Source: Octopus sinensis
Taxonomy: Eukaryota
Assembly (NCBI RefSeq): GCF_006345805.1
Contig: NC_043005.1
Location: 74,462,001-74,526,000 of the forward strand
DNA: 64,000 nucleotides
Direction of reading: 5' to 3'
This document shows positions 1-64,000 of the stretch, piece by piece. Under the pieces are notes generated by a model. It searched no databases. It was not told the DNA's origin and saw only the letters and a program-made list of their open reading frames with translations. Position 1 is the first letter of the stretch. The number at the start of each line of letters is the position of its first letter. Made by a program: the position numbers and the translations under genes.

Positions 1-120
1 CCAAACAATGTTCGAAAAACTACAGCGGCACTAAACGTAACAACGCACACAGTCTACCATTGACGGTGCTTTTCTTTTAGAAGAGAAGCACAATTCCACT
101 TAGCGAAGATTGTGAGGAGA

Positions 121-430
121 AATATATAAAAATCATGAATTTAATTATGGATATATGAAATATATATGATATATATGAATATGTGAAATATATAAAAATA
201 ATTATAAATAAAATTATGGATATATGAAATATATGCGTATGTGAAATATATGAAGTAATTATGAATTTAATTATGAATATATGAAATATATGAATATATC
301 GAAAAAAATATGAATAAAATTATGAAATATGTGAAATGTATTAAATATATGAAATATATGATATATATAAAATTTATGAGTAAAATGATAAATGTATGTA
401 ATATATGAAATATATATATAAAAAAGGTTG
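121..430. repeat. AT-rich degenerate minisatellite (AAATTATGAATATATGAAATATAT-like units)
   Basis: Imperfect recurrence of TATGAAATATAT / AAATTATG units; followed by (TA)n/(TATG)n at ~483-616. Confidence 0.7.
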
Positions 431-484
431 AATAAAAAATATATTCTATGGCGAGTGTAAAGTATATATTATGTGAGATGCCAT

Positions 485-522
<38 letters not shown>

Positions 523-557
523 GTATATATATATATGTATGTATATATGTATATATA

Positions 558-619
<62 letters not shown>

Positions 620-809
620 AATTAATAATGATAATATTAGGGAGTAAATCCAAACTTACGGGGAAAAATTAGATTTAGGATTAAATCTAATTTATAGTAT
701 AAATATATATATTAAATTAGAGATAAAACCACTATTAGGCAATGTATATTATGTATGTATATATATATATATATATATGTACGTATGTATGTATATGTGT
801 ATGTATGTT

Positions 810-1165
810 TAGGCGAAGGCATGGATCTGTGGTTAAGAAGCTTGATTTGCAATCACAGCTTTTGGGGTTCAATCCCACTGCCCGGCACCTTGGGCAAATA
901 TCTTCTACTAGAACTCCAGGTTGGCCAAATCATTGTGTGTGAATTTGGTAAACAGGAACTGTATGAAGGCCTGTTTCGCGCGCGTGCGTGTGTTGGAGTG
1001 TCGCTCATCACTGACCCACCGTCTCAGAAACTTAGCAGTTCAACAAAAGATGTATGATGAATGCCAGACTTCAAAAAATATAAGTATTAAAGTCAGTTTG
1101 TTCGACTAAAACCCTTCCGGACGAAGTCCCTGCATGGCCGCAGTCCAGTGACTTAACAAGTAAAT
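810..1165 (+). mobile_element. tRNA-derived SINE family A, diverged copy
   Basis: Head AGGC..TGTGGTTAAGAAGCTTG..GGGTTCAATCCCACTG, body CACCTTGGGCAA, tail GCATGGCCGCAGTC..TGACT.AACAAGTAAA; alignable by eye to the copy at 36624. Confidence 0.75.
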
Positions 1166-1507
1166 GAAGATAATAGAAGATAGAAACCAACAATGAGCTA
1201 GAGGTAAAACAGAGTCACAGAGACACAGAGAGTCAGATAGATAGGGACAATATGTAGATGGGAGAGAGAGAGAGAGAGCAAGAAAGAGAAAGAGATAGGG
1301 GGAGAAAGAGAAGGGAGAGAGGGGGCAGAGACAGAGGCAGTAACAATATGTGAGGGAAGGAGGAAGAGAGGGAGAGAATGAAAGTAAGAGAGAGAAAGAG
1401 AGAATGTGTGTGTGGAGAAAACAGGAGGAGAGAGAGAGAGGGGGCAGAGACAGAGAGGCAGGAACAATGTGTAAGTGAAAGAGAGACATGGAGGAAGATG
1501 GAGATTG

Positions 1508-1562
<55 letters not shown>

Positions 1563-2278
1563 AACGAATTAGAGAAACTATAAGGTAAGTGAAATCGGGA
1601 AGGTGAGAGTAAATATGAACAAATAAATAAAATATTTTTTAAAAAATGCTTCAGGCGAAGAAAAGTAATTTGAAGATGAAACTAGAGAGAGATGAGCAAA
1701 GTTTGTGAATTACGTTAATGAATTAATCCCTCAGTTAATTAATAAATTAATTAAAAAAACAAGTTTATTAAAAGCCACATTGTTTCATTGCATTAGACAT
1801 CGCACTAGTAGACTGCTATATACGGTTCTTATACTAACTTAACATTGGATTGACTCAACATTACCATTACCTGTGCAGGTGCGCGGTGTGTCATACGTCG
1901 GATATCAGAGAGCAACGTGATATGAAGTTTTTTGCTCAAAATTATAACGCACCGTCCAGTCCGGCAAACGAACCAGCGATCCCTGCGATTGTGTGTACAA
2001 CCCGTTAATCACTACAGCACACGCCCTCATTAGTCTGACTAGTCTTTAAAGAAAACTCTTGCAATCTACAATTTAGTTCCTATGAACACACCAAACCAAT
2101 AATTAAACGAAAGACAAATCAGTAAACCAATTGATTATTTAGTTGGAATCATTGACCCAGTCTTGCAATTGTCAAGTCAAACTATTAACAACATAATGAC
2201 AAAAGCTATCAGTGGCGTGTCGTCATCGTTGTAACTGGCGCCCTAACGTGTTGATCTGCTTTGACTCAAAGTTTAGGC

Positions 2279-2331
<53 letters not shown>

Positions 2332-2376
2332 ATATCTATCTATCTATCTATCTATATATATATATTCTCTTTTTTT

Positions 2377-2779
2377 ACTCTTTTTACTTGTTTCAGTCAT
2401 TTGAATGCGGCCATGCTGGAGCACCGCCTTTAGTCGAGCAAATCGACCCCGGGACTTATTCTTTGTAAGCCCAGTACTTATTCTATCGGTCTCTTTTGCC
2501 GAACCGCTAAGTGAAGGGGACGTAAACACACCAGCATCGGTTGTCAAGCAATGCTAGGGGGACAAACACAGACACACAAACATACACACAAATACATATA
2601 TATATACATATATACGACAGGCTTCTTTTCAGTTTCCGTCTACCAAATCCACTCACGAGGCATTGGTCGGCCCGGGGCTATAGCAGAAGACACTTACCCA
2701 AGATGCCACGCAGTGGGACTGAACCCGGAACCATGAGATTGGTTAGCAAGCTACTTACCACACAGCCACTCCTGCGCCT
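2377..2779 (-). mobile_element. tRNA-derived SINE family A, full length
   Basis: Reverse complement of the family A consensus (GGCGCAGGAGTGGCTGTGTGGTAAG ... internal (TA)n(TG)n ... GACTGAAACAAGTAAAA). Confidence 0.9.
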
Positions 2780-2794
2780 ATATATATATACATA

Positions 2795-3080
2795 TTATTT
2801 CTTTATTGCCCACAAGGGGATAAATATAGAGACGACAAAAAAGCACAGACAAAGGGTATTAAGTCGATTACATCGATCCCAGTGTGTAACTGGTACTTAA
2901 TCTATCGACTCCGAAAGGATGAAAGGCAAAATCGACCTCGGCGGAATTTGAACTCAGAACGTAGCGGCAGACGAAATACCTATTTCTTTACTACCCACAA
3001 CGGGCTAAACACAGAGAGGACAAACAAGGACAGGCAAACGGATTAAGTCGATTATATCGACCCCAGTGCCTAACTGGTAC
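2795..3080 (-). mobile_element. SINE family B, partial tandem dimer
   Basis: Reverse complement of GAGTTCAAATTCCGCCGAGGTCGA.TTTGCCTTTCATCCTTTCGG.GTCGAT; tail segment repeated. Confidence 0.85.
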
Positions 3081-3089
3081 ATATAAAAC

Positions 3090-3400
3090 TGGTACTCCGT
3101 CGCTGAGGACGGCGAAGGTTCCAGCTGAACCGATCAACGGAACGGCCTGCTTGTGAAATTAACTTGCAAGTGGCTGAGCACTCCACTGACAAGCGTATCC
3201 TTAACGTAGCTCTCAAGGAGATCCAGCATGACGCAGAATGTGACTAGGCTGGCTCTTTGAATGACACATACTACTCATTTTTGCCAACTGAGTGGATTGG
3301 AGAAACGTGAAATAAAGTGTCTTGCTGAAGGACACAACGCGTCGCCGGGAATTGAACTCGCGATCTTGTGATCGTGAGCTGAATACCTTAACAACTAAAC
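3090..3400 (-). mobile_element. tRNA-derived SINE family C-related copy
   Basis: Tail GAGTGCTCAGCCACTTGCA..TTAATTTCAC.AGCAGGC.GTTCCGTTGAT shared with 15292-15695; tRNA-like head near 3350-3400. Confidence 0.7.
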
Positions 3401-3748
3401 CTTCACTAATATGTACATATATATATATATATATCTTCTGTAGAAGAAGAGAGTAGGCTCAAAACGTGAAAGTTTCTTTCATTTACCCGAGTGTCAAATT
3501 AATTACACCTTTCTTTTGTTTTTTGCACAATTTTCAGTATATTCTTCTTCGTATTGTCTTATACTCCGAAATTCTTGAAATTCTTCTAAGTGATATCTGG
3601 GTTTACTTGTCATACATGAAGAATTACCTTGGATGTTAATTCTACTATTTAGAGGTACCTGATTGTTGGATATAGCTAACCAAATTCGTTTAATACTGAG
3701 TGCTTAATAGGTATCTAACTAGATTTAGTAATCCATTTTACTTTGTAT

Positions 3749-3802
<54 letters not shown>

Positions 3803-3806
<4 letters not shown>

Positions 3807-4010
3807 CGGGAAGCTTTATGAAAATAAACAAAAGGCGAAGGCAGGTGGAATACAAACAAACAATTGTATTAGTATGGCGCTCAGGAATATAAATAAAACA
3901 AGTCTTTTACGTTTCGAGCCTACGCTCTTCAACAGAAAAATACACAGAAAAGAAACATGGAGAGAAACAAGGAGAGAAAAAAAATGCGTGCAGAAGCTAG
4001 CGAATCAACA
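3803..4010 (-). mobile_element. Short (TA)n-embedded Penelope-like/retrozyme-like repeat with hammerhead-like core
   Basis: Reverse strand reads CTGTTGAAGAGCGTAGGCTCGAAACGTAAAAGAC; homologous to 6445-6632, 3435-3530 and 37950-38042; flanked by (TA)n. Confidence 0.6.
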
Positions 4011-4027
4011 TATATATATATATATAC

Positions 4028-4395
4028 ATCCTCGTACATCCTCAAATTTACTCATAAGATATGAAAAAACCTAGGCAAACCTTAAAACAAACAAGAAAAA
4101 GCAGAAAGAAAATAAATGATTCCGCTCAATCTTTCATTACATCAAAAGGTAAAAAACACCAACAAAAAAGAGAAAAGACAAGTACAGTAGAAATGTTGAT
4201 TAAGGAAATATTAACAATAAAACACAAGGAACATGAAAGGTGATAGCGATTCTCTGAACAGAACAACCGGTTCAATTCCAACCGAAAACTATTTTATGAA
4301 TGAGTGAGAAATAAATACAGTGAGATAGATAGACAGACGTTTTAATCGGCAGAAAGTTACAAAAGCGTTCTGTCGGTTAAAAACTATTAATGATA
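4028..4395 (+). mobile_element. Degenerate non-LTR retrotransposon fragment (possibly R4/Dong-like N-terminal region)
   Basis: Translates to ...EQNNRFNSNRKLFYE, a QNxxFxxNxKxFY-like motif; partly duplicated at ~6315-6442. Confidence 0.4.
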
Positions 4396-4438
4396 CATAC
4401 ACACATATATATATATTATATATATATATATATATATA

Positions 4439-4832
4439 CTAGCAGTATCGCCCGGCGTTGCTCGGGTTTGTAAGGGAAATAACTATATAAGCATTTTTAG
4501 AGAGTTATAGCCAAAAAATAGCAAAAAAATGCATTAAAAATGGAAAAAAAATTATGGTAATTTTTTTTTTAAATCGTTGACTCATCGTAGACATTTTTAG
4601 AGAGTTACTTCCCTTATATAATAGCGAAAAAAAGCATTAAAATGGAAAAAAATGATGGTAAATTATTTTTTAAATCGTAGACTCATCGGAGGCGCGCGCT
4701 AATACCCAGAAGGGCTCGATATGAATCACGACTATAAGATACCCGGTTTTGGTTAAACTGCACCGCAAAATGTGGGAGTAGTTAGGAATCTAAATCGTAG
4801 GAGACAGACACACAACCTTACTTTTATATATA
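4439..4832 (-). mobile_element. Non-autonomous Helitron-like element
   Basis: Minus strand starts TATATATAAAAG and ends CCCGAGCAACGCCGGG (hairpin)-CGATACTG-CTAG|T; internal ~100-bp tandem duplication at ~4491-4690. Confidence 0.75.
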
Positions 4833-4878
4833 AAAGTGCCCAGCCACTTGCAAATCGGCACGAATTTTCCGGACAACC

Positions 4879-4926
<48 letters not shown>

Positions 4927-4941
4927 TATATATTATATATA

Positions 4942-5501
4942 TTGGGTTGTCCGGAAAGTTCGTGCCGATTTGTCGTAGCTTACCTTTCGACTTATTTTAA
5001 AACATGGTTGAGTCCATAAAATAGGATTTGACTACACCTCCATTTAGAGCACATTTTAAGCTATCTTTTCGTGGAAGAAGGTTTATGTTCCTATAACCTG
5101 TGTTAATTTTGTAACCCTTTAAAATGAGAGATAAGAAAGTTCATTTTCGGCACTTGATGCTTTGGGAATCAGACAAAAATTGCTGCAGTTCGGCTGGGAT
5201 GTGTTACCCCACCCTCCATATTCACCAGATATTGCTCCTTCGGATTTCCACTTATTCAGGTTTCTGCAGAATAGTCTTAATGGTAAGAACCTCAATTCCT
5301 TGGATGACGTAAAAAAATACCTGATGAATTATTTGCCATGAAACCACCTCAGTTCTGGGAAGAGGGTATTTTTAAGTTAAAGGAAAGATGGAGACGCATG
5401 TGCAACAAAATGGTTCATATTTGGTTGAGTACAAATGTAATGGCAAGTATTTATTGACCTTTATTTTTCCTTTAAAAATCGGCACAAACTTTCCGAACAA
5501 C

Positions 5502-5505
<4 letters not shown>
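4942..5505 (+). mobile_element. Internally deleted mariner transposon
   Basis: TIRs TTGGGTTGTCCGGAAAGTTCGTGCCGATTT / AAATCGGCACAAACTTTCCGAACAACCCAA with TA flanks. Transposase N-terminus MRDKKVHFRHLMLWE is fused out of frame to the C-terminal GWDVLPHPPYSPDIAPSDFHLF motif. Orphan right TIR at 4852-4881. Confidence 0.95.
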
Positions 5506-5567
<62 letters not shown>

Positions 5568-5586
5568 AATCAATAAATGGTGGGGT

Positions 5587-5624
<38 letters not shown>

Positions 5625-5689
5625 GGTACATCAACACTTAGAATTTGCATCACAATTTTTGAACCCCTATCTTGCTCGGCAAGGAACCT

Positions 5690-6125
5690 CTACCTCGCTC
5701 CTGAAAACTGTTCAACAAAACGAATACCCGCCATCAGGCATCGAGCATACTCTGAACGTCTTGCTTCCCTGGACATGGACACATTGAAGCTCAGGCGTCT
5801 GGTAATTGTCTTAGTAGACACCCACAAAATTATCCACCATCTTTCCAACAACAATCTTGAGTACCTTTTTGAATTCCATATGCCAAACACTCGTGGACAT
5901 ACTCACAAAATCAAAAACCAACCCAGCACCCATGATTTTTGGAAACATTTTTTCATGTTCAGAATTGTTGAAGCATGGAATAAACTGCCCGCATTAGTCG
6001 TTAGCTGTCGAGACACTACATCCCTCAAAACTTTCACGCTTCCGAAAATCCGCCAACTGTACACTTGATGGCCTTTTTTTCTTAGTTGTAGTGCACCCGA
6101 GCACAGTATACAACAATTTCTTTCA
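5690..6125 (+). mobile_element. CR1-group LINE 3' fragment
   Basis: YSERLASLDMDTLKLRR...NTRGH..K...KHFF..RIVEAWNKLP, a typical CR1 ORF2 C-terminus; same family at 43845. Confidence 0.85.
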
Positions 6126-6444
6126 TATATCATATATATTATATTATACATATGTGTGTTTGTGTCTGTATATTATATATATATATAATATATATATATA
6201 TATTCATACATATCTATATAACTACATACGTGTATTTGTGTGTGTGTATATATATATTATATATATATATATATATACATACATGTGTGTTTGCGTGTGC
6301 ATATATATATATATATGAAAAAACTAAGGCAAACATTAAAACAAACAACAAAAACAGAAAGAATATAAGTGATACCGCTCAATCTTTCATTGCATCAACA
6401 AGTAAAAAACACCAATGAAAAAGTAGAGTAGAAATGTTAATGAT

Positions 6445-6632
6445 AGATCGTTAGCCACTAAACCTTTTCCTATTTTCTCTCCCTGTTTAATTTTGTGTAT
6501 TCCTTTCTGCCGAAGAGCGTAGGCTCGAAACGTAAAAAGATTTTCTCACTTCCCGAACGTTAAACTAATGCATCTGTTTGTTGTTTACACACCCGTCTTC
6601 GTCTTTTGTTTTTTTTTGTAAATTCTCACTAA
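6445..6632 (+). mobile_element. Short Penelope-like/retrozyme-like repeat with hammerhead-like core
   Basis: CTGCCGAAGAGCGTAGGCTCGAAACGTAAAAAGA at ~6507-6540; ends in (TA)n. Confidence 0.6.
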
Positions 6633-6682
6633 TATATATATATATATATATATATATGTGTATATATATATATATATATATG

Positions 6683-7020
6683 TATGGCTCAGTGGTTAGA
6701 GCGTCGAGCTTACGATCGTGAGGTTGTGAGCTCGAATCCCGGACCGGGCTGCGTGTTGTGTTCTTGAGCAAGGCACTTTATTTCACGTTGCTCCAGTTCA
6801 CTCAGCTGTAGAAATGAGTTGCGACGTCACTGGTGCCAAGCTGTATCGACCTTTGTATTTCCCTTGGATAACACTGGTGGCGTGGAGAGGGGAGGCTGGT
6901 ATGCATGGGCGACTGCTGGTCTTCCATAAACAACCTTGCCCGGACTTGTGTCTAGGAGGGTAACTTTCTAGGTGCAATCCCATGGTCATTCATGACCGAA
7001 GGGGGTCTTTACCCTTTTTA
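6683..7020 (+). mobile_element. tRNA-derived SINE (family D, CORE/V-like body)
   Basis: A box TGGCTCAGTGG, B-box-like GAGCTCGAATCCC, body TGTGTTCTTGAGCAAGGCACTTT..GTTGCTCCAG. Confidence 0.8.
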
Positions 7021-7090
7021 TATATATATATAACGTATCTCTGGCGATCACAAATCAAGATCAATGAATAAGTATAGCAACATAATGTTG

Positions 7091-7875
7091 CTATGTGTCC
7101 TGAGTTCGATTTTTGTAGTAGGCGGATAGCATGGAGGCCAAGTCTTGGAAGGATTTTAAAATTGATGGCAACATCATTTGTGCAATATTGATGGGATATT
7201 TTCCACATCGCACAAATGACGTAGCGCTCCCAGCGGCATTGGAGAGAGTAGAGATTGAGTTTTTTAGTCGATCCCAATAGTCAATACCTTTCATACCGTC
7301 TATCTTTCTTGTTATTGACCTCTGGAGTGCTTCTACTTTCATAATGAGCTGTTTCATATGGGGAGACCACTGTGGCCAACAATATTCAAGGTGGGGTCGG
7401 ACAAAAGTAGAGTAGAAAAGGATGATGGTGTAGGCATCTCTAGACCGGAAAGTTCTCAGAATCCAGGAGCACATCTTGCGGACCAAGACAAACTTGCTCT
7501 TTACGTGGGAGCTCCAGCTTAGATTGTTATCAACAATTACTCCAAGGTCTCTGGTGTTGTTAGATGACACTAGGGAGTCACCTGAGATAAAAGCATATGG
7601 TAATTTCAGAGTATCCTCTTTTCCAAAGTGGATCAAATCAAACTTATCTTCATTTAGAAGCATATTATTTTTCTCCGCCCATTGGACAACAGCAAATAGA
7701 TCCGACTGAAGGTATATTCGGTCTCTCATACCGTTTATGGCTTTCTGGAGTTTGGAATCATCTGCAAATATTTCCAATGTAGAACGTTTAATGACGTCTA
7801 CTATGTCATTGATGTAGATAATGAAGAGGAGTGAGTCCAACACAGTACCTTGTGGTCCATCACCACTGACTTTGG
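7091..7875 (-). mobile_element. CR1/L2-group LINE reverse transcriptase fragment (pseudogene)
   Basis: GPQGTVLDSLLFIIYINDI...FADDSKL...RDLGVIVD..LSW..H...VRPHLEY..W.P motifs; frameshift near the C-terminus. Confidence 0.9.
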
Positions 7876-7895
7876 CAGATAGTTAGATGCACATT

Positions 7896-7963
<68 letters not shown>

Positions 7964-8049
7964 AGCAGAAGGACTCGGTTTCACTTGGGCTATAAACTGA
8001 TAGCCTTAACACAGAATACATACATACATGCATACATTCATACATACAT

Positions 8050-8231
8050 AGGCGCAGAAGTGGCTGTGTGGTAAGTAGCTTGCTTACCAACCGCATGGTT
8101 CCAGGTTCATTCCCACTGTGTGGCACCTAGGCAAGTGCTTTCTACTATAACCCCGGGTCGACCAAAGCCTTGTGATTCGATTTGGTAGACGGAAGCTGAA
8201 AGAAACCCGTCGTATATATATGCGTGCGTGT

Positions 8232-8270
<39 letters not shown>

Positions 8271-8472
8271 TTGTGTCTCTGTGTTTGTCCCCCCACTATC
8301 GCTTGACAACCGATGCTGGTGTGTTTACGTTATCGTAACTTAGCGGTTCGGCAAAAGAGACTGATAAAATAAGTACTAGACTTACAAAGAATAAGTCCTG
8401 ATGTCGATTTTCGCGACTAAAAGCGGTGCTTCTGCATGGCCGCAGTCAAATGACTGAAACAGGTAAGAGAAT
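8050..8472 (+). mobile_element. SINE family A, full length
   Basis: AGGCGCAGAAGTGGCTGTGTGGTAAG ... internal (TG)n ... GACTGAAACAGGTAAGAG. Confidence 0.9.
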
Positions 8473-9404
8473 GAAAGAAGAATACAGACAGACAGACAGA
8501 CATCTTAGCAACACAGCCACACTCGCCTGAATCGACAACAACACACGTAATACAACACAGTTGCTCATATGATTTGCTCTGTATTGATACTTAAACAAAA
8601 GCAGAACATTTTCTGTCTTCATGACACTACATTTAATGAGTTCTGCTGCTTTACTTATTATACGGCGGTGGTAAGTGTTAATAGCGTTACGCATACCTCT
8701 ATACACTGAGGGCGAAATGCAGGGAGAAACTGAACTTATCTAACATCAAATGATTCGTTAATTATTGAATTAAATACTAAATTCCACTACTTTATAATGA
8801 ATTAGAAATCATTTACTTTTTTAAATTTAATATTTATATAATTTAATATTTAATAATTAACTTATTACAGATTTAATCTAGGCAGAATGTGTATTTTACC
8901 ACCCCAGACAGCACGTCTCTGAAAAAGCTGCAACGATTTTTTTGCGCATATATAAATGGTAACACATTCACTTCATATACACGCAATCGTTTACCTACAT
9001 GTATGATATATATATATATAAGCATTGGAGTCCTTTCCATTAGATGTTAAAATATTTATGTAGCATATACCTTTCTAGACGTTCAGGGGCTTGTTTTAAG
9101 AGTGTTGAAAAGGCTATTATGTAACATTTTTTATTTTGTGCGTTTTTCTTACATTTAAATACTTTCTCGTGTATTTTTTTTTCTTACGTAGAAAAAGCCT
9201 CTACCCACTTCTCGTTGTTCAAAGTGAAGTCTGTAATACAGAAAGAGTTGCTAAACATTTACAAGTCTCTGAGGAAAAATAGATACTTCAGATGTTCTAA
9301 TAAGGAATCTAAGAATGTGAACCCCCGACAAGATGAGCTCGTGATTTCAAAGGAACTTATTTATCTATTTACAACATTCTTACATTATGTCTTTTTTTTA
9401 ACCA

Positions 9405-9622
9405 AACGGCAGTGAGCTGGCAGAATCGTTAGTCCACCGGACAAGACGCCTAGCGGCATTTCGTCTGTCTTTACATTCTGGCTTCAAATTCCACCGAGGT
9501 CGACTTTGCTTTTCACCCTTTTGCGGTCGATGAAATAAGTACCAATTGCGTTCCGGGTTCGATGAAATTGTCTCGCCCTGACCCCTCATATGTCAGGCCT
9601 TGTGCCTATAGTAAAAAGGATC
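9405..9622 (+). mobile_element. SINE family B
   Basis: GGCAGTGAGCTGGCAGAATCGTTAG...TTCAAATTCCACCGAGGTCGACTTTGC. Confidence 0.8.
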
Positions 9623-9973
9623 ATAGCTCGCTTAACTTGTAGTACATTACTTTATCGGATGATGTAAAATCGCTCGTCTGTCAGAACTAACAATTGAACG
9701 AGCCCTTGAAAGAGCATGTACATGGTCACTTGACTCGCTAGACATAGCAGCCAAATCTCCTTCGTTATCACACCGCACTGTTAAAATCTTGAAGGACACA
9801 ATTAGGCAAAGTTATTATAAATGACCTCCCCTAAAAGATGAAACGGTTTCAGCTGGAATGTCTGTTTGACAGAGATATAAAAAATATAAAGCTGCTGTGT
9901 GGCTTGGAAATATGTACCATGATTTCGCTGATTGTTTTAGGTGCCTGTGTAATCGTAAGCAGTCATAGATATA

Positions 9974-10299
9974 CACCTTCTCCTTACGACCTATGCGACT
10001 TACGACCATCTGCACTTACGGCCACAAAAAATTAAATAAAAATAAATAGATAAATAAATAAATGACCGCTTTTCGGGCGTTGGGTATCTACGCGTACGAT
10101 AACTAGGGCTGCATCAGGCAACGCAAGCCTCCCCCAGACCCAGGCATCTCATTGCCTGCCACTGTCTCTTACTCAGTCGCTTTCAAGCACCAGCTGGGTT
10201 TGAATAAAAATTGTGTTGAAAAATATAAATCCGACATACGATATGATCGACTTGCGACCTGTCAGTCGGAATGGAACTCGGTCGTAAGTCGAGGAGGTG
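9974..10299. mobile_element. pogo/Tigger-like MITE
   Basis: TA|CACCTTCTCCTTACGACC ... GGTCGTAAGTCGAGGAGGTG|TA inverted termini with internal CTTACGACC repeats. Confidence 0.75.
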
Positions 10300-10559
10300 T
10301 ACTATCGGCCCTCCATGCTTTGAACGAGCAAAACATGCAGTATATAAGTCATAGGTGAGGATAGAACTGCACCAGCGCTGATTTCAGTTGTGAGGACTAA
10401 AACAATACCAAATAAAGTACAGATGTAGGTTCGATTACTACAGGCAGCCTTTGAACTTTTCTAAGCTAGAAGGTTATTCAATCCAGTATCTAATTGCTAC
10501 TATAGCTTTATGTACTTCGAGATCTACTGCTCCAAAAAAAATAATAATTTCTTAATTTA

Positions 10560-10924
10560 TCTTTTATTTGCTTCAGTCATTAGGTTGCGGCCACGCTGGA
10601 GCATCGCCTTGAAGAATTTTAGTCGAACGAATCGACCGTAGTACTTATTTTTTAAAGCCTGGTAAATATTCTGTCCGTCTCTTTTTGCTGAACTGCCGGG
10701 TTACAGGGACACAAAACCGCCGAGTTACACAGACACACACACACACACACACAAATATACGACAGACTTTTTAAGTTTCAGTCCGCCAAATCCACTCACA
10801 AGGATTTGGTCGGCTCAAGGCCATAGTAGAAGACACTTCACCCCAGGTGCCACGCAGTGGGGCTGAACGCGGAACCATCTGACTGGGAAGTAAGCTTCTT
10901 ACCACCCTGCCACGCCTGCGCCTA
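10560..10924 (-). mobile_element. SINE family A, diverged
   Basis: Reverse-complement match to family A from tail to head; a more diverged copy lies at ~11450-11925. Confidence 0.8.
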
Positions 10925-11740
10925 TTTTTTCGAATATCTATAAATTCTTTATGACATCAAACACCATACAATTCTCGCTGGCACGAATTAAGTTTCGGTG
11001 AGAGAAATTCGAAGGATTGCTTTGGTCCAGTAGTAGAACACTTGTCATGTCTACAGATGTAGGTTCGAGTCATTCGGACCGCCTCCGACTATTCTAAAGA
11101 GGTTTTTCAGTCCAATGCTTATATGCTGTTAGTTATAGCTTTATGCTCATTGTTAAAAAAAAAAATTTCACGTTTTCTCGAAAGTTCATAAGTTCTTATG
11201 ACGTCCATAAAATAATGTACCTTGCCCATAGATGCAACGCACTGACCAGTCCAAGAATTGAACCTACGACCTTATGATCACAAACCGAATGCCCCTAACC
11301 ACTAGGCCACGCAACGCCTTCATCAAGCAGGATTTAGGAGGAGCTAAACGACAGTAGCTAACAATCTGAAAGCTTGTATGTATGTGTCCCGTCAACGATA
11401 ACAACCGATGCTGTTCTACGGCCGAACAGAAGAATATCGTTTATCTTGTATCTTTTACTCGTTCTGTCATTAGATTACGGCCATGCTGGAGTACCATCCT
11501 GAAGAATTTAATTCGAACAAATCGCTCCCAGTATCCATTTTTAAGTCTGGCTTTTATACTATCGGTCTTTTTTGCTCAAACTAATACCGATTATCAATTG
11601 GTGAGAGCGACAAATACAAGGACAAAACACTTGTACACAAACACACACACACACATGCACACACACACACACATAAGCAGATAGATATAAATGTGTGTGA
11701 ATGTGTGTGTGTGTGTGTGTGTGTGAATGTGTGTGTGTGA

Positions 11741-11772
<32 letters not shown>

Positions 11773-12204
11773 ACAACGGGCGTTCACGCAGTTTCAATCA
11801 ACGAAGTTCTCAAACAAGGCATTTGTCGGTCCAGGGCCATTATAGTAGACACTTGCCCAATGTGCCGTCTCACAGTGTGATTGAACCCGAAACTGCGCAT
11901 TTATAAAGTGAACTTTTTAACCACTCGGGCTTACTTGATACGTATATTATTTGATTAACTCTAGTATGTTCAGACTTCAAACCACCTGGCTGTTAATAGA
12001 TAAAACGGCCTGAGATACTTAAGACTGTCGGCAGAGGAAGTACTACATGATGTATAAAATACTTTGTTTGCTTGCTTATTGTATTAATGCTGCTACTCTT
12101 CCTTCTCGACCTTCCTCTATAGTTAGAGTATTTTATCGCCACGCCCTACATATTTTCCTTCTGATTAGCATGCAAATTTATATCGGTGTGTGAGTGAAAT
12201 ATAT

Positions 12205-12420
12205 CCGTTTCTTTATTACCCACAAGGGGCTACACACAGAGGAGACAAACGGATTAAGTCGATTACATCGACCCCAGTGCGTAACTGGTACTTAATTTAT
12301 CGACCCCGAAAGGATGAACGGCAAAGTCGACCTCGGCGGAATTTGAACTCAGAACGTAACGGCAGACGAAATACAGCTACGCATTTCGCCCGGCGTGCTA
12401 ACGGTTCTGCCAGCTCGCCG
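12205..12420 (-). mobile_element. SINE family B with target-site duplication
   Basis: 13-bp TSD GAGTGAAATATAT at 12192-12204 and 12421-12433. Confidence 0.9.
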
Positions 12421-14579
12421 GAGTGAAATATATGACAAAAATTGGGTAAAGTGAATCAAAAAGAAATGCAAACCGTTTTGATATCTAAAAGAATAACCGA
12501 GAGAAGTAATTCAAGGATGCTTTCTGCATAACAAAACATGCTGTAACCTTTTAAGCAAAGCATGACAACGTGGGTAGAGGCTGATATCTTAACATTTCTG
12601 ATAGTCTTAAATATTAAAAATATTATGAAAGATTTATATAGAACTACATTCTGTGCATGTCTGTTTATAAGCTATTGTGTTTAGACATGGTTTCTATCCT
12701 CAAACTGTTCCGATTTGTAGATGGAATTTTTTTTTAAATAAAGCACTCCGAAATTAGAAAAATGAAAAATCTGCATCAATCTCGGTCCCATAATTATCGA
12801 ATAATGGATTTTCAACTGTGTAAAGAAACTGATTGTGGTGATCGTAGTTTTGACGGTGATTGTGGTGAAAGCAGAGTCAGTGTTGATGATGACGATGATC
12901 GAGATAAGTATGGGAGGATGTTATGTTTTTGCCGGCGTTGGTTTGGGAAATTGGGCGATTTTCAGCATGAGTGTATATGAGTGGAAATGAGCTTCTTGGC
13001 GGAAGTTTGCGCTCTCCAAGTGCTTTTCTATTTTTTTTTATGTGGTATACGTAAGATAACAGAACATGCCTCTTTCCAAGCTTTATACTCTTACTAGGAA
13101 CTGAATTCAGCACCGCCAGCAAAGGAAATACTCATAAACAATATTATACTGGTCAAGGCGAACTAGTAGTACACTCTCAACGAGAGCATATAAGGACAGC
13201 TCGACTAGCTGGAAATAGCAGCTAGATGACCTGTCATACACACTATCATGTCTTCTAGACGTAAAAAGGACCCGTTTGATAATTTAGTCGTAGATGCTCT
13301 ATATCTGGAGAAAATACGAAATGACCGCAATTAGAACGTCTTTCATAATATGTTTCTTCAACTGGGGTAGATCTTGGACTAAACAACAGTATCACTGATA
13401 AAATGATACATTGAGTGCTATGTATCTTTTTACATACAAAGCAAATGCAGTGTCCTTAATTTGCAGTAGTGAGAAAACTAAAGCAACACCCAACAGCATT
13501 TGAACTCAGAAAGAAGACCTAAAGAGAGAATATGAACCGTCCAATTCCCACAGGGCTGGTTGTCGGTCAGCAGAGAACCTTTTCAAATAAAGTTTAGCAA
13601 GTCTATCGTCGCAATGTATCTGCATTACATTCTACACTAAAATATGCTTTCTCTGAACATAATACGTTGTTTCAAATTTTAGCATAAAGCCCAAACTTCT
13701 AGAGGTAGGGGAAAGTCGATTACATTGAACCTAATGCTCAGTTGGTACTCATTTTATCGACAGAAGAAAGGTATGAAAGACAAAGTCTACCTTGGCGGCT
13801 TTTGAACTCAGAAAGTATAAAGGCGGAAGAAATGACACTAAGTATTTTACCCGGTGCAGTAGCGATTCTGCCATCTTACCCATTTTCTGAACGTTATATA
13901 AAGGTTTTGAGTTTTGGTAGAAGGCCAGCAGTTTACATTCTAAGTTCAAATCCGATCAAGGTCAATTTTCCCTTTTATTCATCTGGGGGTCAATAAAATA
14001 AAGTACCAGTCTAGTACAAGGATCTATTCATTTAAATCAGAAAGCATTATCTACATTGCATTTGATTTTTTTTTTTTATAACGATTTTAAGAATCATCAA
14101 CTCCTGGACATTTCTGTCTCGGGACTCTAAGGGCTGAGTGTCCTGTTTTCACGGAGTATAAGTGACCTATGTGACAACATCACCCGTGGTCAGGATGTCA
14201 GTCCGTCGTAGTGTTATTCATTCATAGTTTAGTGGACTGGAACGACATGAAATGAAGTATTTTGCACAAAAAGAAAATATACTACCCGGTCTGGTTATCG
14301 AAATAACAATATCGCGATTATGAGCGAAACCCCTATAACCACTAGGCCACTTGCCTTTACTAATTTAAAAAACGCTAATATGAAGTTGTTAGTATAAAAT
14401 TACTAAACAGCTGCTAAAGTTATTATTTATTAAATTGTGTTGTATACAAGATTACTTTTCTTGAATTATATATATGTATGGGGTGGGCAGGCAACGAGAT
14501 GATGAACGAGTAAAGGGCGAATGTACTGAAAAAAGGCTAAGAAACGAAACACTGCTGTGGTGTAATATATATATATATA

Positions 14580-14716
<137 letters not shown>

Positions 14717-15291
14717 CAGACTATAAGAAACGTGGGGAAGAAGCAGAAATGGTGGCACACAGATCTAAATACAACAGTATTAGTTTTCTGGATTTAAATC
14801 TCACTCGATTTAACCTTCGCCATTACCATTACTACTACTACTACTATAAGAAAAAAAAACAAAAAACAAAAAAAAGAAAAAAAAGCTAAAACAAAGATGT
14901 ATTACTGACTGAATCAAGCTTAGTATATATCTTGTCCTTTGCCGAATCAGTATGATCCAAAAGTGAAGTGGAACCTTGCAAGATTTGAATTCTTAAAATA
15001 AAGGAAGAAAACTTAAATACTCCAAGGTGAATGCTGTGATTTTGGTTACTTATTTCTCATAGAAACCGGTTAACCGGAATTATGAGTCCTAGGGCTGAAG
15101 GAAAAAAAAATAGATCTTAACCAGAATTGGCTGCTATTTCTAACAGATTTTGTGGCCACATAAGGACCTTTCTCTTTGGCTCATCGATCAAGCCATCTTT
15201 CGTTTCTGCCACATCACTTTCTAACAAGGTCGAAATCACGTGATATGGTGGTATCGGCGCTGGCGGTAGCGGGGATTTATCTCCTCTCTAG

Positions 15292-15695
15292 TAGAGGCGC
15301 AATGGCCCAGTGGTTAGGGCAGCGGACTCGCGGTCATAGGATCGCGGTTTCGATTCCCAGACCGGGCGTTGTCAGTGTTTATTGAGCGAAAACACCTAAA
15401 AGCTCCACGAGACTCTGGCAGGGGATGGTGGTGATCCCTGCTGTACTCTTTCACCACAACTTTCTCTCACTCTTACTTCCTGTTTCTGTTGTACCTGTAT
15501 TTCAAGGGGCCGGCCTTGTCACTCTCTGTGTCACTCTCTGTGTCACGCTGAATATCTCCGAGAACTACGTTAAGGGTACACGTGTCTGTGGAGTGCTCAG
15601 CCACTTACACGTTGATTTCACGAGCAGGCTGTTCCGTTGATTCGGATCAACCGGAACCCTCATCCTCGTAATCGACGGAATGCTTCCGGCCAGCT
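15292..15695 (+). mobile_element. tRNA-derived SINE family C with TSD
   Basis: A box TGGCCCAGTGG, B box GGTTTCGATTCCC; TSD TTATCTCCTCTCTAG on both sides. Confidence 0.9.
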
Positions 15696-16117
15696 TATCT
15701 CCTCTCTAGAGATATAAACAAGAAATCATTTTGCATCAAAAAGTCGATATGAGAGCTTCTCTCATGGAATCTACCACAGGGAAGTTTAAGTGGAGATAAA
15801 GAGTACCTCCCGGTATTAACACAGCCGCCGTCGCTAGTGTATATTTTCTAATAATATAATACTAATGTTGTCATTATTGAAATGCTTGCTAGAGTCCAAT
15901 ATTCGGATGTTCCGATGCAGTTGTTGTCTTACTCTTTTACTCGTTTCAACCATGCGGCTGCGGTCATGCTGGGGCACCTACTGTTTATCAGTCTGTCAAG
16001 AGGCTATTAAAACCGCGCTCATTTCTTTTTCTATTCAAGAAAAGAACACTGTCTGTAGTCTCCTGCGGCCCGTAGCTAATTCCGAGAGAATGAGAGAGAA
16101 AGAGGAAAGAAAGAGAT

Positions 16118-16168
<51 letters not shown>

Positions 16169-16462
16169 AGTATTGACTGGTACAGTACTTGATTGACCTT
16201 TGAAGGATGAAAAGCAAAGTTGACCTCGGAGGGATTCGAACACAGAGCAACGGAATTTATTCCGCAAGACATTTTAGCTAACACGAAAACGTTCTTGGCC
16301 GTTTTCAAGAGTCTTTGAGTCGAAAGTAAGCCATATAACCATAAAAGATGGAATGAATTATAAAATAAGAATACAGAAAAATGAACGAATATTTCTCTGC
16401 AGTTAGTCGTTCACGCTGTCAAAACATTTTATCCAATTAGCACCAGCTAGGATGAATCGTTG

Positions 16463-16777
16463 TGGAGGCACATGGCCTAGTGGTTAGAGCAGCGGACACG
16501 CGGTCGAGGGATCGTGGGTTCGAATCACAGACCGGGCGATGTGTGTGTTTATGAGCGAAGCACCTAAGCTCCACGCGGCTCCGGTAGAAGGTAATGGCGA
16601 ACTTCTGCTGGCTCTTTCGCCACAACTTTCTCTCACTCTTTCCTCCTGCATCTTGCAACTCACCTGCGATGGACTGGCGTCCCATCCAGGTGGGGAACCT
16701 ATACGCCAAGGAAACCGGGAAACCGGTCATTATGAGCCAGGCGTGGTTCGAGAAGGAACAAACAAAACAACAACTGA
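16463..16777 (+). mobile_element. tRNA-derived SINE (family C head, different V-SINE-like tail) with TSD
   Basis: A box TGGCCTAGTGG, B box GGTTCGAATC; CCTGCGATGGACTGGCGTCCCATCCAGG; (AAC)n-like tail; TSD ATGAATCGTTG at 16452-16462 and 16778-16788. Confidence 0.85.
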
Positions 16778-17009
16778 ATGAATCGTTGAGAGTCGAGTGC
16801 CTTCAAGATTAGCAAAAATCTAACACGAAACAACTGACGATGTACAAATCGTCCAACTTTTGATAGTTGGGACAGGGAGCTTACTGACTCGTCCATTTGG
16901 GATTCTTTTTGGGGGTCGATAATACATTGTGTCTCATTGGGACTTAACAGATTTTGCTAAGTCGGTGGAGTATTTCCGATCTTGGTGAGTATTTAGAATG
17001 AAAAATAAT

Positions 17010-17853
17010 AATCCTCTCTACTAAAGACACAAGGCCTGAAATTTATGGGGTGGGGAGGGGGCCAGTCAATTACATCCCCTCTCCTCCTCAGTACTCAATG
17101 GATATTTATTTTATTGACACCAGATGGATCAACGGCAAAGCTGACCTCAGCGGGATTTGAAATCAGAACGTAAAGACAGACGAAATGCCGCTAAACATTT
17201 TATTCAGCGTGCTAACGACTCTTATTTCTTTATTGCCCACAAGGGGCTAAACATAGTGGGAACAAACAAAGAGAGACAAAGGGATTAAGTCGATTATATC
17301 GACCCCAGTGAGTAACTGGAACTTAATTTATCAACCTTGAAAGGATGAAAGGCAAGGTCGATCTCGGCGGAATTTGAACTCAGAACGTAACGGCAGACGA
17401 AATACCTATTTCTTTACTACCCACAGCGGGTTAAACACAGAGAGGACAAACAAAGACAGACAAACGGATTAAGTCGATTATATCGACCCCAGTGCGTAAC
17501 TGGTACTTATTTAATTGACCTCGAAAGGATGAAAGGCAAAGTCGACCTTGGCGGAATTTGAACTCAGAACGTAGCGGCAGACGAATTACCGCTAAGAATT
17601 TCGCCCGGTATGCTAACGTTTCTTATTTCTTTATTGCCCACAAGGGGCTAACCATAGGGGAGACAAACAAGGAGAGACAAAGGGATTAAGTCGATTAGAT
17701 CGACTCCAGTGCGTAACTGGTACTTAATTTATCGACCCCGAAAGAATGAAAGGTAAAGTCGATCTCGGTGGAATTTGAACTCAGAACGTAGCGGCAGACG
17801 AAATACCGCTAAGCATTTCGCCCGGCGTGCTAACGATTCTGCCAGCTCGCCGC
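17010..17853 (-). mobile_element. Tandem/nested array of about four SINE family B units
   Basis: AAAGGATGAAAGGCAAAGTCGACCTCGGCGGAATTTGAACTCAGAACGTA recurs at ~17130, 17341, 17524 and 17741. Confidence 0.9.
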
Positions 17854-17867
17854 TTTATTAATTAAAA

Positions 17868-17907
<40 letters not shown>

Positions 17908-17959
17908 TGTTGTTATTGTTATTGTTGTTGCTGTTTTTGTTGTATGTGTGCTAGTAAAA

Positions 17960-18606
17960 GCAAAACAATCTCACATATTGTGAGTGTAACAAACTGGCCC
18001 AAATCGAATATAAAAATGAAGCATGATAATGTATCTTAGTTCGTTCACTGGAGATTGTGTGAGAAATACGATCTTGAAAGGAGACACAGAAGTGGTACGA
18101 ACATAAACCAGAAGGCATCACTGAGAATAATAAGTAAAAGAACTTATGGGAATTTTTACAATTCAGTCTGACTCAGTAATTAATGCTCGAAGACCAGACA
18201 TTGTCGTATTGGATAATAGGAAGAATGAAACCAGGATCACAGATATTGTGATTTCTGTCGATTCACGAATGGATGACAAAGAGATAGAAAGGACTGAAAA
18301 GGACAAGCTACGAAAAGGTGAAGTTGTACGAGTGTGGGCAATGAAGAGAGTAACTATCAGCCCTGTAGTTGTAGGGGCGCTGGGAGCATTGAGAACCAAG
18401 TTTCTCAAATTTGTTGGCGAAATCGGGATTGATATGAGAGTAGAACATGCTCAGAAAACTGCTTTGTTGGGGACAGCGAGGATCTTGGGATTGGTACTTG
18501 GCTGTTAAGTATCGTGGAAAGAGACCCTGCGAGATCCTCAACAACAGGTCGTTGTCCGCTCTTAAAGAATTAAGTGCAATCAAGAGCTCTGAGAAGTAAA
18601 ATGAAA

Positions 18607-18660
<54 letters not shown>
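17960..18660 (+). mobile_element. R4/Dong-like LINE 3' end (restriction-like endonuclease), (TAA)n tail
   Basis: KHDNV..VHW.LC, TIQSD.VI.ARRPDIVV.D, K..E..R.W, PVVVGALG, LLGTARIL motifs; ends in (TAA)n at ~18609-18658. Confidence 0.85.
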
Positions 18661-18661
<1 letters not shown>

Positions 18662-20060
18662 TGATGATGACGATGACGATGATGATGATGATGATAATAT
18701 CTTGGCATTTAACATTCCGTGTGTTTGAGTTGGAGTGAGTTTCATTAAATATTAATAATCTAAATAATAGAACCAAAGGTTGAGATAAATTTAGTTTAAG
18801 GCTTTGCTCAAAGACTTAAATAAATATCGCTAAATCTCATCAACTTAACCTACAACGGTTTGCTGAGTTAAAAAGAGAGCCGTTTTGCAGTCACTCGATC
18901 TACTAGAAATAGCAGTCAAATTTTCTTTAAATTACATCATACAATCTTTAAAAAGCAAGTACACACTGGATAGTGTAATCTTAGATAATATGAGAGAGAA
19001 AAGAAAATGATACTGACAGTCACGGTTGGAATGCCATCAATCATAGGTCTGCTCATCTCAGCATTGACCTGACCTGGTGTTAAACAGCATTAATGACATT
19101 AGACTTTTTTTTTATATATAACACTAGTTTTTGTGTTTAATCCAAATTCTTCACTGCCAGAAACTCAACTGACACTACTATAACGTAAAATAAGCTGTTG
19201 GTGCAAGCGAAAACATGAGAGTAATTCAAGTGGATTTGGAATTCTAAAGCTTTCTCTGATATATTTGTAATAATATCCGTTGATTCATGAGATTCTAATG
19301 TCTACGAGGCCACGAAGAGTCCACGAGAGCCGCTGCTTATCTCCAGTTTCATGTACAAGGCGAAGCAGCGAGTGAGAGATTAATCATTATCTGGATATGA
19401 CGTCAATATACCGCGGGTAACATTTCCAGCTGGTGGGTATGATGATGATGGTGATGATGATGATTGATGATGATGATGATGATGATGATGACCTGATAGC
19501 TATTCATGACATACATATATTCATGTATATTCAATTACTATATGCATATTTACATACGTACATATATATATATATATATATGAGTGAGCATATGCATGTG
19601 TTTTAACCAAAGATTTAACACCTCATAGCTTAGTGCTTTGCGGTCGCGAGTGTATATGATCTGGGCAATTTTGGATTTCTGTCATATATTTCCAGTTGGC
19701 TCTGCTTCTTTCAAGTTATGTCTCTACGAAGGCAGCTAACTTACACTTTCGTAGCTACATTCTTCCCAGTACTAACGGAATATATCTAGTTGATTATTTG
19801 GTTGCCCAATACATAGCTCACGTGGCTACATTGCCACTACATATCATGCGATAGTCATTTTTGAATGAGCCATCTGTAGGAGTTAAGGAATACCTTGAAC
19901 CAAGTGGGGTGCATAAACATATATAGCATTTGCATCAAATTTATCAGTCAAGGTGAGAATGCAAAGGTCATTGCTCTCCCATTTCTAGCCTAACTAAATG
20001 AGCTTACACACGTAGACACAAATATACGTGCGTGTGTGTGAGTCTATTTATATGTATATA

Positions 20061-20448
20061 CTCTTTTACTTGTTTCAGTCATTTGACTGCGGCCATGCTG
20101 GAGCACCACCTTTAATCGAGCAACTCGACCCCGGCACTTAATTCTTTTGTGAGCCCAGTACTTATTCTATCGGTCTCTTTTGCCGAACCGCTAAGTAACG
20201 GGGACATAAACACATCAGCATCGGTTGTCAAGCAATGCTAGGGGACAAACACAGACACACAAACGCATATATATATACATATATACAACGGGCTTCTTTC
20301 AGTTTCCGTCTACCAAATCCACTCACAAGGCTTTGGTCGGCCCGAGGCTATAGTAGAAGACACTTCCCCAAGGTGCCACGCAGTGGGACTGAACCCGGAA
20401 CCATGTGGCTGGTAGACAAGCTACTTACCACACAGCCACTCCTGCGCC
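20061..20448 (-). mobile_element. SINE family A, full length
   Basis: Reverse-complement match to the family A consensus. Confidence 0.9.
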
Positions 20449-20460
20449 TGTGTATATATA

Positions 20461-20720
20461 CAATGGAACTTCGGTTTATGGACAAGTTTTGGAACATGAA
20501 ACGTCTTGGTTGACGAACGATGTCTCGAGTAACGAACACGCAGCCGGCAACAAGCTGAGAGTATTAGCAGGAGAGCATCAGTTACTGCCTAGCTTTCATT
20601 CAGTGCACATCCCTGCTTGAATTTGCCATGCCTTCTCTAGAATTTCCTATGGGAAATTGGCTTTGGTTTACAAACATTTCCTTCAAGAACGAATTAAGTT
20701 CGTAAGCCGAGGTTCCACCT
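20461..20720. mobile_element. Tigger-like MITE
   Basis: TA|CAATGGAACTTCGGTTTATGGAC ... GTTCGTAAGCCGAGGTTCCAC imperfect TIRs. Confidence 0.6.
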
Positions 20721-20759
20721 TATATGTATACAAATATAAGTATATGTATTACGTATGCA

Positions 20760-21358
20760 TGTCTCTTCTACTTTTCAATTATTATAGATCTTCCACTGAA
20801 AAGGGATCCGGTTTCCAACAGAGATACAAGGCTCTACATTTGGGATGTAGTTAACACAGACAAATTCACATTTGAAACTTGAGAAAATTCTTGCATATTT
20901 TTACTGTTCCACTCACAGGTTGCACTTATAATGTACGAATTAGCCGGTCGATTTCTCTTTCTGAAAATCCTAGTTTATCTAGATTCTCCTTTAAGCTTTT
21001 ACTAACAAAACCTAGTGCTCCAATTATTATTGGTATGAATATGAATTCATAGTCTGGATATAGAAGCTGGAGGTTTCGAAGCAGTTGTCCATAGATATCC
21101 TCTTTTTCTTTAATTTTCAAACAGATATTTATATCTGCAGGGTAGCTGACCTCTATGATGGTACATACTTTTGCCCATCTGTCCCAAACGACAATATCCG
21201 GCCTGTTATGCTTACATTTGACAGCGGTTTTGATGGGAATATTCCACGAGTTGGTGTTTATGAATGTATTTCATAACAGAGGGATTTTCTAAGTTTATTT
21301 CAGGACAGTCATTTTTGTAGATGGCATTGTAGATTGCTTTTGCAACAAAATCCTGCTG
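20760..21358 (-). mobile_element. Restriction-like-endonuclease LINE 3' fragment (R4/NeSL-like)
   Basis: WNIPIKTAVKCKHNRPDIVVWD...IIEVS.P.D....K..EKE..Y..L...L..LYP.Y.F..IPIIIGALG. Confidence 0.8.
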
Positions 21359-21473
21359 CATATGTATGTATGTATGTATAATACATCTATAAAAGACGTA
21401 CACATCACTACATTGATCCTCGCTGCTTTGTGTACATATAGTGATTTAATTCCCTTTTGATGAACCAGAGTTA

Positions 21474-21984
21474 TCTCTATATCTATAAACGGCAAAATGT
21501 TTGTGTATCTGTGTGCCTGTGTGTCCTTTATACAAATCCACAGTTTTTCACGTAAAAGGCTCGCATTTTCTATGGCCTTTCAAAACTGTCTGAGGGTGGT
21601 CGTGAAGATCTTTTCATTTGCCCAGTCACCCCAGAAAGCTATATAAAAAAAAGCGATAAACCAACCCCTTATGCCCATAAGTTATTTTGCGGCCAAATTC
21701 GAGTTTTTCGCTTTCTTCTGCCTCCTTTTTTGCCTGACTAATGACATGTGCACAGTCCCGCTAATTTTCCATGATTATGCCGTTCCATGTGTGAAAACCG
21801 AAGTCCAATGATTATTAATTACTCTCATAAAAAGCTCCAACTAGCTCATAAACAACAAAACTGGCCCTGGCTGAAATGTGATAAGAAACTTAGCTCTTGA
21901 TTTAGTGAGAAATTTTTACTGCGACCCGGCAACGAACAACAAGCACTAGCACTAGATCCGGCAACGCCGGGTCATAGTACTCGT
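21474..21984 (+). mobile_element. Non-autonomous Helitron-like element
   Basis: Starts TCTCTATATCTATAAACGGCAAAATG, ends CCGGCAACGCCGGGTCATAGTACTCGT (hairpin plus degenerate CTAG); same family as 62282-62648. Confidence 0.7.
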
Positions 21985-22424
21985 CAGCAAATATTTTGTT
22001 TACTGCTTTCTATATAAGAAATGAAGTCACTGGCTACCTGCAAAGAAGAAACGCGACCTGAAATATTTTCGTGAGGAAGGCTAGTCAATTACATTGACCC
22101 CAGTTCTCGACTGTTTCGTATTTTATCGACCCTGAAACGATGAAAAGTAAAGTTGATTTTGGTAATATTTGAACTCAGAAAATGAAGAGTCGGAGGAAAA
22201 AAACTGCTAACCGTTTTGTCCCATTTTGCCTGATAACGCGACACATTAATGATGATGATGATGATAAAATCAATAATAATGATTTCAAATTTTGGCACAA
22301 GGCCAGCAATTTCAGAAGGATGGGGGTGAGGTAGGTCGATTACATAGACCCCAGAGCCCGACACCCTCAGAATAACAATATTCCTTCAGAATAACAATAA
22401 ACCTTCAGAATAACAATAACAATA

Positions 22425-22845
22425 AGGCGGCGAGCTGGCAGAACCGTTAGCACGCCGGGCGAAATGCGTAGCCGTATTTCGTCTGCCGTTACGTTCTGAG
22501 TTCAAATTCCGCCGAGGTCGACTTTGCCTTTCATCCGTTCGGGATCGATTAAATAAGTACCAGTTACGCACTGGGGTCGATGTAATCGACTTAATCCGTG
22601 TGTCTGTCCTTGTTTGTCCCCTCTGTGTTTAGCTCGTTGTGGGTAGTAAAGAAATAGGTATTTCGTCTGCCGCTACGTTCTGAGTTCAAATTTCGCCGAG
22701 GTCGACTTTGCTTTTCATCCTTTTGGGGGTCGATCAATTAAGTACTAGTTACTCACTGGGGTCGATGTAATCGACTTAATCTCTTTGTCTGTCCTTGTTT
22801 GTCCCCTGTATGTTTAGCCCCTTGTGGGCAATAAAGAAATAAGAA
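22425..22845 (+). mobile_element. SINE family B dimer inserted among older family B copies
   Basis: Two consecutive GAGTTCAAATT..GCCGAGGTCGACTTTGC units; AATAACAATAA on both flanks; minus-strand copies at ~22040-22230 and ~22850-23070. Confidence 0.9.
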
Positions 22846-23203
22846 TAACAATAATCCTTTCTGCTACATGTACAAGGCCTGAAATTTTGAAGGCAAGGGT
22901 AAGCCGATTACATTGACTCCCAGGACTCAATTGGAACTTGTTTTATCGACCTCAAAAAGATGAAAAGTAAAGTCAACCTTGGTGGAATTTGAACTCAGAA
23001 CAAAAATACGAACGAAATGCCGCTAAGAATTTTGTTCGGCAAGCTAATGATTCTGCTAGCCCGCCGCCTTCGAGGCTATATAAAAAAAAACATTTGTCCA
23101 AGATGCCACGCTGTGAAATCGAACTTGGGACCTTGTAATTGCGAAACAGGTTTCTTAACTATTCAGCCAAACCGCACCTATCTATCCATCTATCTATCCG
23201 TCC

Positions 23204-23260
<57 letters not shown>

Positions 23261-24032
23261 CCTACCTACCTACCTATCCGTCTATCAATCTATCTATCTA
23301 TCTATCTATCTATCTATGTGTGTGTATGTATGTGAGGGAAGGGCAGAGCGGGAAAGAGAGAGGGAGAGAGAGAGAGAGAGAGAGTTAGATAGAGAGAGAG
23401 AGAGAATATGGTTTGAAGATAAAATGTAATTTAATGTCATCGGAATGTTGGCTGTACGAAATCGACCTTATGTTGAAAGCAATGCTCACAAGCAAGCAAT
23501 GTAGCTAAAGGTATGTTCACCGAATTTAATCTCTGACTCCAAGCTCAGTAATTCCTCAGTCTGCAATTAGTAGAAGATAGTTAAAGACAGCTTGAAAAGA
23601 TTTTGATCAAACACTCTTAGCTGTTGAAAAATACATGCTTTAAAAAAATGGTGCATTCGCAATAAATTATATTGACGTCTACTCGCATTACTTTATTGGG
23701 TGGTCTGTGCTTAGATTTAAAGCAGCACTTAAGCGTTTCAGACAATATTTTTAGTAGAATTAACGAATACTGTACCCCAAAACAACATTCTGTATATATA
23801 TATATACACAGATTTTTTCTCTTACGAGGTTTTCACGTTAACTACTGATAATTTCTTATAAATATAAAGATTTTATCCTTAATTTTAAATTTATATTTTC
23901 CACCGGAATAGTTCAATACTGAATTTTTGTTCCGAGTAGGCAAGTTGTTACCGAAATGCATTGCGAATAAGCCCGCCGTTTTCATAGATATGTAAAGATA
24001 AACATTCGTACATGCTACGACGAATTCTACGG

Positions 24033-26807
24033 AGTTACTTTTTTCATCTGCGTTCTGAGGAATTAGCTGCCTTTATTTAAGAGAGTTCGTATTTGTGCTA
24101 TTGTTGTTTGTGTTGATTGTTTTGAACAGTGCCCGTTGTATAACGGTAATTTTCGCCCTACGGGGCAGAAAATTTGTATTGTATTACCTGTATTTTTATT
24201 ACCTTCGAGGTAATGGATTTCGACTTGACGTCGAAGGAGGATTTTCCCGTGATGGGAAAAAGTGAAAATAAGGAAACAGAAGTACCAAAACAGTCATTTT
24301 CGGCCGCGGTGGGCGGTGCTATGATGGTTGTGGAGTTCAAAATCGAACAATTGTTCGAATTCAGGAACCTGGTGAAGGTGGAAGGAGGAGAATCAGGCTT
24401 GTACCGCCGCAGGCAAAGGTACAAGAGATTAAAGAAAAAACAGTCATTTATAAAGTATACAGCTTCAAAGAGAAGAAGATAATGGACGTAAGAAATGAAA
24501 TGGTGGAAAAGTGCCTGTCCCCGGTGTGGGACAAAATTCGTCATCTCGTCCGAGGTGCGCGTAGTGCTACGGTTGAGGCACATTTGACACAGCCGAGGTA
24601 GCGAGAGAGGTGTCGTCATTGACCCCTGAAAAACGACGACATCATGCTGCTACCTCGTACATGGGAAAACGTACGGCAAAACTGCTGGTTGAGGACATAC
24701 CCAGAGGGTACGACATTATGTGGGTAGCAGCAGCGGTCCTGCACAATATTGAACGGGAAATCTCGATACTGCAGATGAGAAAGAAAGAGGTGTACGATGG
24801 AAGGGACAGACCCTGAACTCCTCGTGCAGGCGGAAAACAAAATTTTAGAAAACCTGCCCGATAGGATATTCAATGAAGACGGAACATCAATGAGAGTATC
24901 AGTAGAGGGACGTAGACCCAGATGTTTTAAGTGTGGAGAGAAGGGTCACGTCCGATCGAACTGCATAAAATGGGTTGTATAAATGTACGTGGAATGGGGT
25001 CGAAATGGAAGCAAATTTGCTTCCTGCACGACCTCACGACACATGGTGTTGATATAGCTATTGCAACCGAGTCCAAGATGAACGGGGCCCAAGCGTTCTC
25101 GCCTCTTCTAAATGGCTTCGAGAAATTTTTTCTCCTAGCCGAGGGAGAGGCAGAGGCGTGGCAGTCCTTATCGGGAAGAGCTTGGACTTGCAGGTAAGTA
25201 CTGTCTTTCTGGACCCAGAAGGCAGGCTGGTTGTTCTGGATGTGACACCGGTAAGTAACAGTCCTTCAGGTTGGTAGCTGTCTATGCTCCGAACGAGAGT
25301 AGACAGCAGGTTTTTTCGGAACCTGGAGCCCTTTTTAGCGACGTCGAAAACGGTAATCCTAGTAGGGGACTTTAACACTGTCCTTGAAGCGCGGGTCGAC
25401 AGTGTTGGGCTCAACCAATAGGAAGGGGAACCATAGCCTCAAGGGTCTACTAGAGAGCTTGATCTAGTAGACCGTTACCGACTGGATGAGCCGAGCGTTC
25501 CACAGTGGACGTGGAGTAACAGCGACGGCTCACGCAGATCGTATTTAGATAGGATATTTATTAAGAAAAGAGATAAGCACGTTTAGTTGTCCACAGTTCC
25601 ACATTGTGCCTTACTCGGATCACAAATTTGTGACGTGTGAGATGCAGTTGGACAAGTGTCATAGACAAGGACTCGGTGTATGGAAGCTGAACAAGGCTAT
25701 TTTGAATTGTGAAGACTTCCGTACCCGGATTAAGGTATTAGTACAGAGGGCATTGTGTGGCACCATCATTAACAATAGATTGTGGCACTCCCTCAAAAGA
25801 GCCATTCGTTCAGAGTCCGTTAGATTTAGCAATCAGCTAAGGATAGATAGGGCTAGTCTAGAGGGCGATTTAGTTAGAATCTAGACGAGGCAATGGAAGC
25901 TGGCTCTGCATCCGGAGTGTTGGCGGCAAGGACGGTATTGTACCGTCACCTTAACTCCAAACACGAAGGTTGCAGAGTCAGAGCTAAGCTACGCGCTGGG
26001 AAACGAGAAGGTATTAACGTGGCCGGATGGGCCCGTCGTGTGGAGAGTCAGAGAGGCAACAAAGCCTCAATCAAATCTTTAACTGACGAACAGGGACAAA
26101 AGATCCCTGGCCTGGCAGTGTTATAGGAACGCTCTACCTGTTCGCGAGAAGTTATCGCGGCACGGAATTCCAGTGCCACCGACGTGTCCAAGGTGCGAGT
26201 TGGACGATGAAACCGTCCAGCACGCCTTTGTACACTGTCGGAAGTTGTCAGACTTGATAAGTTACGCAGAACACGTGTTATCGCATCTAGGACGAGTACA
26301 GCTGTCGCTGAGTCTATGATTAAGATGATCCGCCAACTGGACTCTCGAAGGAAGGTGAGGCATGTTTCACTGTACGGTTGCAGTAGTAAAGAATGCATGT
26401 GGAGAACAAGAATGGAAGAGTCGCGATAGGAACCTTTGTCTCCGCCCCGGCTTGCTCACTTACTTCAGATATCATCTGAGGAGCAAAATGGGCTGGAGAA
26501 GAGGAGCTTACCACGGGGAGTGTATGAGAAAAGATGGAAGGAATTGGAAAGAAAGGTGGGTGTTAGAAACCCAGCTTAACTATGGAGGGAGGAGAGGAAA
26601 TAAAAAGCTGCGGGGGCTTGTAATTGCCGGGTTTGAACTGTGATAAGATGCGACTGGTTATACAAAGGACAATTTAGAGACGAATTTTTAATATAAATGT
26701 TAAAAAAAAAAAAATTTTTTAAAAGCGAACCTCTTAATTATTTGTTTACATGTTTGTTTTGTAATTGTAATTCTATGTGTAAGATTATATAATCATAATA
26801 AAGAAAT
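24033..26807 (+). mobile_element. Tx1/L1-clade retrotransposon copy 1 (two internal deletions, 3' end intact)
   Basis: ORF1 pieces with zinc knuckle CFKCGEKGHVRSNC; AP-endonuclease remnants; C-terminal CPRCELDDETVQHAFVHC; ends AATAAAGAAAT; 17-bp TSD at 24016-24032 and 26808-26824. Confidence 0.93.
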
Positions 26808-27032
26808 TACGACGAATTCTACGGTTGGCTATCTATTCTCAAGTTACTTTTCATCTGCGTTCTGAGGAATTAGCTGCCTTTATTTGAGAGAGTTCGTATT
26901 TTTGCTTATTGTTGTTTGTGTTGATTGTTATTGAACAGTGCCCGTTGTATAACGGTAATTTTCGCCCTACGGGGCAGAAAATTTTGTATTGTTATTACCT
27001 GTATTGTTATTACCTTCGAGGTAATTTTGGAA

Positions 27033-28451
27033 ATGGATTTCGACTTGACGTCGAAGGATGATTTCCCGTGAGGGAACAAGTGAAACAAAGAAACAGAAGT
27101 ACCTAAACAGTCTTTTCGGCCGCGGTGGGCGGTGCCATGATGGACGTGGAGTTCAAGATCGAACAACTGTTAGAATTTAGGACCTAGTGAAGGTGGAAGG
27201 AGGCGAAATCAGGCTTGTACCGCCGCAGGCAAGGTACAAGAATAAGGAGAAAACAGTCATATATAAAGTGTACAGCTATAAAGACAAGAAAATCATGGAC
27301 GTAAGAAATGAAATGGTCGAAAAGTGCCTGTCCCCGGTGTGGGACAAAATTCGTCATGTCGTCCGAGGTGCGCGTAGTGCTACTGTTGAGGTACACTTTG
27401 ACTCAGCTGAGGTAGCTAGAGAGGTATCATCGTTGACCCTGAAAAACGATGACATCATGCTGCTACCCTCGTACATGGGAAAACGAACAGCGAAACTGCT
27501 GGTTGAGGACATACCGAGAGGCTATGAGATAATGTGGGTAGCAGCAGCGGTCCTGCACAATATTGAGCGGGAGATCTCGATTCTGCAGATGAGAAAGAAA
27601 GAGGAGGTACGCTGGAAGGGACAGACGCTGGAACTCCTCGTGCAGGCGGAAAACAAAATATTGGAGAACCTGCCAGACAGGATATTCAACGAAGACGGAA
27701 CATCAATGAGAGTATCAGGAGGGACGTAGACCCAGATGTTTTAAGTGTGGAGAGAAGGGTCACGTCCGCTCGAACTGCATAAAAAAGAAGAAAACAAATG
27801 AAGCCTCCTCCTCCAAGTGTCCCAACACTGAAGGGGAGAAGACAGAAAAGGATAATAACAAGACGAAAACAAGTATTGAAACAGAAACGGATTGCACCGA
27901 ACAATGGACTACACTCAATTCACACATAAAAGAAAAAAAACAACACCCCGGACTCCCTCCCCAAACAAAAAATCAGCAAGCACAGCAGACATACACATCA
28001 AGCAAATCCCCCAGCCCTACCCCCATGGCACTGTTTTCATTGGGAAACAGTTTGCCAAGCCCCTCCCCATAAAACAAGACGTGAAAAAGTCGTTAAAAAA
28101 AATGAGAAGATCATTGCTTTCGATGAGAAAAACGAAAGAGTTTATAAATATTATAAATTTTCAAAATTTAAGTTATACAGTAAGGCTACAGATATAAAAG
28201 CAACCACTCGCTTCGCGAAAATAAAGGAAGACGAGTGGAAGGAAGAAGTTCTTCAAGAGCATCTAAAGAACAGACTGATCAGAGACGTGACTAAAGAAGT
28301 AATGGAGGGCAAACTTGTGATAACCCCGGCAACCACACCCACCCAGAGCCCGGTGGCAACGCCGGTCAAGAGCCCCGCAGCTACAACTACAAGGGAGGAA
28401 GAAGGGGAAGCGGGCAGATTTAAACTGTCATGCTCCCTTTCCCAACCGTGA
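27033..28451 (+). pseudogene. Tx1 ORF1 (gag-like, CCHC zinc knuckle), frameshifted
   Basis: Begins MDFDLTSKDDFP; ORF pieces 27187-27729 and 27892-28197; CX2CX4HX4C knuckle at ~27737-27778; TGA at 28449-28451, shortly before the ORF2 ATG. Confidence 0.8.
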
Positions 28452-28479
28452 GTTCATTTATTTTTCTCTCTCACCTACA

Positions 28480-31400
28480 ATGGCTAAGCTGGGTTGTATA
28501 AATGTACGTGGAATGGGGTCGAAATGGAAGCAAATTTGCTTCCTGCACGACCTCACGACACATGGTGTAGACATAGCTATTGCAACCGAGTCCAAGATGA
28601 ACGGGGCCCAAGCGTTCTCGCCTCTTCTAAATGGCTTCGAGAAATTTATTTCTCCTAGCCGAGGAAGAGGCAGAGGCGTGGCAGTCCTTATCAGGAAGCT
28701 TGGACTTGCAGGTAAGTACTGTCTTTCTGGACCCAGAAGGCAGGCTGGTTGTCCTGGATGTGACCCACGTAAGTAAACAGTCCTTCAGGTTGGTAGCTGT
28801 CTACGCTCCGAACGAGAGTAGACAGGCGGGTTTTTTTCGGAACCTGGAGCCCTTTTTAGCGACGTCGAAAACGGTAATCCTAGTAGGGGACTTTAACACT
28901 GTCCTTGAAGCGCGGGTCGACAGTGTTGGCTCAACCAATAGGAAGGGGAACCCTAGCCTCAAGGGTCTACTAGAGAGCTTTGATCTAGTAGACCGTTACC
29001 GACTGGATGAGCCGAGCGTTCCACAGTGGACGTGGAGTAACAGCGACGGCTCACGCAGATCGTATTTAGATAGGATATTTATTAAGAAAAGAGATAAGGA
29101 CACGTTTAGTTGTCCACAGTTCCACATTGTGCCTTACACGGATCACAAATTTGTGACGTGTGGGATGCAATTGGACAAGTGTCATAGACAGGGACCCGGG
29201 TACTGGAAGCTGAACAAGGCTATTTTGAATTGTGAAGACTTCCGTACCCGGATTAAGGTGTTAGTACAGAGGGCATTGTGTGGCACCATCATTAACAATA
29301 GATGGTGGCACTCCCTCAAAAGAGCCATTCGTTCAGAGTCCGTTAGATTTAGCAAGCAGCTAAGGATAGATAGGGCTAGATTAGAGGACGATTTAGTTAA
29401 GAATCTAAACGAGGCAATGGAAGCTGGCTCTGCATCCGGAGTGTTGCCGGCAAGGACGGTATTGTACCGTCACCTTAACTCCAAACACGAGGGTTGCAGA
29501 GTCAGAGCTAAGCTACGCGCTGGGAAACGAGAAGGTATTAACGTTGCCGGATGGGCCCGCCGTGTGGAGAGTCAGAGAGGCAACAAAGCCTCAATCAAAT
29601 CTTTAACTGACGAACAGGGACAAAAGATCTATGGACAGGAGGAGATGCAAAAGTTTCTTCACCAGCATTTCGCCCGCGTGTTCGGGGGTGGTGTGGCGCC
29701 GGAGCGGGGGAGAACCTTAAAGGACTTCCTGGCCGGCGGACCGCGGCTCTCGGGGCGTGAGGTGGAGTGCTGTGAAGGAGCGATCACTCCCGCGGATATA
29801 GAGGGGATACTGGCCGGATGCGCCGGGGAGAAGTCGCCGGGGTTGGATGGTCTGCCCTACGAGTTTTACCAATATATGCCGGACTTGTTCGGGGGGATAT
29901 TGGCAGGCGTCTACACGAACTGGCAGCAGAATGGGAGAATTCCCAGCTCTGTAAGCCGGGGAGTGGTGACGCTAATCCAGAAAGACCCGAGCAAGGGGGA
30001 TAACATTAGTAACTACAGGCCCATAACTCTACTTAATGTAGAGTTAAAGATTTTGGCCAAGGTGTTGGCAAAAAGGTTGACGGTTGTCGTGGAGAAACTT
30101 GTAGGGAGAGCACAGACATGTGCAATTCCAGGCAGGTCGATCCAGGACAATCTTCACCTTATACGCTACACCTTAGACAGGGTGGGTAAATTAACCGGCA
30201 AGGGCGGGGTAATGGTCCATTTAGACCAAAGTAAAGCGTTCGATAGGGTAGACCATGAGTACCTGGCGACGGTCCTCGAAGCGGCTGGACTGGGCCCTGA
30301 ATTTCGCGGGTGGATCTCCGCTATGTATAGCGGCATCAAGTCCACCGTCCAGATAAACGGTTACCTAACGGAACCGTTTTCGATTGAATGTTCAGTTCGT
30401 CAAGGGTGCCCCTTGTCACCACTTTTGTACGTGTTGGCTCTTGAGCCATTGCTGCGAAAGTTGGAGAGGCTGGGAAGCAACTCGGATGAGATCGGAGGTG
30501 GGAGGTCGGTGACTGCTTACGCGGATGACGTCACCCTCATCGTGTCCAATGAGGCCCAGCTACCTTGTGTGGAAGAGGCTATCAGAGGATACGAGGCGGT
30601 GGCAGGAGCAAAGGTTAACAAGGACAAGTCGGTTGGCTTGCGCCTCTGCACCTGGAGGAGCAAGTCGATATCGTCCAGCGTCGTGGGACACTGGACGGAT
30701 GGCCCTGTTAAGTTGCTAGGAGTCTGGTTTGGGCCAGACTCCCAAACGGAGAGGAACTGGAGTGAGGTGACGAGCAAGGTGGAGGCCATAGTACGGACCT
30801 GGTCCGGAAGGTCTCTGTCCTTGAAAGGAAGGGCGGAGGTGGTGCAGATGTTCATTGCATCTGTAATCACTTACCGCCTGACCGTTGTCCCTTGCCCCGG
30901 TTCATGGCTTAACAAGTTGGAGCGAATCCTTTTCCGCTTTTGTGGAAGGGAGGAAAGCCACTTGTGAGGCGCTCCGTTTGCTGCCAGGAACCGTTAAAGG
31001 GTGGGTTAGGAATGCCTTGGTTGATGATGCGCAGACATGCGTTGAGGCTGAAGCATCTCTGGCACCACCTGGAGGGTGATAAGGTGTGGAGTCCGCTGGC
31101 AGGGAATTTTTCCCGAGACTGGCCTCCTTAACGGATTTTAAACCCGGTCGCATCAAAAGATGGAAACTGACTTTATAGCAAAGGGAGTGCCGACAGGCAC
31201 TCACGCTGATCCACAAGGCGGGCAAGGCCGGCTGCGGAAATACCACCTCGGTATTTTATAGAAGGCTGGTAGAGGCAAAGAACGACGACGTCCTAGGAGG
31301 GGCTCTGGGGTTTGACGAAGACCAGCTTACCAACCTGTTTAAAAAGACTTTCAGGACGGGGTACTTGGATAATTTCCAAAGATCCCTGGGTTGGCAGTGC

Positions 31401-31493
31401 TATAGGAACGCTCTACCTGTTCGCGAGAAGTTATCGCGGCACGGAATTCCAGTGTCACCGACGTGTCCAAGGTGCGAGTTGGACGATGAAACC
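28480..31493 (+). pseudogene. Tx1 ORF2: AP endonuclease + reverse transcriptase, frameshifted and C-terminally deleted
   Basis: CINVRG, VYAPN, VGDFN, SYLDRIF, TDHK (APE); KSPGLDGLPYEFY, YRPITLLN, LDQSKAFDRVDH, VRQGCPLSP, AYADD (RT); GGLG after a frameshift. Confidence 0.95.
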
Positions 31494-31631
31494 TCTTAAT
31501 TATTGTTTTGCATGTATGTTATGTATTTGTAATTCTATGTAAACGATTGTATAATCGTAATAAAGAAATTACGACGAATTCTACGGTTGGCTGTCGGGTA
31601 TGTAATGTTGTGTTTTTTTCTTATATGTCTT

Positions 31632-31708
31632 GAGTTCGTTGCACTGAAGAACATAAAATGCATATTCTGCATTGATTGCGAAATCACAGGTGATATGTAA
31701 CTAAATTC
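31632..31708 (+). ncRNA. Type I hammerhead ribozyme motif
   Basis: Stem I GTTGCA/TGTAAC, extended by GAGTT/AATTC past an internal loop; core CTGAAGA (31644-31650); stem II containing AATGCA-TATTC-TGCATT; GAAA (31680-31683); stem III ATCAC/GTGAT; cleavage triplet AUA at 31693-31695. The first stem II pair is A-C instead of the canonical G-C. Confidence 0.75.
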
Positions 31709-32162
31709 TGTTTTTAAATGACTTGCTTTGAAGTTTTGCATTCGGTACAATTTGTTTATTTTAGTAGTTTTGACTGCAAAAGTCCCTCCTAGCATGCGGC
31801 ACCTATGAATAATAGTACCCTCTATATTATATAAATAAATATTTTCAAAGTGGAAAAATTTACAGATTTTTTCTCTTAAGAGGTTTTCACGCTAACTACT
31901 GATAATTTCTTATAAAGATTTTATCCTTAATTTTAAATATATATATATATATATATATAAATTTATATAAATAAGGATAAGATCGTTAATTTAAAAATAA
32001 AATAACGATTTCAAGTGGTCAGCATGGAAAAAATAACCTTCAAAGGTAATAATTATTAAAATTATAAATTAGGGTATCTACGAAATACCACCATGCTGAA
32101 AATAACAGCCATGATCTGACTCAAGGATTTACGGTATGTATATATATATATATATATATATA

Positions 32163-32684
32163 CCGTAAATCCTCGAGTATAATCCACATTTTCCCCCCAA
32201 AATTTAAAGGCCAAAATCCCTAGTGCGTACTACATACGAGGTTAAAAATGAAAAATATTTTCTAAGCAATGTCCGAGTCTCTATTTGCAATATTTATTCA
32301 GACGCATTTTGTGATGTCGGGCGCGAAAATACCTTAAGCTAAGCCTGAAAGCAATGAAGTCATAAAAGAATCCTCCATAACTTGCAGTAAGCAACATTAA
32401 TTAAAATGAAAGTATTCAGAACACAGAATAGCATGTAGCAAAAACAATTTGCAAATATATTTACATTGCCATATAACAGTATAACAGTTAAGAACATCAC
32501 CGTTATTGTATTACGCATGCGCGGAAGTGATTGTTCGACTAGGTGCTGCTGGCTTAATTACGCACGACTCAAGTTAGAGAAGGGGTGCGTATTATACACA
32601 AGGTTTAGGTTTTTCAGAGGTACAGCCTCCTAAAAATCCCCTGCGTATTATACTCAAGGGCGGACTATACTCGAGGATTTACGG
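32163..32684. mobile_element. Tc1/mariner-superfamily MITE
   Basis: TA|CCGTAAATCCTCGAGTATA ... TATACTCGAGGATTTACGG|TA perfect TIRs; subterminal TGCGTATTATAC repeats; orphan end at 32119-32136. Confidence 0.92.
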
Positions 32685-32767
32685 TATATATATATAATAC
32701 TATATTTGTTCCACGCCCTCGCGTTGTTGTGTTTTCTCTTTGTGTTTTCATGTTTGGATCAACTAAC

Positions 32768-32801
<34 letters not shown>

Positions 32802-32884
32802 ATAAATTCGCATATAAATTTTATTTCTCGATCAGATGGTTTATTCATCACATTTAAATTAATTATGTATCTGTATGTACCATT

Positions 32885-32940
32885 TAAGTAATTTCATTGA
32901 TGGTGATGTATATTAACCGACGAAACAGCTGTAGAACTTA
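32885..32940 (+). other. Degenerate Penelope-type minimal hammerhead-like motif
   Basis: TTGATGG...CGAAACAGCTGTA-GAA with palindromic stem III ACAGCTGT; first core box mutated. Confidence 0.45.
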
Positions 32941-34237
32941 GATGAAAATTACGAAGCATTTCTGAGATCTGCTCTTTTTTTTACTGTATGTTGTTCTGCT
33001 TTATATATAAGTTTTATCCGACTTGTGTGTGTACGTTCAAATTCGTTCAGCTTACGATAATTGCACTCTAATAATGTAGTGAAGTTTTAGTTATGTGTTA
33101 ATGATTGAGGTCTTAAATTCAGTTGATATATTTTATAGTGTTTAAACACTAATCCAACACACACAGAGAAAATATAATTATTTCATCAAATCTAACCAAG
33201 AGAGGTTTTGCTAAATTGTTGACAAAATCAACAAACAACATAATAAATGAACTAAAATAATAATCTCCATTTAAGGCGTCCAGTTCATAATAATCGTCAA
33301 CCGGAATTCTTTTCTCGCTCATGAGAAGAGAATCTTTCAGGAGAACGAGTTTGCTTCCCGTAAAGTAATTCAAGATTGTCTCCCAGTAAAGTACTTCATC
33401 CTTGTTTTGGGGGCGTTCGTTCTCGTACAATACTAAAATAAAAATGAAATGAAATAAATTAATTAATCTTCTATGGGATAGAGAGAGAGAGAGAGAGAGA
33501 GAGTGTAAAAAAAAACAAGGAAGCGATATCAGTGGAGATGAAAATAGAATAGAAATATCGGAAGCTCGAAGTTGGAACAAGAATTCAAACGTATGGTGAA
33601 ATGAGGAAATATTAAAATTGCTAATTCTTTTTATTGTTGCTATGATTAGTTAATTATTAATGCATTAATCCCCTTATACAGATTATTTCAGAGACAATGA
33701 ATACAGAAACTCGATTTGAAGAAAAGAAATTATTACACGAGGATATTTTCTTCTGTAGCAGAAATAAATAGAATAATTAATATTTTTTTGGACGATTCCT
33801 CAGAAAGAAACGGAGCAACAGCAGTTTAACATTCTTAAATGTTACAGCGACATGAAAATTCACACTTGTAGTAGAAGAAATTTCAATGCTGTTTTCAAAT
33901 CATCTTTATTTTAAGAAACTGGAATGTAATCTTAACGAACGTGGGATTCAAGTCGAGATTAAATAGTTGAAAAACATGTGAAAATAAAAGTGGTATTTTT
34001 TTAATAAGATTCCCCCAACCAAAAGACGAACAAAGGAGAATTTTAATCGCAACAAATAGTCGTTGAGCAATAAAATAGGGTTAAAAAATATCGAAGAAAA
34101 AACAAGCTACCCAAATGGTTTGTGCTTAAGTAACATTTATTAATCACATGCAAAAATAAACCTGTAAAGAGGAACACGTTTTTCGAAATTCCTGTTGCTT
34201 TTTTTCTTTACTCTTATCATGTTTTGTTTATCTTTAA

Positions 34238-34990
34238 GACAGCGTGCTAGCAGAACCGCTAGCAAGTCGGACTAAATGCTTAACGGCTTTTTTTCCGGCT
34301 CTTCAAATTCTGCTTTTAAATTTCACAGAGATCAACTTTTACCCTTCAGGGTCGATAGAATAAGTACTTAGTTGCTATAATCTGTTAGCCCCTTCCTCCA
34401 AAATTTCAGGCGTTGTACCAAGGGAAGAAAGAATTATTATTAATATGGCAGCGAGGTAGCAGTATTTCTTCCGGCTTTTCAAGTTCTGAATTCAAATTCC
34501 ACCGAGGTCGATTTTTCCTTTCATCCTTTCCGGTTCGAGGAAATAAGAACCCGTAGAGAACTAGGATCAATGTAATCGACATACCCCGTCTCCAGGAATT
34601 GCTGGCCTTGTGCCAAAATTTGAAATATTATTATGACGGTAAACCGGCAAAATTGTTGGCACTTCTTCCGGCTCTTTAAGTTCTGCGTTCAAATTCCGCC
34701 GAGGTTGACTTTTACTTTTCAGGGCTGATAAAATAAGTCTCAGTCGAGTACTGGAGTCGCTGTAATCGACTGGGCCCTTCCTCCAAAATTAGGTTAAACA
34801 ACAACAGCTTTCTTGCAACGGTGCTTCATTGGTTTCAAATGTTCGCACAATACCAGCAGTTTTGGGGCAGAGATATCTCGATTACATAAACTCCAGTACT
34901 CAGCTGGTACTTGTTTTATCAACCCCCAAAAGTCGACCCTGGCGGATTTTAAACTCTGAACATAAATCAGAAGCACACCGGACAAAATGT
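34238..34990. mobile_element. Cluster of diverged SINE family B copies
   Basis: Repeated TTCAAATTCC.CCGAGGT.GA.TTT..CTTT units on plus, and one minus copy at ~34830-34990. Confidence 0.7.
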
Positions 34991-34999
34991 TTCCGAGCC

Positions 35000-35045
<46 letters not shown>

Positions 35046-35178
35046 AATGTAAAAAAATACAAACTGGGACAAGAACGTGAAACATTTAGAAGACGATACA
35101 AAAAACACGGACGGGATATTCGAAGCTTTCAATCTTCAGTCAAGAACCGGATCATCTTCGCAATTTCGGCTGATTAAT

Positions 35179-35265
<87 letters not shown>

Positions 35266-35485
35266 ATTACTTAGGCTTGGAAACAATTTGTAGAATCTTT
35301 ATTGGATTTGTACCAACTTTGGATTAAAGATCGTCTACACCTATATATTTTTTCCCTTTCCTTTTACTTTATTTATTGGTTATACTAATACTGACAATAT
35401 TGTTTTTATTATATATATTCTTTGTTTGGATTGAACCGGCGGACTTGGATGTTTAACATCTCTCTGAAGAATTTTGGTCCTGACT

Positions 35486-35535
<50 letters not shown>

Positions 35536-35584
35536 GCGCGTAGATATTCATTCGTATGCGTCTGTATATAGACATAACTATAAG

Positions 35585-35623
<39 letters not shown>

Positions 35624-36287
35624 CAGGCATTTATATTTACATACTTATGTATATAAACACACATATATATATAAGTATTATAGATATATTTATATAACAC
35701 ATATCGTCTTACGGCAGTTCCTTGACCCTTGTCATTTACATGATGACTTAACATATCACGTGATACGAACTAATTAATTGAATGAATAAAAAATACACCC
35801 ACCCGCCATAAAAAAGTAACAAAGACAAAACCATGTTTATGTTCTGTTACTATTAACATTTACTTATTTACATAATCTTAATACATTTTTATTAGCAAAC
35901 GGAATAGAATAAATATACAACATGAGGGATAATTAAACGAACAGAAATTAAGTAATTAGCTTGTATATTTAGCCGACTGTCAGATAGGTTGCCAAAATAT
36001 GTTTTCGTGTTTTATATATATTTGTATACCATCCCAGTACTGCCATGTTAGTGTTCGCCATTTTAGATGCAAGAATGGCTCTATGGTTAAGAAGCTTATT
36101 TTACAACCAATACGGTTTCGAATTGCTCAACAGACCAATCCTGGTTAAGCGTTCATTCAGACATCATCGTTTAATAATGCTCTGTTTCCAAGCTTGCACG
36201 AGTCAGCCAGAATTAGTTGAGAAAGATTTTCTACGGCCAGATGCCCTTCCTATTGCCAATCGCCAACTGTTTCCAGGCAAAATAATA

Positions 36288-36502
36288 CGAGGGGGGGGGG
36301 GTTAAAAAATTTCTTGGCTTTGGATACAAGAAAATACAGGAAGATCAGTTAATTATGATTTTATTCAACGTATTCCCGTCTCAGATTTGCCCACTCATTG
36401 CAACGGTCCTTCAGGTCTTCTAAGTTCCATAAAAAGAACTCAGAAGGTTGAGCCTCCAGCCAGACGATACCCTTAGAGCCAACAACTTTTCAGCACCCCT
36501 CG
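36288..36502. mobile_element. mariner-derived MITE
   Basis: TA|CGAGGGGG... and ...CTTTTCAGCACCCCTCG|TA termini; second copy at ~46200-46418. Confidence 0.7.
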
Positions 36503-36623
36503 TACTTCCCATGACTGAACAGGTTTTTCACTGGGTCAATATTTTCTAGGTTGTAGTTCGTTCAAATTTGAGTATTTTGCAAAGAACTCCTCCCACATGA
36601 GCTTTTAAATCAGTGGCTCTCTA

Positions 36624-37003
36624 TAGGCGCAGGAGTGGCTGTCTGGTAAGTAGCTTGCTAACCAACCACATGGTTCCGGGTTCAGTCCCACTGCGTGGCA
36701 TCTTGTCTTCTGCTATAGCCCCGGGCCGACCAATGCCTTGTGAGTGGATTTGGTAGACGGAAACTGAAAGAAGCCTGTCGTGTATGTATATATATATATA
36801 TGTATGTATGTGTGTGTTTGTCCCCCTAGCATTGCTTGACAACCGATACTGGTGTGTTTACGTCCCCGTCACTTAGCGGTTCGGCAAAAAGAGACCGATA
36901 GAATAAGTACTGGGCTTATAGGTACTAGGGGTCGATTTGTTCGACTAAAGGCGGTGCTCCAGCATGGCCGCAGTCAAAATGACTGAAACAAGTAAAAGAG
37001 AGT
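36624..37003 (+). mobile_element. SINE family A, full length
   Basis: TAGGCGCAGGAGTGGCTGTCTGGTAAG ... GACTGAAACAAGTAAAAGAG; partial minus-strand copies at 37120-37411 and ~38090-38250. Confidence 0.9.
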
Positions 37004-37214
37004 AACATTTTGTTTTCATCTATGGATCCCTTTCATTACAATTTTATTCTAGTAGACCCCCCTCCCTAACCCTTCGGCGTTTAAAAACTAGTTTTATACA
37101 TATTTCTTTCTAAATTTCTATTTTGCCGAACCGCTAGGTTACGGAGACGTAAACACACCAGCATCGATTGTCAAGCGATGTTGGTGGTGGTGGTGGGGGG
37201 ACAAACACACAAAC

Positions 37215-37249
<35 letters not shown>

Positions 37250-38042
37250 TACGACGGGCTTCTTTCAGTTTCCGTCTTCCAAATCCACTCACAAGGCTTT
37301 GGTCGTTCCGAGGCTATAGTAGAAGACACTTGCCCAAGGTGCCACACAGTAGGACTGAACCCAGAACCATGTGGTTGGTAAGCAAGCTACTTTACCACAC
37401 AGCCACTCCTGCTGAGAGAAAGAAATCTGTTTCTTGCATGAAACACATCTAAAGCAAAATTTTTTCATGGACCAGTAATATATTACTGTGGGTCCCCAAT
37501 TTACTATTTTGCTAGCGTGAACTCCCCCAAAATCTTTTATGGCCCCGCAGGGTTCAAATACGCCCTGTTGAGAACTCCTGATTTAGATGGCAAATTCCGT
37601 ATATCATACAAATATTTTCTTAATCTAATCAGTTTCTCGCATTCATTTGCTTCTCTTACAAAAACGTGATCATGCAGACCACCCAATTTGCTGTGTATTT
37701 ATTTAGATTTCAGAATCAGTAAGCATATTTTTAAAGGAATTTTGAAGACATATGTTCAACATGTGCTATAAAAGAAATCCTACATAGCACATAAAAATTA
37801 ATCAATAGTTGCCCGAATGGTTACAGCATTATGCAAGATTGGTTGTACTGAATAATGATAAAACAATTGTAAATCAAGTATTAAAATGATTTGGTAACTC
37901 CATATATATATATATATAGCATCATGTTAAACCGTTAATCCTTACACATTTATTTCCCTCTCAATCCTTTCTGCTGAAGAGCATAGGCTCGAAACATCAG
38001 AGACTTTTCCATTCTTCCAGAGTGTTAAACTAATACATCTGT

Positions 38043-38075
<33 letters not shown>

Positions 38076-38785
38076 GTATGTATGTATTACACACGATGGG
38101 TTTCTTTCAGTTTCCGTCTATCAAATCCACTCACAAGGCTGACTTTTATCAGCCCGTAGTTAGAGTATAAGACCCGAAGTGCCCTACTGTGGGATTGAAC
38201 CCAAAACCATGTAGTTGGGAAGCAAACTTCCTTACCACACAGCCACACCCGAACAACTTTTATAATTAAAAGTTTTCTAAAGGCGGCGAGTTGGCAGAAT
38301 CCTTAGCACGGCGGATAAAGTGCTTAGCGGCATTTCGTCCATCTTTATGTTCTGAGTTCAAATTCCGTCGATGTCAACTTTGCTTTTCCTCCTTTTGGGG
38401 ACAATGAAATAAGTACCAGTTACACACTGGAGTTGATGTAATCAACTTAACCCGTCCCAAAAAATTTCAGGCCTTGTGCCTATAGTAGAAAGGATAATTT
38501 TAGGATTTCTAGTCATGACCATCCTGTCTTTTACTTATTGTGTATCTAGGACTGCCTTAAGCATCGTAGCCTTCCTGTTTTAAAACATGACCACGATTTA
38601 GTTGTTATTTCTAGTACATTGAGTGGCCTTAAATGAAAGTTTCCTCTCATCACCCATGGGTGATATGAGCGAGGAGGAACACATATTTGTCTGTGCTCCA
38701 CTGAGTAATGTGTGAACTCACTGAAGTTTATGCCACCAGTTCCGTCTCACACTTTCCATGTATCCTTTCATTATTGGCCTGCTTT

Positions 38786-38999
38786 AAGGCGGCGAGCTGG
38801 CAGAAACGTTAGCACACCGGGCGAAATGCTAAGCAGTATTTCGTCTGTTCTTACGTTCTGAGTTCAACTTCCGCCGATGTCGACTTTGTCTTTCATCCTT
38901 TCGGAGTCGATAAATTAAGTACCAGTTGCGTACTGATATCGATCTAATCGACTGGCCCCCTCCCCCAAAATTTCGGACCTTGTGCCTAGAATAGAAAAG
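38786..38999 (+). mobile_element. SINE family B with TSD
   Basis: 16-bp TSD ATTATTGGCCTGCTTT at 38770-38785 and 39000-39015; another copy at ~38280-38495. Confidence 0.9.
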
Positions 39000-39159
39000 A
39001 TTATTGGCCTGCTTTGAAGAATACATCTCCAAGTGGCAGTCCCTGTAACACACATAATTTCACTATCTTCCGCCACCAGACAGTGAAATGTTGCTTTCAA
39101 ATTTTGGCACAGTATTAGCAACTTCGGGGGATGGGTTAAGTCGATTACATCGACCCCAG

Positions 39160-39384
39160 GCGGCGAGCTGGTAGAAACGTTAGCACGCCGGGCGAAATTC
39201 GTAGCCATATTTCGTCTATCGTTCCGAGTTCAAATTCCGCCGAGGTCGACTTTGCCTTTCATCCTTTCGGGGTCGATAAATTAAGTACCAGTTACGCACT
39301 GGGGTCGATGTAGTCGACTTAATTCCTTTATCTGTCCTTGTTTGTCCCCTCTGTGTTTAGTCCCTTGTGGGTAGTAAAGAAATA
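39160..39384 (+). mobile_element. SINE family B nested in an antisense family B copy (39095-39550)
   Basis: 14-bp TSD TACATCGACCCCAG at 39146-39159 and 39385-39398. Confidence 0.88.
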
Positions 39385-40141
39385 TACATCGACCCCAGTG
39401 CTCAGCTAAGTACTTATTTTATCGAAACCCAAAAGAGATGAAAGGCAAAATCGGCCTCGGTGGAATTTAAATTCAGAACGTTAAGGCGGGCGAAATGCTG
39501 CTAAGCATTTTACCCGATGTACTAACGATTCTGCTGACAGCTCGCCGCCTTTCCGCTGTGTGAAAGCGGAATATAACAGAGGGAGCCTTCATGTGGCTGC
39601 TTGACCTGCTAGAAACAACAGCCAAGTCACATTATACTGACTTAAAAATAGGACATAATGAATAATATATTTTTAGATACATTATTTTTGAAAAGAAAAT
39701 GTGATTACCATAATTGAAATTCCTTGACCCTGATTGAAATCAGGGTTGACTCTGTCTTATTTCACTTTACCAAAGAACAGCAGCCGGCCAAGAGTGGCCA
39801 GGTAGAAATAGCAGCTAAATCTCTTACGACAAATATATAACATATTGGATAAGACAAAGTGGTCAAGGCCCCGACGCCTGCCTACATGTGACTGAATCAA
39901 GGCTAATGAGCAAACACATCATCCTCATCACCACAATCAGTTTAATGTTCAGTTCTCCATTTATTTAAGCCGTTTTATGAAGCACCGTCTTTAGTCGAAC
40001 AGATCGACCCCAGGACTTATTCTCTGTAAGCTTAGTACTTAATCTATCGGACTCTTTTGCCGAACTGCTAAGTTACGGGGACGTAAACACACCAACATCG
40101 GTTGTCAAGCTATAGGGGACAGACACACACACACACACACC

Positions 40142-40156
<15 letters not shown>

Positions 40157-40175
<19 letters not shown>

Positions 40176-43100
40176 TCATCATTATTTAGCGTCCGCTTTC
40201 CATGCTAGCATGGGTTGGACGGGTCAACTGGGGTCTGTGAAGCTGGAAGGCTTCATCAGGCCCAGTCAGATCTGGCAGTGTTTCTACGGCTGGATGCCCT
40301 TCCTAACGCCAACCACTCCGCGAGTGTAGTGGGTGCTTTTCACGTGCCACCTGCACAGGTGCCAGACAGAGCTGGCGAACGGCCACGAACGGATGGTGCT
40401 TTTACGTGTCACCGGCACGGGGCCAGGCGATGCTGGCAACGGACACGAACGGATGGTGCTTTTACATGCCACCAACACGGGGCCAGACAGAGCTGGCAAA
40501 CGGCCACGAACGGACGGTGCTTTTACGTGTCACCGGCACGGGGGCCAGCCGAGGCTGGCAACGGACGCGAACGGATGGTGCTTTTACGTGCCACCGACAC
40601 GGTTGCCAGACAGAGCTGGCAAACGGCCACGAACGGACCGTGCTTTTACGTGTCACCGGCACGGGGGCCAGCGAGGCTGGCAACGGACACGAACGGATGG
40701 TGCTTTTACGTGCCACCGACACGGGGCCAGACAGAGCTGGCAAACGGCCACGAACGGACGGTGCTTTTACGTGTCACCGGCACGGGGCCAGGCGAGGCTG
40801 GCAACGAACACGAACGGATGGTGCTTTTACGTGCCACCGACACGGGGGCCAGGCAGAGCTGGCAAACGGCCACGAGCGAATGGTGCTTTTACGTATCACC
40901 GGCACGGGGGCCAGACGAGGCTGACAGCGGACACGAACGGATGGGTCACTTAAACCCTGCTTTCTGATATATGATTTGATTTTGATTGTTCTCACTGGTC
41001 TTGCTGGGTCTTCTCACGCACAGCATACTTCCATAGGTCTCGGTCTCTGGTCATTTCCTTGGTGAGACCTAGAGTTCGAAGGTCGTGCTTCACCACCTCG
41101 ACCCAGGTTTTCCTGGGTCTACCTCTTCCACAGGTCCCCTCAACTGCCAGGGTGTGGCACTTTTTCACACACCTATCTTCATCCATTCTCACCACATGAC
41201 CATACCAGCGCAATCGTCTCTCTTGCACACAACATCTGATTCCTCTTAGGTCCAACTTTTCTCTCAAGGTACTTACACTCTGTCGACTATGAACACTGAC
41301 ATTACACATCCAACGGAGCATACTAGCTTCATTCTCGCGAGCTTACGCATGTCCTCAGCAGTCACGGCCCATGTTTCACTGCCATGTAGCATGGCTGTTC
41401 GTACACATGCATCATACAGTCTGCCTTTTACTCTGAGCGAGAGGCCTTTAGTCACCAACAGAGGTAAGAGCTCCCTAAACTTTGCCCAGGCTATTCTTAC
41501 TCTAGCCGTTACACTTTCAGCACACCCACCCCCACTACTGACTTGGTCACCAAGATAACGGAAGCTATCAACTACTTCTAGTTTTTCCCCCTGGAAAGTG
41601 ACGGAAGTTGTTTTCTGCAGATTTTCAGAGGTTAATGCTCCCGAGCATCTGCCACATACAAAAACCATCTTCCTAGTTAGCCTTCCTATGACATTGCTGC
41701 ACCTCTTATGTGTCCATAGCTTACACTTGGTGCATCTTATAGAGTTTCTACCTACACCTTTTCTACAGATCGAGCAGGGCCATCTACCTGAAGGCGTTTG
41801 TGATTTGTCTACCTTCCTACTTATTAGGACTTTGGTTTTAGCTAGGTTGACTCTAAGGCCCTTCGATTCTAAACCATGCTTCCACACCTGAAACTTCTTC
41901 TCCAGTTCTGATAATGACTCAGCAATTAGAGCAAGGTCATCAGCATAGAGGAGCTCCCAGGGGCATCCTGTCTTGAATTCCTCCGTTATTGCCTGGAGGA
42001 CTATGATAAATAGGAGGGGGCTGAGGACTGAGCCTTGGTGGACCCCTACCTCTACCCGGAATTCTTCACTGTACTCATTGCCAACCCTCACCTTACTAGC
42101 AGCGTCCCTGTACATGGCTTGCACAGCTCTCACTAACCATTCATCTATTCCTAGTTTCCTCATTGACCACCATATGAGGGATCGGGGGACCCTGTCGAAG
42201 GCTTTCTCCATGTCAACAAAAGCCAGGTACAGGGGCTTATCTTTGGCTAGGTATTTCTCCTGCAGCTGCCTTACCAGGAATATAGCATCAGTGGTACTTT
42301 TCCCTGGCATGAAACCAAACTGCATCTCATCTAAACTAACTCTCTCTCTAATTAGTTGGCTTATGACCCTCTCTGTAACCTTCATCACCTGATCCAACAG
42401 CTTGATACCTCTGTAATTATTTGTATCTAGGGCATCACCTTTACCTTTGTAGCAGTTGACTATTATGCTGCTACACCAGTCATTGGGTATGACTCCTTCA
42501 TGTATCACCTGATTAACTATACAGGTGACTAGGCTATGGCCGACACTACCAGATATTTTGAGCATCTCTGCAGTGATACCTGATGGGCCTGGGGCTTTCC
42601 CTGTCTTCATGCTTCTAATTGCCTTAGCTACTAAGGAACTATCAACCCTGATAGCTGGTCCTCTGTTGGGTCAACGTTCGGCAGACTCTCTTTATCCCAT
42701 TCATTTTCTTTATTCAGCAACCTTTCTTAGTGCGTCTCCAAGCCTCTCTCTTTGCATCCTCGTTTAGCGCAAGTGAACCATCTTCCATGCGAACACACTT
42801 CTCTCCCACCACATCACAATTCTCTCTCTCACACTGTCTTGCAACGCGAAACACCTCCAGTCTTTGGTCCTCACGGCGCAGAACATTGGCAAATTTTTTC
42901 TTATCTGCTTCCCCTCTGGCTAGATAGACCTGTCTCCTAGCTTCCCTTTTAGCAGTCTGATACAATTCCCTGCTACCACCATTCTTCCAGTGCTTCCAAG
43001 TCTCTTTTCTCTAATAGCCCTGTCTACGACACTGTTCCACCACCACGTTACCTTGGGACGAGAGGGGACTTTGCACCAGCCACAGATCTGGTCAGTGGCT

Positions 43101-43464
43101 CTCAGCAGGTTGTCCCTTAGAAACGTCCAGTTGTCATCTACCCCATGTGATACTCTATCCCCTTCTACTTCGTCAAAGGCTTCAAGTAACATGTCTCTAA
43201 ATCTCTGTCCATTCACAGGATCCTTAAGCTTCCAGATCCTTCTTCTCCATGTTGGTCGTCTTCTGGTTGTCCTCCTACTCCTGATCCTAAAGTCACTAAC
43301 TACCAGTCTATGTTGTGGGGTACATTCTTCGCCTGGGAAGGTTTTGGCATTTATAAGTAGCCATCTCTCCCTTTGCCTGGCAAGGATGTAGTCAATTTGG
43401 CTGGTATGTTGGCCCGATCGGTAGGTGACTAGGTGGCTGGTAGGTTTCCTGAAGTTAGTGTTGC

Positions 43465-43465
<1 letters not shown>
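40157..43465 (-). mobile_element. RTE-clade LINE, 5'-truncated, few frameshifts, (TGA)n tail
   Basis: IDYIL..QHRLVV (endonuclease end); KAPGPSGI..EMLK, NYRGIKLL, QFGFMPGKSTTDAIF, FVDMEKAFDRVP, GVHQGSVLSP, LLYADD, FRYLG, RLRWYGHV.RM, RGRPRKTW; stop near 40992; 3' UTR ends GGAAAGCGGACGCTAAATAA(TGA)n. Confidence 0.95.
40357..40945. repeat. GC-rich minisatellite, ~60/61-bp alternating A/B units (~121-bp higher-order repeat) in the RTE 3' UTR
   Basis: A: GCCAGACAGAGCTGGCAAACGGCCACGAACGGACGGTGCTTTTACGTGTCACCGGCACGGG; B: GCCAGGCGAGGCTGGCAACGGACACGAACGGATGGTGCTTTTACGTGCCACCGACACGGG; about 10 units. Confidence 0.92.
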
Positions 43466-43497
<32 letters not shown>

Positions 43498-43844
43498 TAT
43501 ACGACGGGCAAAGGTGGTCTCAGGTAAGTTGGCATCAAAAGGGGTTAAATTAATGAGATTAAAGAACGATATGGCTGTTATTTCTAGCATGTTGAATGAC
43601 CATGCAAAGGACTCCTTGTTGTTATTGTTGATTTTTAGCCCCAAGTCAAGCCTAGTTAAAATTATTCTAGACATCTTTCTTCCCAGGCACAATGCATGTA
43701 GGACTACATTATCCACCATGTCCTTTCCTAAACTAATAGAGTCTGTTTGAGAGAGATATAGCAAATGTTTCTGCCAGGTTAAGCAACCATGTAATTAGCC
43801 CCATCAACAACTCATTATTGACACTGTTAATTATTTTGAATAAC

Positions 43845-44228
43845 AATAACTCTGAGCACCTTTTCAAACTCCACCCGTCTAACACCCGTGGACATATTTA
43901 CAAAGTCAGAAAACAGCACAGCTCCCATGACTTCAGGAAACATTTTTTCACGCTGAGAGTTGCTGAAGAATGGAACAAACTGCCGGCATCAGTTGTTAGT
44001 TGTCGGAGCACTGCATCCTTCAAAACTTCCATGCTTCCTGAGATTCGCCAACACTACACCTGATTTTCTCCCCTCCATACACACACAAGCATGTATCTGA
44101 CTCATACATTGTTCACTTTCCAGACATTTGTACATTACTGCATGTACTTTACATGCACTTTCTGACAAGTTGTGGTGCACCTGAGCACTGTATACAATAA
44201 TTTCATTATTATTATTATTATTATTATA
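43845..44228 (+). mobile_element. CR1-group LINE 3' end with (ATT)n tail
   Basis: NTRGHIYKV......FRKHFFTLRVAEEWNKLP; same family as 5690-6125. Confidence 0.85.
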
Positions 44229-47200
44229 ACATTTTACATTTGATTAAATGGACTATTTAGGGCACAAATGCTTGGTAGGGGTTCCTGCAGTAAAACTCTG
44301 ATGGTGTTTGGTGGTTTCAGAACAACAAAATACTGAAGGTTTGATTATCATTGGGTGGTACACTTTCTAGAGAGGGAACCAGAACTGAACCTTAGTGAAT
44401 TTGGTACCCTAAACAAGGGTGGTTCAACCCTGGTACCAGTCATTTGATAGGAACCAAATTGAACTGAAATTTATAGGTACAGGTGTGGCTGTGTGGCAAG
44501 AAGTTTGCTTCCCAATCACATGGTTTTAGGTTCAGTCCCACTGTGTGGCACCTTCAACAAATGTCCTATACTATAGCCATGAGCTGACCACAGCCTCATA
44601 AGTAGATTTAGTAAATAGAAACTGAAAAAAGCCCCTCATATATATATATATATGTGTATATATATAATTTTAAAATAGGATAAAATCTTTATAAGAATTT
44701 TATCAAGTAGTTAGCATAAAAAACCTCATAAGAGAAAAAAATCCACCAATTTTTTCACTTTAATATATTTATATTATATAGAGGGCATTTATGTATAGTA
44801 ATGCCCTCTATATAATATATATATATACACACACACACGTTTGACTTCAACCACTGTTGGTTTTTTTTTATGTCTGTAACTTAATGGCTCAACAAAAGAG
44901 ACCAATAGAAGAAGGACCGAATTTTAAAAAATAAGGATTGGGGTCAATAACTTTGACTAAACCCTTCAAGATGGTGCCCCAGCATGATCGAAACAAACCA
45001 GTGGCCTAGAGAGAGAGATGTACACAACAACACTACAAATATCCATATATACATATATAAATATATAGAGAGAGCTGATATACAGATAAATGAGACTTAT
45101 TTATACACCCACGCACACACACATAAACACATATGCACACATACACACACATGTAAACTTAGTGATTGGCAGTAATGAATATGAGGGTGGAATGGTTGAA
45201 GTTCATATGGTTATTTACAAAACAGCAACTGGAATAATTTGAACAACTTTTCTGTACACACACACACACACACACATATACATATTTACATGCAATAAAC
45301 AAAAAAAAACCCCCTCAAAAAACACGTAATCCCACATATTCTGACACGTTAAGAAGGCATTCACATAGTTTTGATATAAGGAGAAACAAAACATGGAGCA
45401 GACTGAACCTATCTCCTATACTATTCCAGCATTCTCTGAATTCTGATTCAATGCTGTAGAGTATTGCCAGGAATTCCAAACAAAACACTTGTTAACAAAT
45501 TAAAATCATGTCTGTTATTCGGTCTTTAATTATGATTTGTTTCTGGTTGTTTTTCCTTCTTTTTTTTTTTAATATATTTTTTAATGTACATTTTGCAAAA
45601 AAACACCATATTGAATATCTTTAAAAAAAATCCCAAGATAAAATAATTAGTTTACTACTTATTACTACAAAACAGATGCCAAAGTGATGTAACCTTCCCC
45701 AACACCATCCCTGATTCCACTCACTCCAACACACATGAATCTCAAAAAAAAAAACGAAAGGAAGAAATGTTTTTGATAAATTTTCAGTTATTTTATTTTA
45801 TAACATTTTTAGATTTTATGCACACTCACACACATGTTCATATAAACAAATATATACGAGTAACCATTTATACACACATCAACTAGGCTGCTGGATGTTG
45901 TTATTATACACTGCTGGTCACAATGCGTTTCCATGTATTGTTATAGCATTTGAATGATGCCTAGGCAGGCAAACCAACATTCACCCTGGATGGAACACCT
46001 GTCCTTCGTAGGGCTACCCACTTACAACTGTGTGGACTGTAACAGTGTCAAAAAACTTTGTCAAAGATATGCAAGCAGGTCACTAACACAGTTCAAGTCA
46101 TAGGGTACCTTAGAAATGCCTGAAAAATGAATCTAATAGTACATGTGGGTTTTAAATGGTTATCGTTATTCATCATGATTTATGATTGATATATATGTAC
46201 AAAGTGGGTGCTGAAAAGTTCCTGACTTTAGGTTAAAGAAAATACAAGCAGATCAGTTAATTATGATTCTATTTAACATAATTCCCTCTCAGATTTGCAC
46301 ACTTATTGCAGTAGTCACTCAGTTTTTCTAAGTCCTGAAAAAGATCTTGGAAGGCTGGGTCTCCATCAAGGCCTTTCATGAAATCCTTTAAAGTCAGGAA
46401 CTCTTCAGCAACCCCTTGTGTGTGTGTGTGTGTATATCTATCTATACATCCAGTATTTACATGGATACATATACAATGGAACAAACTGTTGATAACTAAG
46501 TCTGTCAATGCATAAAATTCTTAGACACACAATTATATAAAATACCAAAAGGAAACAAACAAACAAACAAACAAAAACAATATAACAGTATGTGTGTTTG
46601 AAAATGGCCCTCATTACTCAAACAGGATTTTAAATAAATTAGGAGTCATTAATTAAACTACACAGTGTTGTGAAGCCATCTACAGTGTAAGAGATCGGGA
46701 GTGTTGTGTGTTCCACCCACCTAGAATAATAAAGAAAAAATTTCACACACCTTACCCCAACAAACCAAACTACATCACTTCCTCACGTTTCCTCTTTTTC
46801 AAGCACTATGCTTATTTCTCATCACTGTATCATTGCTATCCTGTTGTCCCCCAACTCTTCTATATACCCATGTTTCACCAGTCACTGCAGTGCTAATGTT
46901 TTTTTTAAATGGCCCTCATTACTCAAACAGGTTTTTAAATAAATTATGAATCATTAACTAAACAACACTGTGTTGTGAAACCATCTACACAGAAAAATAG
47001 TTAAACAAGAGCAGCTGCATGCGAGTGGTGCTCATGGAAATGAAGGGATAGTGACTCCAAAATATACAGCAATTACTTACTGCTCCTGAATACAGAAAGA
47101 CTATCAGTTCCTAAGATAGTCCAGTCCACACTTTACAGACTTCCATGGTTCATTGCTCAAGTGTTTATCATCACTTTGTGCAGTATCCAAGTGAATGAGA

Positions 47201-48016
47201 CTTAAACCCTGCTCAGAACAGTTTGGCAGTTTCCCATTTTATGGTAACACTTGAACTATTGAATTCAGTACTCTGAATATGAACTGGTGATCAGTAAAAT
47301 AGTGCAGCTACAACTTAAATTGGTAGATTATATTGCACTACATTTTAGTTAGAGAGCCCTTCTCTATGGGGTCAAGCGACCTGTTAGAAATAGCAACTGA
47401 ATCTCCTTAAAATCAAACGCTCTTACATATTGGGTAGTCTGAAGAAGAAAAAAAACTTAAAAGAATTCCTTTGATTATATCTGCTTGAACAGATCTCACA
47501 GTAATAACTAATGAATCTTAGGACATTTTGTTGTTATTTCTAGCAGCTGTTACTCATACAACCACATAGAGCCCTTCCTCTTTGGTTGGTTGTGTACTAT
47601 CCTACTTTGGACATAGACACTCATGCATTTCATCAACAATCATCAATCTTTATTGTTAATCCACATCAAATTATTTCAGTCAAATACACTCATCCATTCA
47701 CTGAATACCTTAGATACTCAGCTAGACTGGCATAAAGGGAAAGACTGAGCACAATGAGTTACCTGCATCAAAGTACCCAGACAGCACCTCCCGTTTCATC
47801 AATAGGAAAATTACTTGACCATTCTATGTTAATAGAGATATTGATGCACAGGTAACCCAACGTAAGATTTTAACAATAGATCAACCACTGCATGATGGGA
47901 AAAGCACTTGGAACTGATCGACCAATTATTGCTCAAGTCTGCTTTGTGTGGCATTAAAACTGTAGTAGAAAAAGTGGTACTCAAACACTGGACAGGTGTG
48001 GTGCAAGCTTTCTTCT

Positions 48017-48028
48017 TCACTCAGTTTT
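48017..48028 (-). CDS. CENPI: CENP-I probable last coding exon (KTE*)
   Basis: Acceptor TTTCGTTTTAG then AAA ACT GAG TGA, in phase 0 with the previous exon. The alternative is read-through of the previous exon (VSFSSS*). Confidence 0.5.
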   Translation of the reverse strand, partial: KTE

Positions 48029-48534
48029 CTAAAACGAAATAAAATGAAGAAATGATTTCAATAAATTGCTGTCCAAAACAAGAGGGACTTGGTCATAAAG
48101 GTTAATCAAAAACTGATTGAATACCCATGGCATTTACCCATAACCCTTTAGCATTCAGATTGTCTTGCCAAATGTAATCCTCACTTATTCACGTTGTTTT
48201 CAATTAATCATACATTATCTTGCACCTTTGACATTTCAATGATTTGATTGTTTATTTTTAGAATAACATTGAAGGGTTGAAGTCAGAGAGGCTGGATCTC
48301 ACGAGTTTCATGATAAAACAAGTAGAATTTTGGTCTGGATATGGCTGGTTTGAATGCTAGGTAGGCAAGCTCTAAATTATCCTAAATGGATAATTTAAAG
48401 CTTGAAATATTTAAATATTTAGTAGCAACAACATTAATAAAATTAGAGGTTCAAGAATTGTGAAGTAATGCTGCTTAGTTTTAATTGAAAAGACAAAAAT
48501 ATTACCAAAAAATTACCAAAAAAAAAAAATTACC

Positions 48535-48702
48535 AGGCATAGGAGTGGCTGTGTGATAAGTAGCTTGCTTACTAACCACATGGTTCTGGGTTCAGTCCCA
48601 CTGTGTGGCACCTTTGGCAAGTGTCCTACTATAGCCTTGGGCCGACCAAAGCCTTGTGAGTGGATTTGGTAGATGGAAACTGAAAGAAGCCCGTCGTATA
48701 TA

Positions 48703-48743
<41 letters not shown>

Positions 48744-48920
48744 CTGTCCTCCCAACATCGCTTGGCAACCGGCACAACCGATGCTGGTGTGTTTACGTCC
48801 CTGTAACTTAGCAGTGCAGCAAAATAGACCGATAGAATAAGTCCTGGGGTTGATTTGCTCGATTAAAGGCAGTGCTCCAGCATGGCCACAGTCAAATGAC
48901 TGAAACAAATAAAAGAGTAA
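48535..48920 (+). mobile_element. SINE family A
   Basis: Matches the family A consensus; further copies at 52017-52618 (+, interrupted), 53598-53979 (-), 54403-54790 (+), 59866-60235 (+), 60526-60890 (+) and 44475-44990 (+, interrupted). Confidence 0.88.
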
Positions 48921-49348
48921 AAAAGATGCAGGTAAAACATTTGTCAAGTTGTAAATACTGGTTTTACAAAAGATTTCACCTTCTGCCTTCGTTACTCTTT
49001 CTGGAATATATCTATTGATTCAACAAATTGATGTAAAAAGCATTGGTGATGGTGCCACGTCAAAAGCAGCCAGTACACTCTGTAAAGTGTTTGACATTAG
49101 TTTTAGCTTGTTGAGGAAATGACAACCTCTCTTGTGCTGGTGCCAGTACACTGTGTAAAGTAGTTGGTGTTAAAAATGACATCCAATCAAAGAAACTGCC
49201 AAAATTAGAACATATCAGAAAAGTATGGGCTCTGCCTCCACCCCACTCAACCTGTCTGAATAAGAACTAACAAATTGATGACCCAAACAGGTGCCCTAAT
49301 ATATATTAGGGTGTTTGTGAGCAGTTATTAAGAAGAAGAGAAACTTAC

Positions 49349-49429
49349 TGTTTGCAACCGAGAAATGAAATCAGTTAAACCTCCCAATTCTTGATCACGC
49401 AGAAACTGGAAATATCTTTTCCGGTTTAT
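49349..49429 (-). CDS. CENPI: CENP-I exon (INRKRYFQFLRDQELGGLTDFISRLQT)
   Basis: TTTTTACAG acceptor, GTAAGT donor, 81 nt, phase 0-0; resembles the vertebrate CENP-I C-terminal YLxYL..QGL.GL..FI segment as recalled. Confidence 0.85.
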
Positions 49430-50091
49430 CTGTAAAAAAAAAAGAGAAAAAAGGAGATTTCAGAATATCTAGTAAGATTATTTTTGGCTAAAGAACTGAA
49501 GATGTAACACATAATATTGGTAATAACAGAGAGTAATTTTGTTGATGAAGGTCAACCCACACCAAAAAGCAATAGATATTAGATATTTTAATTGTAGATT
49601 ATATTCTTCCTATACCCAGAGATATCCCAACTGTTGCCATCACAACTTTTCAGAGGTATCTAACTATCAGTTATGATATATTCTTTAGGATGCGATTTGA
49701 GAGGGGCTTTGGCTACTATTTACTCTTTTACTTCTTTCAGTCATTTGACTGTGGCCATGCTGGTCGACTTTGCCTTTCATCCTTTCAGGGTCGATTAAAT
49801 AAGTACCAGTTACACACTGGGGTCAATGTAATCGACTTAATCCATTTGTCTGTCCTTGTTTGTCTCCTCTGTGTTTAGCCCCTTGTGGGTAGTAAAGAAA
49901 TAGGTATTTTGATTGCCTTTATGTTCTGAGTTCAAATTCTGCCAAGGCTGACTTTGTCTTTCGTCTTTCAAAGTCGATAAATTAAGTACCAGCTGCATAC
50001 TGGAGTCGATCTAATAGACAGCCACCCACCTTCTCCAAATATTTCGGGTCTTGTGCCAAGAGTAGAGAAGAATAATTTGATAAATACTTAC

Positions 50092-50130
50092 TCGTATCAA
50101 TGAAGAATGCCGTCGGCTCTCGGGCATTTC
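50092..50130 (-). CDS. CENPI: CENP-I exon (EMPESRRHSSLIR)
   Basis: CTCTCCTCAG acceptor, GTAAGT donor, 39 nt, phase 0-0. Confidence 0.8.
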
Positions 50131-50546
50131 CTGAGGAGAGTGAAAAGACAAAAACATTTTGATATTACTATCTTGAAAACCAAAAGATTGTATATATACT
50201 TATTTCTGATTGTTGAATTGTAGTTCTCTGGTTAAATGTCATTTAGATAAAGCTTTAAGTAAAATCCAGTTTCTATTTCATAGATGCCATTATAAGAGTC
50301 CACTTTGCTACAAGTATTCAGGTCCCTGGCCTCTGATCTGAGAATAACCTCCACCCTATAACGCTCAGAGTACCTGAAAATGCTCAAAGACACTACTCTT
50401 CCTGTCTTGACGAGAGAGAGAGAGAGAGAGAGAAAGAACTGGTATCTGTTTTTCAGTAAGCCAGAACCAAAGTGTAGAATAAAGAAAGACAATTAAATAA
50501 TTAAATACTAATTAACTGATTGAGTTCCCATGACATTTACCTTTAA

Positions 50547-50732
50547 CCCTTTGGCATTCAGATTTCTCTCTCTCTCTCTCTCTCTCTCGTACGTAATGTG
50601 TATTTATTCACATTGTTTGGAACTTATGTATTATCACATAGCTTTGAAACTTTGATGTGATTGTATATTTTTAGAATGGCATTGGAGAGTAGGTGTGAGA
50701 GGCTGGATCTGACCAGTATAAATGTTAAAGGG
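50547..50732. mobile_element. piggyBac-like MITE, diverged copy
   Basis: TTAA|CCCTTTGGCATT ... AATGTTAAAGGG; same family as 55480-55700 and ~48144-48362. Confidence 0.7.
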
Positions 50733-52178
50733 ATAATATATATATAAAAAAAATGGACGATCAAGGCCCAAACACTTTTGACCACAGGTTGACCTAGGGT
50801 TAAACAACAGCAGTTAACTTATTGAATACTGATTAAGGCAGCAGCAAAGGTTAAAAGATAGATTGGCTGAAGGAATGAGAAAGGAATTTATTAAAGAAAA
50901 ACAAAATACCTTTCTGGTTATTGCAGGTGAATAAATTAATACATTAAAATTAAATGAGAATGAAAGGAAGAGGAGGAGAGGGAAACAATGAGTAAAGAAA
51001 GGTGGGGGAGTGTTGGATGTTATCTTAGTAGTAGCATTTCCATTAGTTTATTGTGCCAAGGAAAAAATATTTTGCCTCTTACGGAGAGCGTGTATGTTCC
51101 GGTTAATTTATGTGTTTATTGGAATGTGATTGGTGTGTGGCAGGACAACTGAGTTAATTACTCTATCAAAGTAATATTCCAAGGAAACATTCTTGCTTCC
51201 ACTCACCAGAAATAGCAAAGGAATAAAGAAAGATGATGAAAAGAATCCGAAATATGCAAATATATTCCTGTAAACAACACAGAATAATGCAGGTGAAATG
51301 CATTATTAATAGATTAAAATATTAATACAAGAATGGTAAGTATTAGAAGAATGGTAGATAAAAAATTTCAGAGCTTTAAAGTATATGAAGTCTAGGAAAC
51401 TTTATGCAAAATAATTGTTCCTGTTCTTTAGCTCAACATGAAGCCTAGAATGAAAGGCACTCCAGTTGTGACCATCCCAACACATTATTTGACATTGTGC
51501 CAAAGAAGGAAATAATAGATACCACATCTATTAAACAACAGAAAGGTAGGCTTAATTATAAGAAAATTATATTTGTTTACTTGTTTCACTTATAGGATAC
51601 TGGCCAGACAGGGGCATTGCCCTTAAGGGTTTCAGGCAAGTATACCAATCCAAGTACTTTGGGACTTGTTGATCTCATGAAAAACAAAAGCCAAGTTGTC
51701 CTTGACGAGAAAGGAGACGTTTGTAACTCAGTCATAACTAAAAACTGCAAGGTATGGTAGTTTGCTGCACTGATTTCAGGCCTCCTACTTTTTGAAATGG
51801 AATAAGGAAACTGATTGAAGCTTTCAAAGATATTAGTTGCTGCATGTTTTTTCTAAATTAAATTTTTTATAATCTCATATAGAACGTTCTTGAAAATCTT
51901 GGTGCACCGATACACAAGGAGAATTTTTACCTGGAAGATTGATATCAAGGATTCTGGAATGAGATTATGATGGCGAACTACTGTTGAATGTTAATTGGTG
52001 ATGACACTAATTACATAGGTGTAGGAGTGGCTAAGTAGCTTGCTTACCAACCACATGGTTCCGAGTTCAGTCCCACTTTTGGCACTTTTGGCAAGTGTCT
52101 TCTACTATAGCCTCGGGCCAACCAAAGCCTTGTGAGTGGATTTGGTATATGGAAACTGAAAGAAGCCCGTTATATATA

Positions 52179-52214
<36 letters not shown>

Positions 52215-52223
52215 CATATATAT

Positions 52224-52395
52224 TTCCTCTGTCTTCCCTTCTCGGGATCTTTCCTTCTATGTTTCCGACGAAGAGCTCCGCTTGAAACGTTAAACCCTCC
52301 TTCTTCCCTTCTTTCCTGAGCGTCCAATAATACTTTATTTGTTCCACGTCCTCGCGTTGCTGTGTTTTTTTGTGTTTTCTTGTTTGGATTAACTA
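52224..52395 (+). mobile_element. Short hammerhead-like insert within the (TA)n of a SINE A copy
   Basis: GTTTCCGACGAAGAGCTCCGCTTGAAACGTTAAAC; 3' part matches 32706-32770. Confidence 0.55.
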
Positions 52396-52775
52396 TATAT
52401 ATATATATATACACATATATACACATATATACGTTAGTGTATCTGTGTTTGTCCCCCCAACATTGCTTGACAACCAATGCTGGTGTGTTTACGTCCCTGT
52501 AACTTAGCAGTTCGGCAAAAGAGACCAATAGAATAAGTACTAGGCTTACAAAGAATATATCCTGGGGTCAATTTGCTCCAGCATGGCCACAGTCAAATGA
52601 CTGAAACAAGTAAAAGAGCAATTACATATTTTTAATTGTGAATATATAAACAGAAACGTCTTTTTTTTGTTGTTTGTTGTAATATTTTGAAGTACAAACA
52701 CAAAGAAGAAATTAAATTTTATAGAATGAGTGGTGGGAGAACAAGAAATGGTGAATGAAGAGAGAGATAACCAAC

Positions 52776-53046
52776 CTTTCTCAGGTATAACAGTACATGT
52801 CCTAAGAACGCTTGGTGATGACACACGGATAAAGATGAAGTCACAGATTTGCTACGAATTCCAGGTATGGAGAAGATATCAAAATCAAACAAAATGGAAT
52901 CAGAAGTTTGTTGTGCAGTATCAAAAGCTTTGTAACGCCAAAGAGCATTGCAGACATCTAAAACATACACATTCAACTTTTTAATGTGTTTGTCAAGTTT
53001 ATAGGGTGTCTGAAGCTTCTTTAAGTTCTGGAACACACTCGAGTAA
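52776..53046 (-). CDS. CENPI: CENP-I exon (YSSVFQNLKK...LNVYVLDVCNALWRYKAF...SLSVCHHQAFLGHVLLYLRK)
   Basis: Pyrimidine-rich CAG acceptor, GTTGGT donor, 271 nt, phase 2-0; N.Y...C..LW...F and SL....H..FL motifs of the CENP-I/Mis6 family. Confidence 0.88.
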
Positions 53047-53079
53047 CTGGAAGAAGAAAAGAAGAAATGAATGAAAATC

Positions 53080-53530
53080 ATCATCATCATTTAACATCCG
53101 TTTTCCGTGCTAGCAAGGTTTGGATGGTTCAACCGGGGTCTGGGAAGCCAGGAGGATGCACCAGGCCCAGTCCGATCTGGCAGTGTTTCTACAGCTGGAT
53201 GCCCTTCCTAATGCCAACCACTCCGTGAGTGTAGAAAGCGCGCGCGCACGCGCACACACACACACACGCACACACACACACACGGTAACAAAGGTAAAGA
53301 TTCTTTCAAAGGGGTGTGTAAAACATTCACTGGTTGAATAAAGCATAAATAGCGGTATAATGCAAATTACAAACAATCTTGATCTGGCAGAGTTTCTATA
53401 GCTGGATCCCTTCCTAATGCCAACCACTCCGAGAGTGTGTTGGGTGCTTTTACACGCCACCGGCACAAGGGCCAGTCAGGCGGTACTGGCAAATGGTGTT
53501 TTTTATGTGCCACCTGCATGGGAGCCAATA
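53080..53530 (-). mobile_element. RTE 3'-UTR-derived short copy
   Basis: Matches 40157-40360 (GCTGGATGCCCTTCCTAATGCCAACCACTCC); other copies at ~36160-36280, 54000-54130, 56125-56310, 63520-63710 and 63715-64000. Confidence 0.8.
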
Positions 53531-55479
53531 TAAATAATATAAATAAATTATTGGATTGTCATTTGCATCTCTCTATTTAATTTATAGTTTATATATTACT
53601 CTTTTACTTGTTTCAGTCATTTGACTGCAGCCATGCTGGAGCACCGCCTTTAGTCGAGCAAATCGATCCCAGGACTTATTCTTTGTAAGCCTAGTACTTA
53701 CTCTATCGGTCTCTTTTGCTGAACCGCTAAGTTATGGGGACGTCAACACACCAGCATCAGTTGTCAAGCGATGTTGGGGGACAGACAGACACACAAACAC
53801 ACACATATATATATACATATATACGATGGGCTTCTTTCTGTTTCCGTCTACCAAATCCACTCACAAGGCTTTGGTCGGCCCGAGGCTATAGTAGAAGATA
53901 CCTGCCCAAGGTGCCATGCAGTGGGACTGAACCTGTGGTTGGTAAGCAAGCTACCTACCACACAGCCACTCCTGCGCCTATATATATATATATAACTTGG
54001 CATTAGGAAAGGCATCCAATCATAGAAAGCAAACTAAAACAGACTAGAGTCTGGCATAGCTCTCCAGCTTACTCTCTAATCAAACCATCTAACTCATGCC
54101 AGCATGGAAAATGAATGCTAAATGATGATGAGGATATATATATATATCATCTGTCCAATGCTCTTCATTTACCCCTATCATAACCTGCTTCCTTTCTGCT
54201 TCTTACTTTCCTTCTTCTTCCCCTTTCTGTCTTTTTGTTTCTTCATTTTTGTCCTTCATCCATCATACACTATGACAGGAATCCTATATATAAACCTGCC
54301 AATTCCATCATTTCTTCATTACTAACCTATTTGAAGCCCCTGCAAAACCAAGAGACAAAAACTCAGAGTAGCAAGCGATAGATTTGACCAAAATAAAACA
54401 TTAGGAATGGCTGTGTGGTAAGTAGCTTGCTTACCAACCACACGGTTCTGGGTTCAGTCCCACTGCATAGCACCTTGGGCAAGTGTCTTTTACTATAGCC
54501 TCGGGCCGACCAAAGCCTTGTGAGTGGATTTCGTAGATGGAAACTGAAAGAAGCCCGTTGTATATATGTATACAGATGTGTGTGTGTGTGCGTGTGTGTC
54601 TGTGTTTGTCCCCCCCAACATCACAACCGATGCTGGTGTTTTTATGTCTCCATAACTTAGCGGTTCGGCAAAAGAGACTGACAGAATAAGTACTAGGCTT
54701 ACAAAGAATAAGTCCTGGGGTCGATTTGTTCAACTAAATGCGGTGCTCCAGCATGGCCACAGTCAAATGACTGAAACAAGTAAAAGAGAGTATGGTATCA
54801 AGTACTTTTTTTTCCAGCAATCAACTCTAAACAAATGTTTGTGTGTGTGCATGTGCACATTTGTGTGTGAGGTTGTATTTTACAGAATTACTTAAGGCAG
54901 CAATCTGGCAGAATTGGTAACATGCTGGGTGAAATGCTTAGTGGTATTTCATTTTTCGCAGTACCAGTTAAGCAGTGGGGTGTCAATGTAATTGACTTAA
55001 CTACTCCTGGGTGTAAGTATTAAAAACTGCACCCCTCTGCCAAGCTGTGTCAAGCCAGTGTGGCAGAGAAGGCTCATGAAACCAGTATGATCACAAGCTC
55101 AAATCCATGGTCAACACATCAGACCATGGTTGGTGGAGAGAACATGCTGAGGCCTCCATCCTGCAGTGGACACAACATTGGCAATCCAATCCAATTGTTT
55201 TTGCAAAGAATCTATGCTAAATTTTATTAACTCAATAGAAAGTGTCCATGGTTGAAGATTTGGAAAATATGAAGAGTCTGGACCATTTGAATAGCAATTA
55301 TATTTATGTAGATCAACTTAGCTTCAACGAGTTAGGTAAATAACATTATCAGACTTTTTAAAGACAAGAGGCACAAGCAAAATAAATTTTTCATCCATTA
55401 AAGGAATCTGGTTGAACAATTGCTGAATCCTCTAGAAATAGGTAGCAAATCTGTATCAACTCAAATGATACCTTCTTAA

Positions 55480-55700
55480 CCCTTTAGTGTTCAGATTACT
55501 CTGTTAAATGTAATACTTTTTCACTCAAATTGTTTTGAATTAATCCTGGATCATCTTAAAGCTTTGAGGTTTCAATGATGTGATTACTTATCTTTAGAAT
55601 GGCATTGTAGGTTAGGTGTGAGAGGCTAGACATCGCCAGTTTGAATATAAAACATGTAGAATATATTGGGCCGGATTTGGCCAGTTTAAACACTAAAGGG
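55480..55700. mobile_element. piggyBac-like MITE
   Basis: TTAA|CCCTTTAGTGTT ... AACACTAAAGGG|TTAA: TTAA TSD with CCC/GGG termini. Confidence 0.9.
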
Positions 55701-56482
55701 TTAAAGGTATAATACATATTAGATAATGTAGTCCAGGATGCATAATTTATCCTTTACTTGTTTCTATGATATGCTGGTCCCCAAACAAAACTGGAGCAAC
55801 AGGAAATGGAGGGTTTAGCTCAACAACACAACATGCCTCCAGGGCCAGGAATTGACCTTACAATCTGGTGATTGTGAGTGCAACACCCTAACCACTAGGC
55901 CATCACATAAACTACATACAATTCTTGCTGGTAAGAAAAGAAGAATTCTACAATGGATGGAGAACTTCAAAGGAATGCTATAGTCCAATGGTAGAACATC
56001 TATCATATTAACAAAAGAAGTGGATTCAAGTCCCACAGGTAGCCTGGGGCTTTTCTCATCCAAATCGTTTTTTAACTTAGTATTTACACATAATTATTAA
56101 CAGCTTTATCTATTTTGAATTCAAGCTGGTGCCATGTAAAAAGCACTCGATACACACTGTAAGGTAGTTGGCACTAAGAAGGGCATCCAGCCATAGAAAT
56201 CTTGCCAAAACAGACGACTGATACTTGGTGCAGCTCTCAGGCTTGCCAAATACTGTCAAACTGTCCAACCCATGCCAGCATAGAAAACGGACACTAAATG
56301 ACGACGATGTATTCCACTGTTTTTAAAACATTTATATAGCTTAAATAAATAGAAACAACCCAACAATGAGAATAGAAAATAATTAGATTATAAAAACAAA
56401 ATACACACAAACACAGATAATAAAATTCCTACAAGCAATTCTGAACATCAGCAGAAACATGAAAGGATTTAGTGAAACTTAC

Positions 56483-56607
56483 TCTAAGATGATACGGCAC
56501 AAACGTGAAATAACTGTGCACTGATTAGAGACAATGAGGCGACTGACAAATTCTGGTGATGGAATGGTCAATAATGGGAAGTTGGTGTTCAGAACGGTTA
56601 TTAGCAA
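56483..56607 (-). CDS. CENPI: CENP-I exon (LLITVLNTNFPLLTIPSPEFVSRLIVSNQCTVISRLCRIIL)
   Basis: TTTCTTTCCACAG acceptor, GTAAGT donor, 125 nt, phase 0-2; resembles the recalled human segment NYNLPLVVLFPP....LNQLCFIM. Confidence 0.88.
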
Positions 56608-57039
56608 CTGTGGAAAGAAAGGAGTTATTACATAGTAAAAACAGATGACTTATTATGCATTTAGTGTATGAGAGAGAGGGGAAAATGGTGTTACAATAGG
56701 CATACTTTTCTGGGAGGCTTTGTTAAACTTTCCAGGGATGTTTTGCTAAACTTTGTAAGAGAACTGCAACAGCTACAAGTGAGAATTGAAACTAGATGTA
56801 ATAATGGTTTCAAATTTTGGCACAAGGCCTGCAATTTTTGGGGAAGGGTAAGTTGATAATATCAGTCCCAGTGTTCAACTGGTCCTTGTTTTATTAACCC
56901 TGGAAGTATGGAAGGCAAAGTGATCGCAGCAGAGTTTGAACTCAGAATGTAAAGATGGACGTAGTGTTGCTGAGTATTTTTCTTGGCATGCTAACAATCC
57001 TGCCAGTTCACCACCTTCAAATCTAGACCTAATATTGGT

Positions 57040-58460
57040 TTCAATGGACTGAGGGGTTTTCCCTCTCTTCATGCCCTTAATTGCTTTACCTACCAAGGTA
57101 CTGTCAATTTGGATAGCTGGTCCCTCTGTTGGGCCGACATGTGGCAGATTCATTTTCTTACATTCATTCTCCTCATTTAGCAACCTTTCACAGTGGCATC
57201 TCCGAGTCTCTCACTTTGCAGCATCATTAAATGCAAGAGAACCATCATCCATGCAGACAAATATCTCTCCTATGCCATTACAGTTTTCCCTCTCACACTG
57301 TCTCTGATCCTCATGATGCAGAACATGGGCAAATTCCTTATCTGCTTCCCCTCTGGCTAAGTAAGCTTGTCTCCTAGCTTTCTTCTGGCTATCTTGTACT
57401 ACTACCACCACACTTCCAGTTCTTCCATGCCTGTTTCTTTTCTCTAATGGTCGTGTCAACTACATTGTTCCACCACCATGTCACCTTAGGTCGAAAGAGC
57501 ACTTTGCACCGACCCTCAACAGGTTGTCCTCCACATTATGTGATGCTACACCTCCACTTTTTTTTATCAAAAGCTTCAATACATCTCTAAATTTGTGTCC
57601 ATTCAGAGGATCCTTAAGCTTCCAAACGCATGTTTTTCACACTGGTCATCTTCTGGGCAGCCATTAGCCCTGACCCTGAAGTCGCTAACAACTAACCTAT
57701 GTTGTGGGGTGCATTCTTCACCTGGGAAAGTTTTGGCATTTATAAGTAGCCATCTTTCTTGATTCCTGATGAGAATGTAGCCTGACTAATGTACCCACCA
57801 GACTGGTAGGTGAACAGGTGACTGGCAGGATTCTTGAAGTTAGTATTACAGATCATAAGATCATTTGCATCACAGAACTTCAGCAGCCTGGTTTCAAATC
57901 TGTTTCCACAATGCAAGCTCCCTCAACAGTTGTCCTCTATATTATGTGATGCTATATCCTCCTCATTTTTGTCAAAAGCTTCAAGTAATACGCTTCTAAA
58001 TCTGTGTCCATTCAGAGGATCCTTAAGCTTCCAGACCCTTCTTTTCCACACTAGTCGTCTTCTGGGCAGCCATTAGCCCTGATCCTGAAGTCACCCATTG
58101 AAGACACCAGCCACAAAGAGAAGGTCCCTGCCAATCATCAATGAGGTAATCTGTAAGAGTGTCACAGAATTGGTCTTTCTGTTCATCAGGTAGCCCTGGC
58201 TGAAGGGTATAGGCTGAGATAATGGTTGCTAATCCATGTTGCAGCACTAGTCTAAGCTTAAGTATTCTATCACAGACTGACTCCCTTATCAAACCATTTC
58301 TCAGCAAGGAGTACAACCATGCCCCCAACCTCATCACTGTTCCCTACCCAGAAAATCTTATATGTTCTTTGTTTGTGGGGAACCTAGTAGAACTTCCTCC
58401 CCACCTTACCTCCCGGATGCAACACAAATCTACATGCCCCTGTTCAAGCATCTTGTAATG
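57040..58460 (-). mobile_element. Degenerate RTE LINE fragment (endonuclease-linker region) with internal duplication
   Basis: Homologous to 42590-43465 (ARRQ.YLARGEADK, CERENC, DGSLA.ND.AK); TIISAY..Q.G...EQKDQF; segment ~57510-57680 repeated at ~57925-58092. Confidence 0.85.
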
Positions 58461-60683
58461 TATCCTATAAACAAGAACCCCTTAAATCATTATGAGCATC
58501 ACAACAGACTTTGTCAATATACAGTTCATTGAAGGCAAATCCACCCAACAGAGACCATCCTTCTCTATATTACAAATCAGCACTACAACCAAATGAAACA
58601 TAAAATGTTGCAGCTACTACTGTTTTCAGCAGATAGTTAATCACACCATGTGGTCCCTATTTAAAGCTAGATGGACTGAGAGTAAAGTGCTTTGGTTATG
58701 GATACAACACCTACTATAGGCACAAGGCCTGAAATTTGGGGGAAAGGGGGATGGTTGATGACATCGACCCCAGTGCTGGACTGGTACGTTTTTCATTTTG
58801 ACCCTGAAAGGATGAAAGGCAATGTCGACCTTCGTTGAATTTGAACTCAGAATGTAAAGACTAATGAAATACTGCAAAGCATTTTGCCTGGCATGCTAAC
58901 GTTTCCGCCAACTCAGCACCTTGATAATGCTCATAATTAAATGCAAACAACGATACCTTCAACTGGTTTTCTGGTGCATTTCACATTCTTTTAGTAACAA
59001 ATTCACGAATTCTGACATCTAAAATACTGGTAAATCAAATGCTAAACACAACTGACTGCTTTTGTTTTAGGAACAAAACAGCAAGGAAAACTAATTCTTT
59101 TGCTTCCACTCTCAAATGAAAGTGATATTGTGATATTACATTTTGCCATACAATCCTCTTGGTTTCTAGCTGGTTGACTTTAGCCCTTCGCTTTTCAGAC
59201 CTGGCCTCGTGCCGGCAAACAGAGGGAAACACCCAAACAAGTCATGCAACCAGACAGCTTAATATACATCTTGCAGGCCACACAAATGGATTCAATTGAT
59301 TTTAGTTCAGGTGGCACTGATTAAGAAAGCAATTAAATATTATAATTGCATCTTAAATTCATATCAACTTGTGTTATAGTTTGACTAAATTCAAATTCTG
59401 TCTACAGAAAATTTAAGAAAATGTAAAAAAAAAAACAAAAAAAAACACCAACTTATGAAGCTAATAACTCATTAGTGTCATATAATTAAATGAGTAAAGT
59501 GTAACTAAATGAGTGCAAAAGCCTAAAGAAAAATATACCTGAATTCAATTAACTGTTTTCAAGTAGCAAATCAATTCAGTCTATTGATGGCATTTGAAAT
59601 TTTAGCCATCAGGATTACACGAAGATATTTTTTTCTAACCGTATATAAACGATTATGTTTAATTATTTTAAGATTTAATTATCTTTTCACACCTATTTTT
59701 CTAGCTTACAGAGATTCATTAGTTTATCATACTGAGTTATTTACACAAAAATTGTGGCTCTTAGAAGGGGCTACAAAAATATAGCTAATACTATTTTGGG
59801 TGATTCAGTGATTGGTTTGTTTTTGTTTTTGCTAGCTGAGTGTAATTATTAAAACAGTATTTATTAGGCATAGAAGTGGCTGTGTGGTAAGTAGCTTGCT
59901 TACGAACCACATGGTTCTGGGTTCAGTCCCACTGTGTGGCACCTTGGGCAAGTGTCTTCTACTATAGCCTCGGGCCAACCAAAGCCTTATGAGTGGATTT
60001 GGTAGACGGAAACTGAAAGAAACCCATCGCATATATGTGTGTGTATATATATATATATATATGTGTTTATATATATGTTTGTGTTTGTAAACTCAACATC
60101 ACTTGACAAGTGATGCTGGTGTGTTTACATCCCCATAACTTATCGATTCAGCAAAAGAGACCGATAGAATAAGTACTAGGCTTACAAAAAATAAGTCTTG
60201 GGGTCAATTTGCTTGACTAAAGGCGATGCTCCAGCAGTTATTTTACATGAGGTCAATGTGAGCTACTCAGAATCTAGCGATCCAAGAGATGAGAGATGAG
60301 TGGAGCAGTTTGAATATGAGAGTTACATGCTAGTCATAAGCGAAAGCTTTACTAATGTAAAGAATAACAATATGACAGTGACCTAGGTAAGGACAATTAC
60401 AAGAAACCCAGCACAATTTCCATGTGCTTAATTTTAATTCCACCAAGAGAGATTGGGTTGATTTGAAGCTATAATAAAAGATGCTTAAACTGCCATGCAG
60501 TGGGATTGAAACCTGAAAAATACAATAGGAGTTGCTGCGTGGTAAGTAGCTTGCTTACCAACCACATGGTTCTGGGTTCAGTCCCACTGTGTGGCACCTT
60601 GGGCAAGTGTCTTCTACTATAGCCTCGGGCCGACCAAAGCCTTGTGAATAGAATTGGTAGACGGAGATGAAAGAACCCTGTCG

Positions 60684-60714
<31 letters not shown>

Positions 60715-60950
60715 ATGTGTTTGTCCCCCCAAACATCGCTTGACAACCGATGCTGGTGTGTTTACAAAAGAGACCAACAGAATAAGTACTAGGCTTACAA
60801 AGAATAAGTCCTGGGGTTGATTTGCTCGACTAAAGGCGGTGCTCCGGCATGGCCGTAGTCATATGACTGACACAAGTAAAAGAGTAAAAGAGTGAAGCTT
60901 CTTAACCACAAGGCTAAGACAGTGCGCACCTTCATAACAAAAAATTTATT

Positions 60951-61425
60951 TGCATTATTTACATTCGACGGATATTTGTCCTCATCTTGTTTGTTGTTAA
61001 CACGTTTCGGCTGATATACTCTCCAGCCTTCTTCAGGTGTCTTGGGGAAATTTTGAACCTGGGTTCTCATTCCTAAGGTATATTTTTCCATGTTATTATT
61101 ATTATTATTACTGTTCAGGTCACTGCTTGGAATTGAACTCGGAATCTTGGGACCTGTGGGCATATGGTGTAGTGGTTAAGAGCATGGGCTACTAAGCACA
61201 AGATTCTGAGTTTAATTCCAAGCAGTGACCTGAACAATAATAACGAATAATAATAATAACATTGAAATATATACCTTAGGAATGAGAACCCAGGTTTGAG
61301 ATTTCTCCAAAACACCTGGCTGGAGGGTATATCAGCTGAAACGGTGTGTTAACAAAAAAGATGAGGACAAATATCCGTTGAATGTAAATAATGCACATAA
61401 TTCCACATCTCTTAAATATAGAACT
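60951..61425. mobile_element. Head-to-head inverted pair of a tRNA-headed SINE with hammerhead-like tail
   Basis: 60951-61150 is the reverse complement of ~61199-61395; A box TGGTGTAGTGG and B-box-like GAGTTTAATTCC at ~61165-61219; tail CTGAAGAAGGCTG..CAGCCGAAAC. Confidence 0.75.
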
Positions 61426-61616
61426 GAAAAGATTTATTGTAGCGAAATAAAAACAGAATTGATAGGTCTCTTTTCTGTGCAGTGTTACTATCTCACAAAA
61501 GGCAGTTTGCTTTGGTCTTTAATAAAAATTCAGCCATTATGAAGTGGAAAAGAAAAACTAGATTTCAAGCAATATCTTTTGCAAATATGTTTAATAAACA
61601 AAGACAGAAGGCTTAC

Positions 61617-61770
61617 TTGTTCTTGGAACCATAGGCAGAAATGTACCATTATCAAGTGGTCATCCTCACAGAGTAATCCCAGGAGGCAAAGTTCATCAAT
61701 AAAGTCAATAAGCTTCTTGAACTCAATATGAGCTCGGAAATTATCAAAATCACCTTGAAAGAAACTGAAC
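61617..61770 (-). CDS. CENPI: CENP-I exon (FSFFQGDFDNFRAHIEFKKLIDFIDELCLLGLLCEDDHLIMVHFCLWFQEQ); upstream exons not found in window
   Basis: TTTTTCAG acceptor, GTAAGC donor, 154 nt, phase 2-0, joins in frame to the 56607 exon; resembles the recalled human LIHYV......MRLE.....LLHFILDFYE segment. Confidence 0.85.
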
Positions 61771-61797
61771 CTGAAAAACGAGAAATATTATATATAT

Positions 61798-62005
61798 ATT
61801 TCTTCATTGCCCACAAGGGGCTAAACATAGAGGGGACAAACATGGACAAACAAAGGGATTAAGTCAATTACATCAACCCCAGTGTGAAATTGATACTTTA
61901 TTTATCAACCCCGAAAAGATGAAAGGCAAAGTCGACATCGGCGGAATTTGAACTCAGAACGTAGCGGCAGATGAAATACCGCTAAGCATTTCGCCAGGCA
62001 TGCTA
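61798..62005 (-). mobile_element. SINE family B
   Basis: Reverse-complement match to family B; similar copies at ~58710-58920 and ~56805-57020. Confidence 0.85.
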
Positions 62006-62281
62006 TATATATGTCTATGTATATATGTAGAAGCAGAATTAGGTAAGTTGATATATGTTTGTCACATATTTCAACTGCTTAAAGGCAAATACACTGCAGT
62101 TACCATGGAGAATAAACCTCTCTTATGGTAAAAAGGTGTGAAAACACCCAGTCGTTCAGTGTCACCCTCTATTAGGAATCCCAGATATTGATGTTTTGAG
62201 TTTATTGGCTCTTATCAATTAGATGTATCTAAGGGAAGCAACTCTAAACGAACTTAATAAAAGCTGTAACTTTATATATAA

Positions 62282-62648
62282 CTATCACTATGACCCAGCA
62301 ACGCCGGGGCATAGTGCTAGTGCATGCATATACAGCTGTGTGCGTGCGCACATACACATGAGTACTGACCAAATCTCCGACCAATCATATACAGCTAGCT
62401 GGCATTCAATTGGCGTATCAAGTTTCGGGCATTTTGAATGGGTTTTGGATAGAAAATTCACAAAAAAGTCATTTCTATTGATTTTTTTAATGGCTTTGTG
62501 GGGTGACTGAGGAAATGTAAAGATGTGCATGACCACCCTTGGACGGTTTTGAATGACCATAGAAAATGCGAGCCCTCTAACTGAAAAATTGTGGATTTGT
62601 ATAAAGGACACACACAGACAGACATTTTTGCTGTTATATATATAGAGA
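62282..62648 (-). mobile_element. Non-autonomous Helitron-like element
   Basis: Minus strand starts TCTCTATATATATAACAGCAAAAATG and ends with the near-palindrome ACTAGCACTATGCCCCGGCGTTGCTGGGTCATAGTGATAG. Confidence 0.72.
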
Positions 62649-62697
62649 TTCAGTCAACACATAGACTAATTTGCACTAGTAGATCGCTCAATCAAGG

Positions 62698-63053
62698 TAA
62701 ATAACAAGGTGTCAGTGCTAAGTAGTGTGTAAGCATGAGCAGAATTAAGTAAGATGAAATATGGTCGGCACCTCAACTGTTAAATGGCAAATACACCTGC
62801 AGTTACTGTGGTAAATAAATCTCTCTTGTGGTGTAAAGGTGTGAAAACACCCTGTTTGTTCAGTGTTGCCATCTATGAGGAATCCCAGACATCGATGTTT
62901 CAAGTTTGACTTTTTTCAGGATGTGCCTAAGGGAGATTTATTTTCTCCACAGTAACTGCCTTTTAGCAGTTGAAATATGTGACAAACATATTTCAACTTC
63001 CCTAATTCTGCTCATAATTATACACTGCTTAATGCTGACACTTTGTTTTATTT
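62698..63053. mobile_element. MITE-like element with long imperfect inverted termini
   Basis: TAAATAACAAGGTGTCAG..TAAGTAGTGT..ATGAGCAGAATTA versus TAATTCTGCTCAT..ACACTGCTTAA.GCTGACACTTTGTTTTATTTA; partial second copy at 62031-62245. Confidence 0.65.
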
Positions 63054-63480
63054 ATATATATATATATATTTAAGCAAAAAAGCTAGTTCTAAAATCTAAG
63101 AGATTGTCATAGTAGTTGTACTAGAAAGTAATGCTCGTAGCCACTTTAACATGGACATCTCCTCTAGCTGGTTAACAATGCACAGCTGCATCTGATACAT
63201 TGCAAGCAGGGGAGCAAACTCCTACCACACGCACATGGTGGATAATATTGTTTTGCTAAATTACCTATCAAAGGATGGCAAATAATCTTATTGGTCAAAG
63301 AAATTTGAAACCATGGTATAACCGGTAATAAAAATAACAAGGTAAAAGTTTTTATTTTTCATTTACTTCGAAAATTGCTATTAGATCGTGATTTTGGCCA
63401 TGTTGGCTGCTATTTCTAGCATGTAAAAATTACCTGTTAAAGGGTAGTTTTCTTTTGTGTTTAAATGTACACTATTTTAA

Positions 63481-63519
<39 letters not shown>

Positions 63520-64000
63520 CTGTGTCGGTGGCACATAAAATCACCCACTACACTCTCGGAGTGGTTGGCGTTAGGAAGGGCATCCAGCTGTAGAAACACT
63601 GCCAGATCTGACTGGACTGGTGCAGCTTTCGGGCTCCCCAGACCCCAGTTGAACCGTCCAACCCATGCTAGCATGGAAAGCGGACGTTAAATGATGATGA
63701 TGATGATGTACACATACCATCATTCTTGTTTAACGTCCACCTTCCATGCTGGCATAGGTGGGAGGTTTGACAGGAGCCGGCCAGGCAGAAGCCTGCACCA
63801 GACTTCTGTGACTGTTTTGGCAGGATTTTTACAACTGGATGCCCTTCCTAACACCAACCACTCAGCTGAGTAGACTTAGTCCTTTTTTATGTGGCACAAG
63901 CACAGGCAAGGTCAGTTTTGACAGGGTTTTTACAGCTGGATGTCCTTCCAAATGCTAATCACTTTACAGTGTGAGCTGGATGCTTTTTAAGTGGCACCTG

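Follow-up and report, generated by a model that had tools for sequence, protein, structure and literature searches.

Target choice by Tx1-type LINEs is usually credited to the sequence specificity of their endonuclease. Several of these elements lie in other mobile elements, with Tx1L in Tx1D, Tx1-Mar in Mariner-N4_AMi, Tx1-8_Crp and Tx1-4_AMi in LTR elements, and Tx1-9_AMi in Harbinger (PMC4494074, available in part). In Dictyostelium, the ORF1p of TRE5-A interacts with TBP, Brf1 and Bdp1 (PMC5911963, in excerpt), and the pLTR of Penelope contains a transcription start site (available parts of PMC8557442 and 10.64898/2026.07.22.740005). The present study focused on a window of 64,000 nt from Octopus sinensis, in which an abundant hammerhead-bearing repeat with a 500-nt unit carries, at a single base, two diverged L1/Tx1-type copies in head-to-tail order. 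A sequence-only reading had proposed a family specific for this hammerhead target, with transcripts end-trimmed by the downstream ribozyme. The locus probably represents two successive L1/Tx1-type LINE insertions at the likely transcription start of the host repeat.

The tandem insertion and its host repeat

The target, TACGACGAATTCTACGG, begins at 24016, 26808 and 31570, and the 3' ends of both copies, AATAAAGAAAT, abut its first T, so that the earlier report of a single target base is confirmed, as is the view that this sequence flanks the element and is not part of its terminus. The target-site duplications (TSDs) were given as 17 and 23 nt, which holds if the junction T is counted (16 and 22 nt without it). 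The assignment of this T is ambiguous because the element itself supplies the base directly 3' of GAAAT in most family members (31 of 45 mismatch the target there). All features described below are on the + strand. The 5' part of the host unit, with (TA)n before it, occupies 23808..24015, matches uninterrupted copies (L034-L058) and includes a TATA-like box, TATGTAAA (23989..23996), a putative promoter element whose start lies 28 nt before 24017, the first base that certainly belongs to the TSD; the variant TATATAAA occurs in part of the second host subfamily. The 17-nt 5' TSD of copy 1 (24016..24032; 16 nt without the ambiguous T) would mark the host transcription start region. Copy 1 (24033..26807) is internally deleted, with joints near 24970 and 26100, and has lost ~0.7 kb from ORF1 and a further ~1.75 kb that takes in the RT; it shares 98.9% identity with a full-length copy in locus L152, agrees in its 5' junction with five other copies at the window target, and ends with AATAAA at 26797..26802. 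A 23-nt target duplication common to both copies (26808..26830) leads into copy 2 (26831..31569), a near full-length LINE with frameshifted ORF1 and ORF2, some of which frameshifts may be assembly errors, and with ~0.5 kb missing close to its 3' end, near 31490. Its 5' leader (26831..26843) resembles the leaders of copies at other targets and may be a remnant of earlier sites. ORF1 (27035..28451) is in pieces and retains one CCHC knuckle (zf-CCHC), and ORF2 (28480..31499), also in pieces, specifies an APE endonuclease, RT and C-terminal zinc finger. AATAAA recurs at 31559..31564 and, as cleavage follows this signal by 10-30 nt, the predicted poly(A) site falls inside the downstream TSD (31570..31592).

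Beyond the elements, the host unit resumes as its 3' part and a repeat of the unit start, then (TA)n (31587..31938). Excision of both copies restores, flanked by (TA)n runs, the 500-nt unit (23808-24032 + 31587-31861) followed by 77 nt (31862-31938) that repeat its beginning, much as had been reconstructed (~80 nt). The two copies are 95.8% identical and their deletions differ, which argues against an assembly duplication, although the four sequencing runs covered, all of contigs, gave no read across the tandem.

An intact 1129-aa ORF2, separate from ORF1, has the APE endonuclease, the RT and the C-terminal zinc finger by Pfam; the best match among solved structures is human L1 ORF2p (E 5e-57; R2, E 2e-23). 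ORF1 has a zf-CCHC domain, and an intact 514-aa relative resembles CCHC/ZCCHC3-type clusters, ZCCHC3-like look-alikes at 0.89-0.90 being a lead. At 22 single sites the TSDs measure 9-23 nt (mode 16) and 16 of the 22 copies are 5'-truncated. AATAAA stands 6-11 nt from the element 3' end, and none of 107 junctions has a poly(A) tail, in agreement with the sequence-only reading. An ORF1 CCHC knuckle and the lack of a poly(A) tail are typical of the Tx1 clade. By its ORF2 domains, separate ORF1, TSDs and 5' truncation the family fits the L1/Tx1 group of LINEs; homologue searches returned no Tx1-named relative, and the Tx1 placement used here is a putative one, from traits.

Uninterrupted copies of the host repeat, whose existence had been posed as a check, are represented by 211 exact 30-mers spanning the target site and by 3042 candidates, and the empty-site joint is also present in the contigs of sequencing run X11. 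By its core motifs (CTGAAGA at 31644, GAAA at 31680), UH cleavage triplet and three stems, the repeat carries a predicted type I hammerhead (31632..31708; predicted cleavage after 31695), stem I of which begins 46 nt past the target, where a distance of about 45 nt had been given. Stem pairing holds in 97% of 240 cells, and at the base of stem II the window copy has A.C, whereas G-C stands there in six of ten distinct rows; among 10 close rows there was no compensatory (two-sided) change, an Rfam search gave no hammerhead match at E<=1, and the free MFE fold differs from the hammerhead (z -0.36). Tandem and inverted 5'-truncated pieces within microsatellites recall Penelope-like pLTRs and retrozymes, and the repeat looks like one of these. 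That part of the earlier identification stands; the specificity of the LINE family for it is not supported. No Penelope RT/GIY-YIG ORF adjoins the window host repeat in the fetched loci, and a YIGQT fragment near a related repeat (L234), which we take to be a GIY-YIG-type motif, had no Pfam match. At L227, two host units 4951 nt apart reflect a local duplication with no Penelope ORF inside.

Target range and the TATA-like box

A Tx1 family is regarded as target-specific, by the Kojima criterion, when one sequence type makes up >20% of its flanks. Exact element 3' ends join the window target in 7 of 153 cases, 53 of the 153 lying outside the first junction set (part of these were examined later), and 21 of 108 distinct junctions fall within any of three hammerhead repeats, one of which is struck antisense. 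The family as a whole stays below the Kojima share at the window target, and one sublineage exceeds it (5 of 8 rows). Unrelated 3' flanks, named beforehand as evidence against specificity, were found for most copies. Other junctions recur at single bases of two further hammerhead repeats, of Penelope- and RTE-associated leaders and of a gene cluster, and the remainder are at single sites. In all, the family uses at least nine repeat or gene families that are unrelated to each other, besides the single sites. The window target base itself has been struck at ~6 independent loci, in two host subfamilies ~85% alike and with different truncations, which upholds the claim of independent insertions at this base.

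Upstream of these unrelated sites there is, very likely, a common positional signal: a sense TATA-like box starting ~30 nt before the insertion point. A match to TATAWAWR of >=7/8 starting at -32..-28 was found at 13 of 22 single sites, against a background of 5.7% in the same flanks (p 2e-11; scoring threshold set after the upstream sequences had been viewed, with 3 tandem junctions and 20 recurrent-class copies excluded), and at 11 of 20 once (TA)n sites were removed (p 5e-10). In a later set, which excludes L242 and L086 (same class as L019) and unresolved ends, 3 of 6 sites had the box (p 0.002), one pass being a (TA)n run. Box starts peak sharply at -30/-32, position -29 is A or T in 25 of 25, and the opposite-strand control gave 2 of 23. 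All eight recurrent repeat families scored give a 7-8/8 match at -28 or -30, the gene-cluster site has TATAAAG at -30, and the window target has its box at -28, imperfect in one host subfamily. Spacing from a putative promoter element, and orientation towards it, are fixed across unrelated loci. Nine of the 22 single sites score below 7/8 and five below 6/8; one weak-box insertion, in sense orientation, is followed 227 nt later by an LSm-domain gene, and two are inside Gypsy-like coding sequence (L162, confirmed as box-less, and L167, in which no TSD was found). In a sibling family (L109; ORF1 30% identical) with 10 loci, of which four are tandem junctions, a TATA-like box stands ~25-30 nt before the inferred TSD start at all six non-tandem loci, scored by eye and representing ~4 host types. 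Other sibling-family candidates were uninformative, one search having hit a SINE-like repeat and another a repeat with a common upstream flank.

The leaders of full-length copies begin 1-8 nt into the TSD of another class, and such remnants of earlier targets are as expected if host promoters transcribe the elements. In the flank, the lineage of the element is reflected at positions 1-5 (max p 0.008 over 41 independent sites) but not at 6-10, and at 11-15 weakly at most (median p 0.06); TSDs were identified for 45 of 78 ends, the other 33 being dropped, and 14 of the 108 junctions were too short for the tree. Three different target motifs are used by copies whose endonuclease hairpin-loop residues are identical. 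In L219, L242 and L019 the 3' TSD copy has the lineage base rather than the target base at position 1-2; by contrast, L237 combines the body of one lineage with a flank motif belonging to another, and the mismatch in L086 departs from its own lineage base. A donor-tag test of target memory gave p 0.008 over 8 pairs, confounded by lineage, and lost significance when confined to one clade (p 0.17, n=6). Endonucleases of different lineages differ at up to 21 of 240 residues, so the motif could also have drifted through protein-coded change. The T in AGATGG junctions was considered as RNA-templated and rejected, the 23-nt internal duplication of the host containing that variant.

Promoter position and competing explanations

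The favoured and probable explanation is that this LINE inserts where Pol II starts transcription, guided by position and not by a long recognition sequence. The pattern at the sites indicates that the element, in sense orientation, nicks a loosely defined Y|NC site ~30 nt beyond the TATA box and makes a TSD of ~16 bp. TBP or a preinitiation complex on the box would fix this position, much as happens when Ty3 and TRE5-A insert at Pol III genes; the balance slightly favours this step. Borrowing of host promoters, to which the leaders point, is likely: the promoter would transcribe a full-length copy, the RNA would start inside the 5' TSD, and leaders would accumulate pieces of earlier targets. 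In a weaker step, the RNA may end 5-25 nt past the element, after AATAAA, and its flank-derived tail could pair with the nicked strand, so that lineages would retain a 3-6-nt target motif and re-strike the same base in paralogues of the donor's repeat; this RNA target memory is about as likely as not.

The main rival, possible if rather unlikely, is direct bipartite recognition, in which ORF2p reads the A/T-rich box at -30..-24 and the loose Y|NC site with no host transcription factor, and promoter landing is a consequence. The positional data are equally compatible with this, and there are precedents in R2Bm, which recognises DNA ~20 nt before the position that it cuts, and in RTE-clade LINEs, which show a T-stretch upstream (PMC13295347, available in part). 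Imperfect boxes (CATTTAAG, GATTTAAA) and (TA)n runs also serve as sites. However, the ~30-nt offset matches the canonical TATA-to-start spacing, the signal is strand-specific, and one site with a weak box is closely followed by a real gene, all of which favour the promoter-position explanation. Selection combined with homology is improbable: insertion would be near-random at short motifs, with transcription of start-site copies only and a read-through tail steering offspring to paralogous sites. While this accounts for the recurrent classes, the leaders, the lineage-linked motifs and box-less sites that match the donor flank (L162, 8 nt), truncated single-site copies, dead and impossible as donors, keep the box in 9 of 16 cases, so that selection of active masters is no explanation.

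The original proposal, an endonuclease specific for TACGACGAATTCTACGG in a hammerhead retroelement with a ribozyme-trimmed transcript, is now very improbable and at the family level largely refuted. The repeated strikes on one base in two host subfamilies, the sublineage concentrated there and the three hammerhead families hit speak for it, but few exact ends join this target, and the endonucleases of window-target copies differ from those of close relatives elsewhere at 3 of 240 positions (class majorities). Antisense hits in one hammerhead family also count against it, and ribozyme trimming is unnecessary given AATAAA at the 3' end; no host piece ending at the predicted cut, 126 nt downstream, was found among the junctions examined. 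The ribozyme is probably a bystander, hammerhead repeats being targeted because they are abundant and TATA-bearing. Least probable of all is the spread of one composite by duplication, gene conversion or Penelope machinery, for although six copies share a 5' junction and TSD length, and C9065 and C10717/C10971 are plain duplicates, the elements of L152 and L157 share 99.2% identity where their 5' host flanks share 93.2%, the hosts are of different subfamilies and have different truncations and outer flanks, and single sites are left unexplained.

If integration by position is correct, it offers one explanation for Tx1 elements at fixed spots in transposons and multicopy genes, an account of the rapid rise of new 'specificities', and a testable route by which non-LTR insertion is directed to promoters; it also leads one to expect that TATA-driven genes and gene clusters of the O. 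sinensis genome are rewired repeatedly and with start-site precision. The ribozyme repeat would be one among many promoters where the family lands and which it probably borrows. A broader proposal is more tentative and, taken whole, doubtful: that a cephalopod LINE group measures its insertion point from the Pol II core promoter with TBP bound, inserts exactly at gene and retroelement starts, takes over promoters and inherits a short RNA-encoded target memory, by which near-identical lineages lock onto different repeats with the endonuclease unchanged.

Relationship to described systems

The transposon-targeting Tx1 elements are similar in being APE-RT LINEs that recur at one position of a mobile element, with tandems around the TSD, target-derived 5' extensions and proposed transcription from the flank (PMC4494074, in part). 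They are each described with one target family, whereas the octopus family has at least nine plus single sites, with TATA at -30, and the available part of the same source makes no mention of TATA anchoring or of Penelope or hammerhead hosts for them. Literature searches, with subscription papers and supplements outside their scope, returned no description of a Tx1 element or other LINE with TATA or start-site targeting, nor of Tx1 in Penelope or hammerhead repeats. The host repeat shares a type I hammerhead, partial tandems, inverted 5'-truncated pieces and (TA)n with Penelope-like pLTRs and animal non-LTR retrozymes (PMC8557442; 10.64898/2026.07.22.740005; both in part), but differs in that no autonomous RT/GIY-YIG partner was linked to it in the fetched loci and its hammerhead is a predicted one.

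P, Mu and Tf1 likewise prefer Pol II initiation regions, with tethering proposed, but these are DNA or LTR elements enriched near starts, for which the available part of PMC7337890 describes no fixed TATA offset. TRE5-A is, like the octopus family, a non-LTR APE-RT element at a fixed distance from a promoter complex, but inserts at Pol III genes, 44-54 bp upstream and in the opposite orientation (PMC5911963, in excerpt); the octopus family, known from sequence alone, inserts in sense right at TATA-type starts, which are presumably those of Pol II. Yeast Ty3, although an LTR element with an integrase that targets Pol III genes, is alike in integrating with near base precision at the transcription start, via a TBP-containing factor (same source, in excerpt).

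The window copies and their host repeat

The two head-to-tail LINEs of the window (G000:C9:74462001-74526000 in genome coordinates), copy 1 (24033..26807) and copy 2 (26831..31569), are indeed diverged, being 95.8% alike with different deletions. In agreement with the sequence-only reading, the target 17-mer starts at 24016, 26808 and 31570, and removal of both elements restores a 500-nt unit (23808-24032 and 31587-31861) followed by a 77-nt repeat of its start. Domain searches found a CCHC knuckle in ORF1, and APE, RT and zinc-finger domains in ORF2; together with the best solved relative of ORF2, human L1 ORF2p, these traits place the family likely in the Tx1 clade. The nearest named protein is from Argonauta (63-64% identity), pointing to an octopod as the probable source animal. 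At several frameshift positions (25875-26442, 30937, 31101) read contigs carry one-base insertions relative to the window, and some ORF breaks may be assembly errors or peculiar to these copies. The end of C9065, along with C10717 and C10971, all unplaced contigs, are ~100% duplicates of the window 3' junction and of each other, and are probable haplotigs.

The host repeat is abundant (3042 candidates genome-wide), and uninterrupted sites exist, with 211 exact 30-mers spanning the target. It is arranged as tandems and inverted truncated pieces within (TA)n, an arrangement of Penelope-like elements for which a description is found in PMC8557442. Its type I hammerhead motif (31632-31708) gave no match in an Rfam search; pairing in its stems holds in 97% of cells, with no covariation among 10 close rows, and in the window copy stem II is mismatched at its base. 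No autonomous partner was found at the loci examined. A related hammerhead repeat of ~480 nt forms long tandems (L231-L236; 2443 exact 23-mer matches genome-wide), with a GIY-YIG-like fragment adjoining it at one locus, L234. At G000:C9912:19300-37300 (L153, L154, L244), an inverted hammerhead repeat carries elements on both arms, and one array starting in the hammerhead host and ending in a different host repeat may stem from recombination or misassembly.

Other repeats in the window include a high-copy MITE-like element with terminal inverted repeats, lying in (TA)n (32119-32705), whose palindrome (32119-32178) was a source of spurious miRNA matches, a GC-rich minisatellite of ten 61-nt units (40332-40944), and an abundant SINE-like repeat in tandem arrangement (17223-17840, 22474-22841). 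Further LINE ORF fragments lie on the minus strand at 7094-7882 and 41276-43519, the latter presumably RTE-like from its motifs.

Landing sites of the family

The family had been proposed to be a parasite of the hammerhead repeat; recurrent insertion at one base was upheld, but family specificity was not, since most ends join other sequences. The last 20 nt of the LINE have 153 exact genome matches (a longer pattern, searched with two mismatches allowed, has 252). The host-repeat target accounts for 9 junctions genome-wide, 7 of them among the 153, and for ~6 loci after removal of duplicates. These insertions are independent, as first read, involving two host subfamilies and differing in truncations and outer flanks; in one pair the elements are 99.2% alike and the hosts 93.2%. 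The recurrence is genuine and greatly exceeds chance, but it is a matter of one sublineage (5/8 rows), and the endonucleases of copies at this target and of neighbours inserted elsewhere show 3 differences over 240 positions. Of 108 distinct junctions, three different hammerhead families hold 7, 6 and 8, the last with 7/8 antisense to the ribozyme. Further recurrent sites are a repeat that precedes a Penelope-like ORF fragment, several leaders before RTE-type ORFs (ORF types that we assume from their motifs) and a gene cluster; the remaining junctions are single sites. The hammerhead repeat is one among many TATA-bearing landing sites.

A different repeat (L044/L048, L185, L200), ending in GGGTAATAAAGAA(A/G)T, has the same tail as the LINE family, and one of its copies abuts the hammerhead target described above, ~3 nt from the LINE site; it is possibly a sibling or non-autonomous partner. 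Among the matches listed, 22 exact LINE ends lie within ~1.1 Mb of G000:C28 (~4.36-5.50 Mb), and insertions of the same kind occur at C2:195.34-195.38 Mb (L019, L086, L240-L242, L256-L260). The ends examined there mostly follow, at ~30 nt, a TATA-like box belonging to a repeated unit, which has a splice-donor-like site ~310 nt downstream and appears to be a gene cluster whose putative promoters have been occupied again and again by the family.

A TATA-like box upstream of insertions

Target-site duplications (TSDs), mostly of 16 bp, were identified for 45/78 LINE ends. They start one base past the GAAAT end, where the local consensus is merely Y|NC, and at recurrent sites a TATA box lies upstream at constant distance. 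A box was defined as TATAWAWR with at least 7/8 matches, starting within -32..-28 of the TSD; the prediction for single sites was written down along with the first look at sites, and the numeric threshold was fixed later. Of 22 single sites, 13 have such a box, compared with a background of 5.7% in those flanks (p 2e-11); the count is 11/20 once (TA)n sites are removed, and 3/6 at later sites. The other 9/22 single sites fall under the threshold. The profile has its maximum at -30/-32, with A or T at position -29 in 25/25, and the opposite-strand control gave 2/23. All 8 recurrent repeat families scored reach 7-8 at -28 or -30, including the window target (TATGTAAA, 23989). These boxes are putative promoters. 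Two insertions within Gypsy-like coding sequence count against the rule. Truncated single copies have the box in 9/16 cases, which argues that the pattern arises from integration itself and not from later success of donors.

One 306-nt truncated copy (L079:1520-2169) occupies a weak-box site 227 nt upstream, in sense, of an LSm-domain ORF, which we take to be LSm10-like. Three single sites lie ahead of ORF1 of distant sibling families. One such LINE family, with ORF1 30% identical (L109:899-1701, L262-L271), has tandem arrays and 5' leaders stacked on one another; its sites are preceded, by eye, by TATA-like boxes at similar distance, and one of these sites resembles a target of the present family.

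Proposed mechanism and known systems

The leaders of full-length copies are TSDs from other classes of target, beginning 1-8 nt into them, which fits transcription from a host start site lying within the TSD. The copy 2 leader is of this type. Copy 1 has a short 5' junction common to five other copies at the target and adjoins the TATA box, so that it was probably inserted later than copy 2. The LINE end lies 5 nt past AATAAA; at the normal spacing of 3' processing, the RNA would therefore end inside the downstream TSD, 100 nt ahead of the predicted ribozyme cut. With AATAAA present, the end trimming by the ribozyme that had been proposed earlier is unnecessary, and none of the junctions examined ends at the cut.

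Flank positions 1-5 track element lineage while positions 6-10 do not, at position 1-2 of three junctions a lineage base replaces that of the target, and copies sharing hairpin-loop residues use different target motifs. Together these suggest priming on read-through RNA. A donor test of such priming within one clade was not significant (p 0.17), L237 and L086 misfit it, and endonucleases do differ between lineages. Data in PMC1950540 include an effect of the endonuclease hairpin loop on nicking preference in L1/Tx1L chimeras.

The -30 ruler may reflect guidance of integration by TBP or the preinitiation complex, a type of guidance for which Ty3 and TRE5-A offer precedent (PMC5911963). Direct reading of upstream DNA, for which R2Bm and RTE elements set a precedent (PMC13295347), could instead fix the distance; the present data fit both.

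In the openly accessible papers searched, we found no non-LTR family that inserts at a constant spacing past TATA boxes of unrelated loci, nor one described from Penelope or hammerhead repeats. An annotation of octopus repeats published recently lists active L1-Tx1 families, with no discussion of targets in the text consulted (PMC13282606). P, Mu and Tf1 are known for insertion associated with start sites (PMC7337890). Among Tx1 elements there are known examples that target other transposons, form tandems and have 5' extensions derived from the target (PMC4494074), and the present family resembles these in all three respects.
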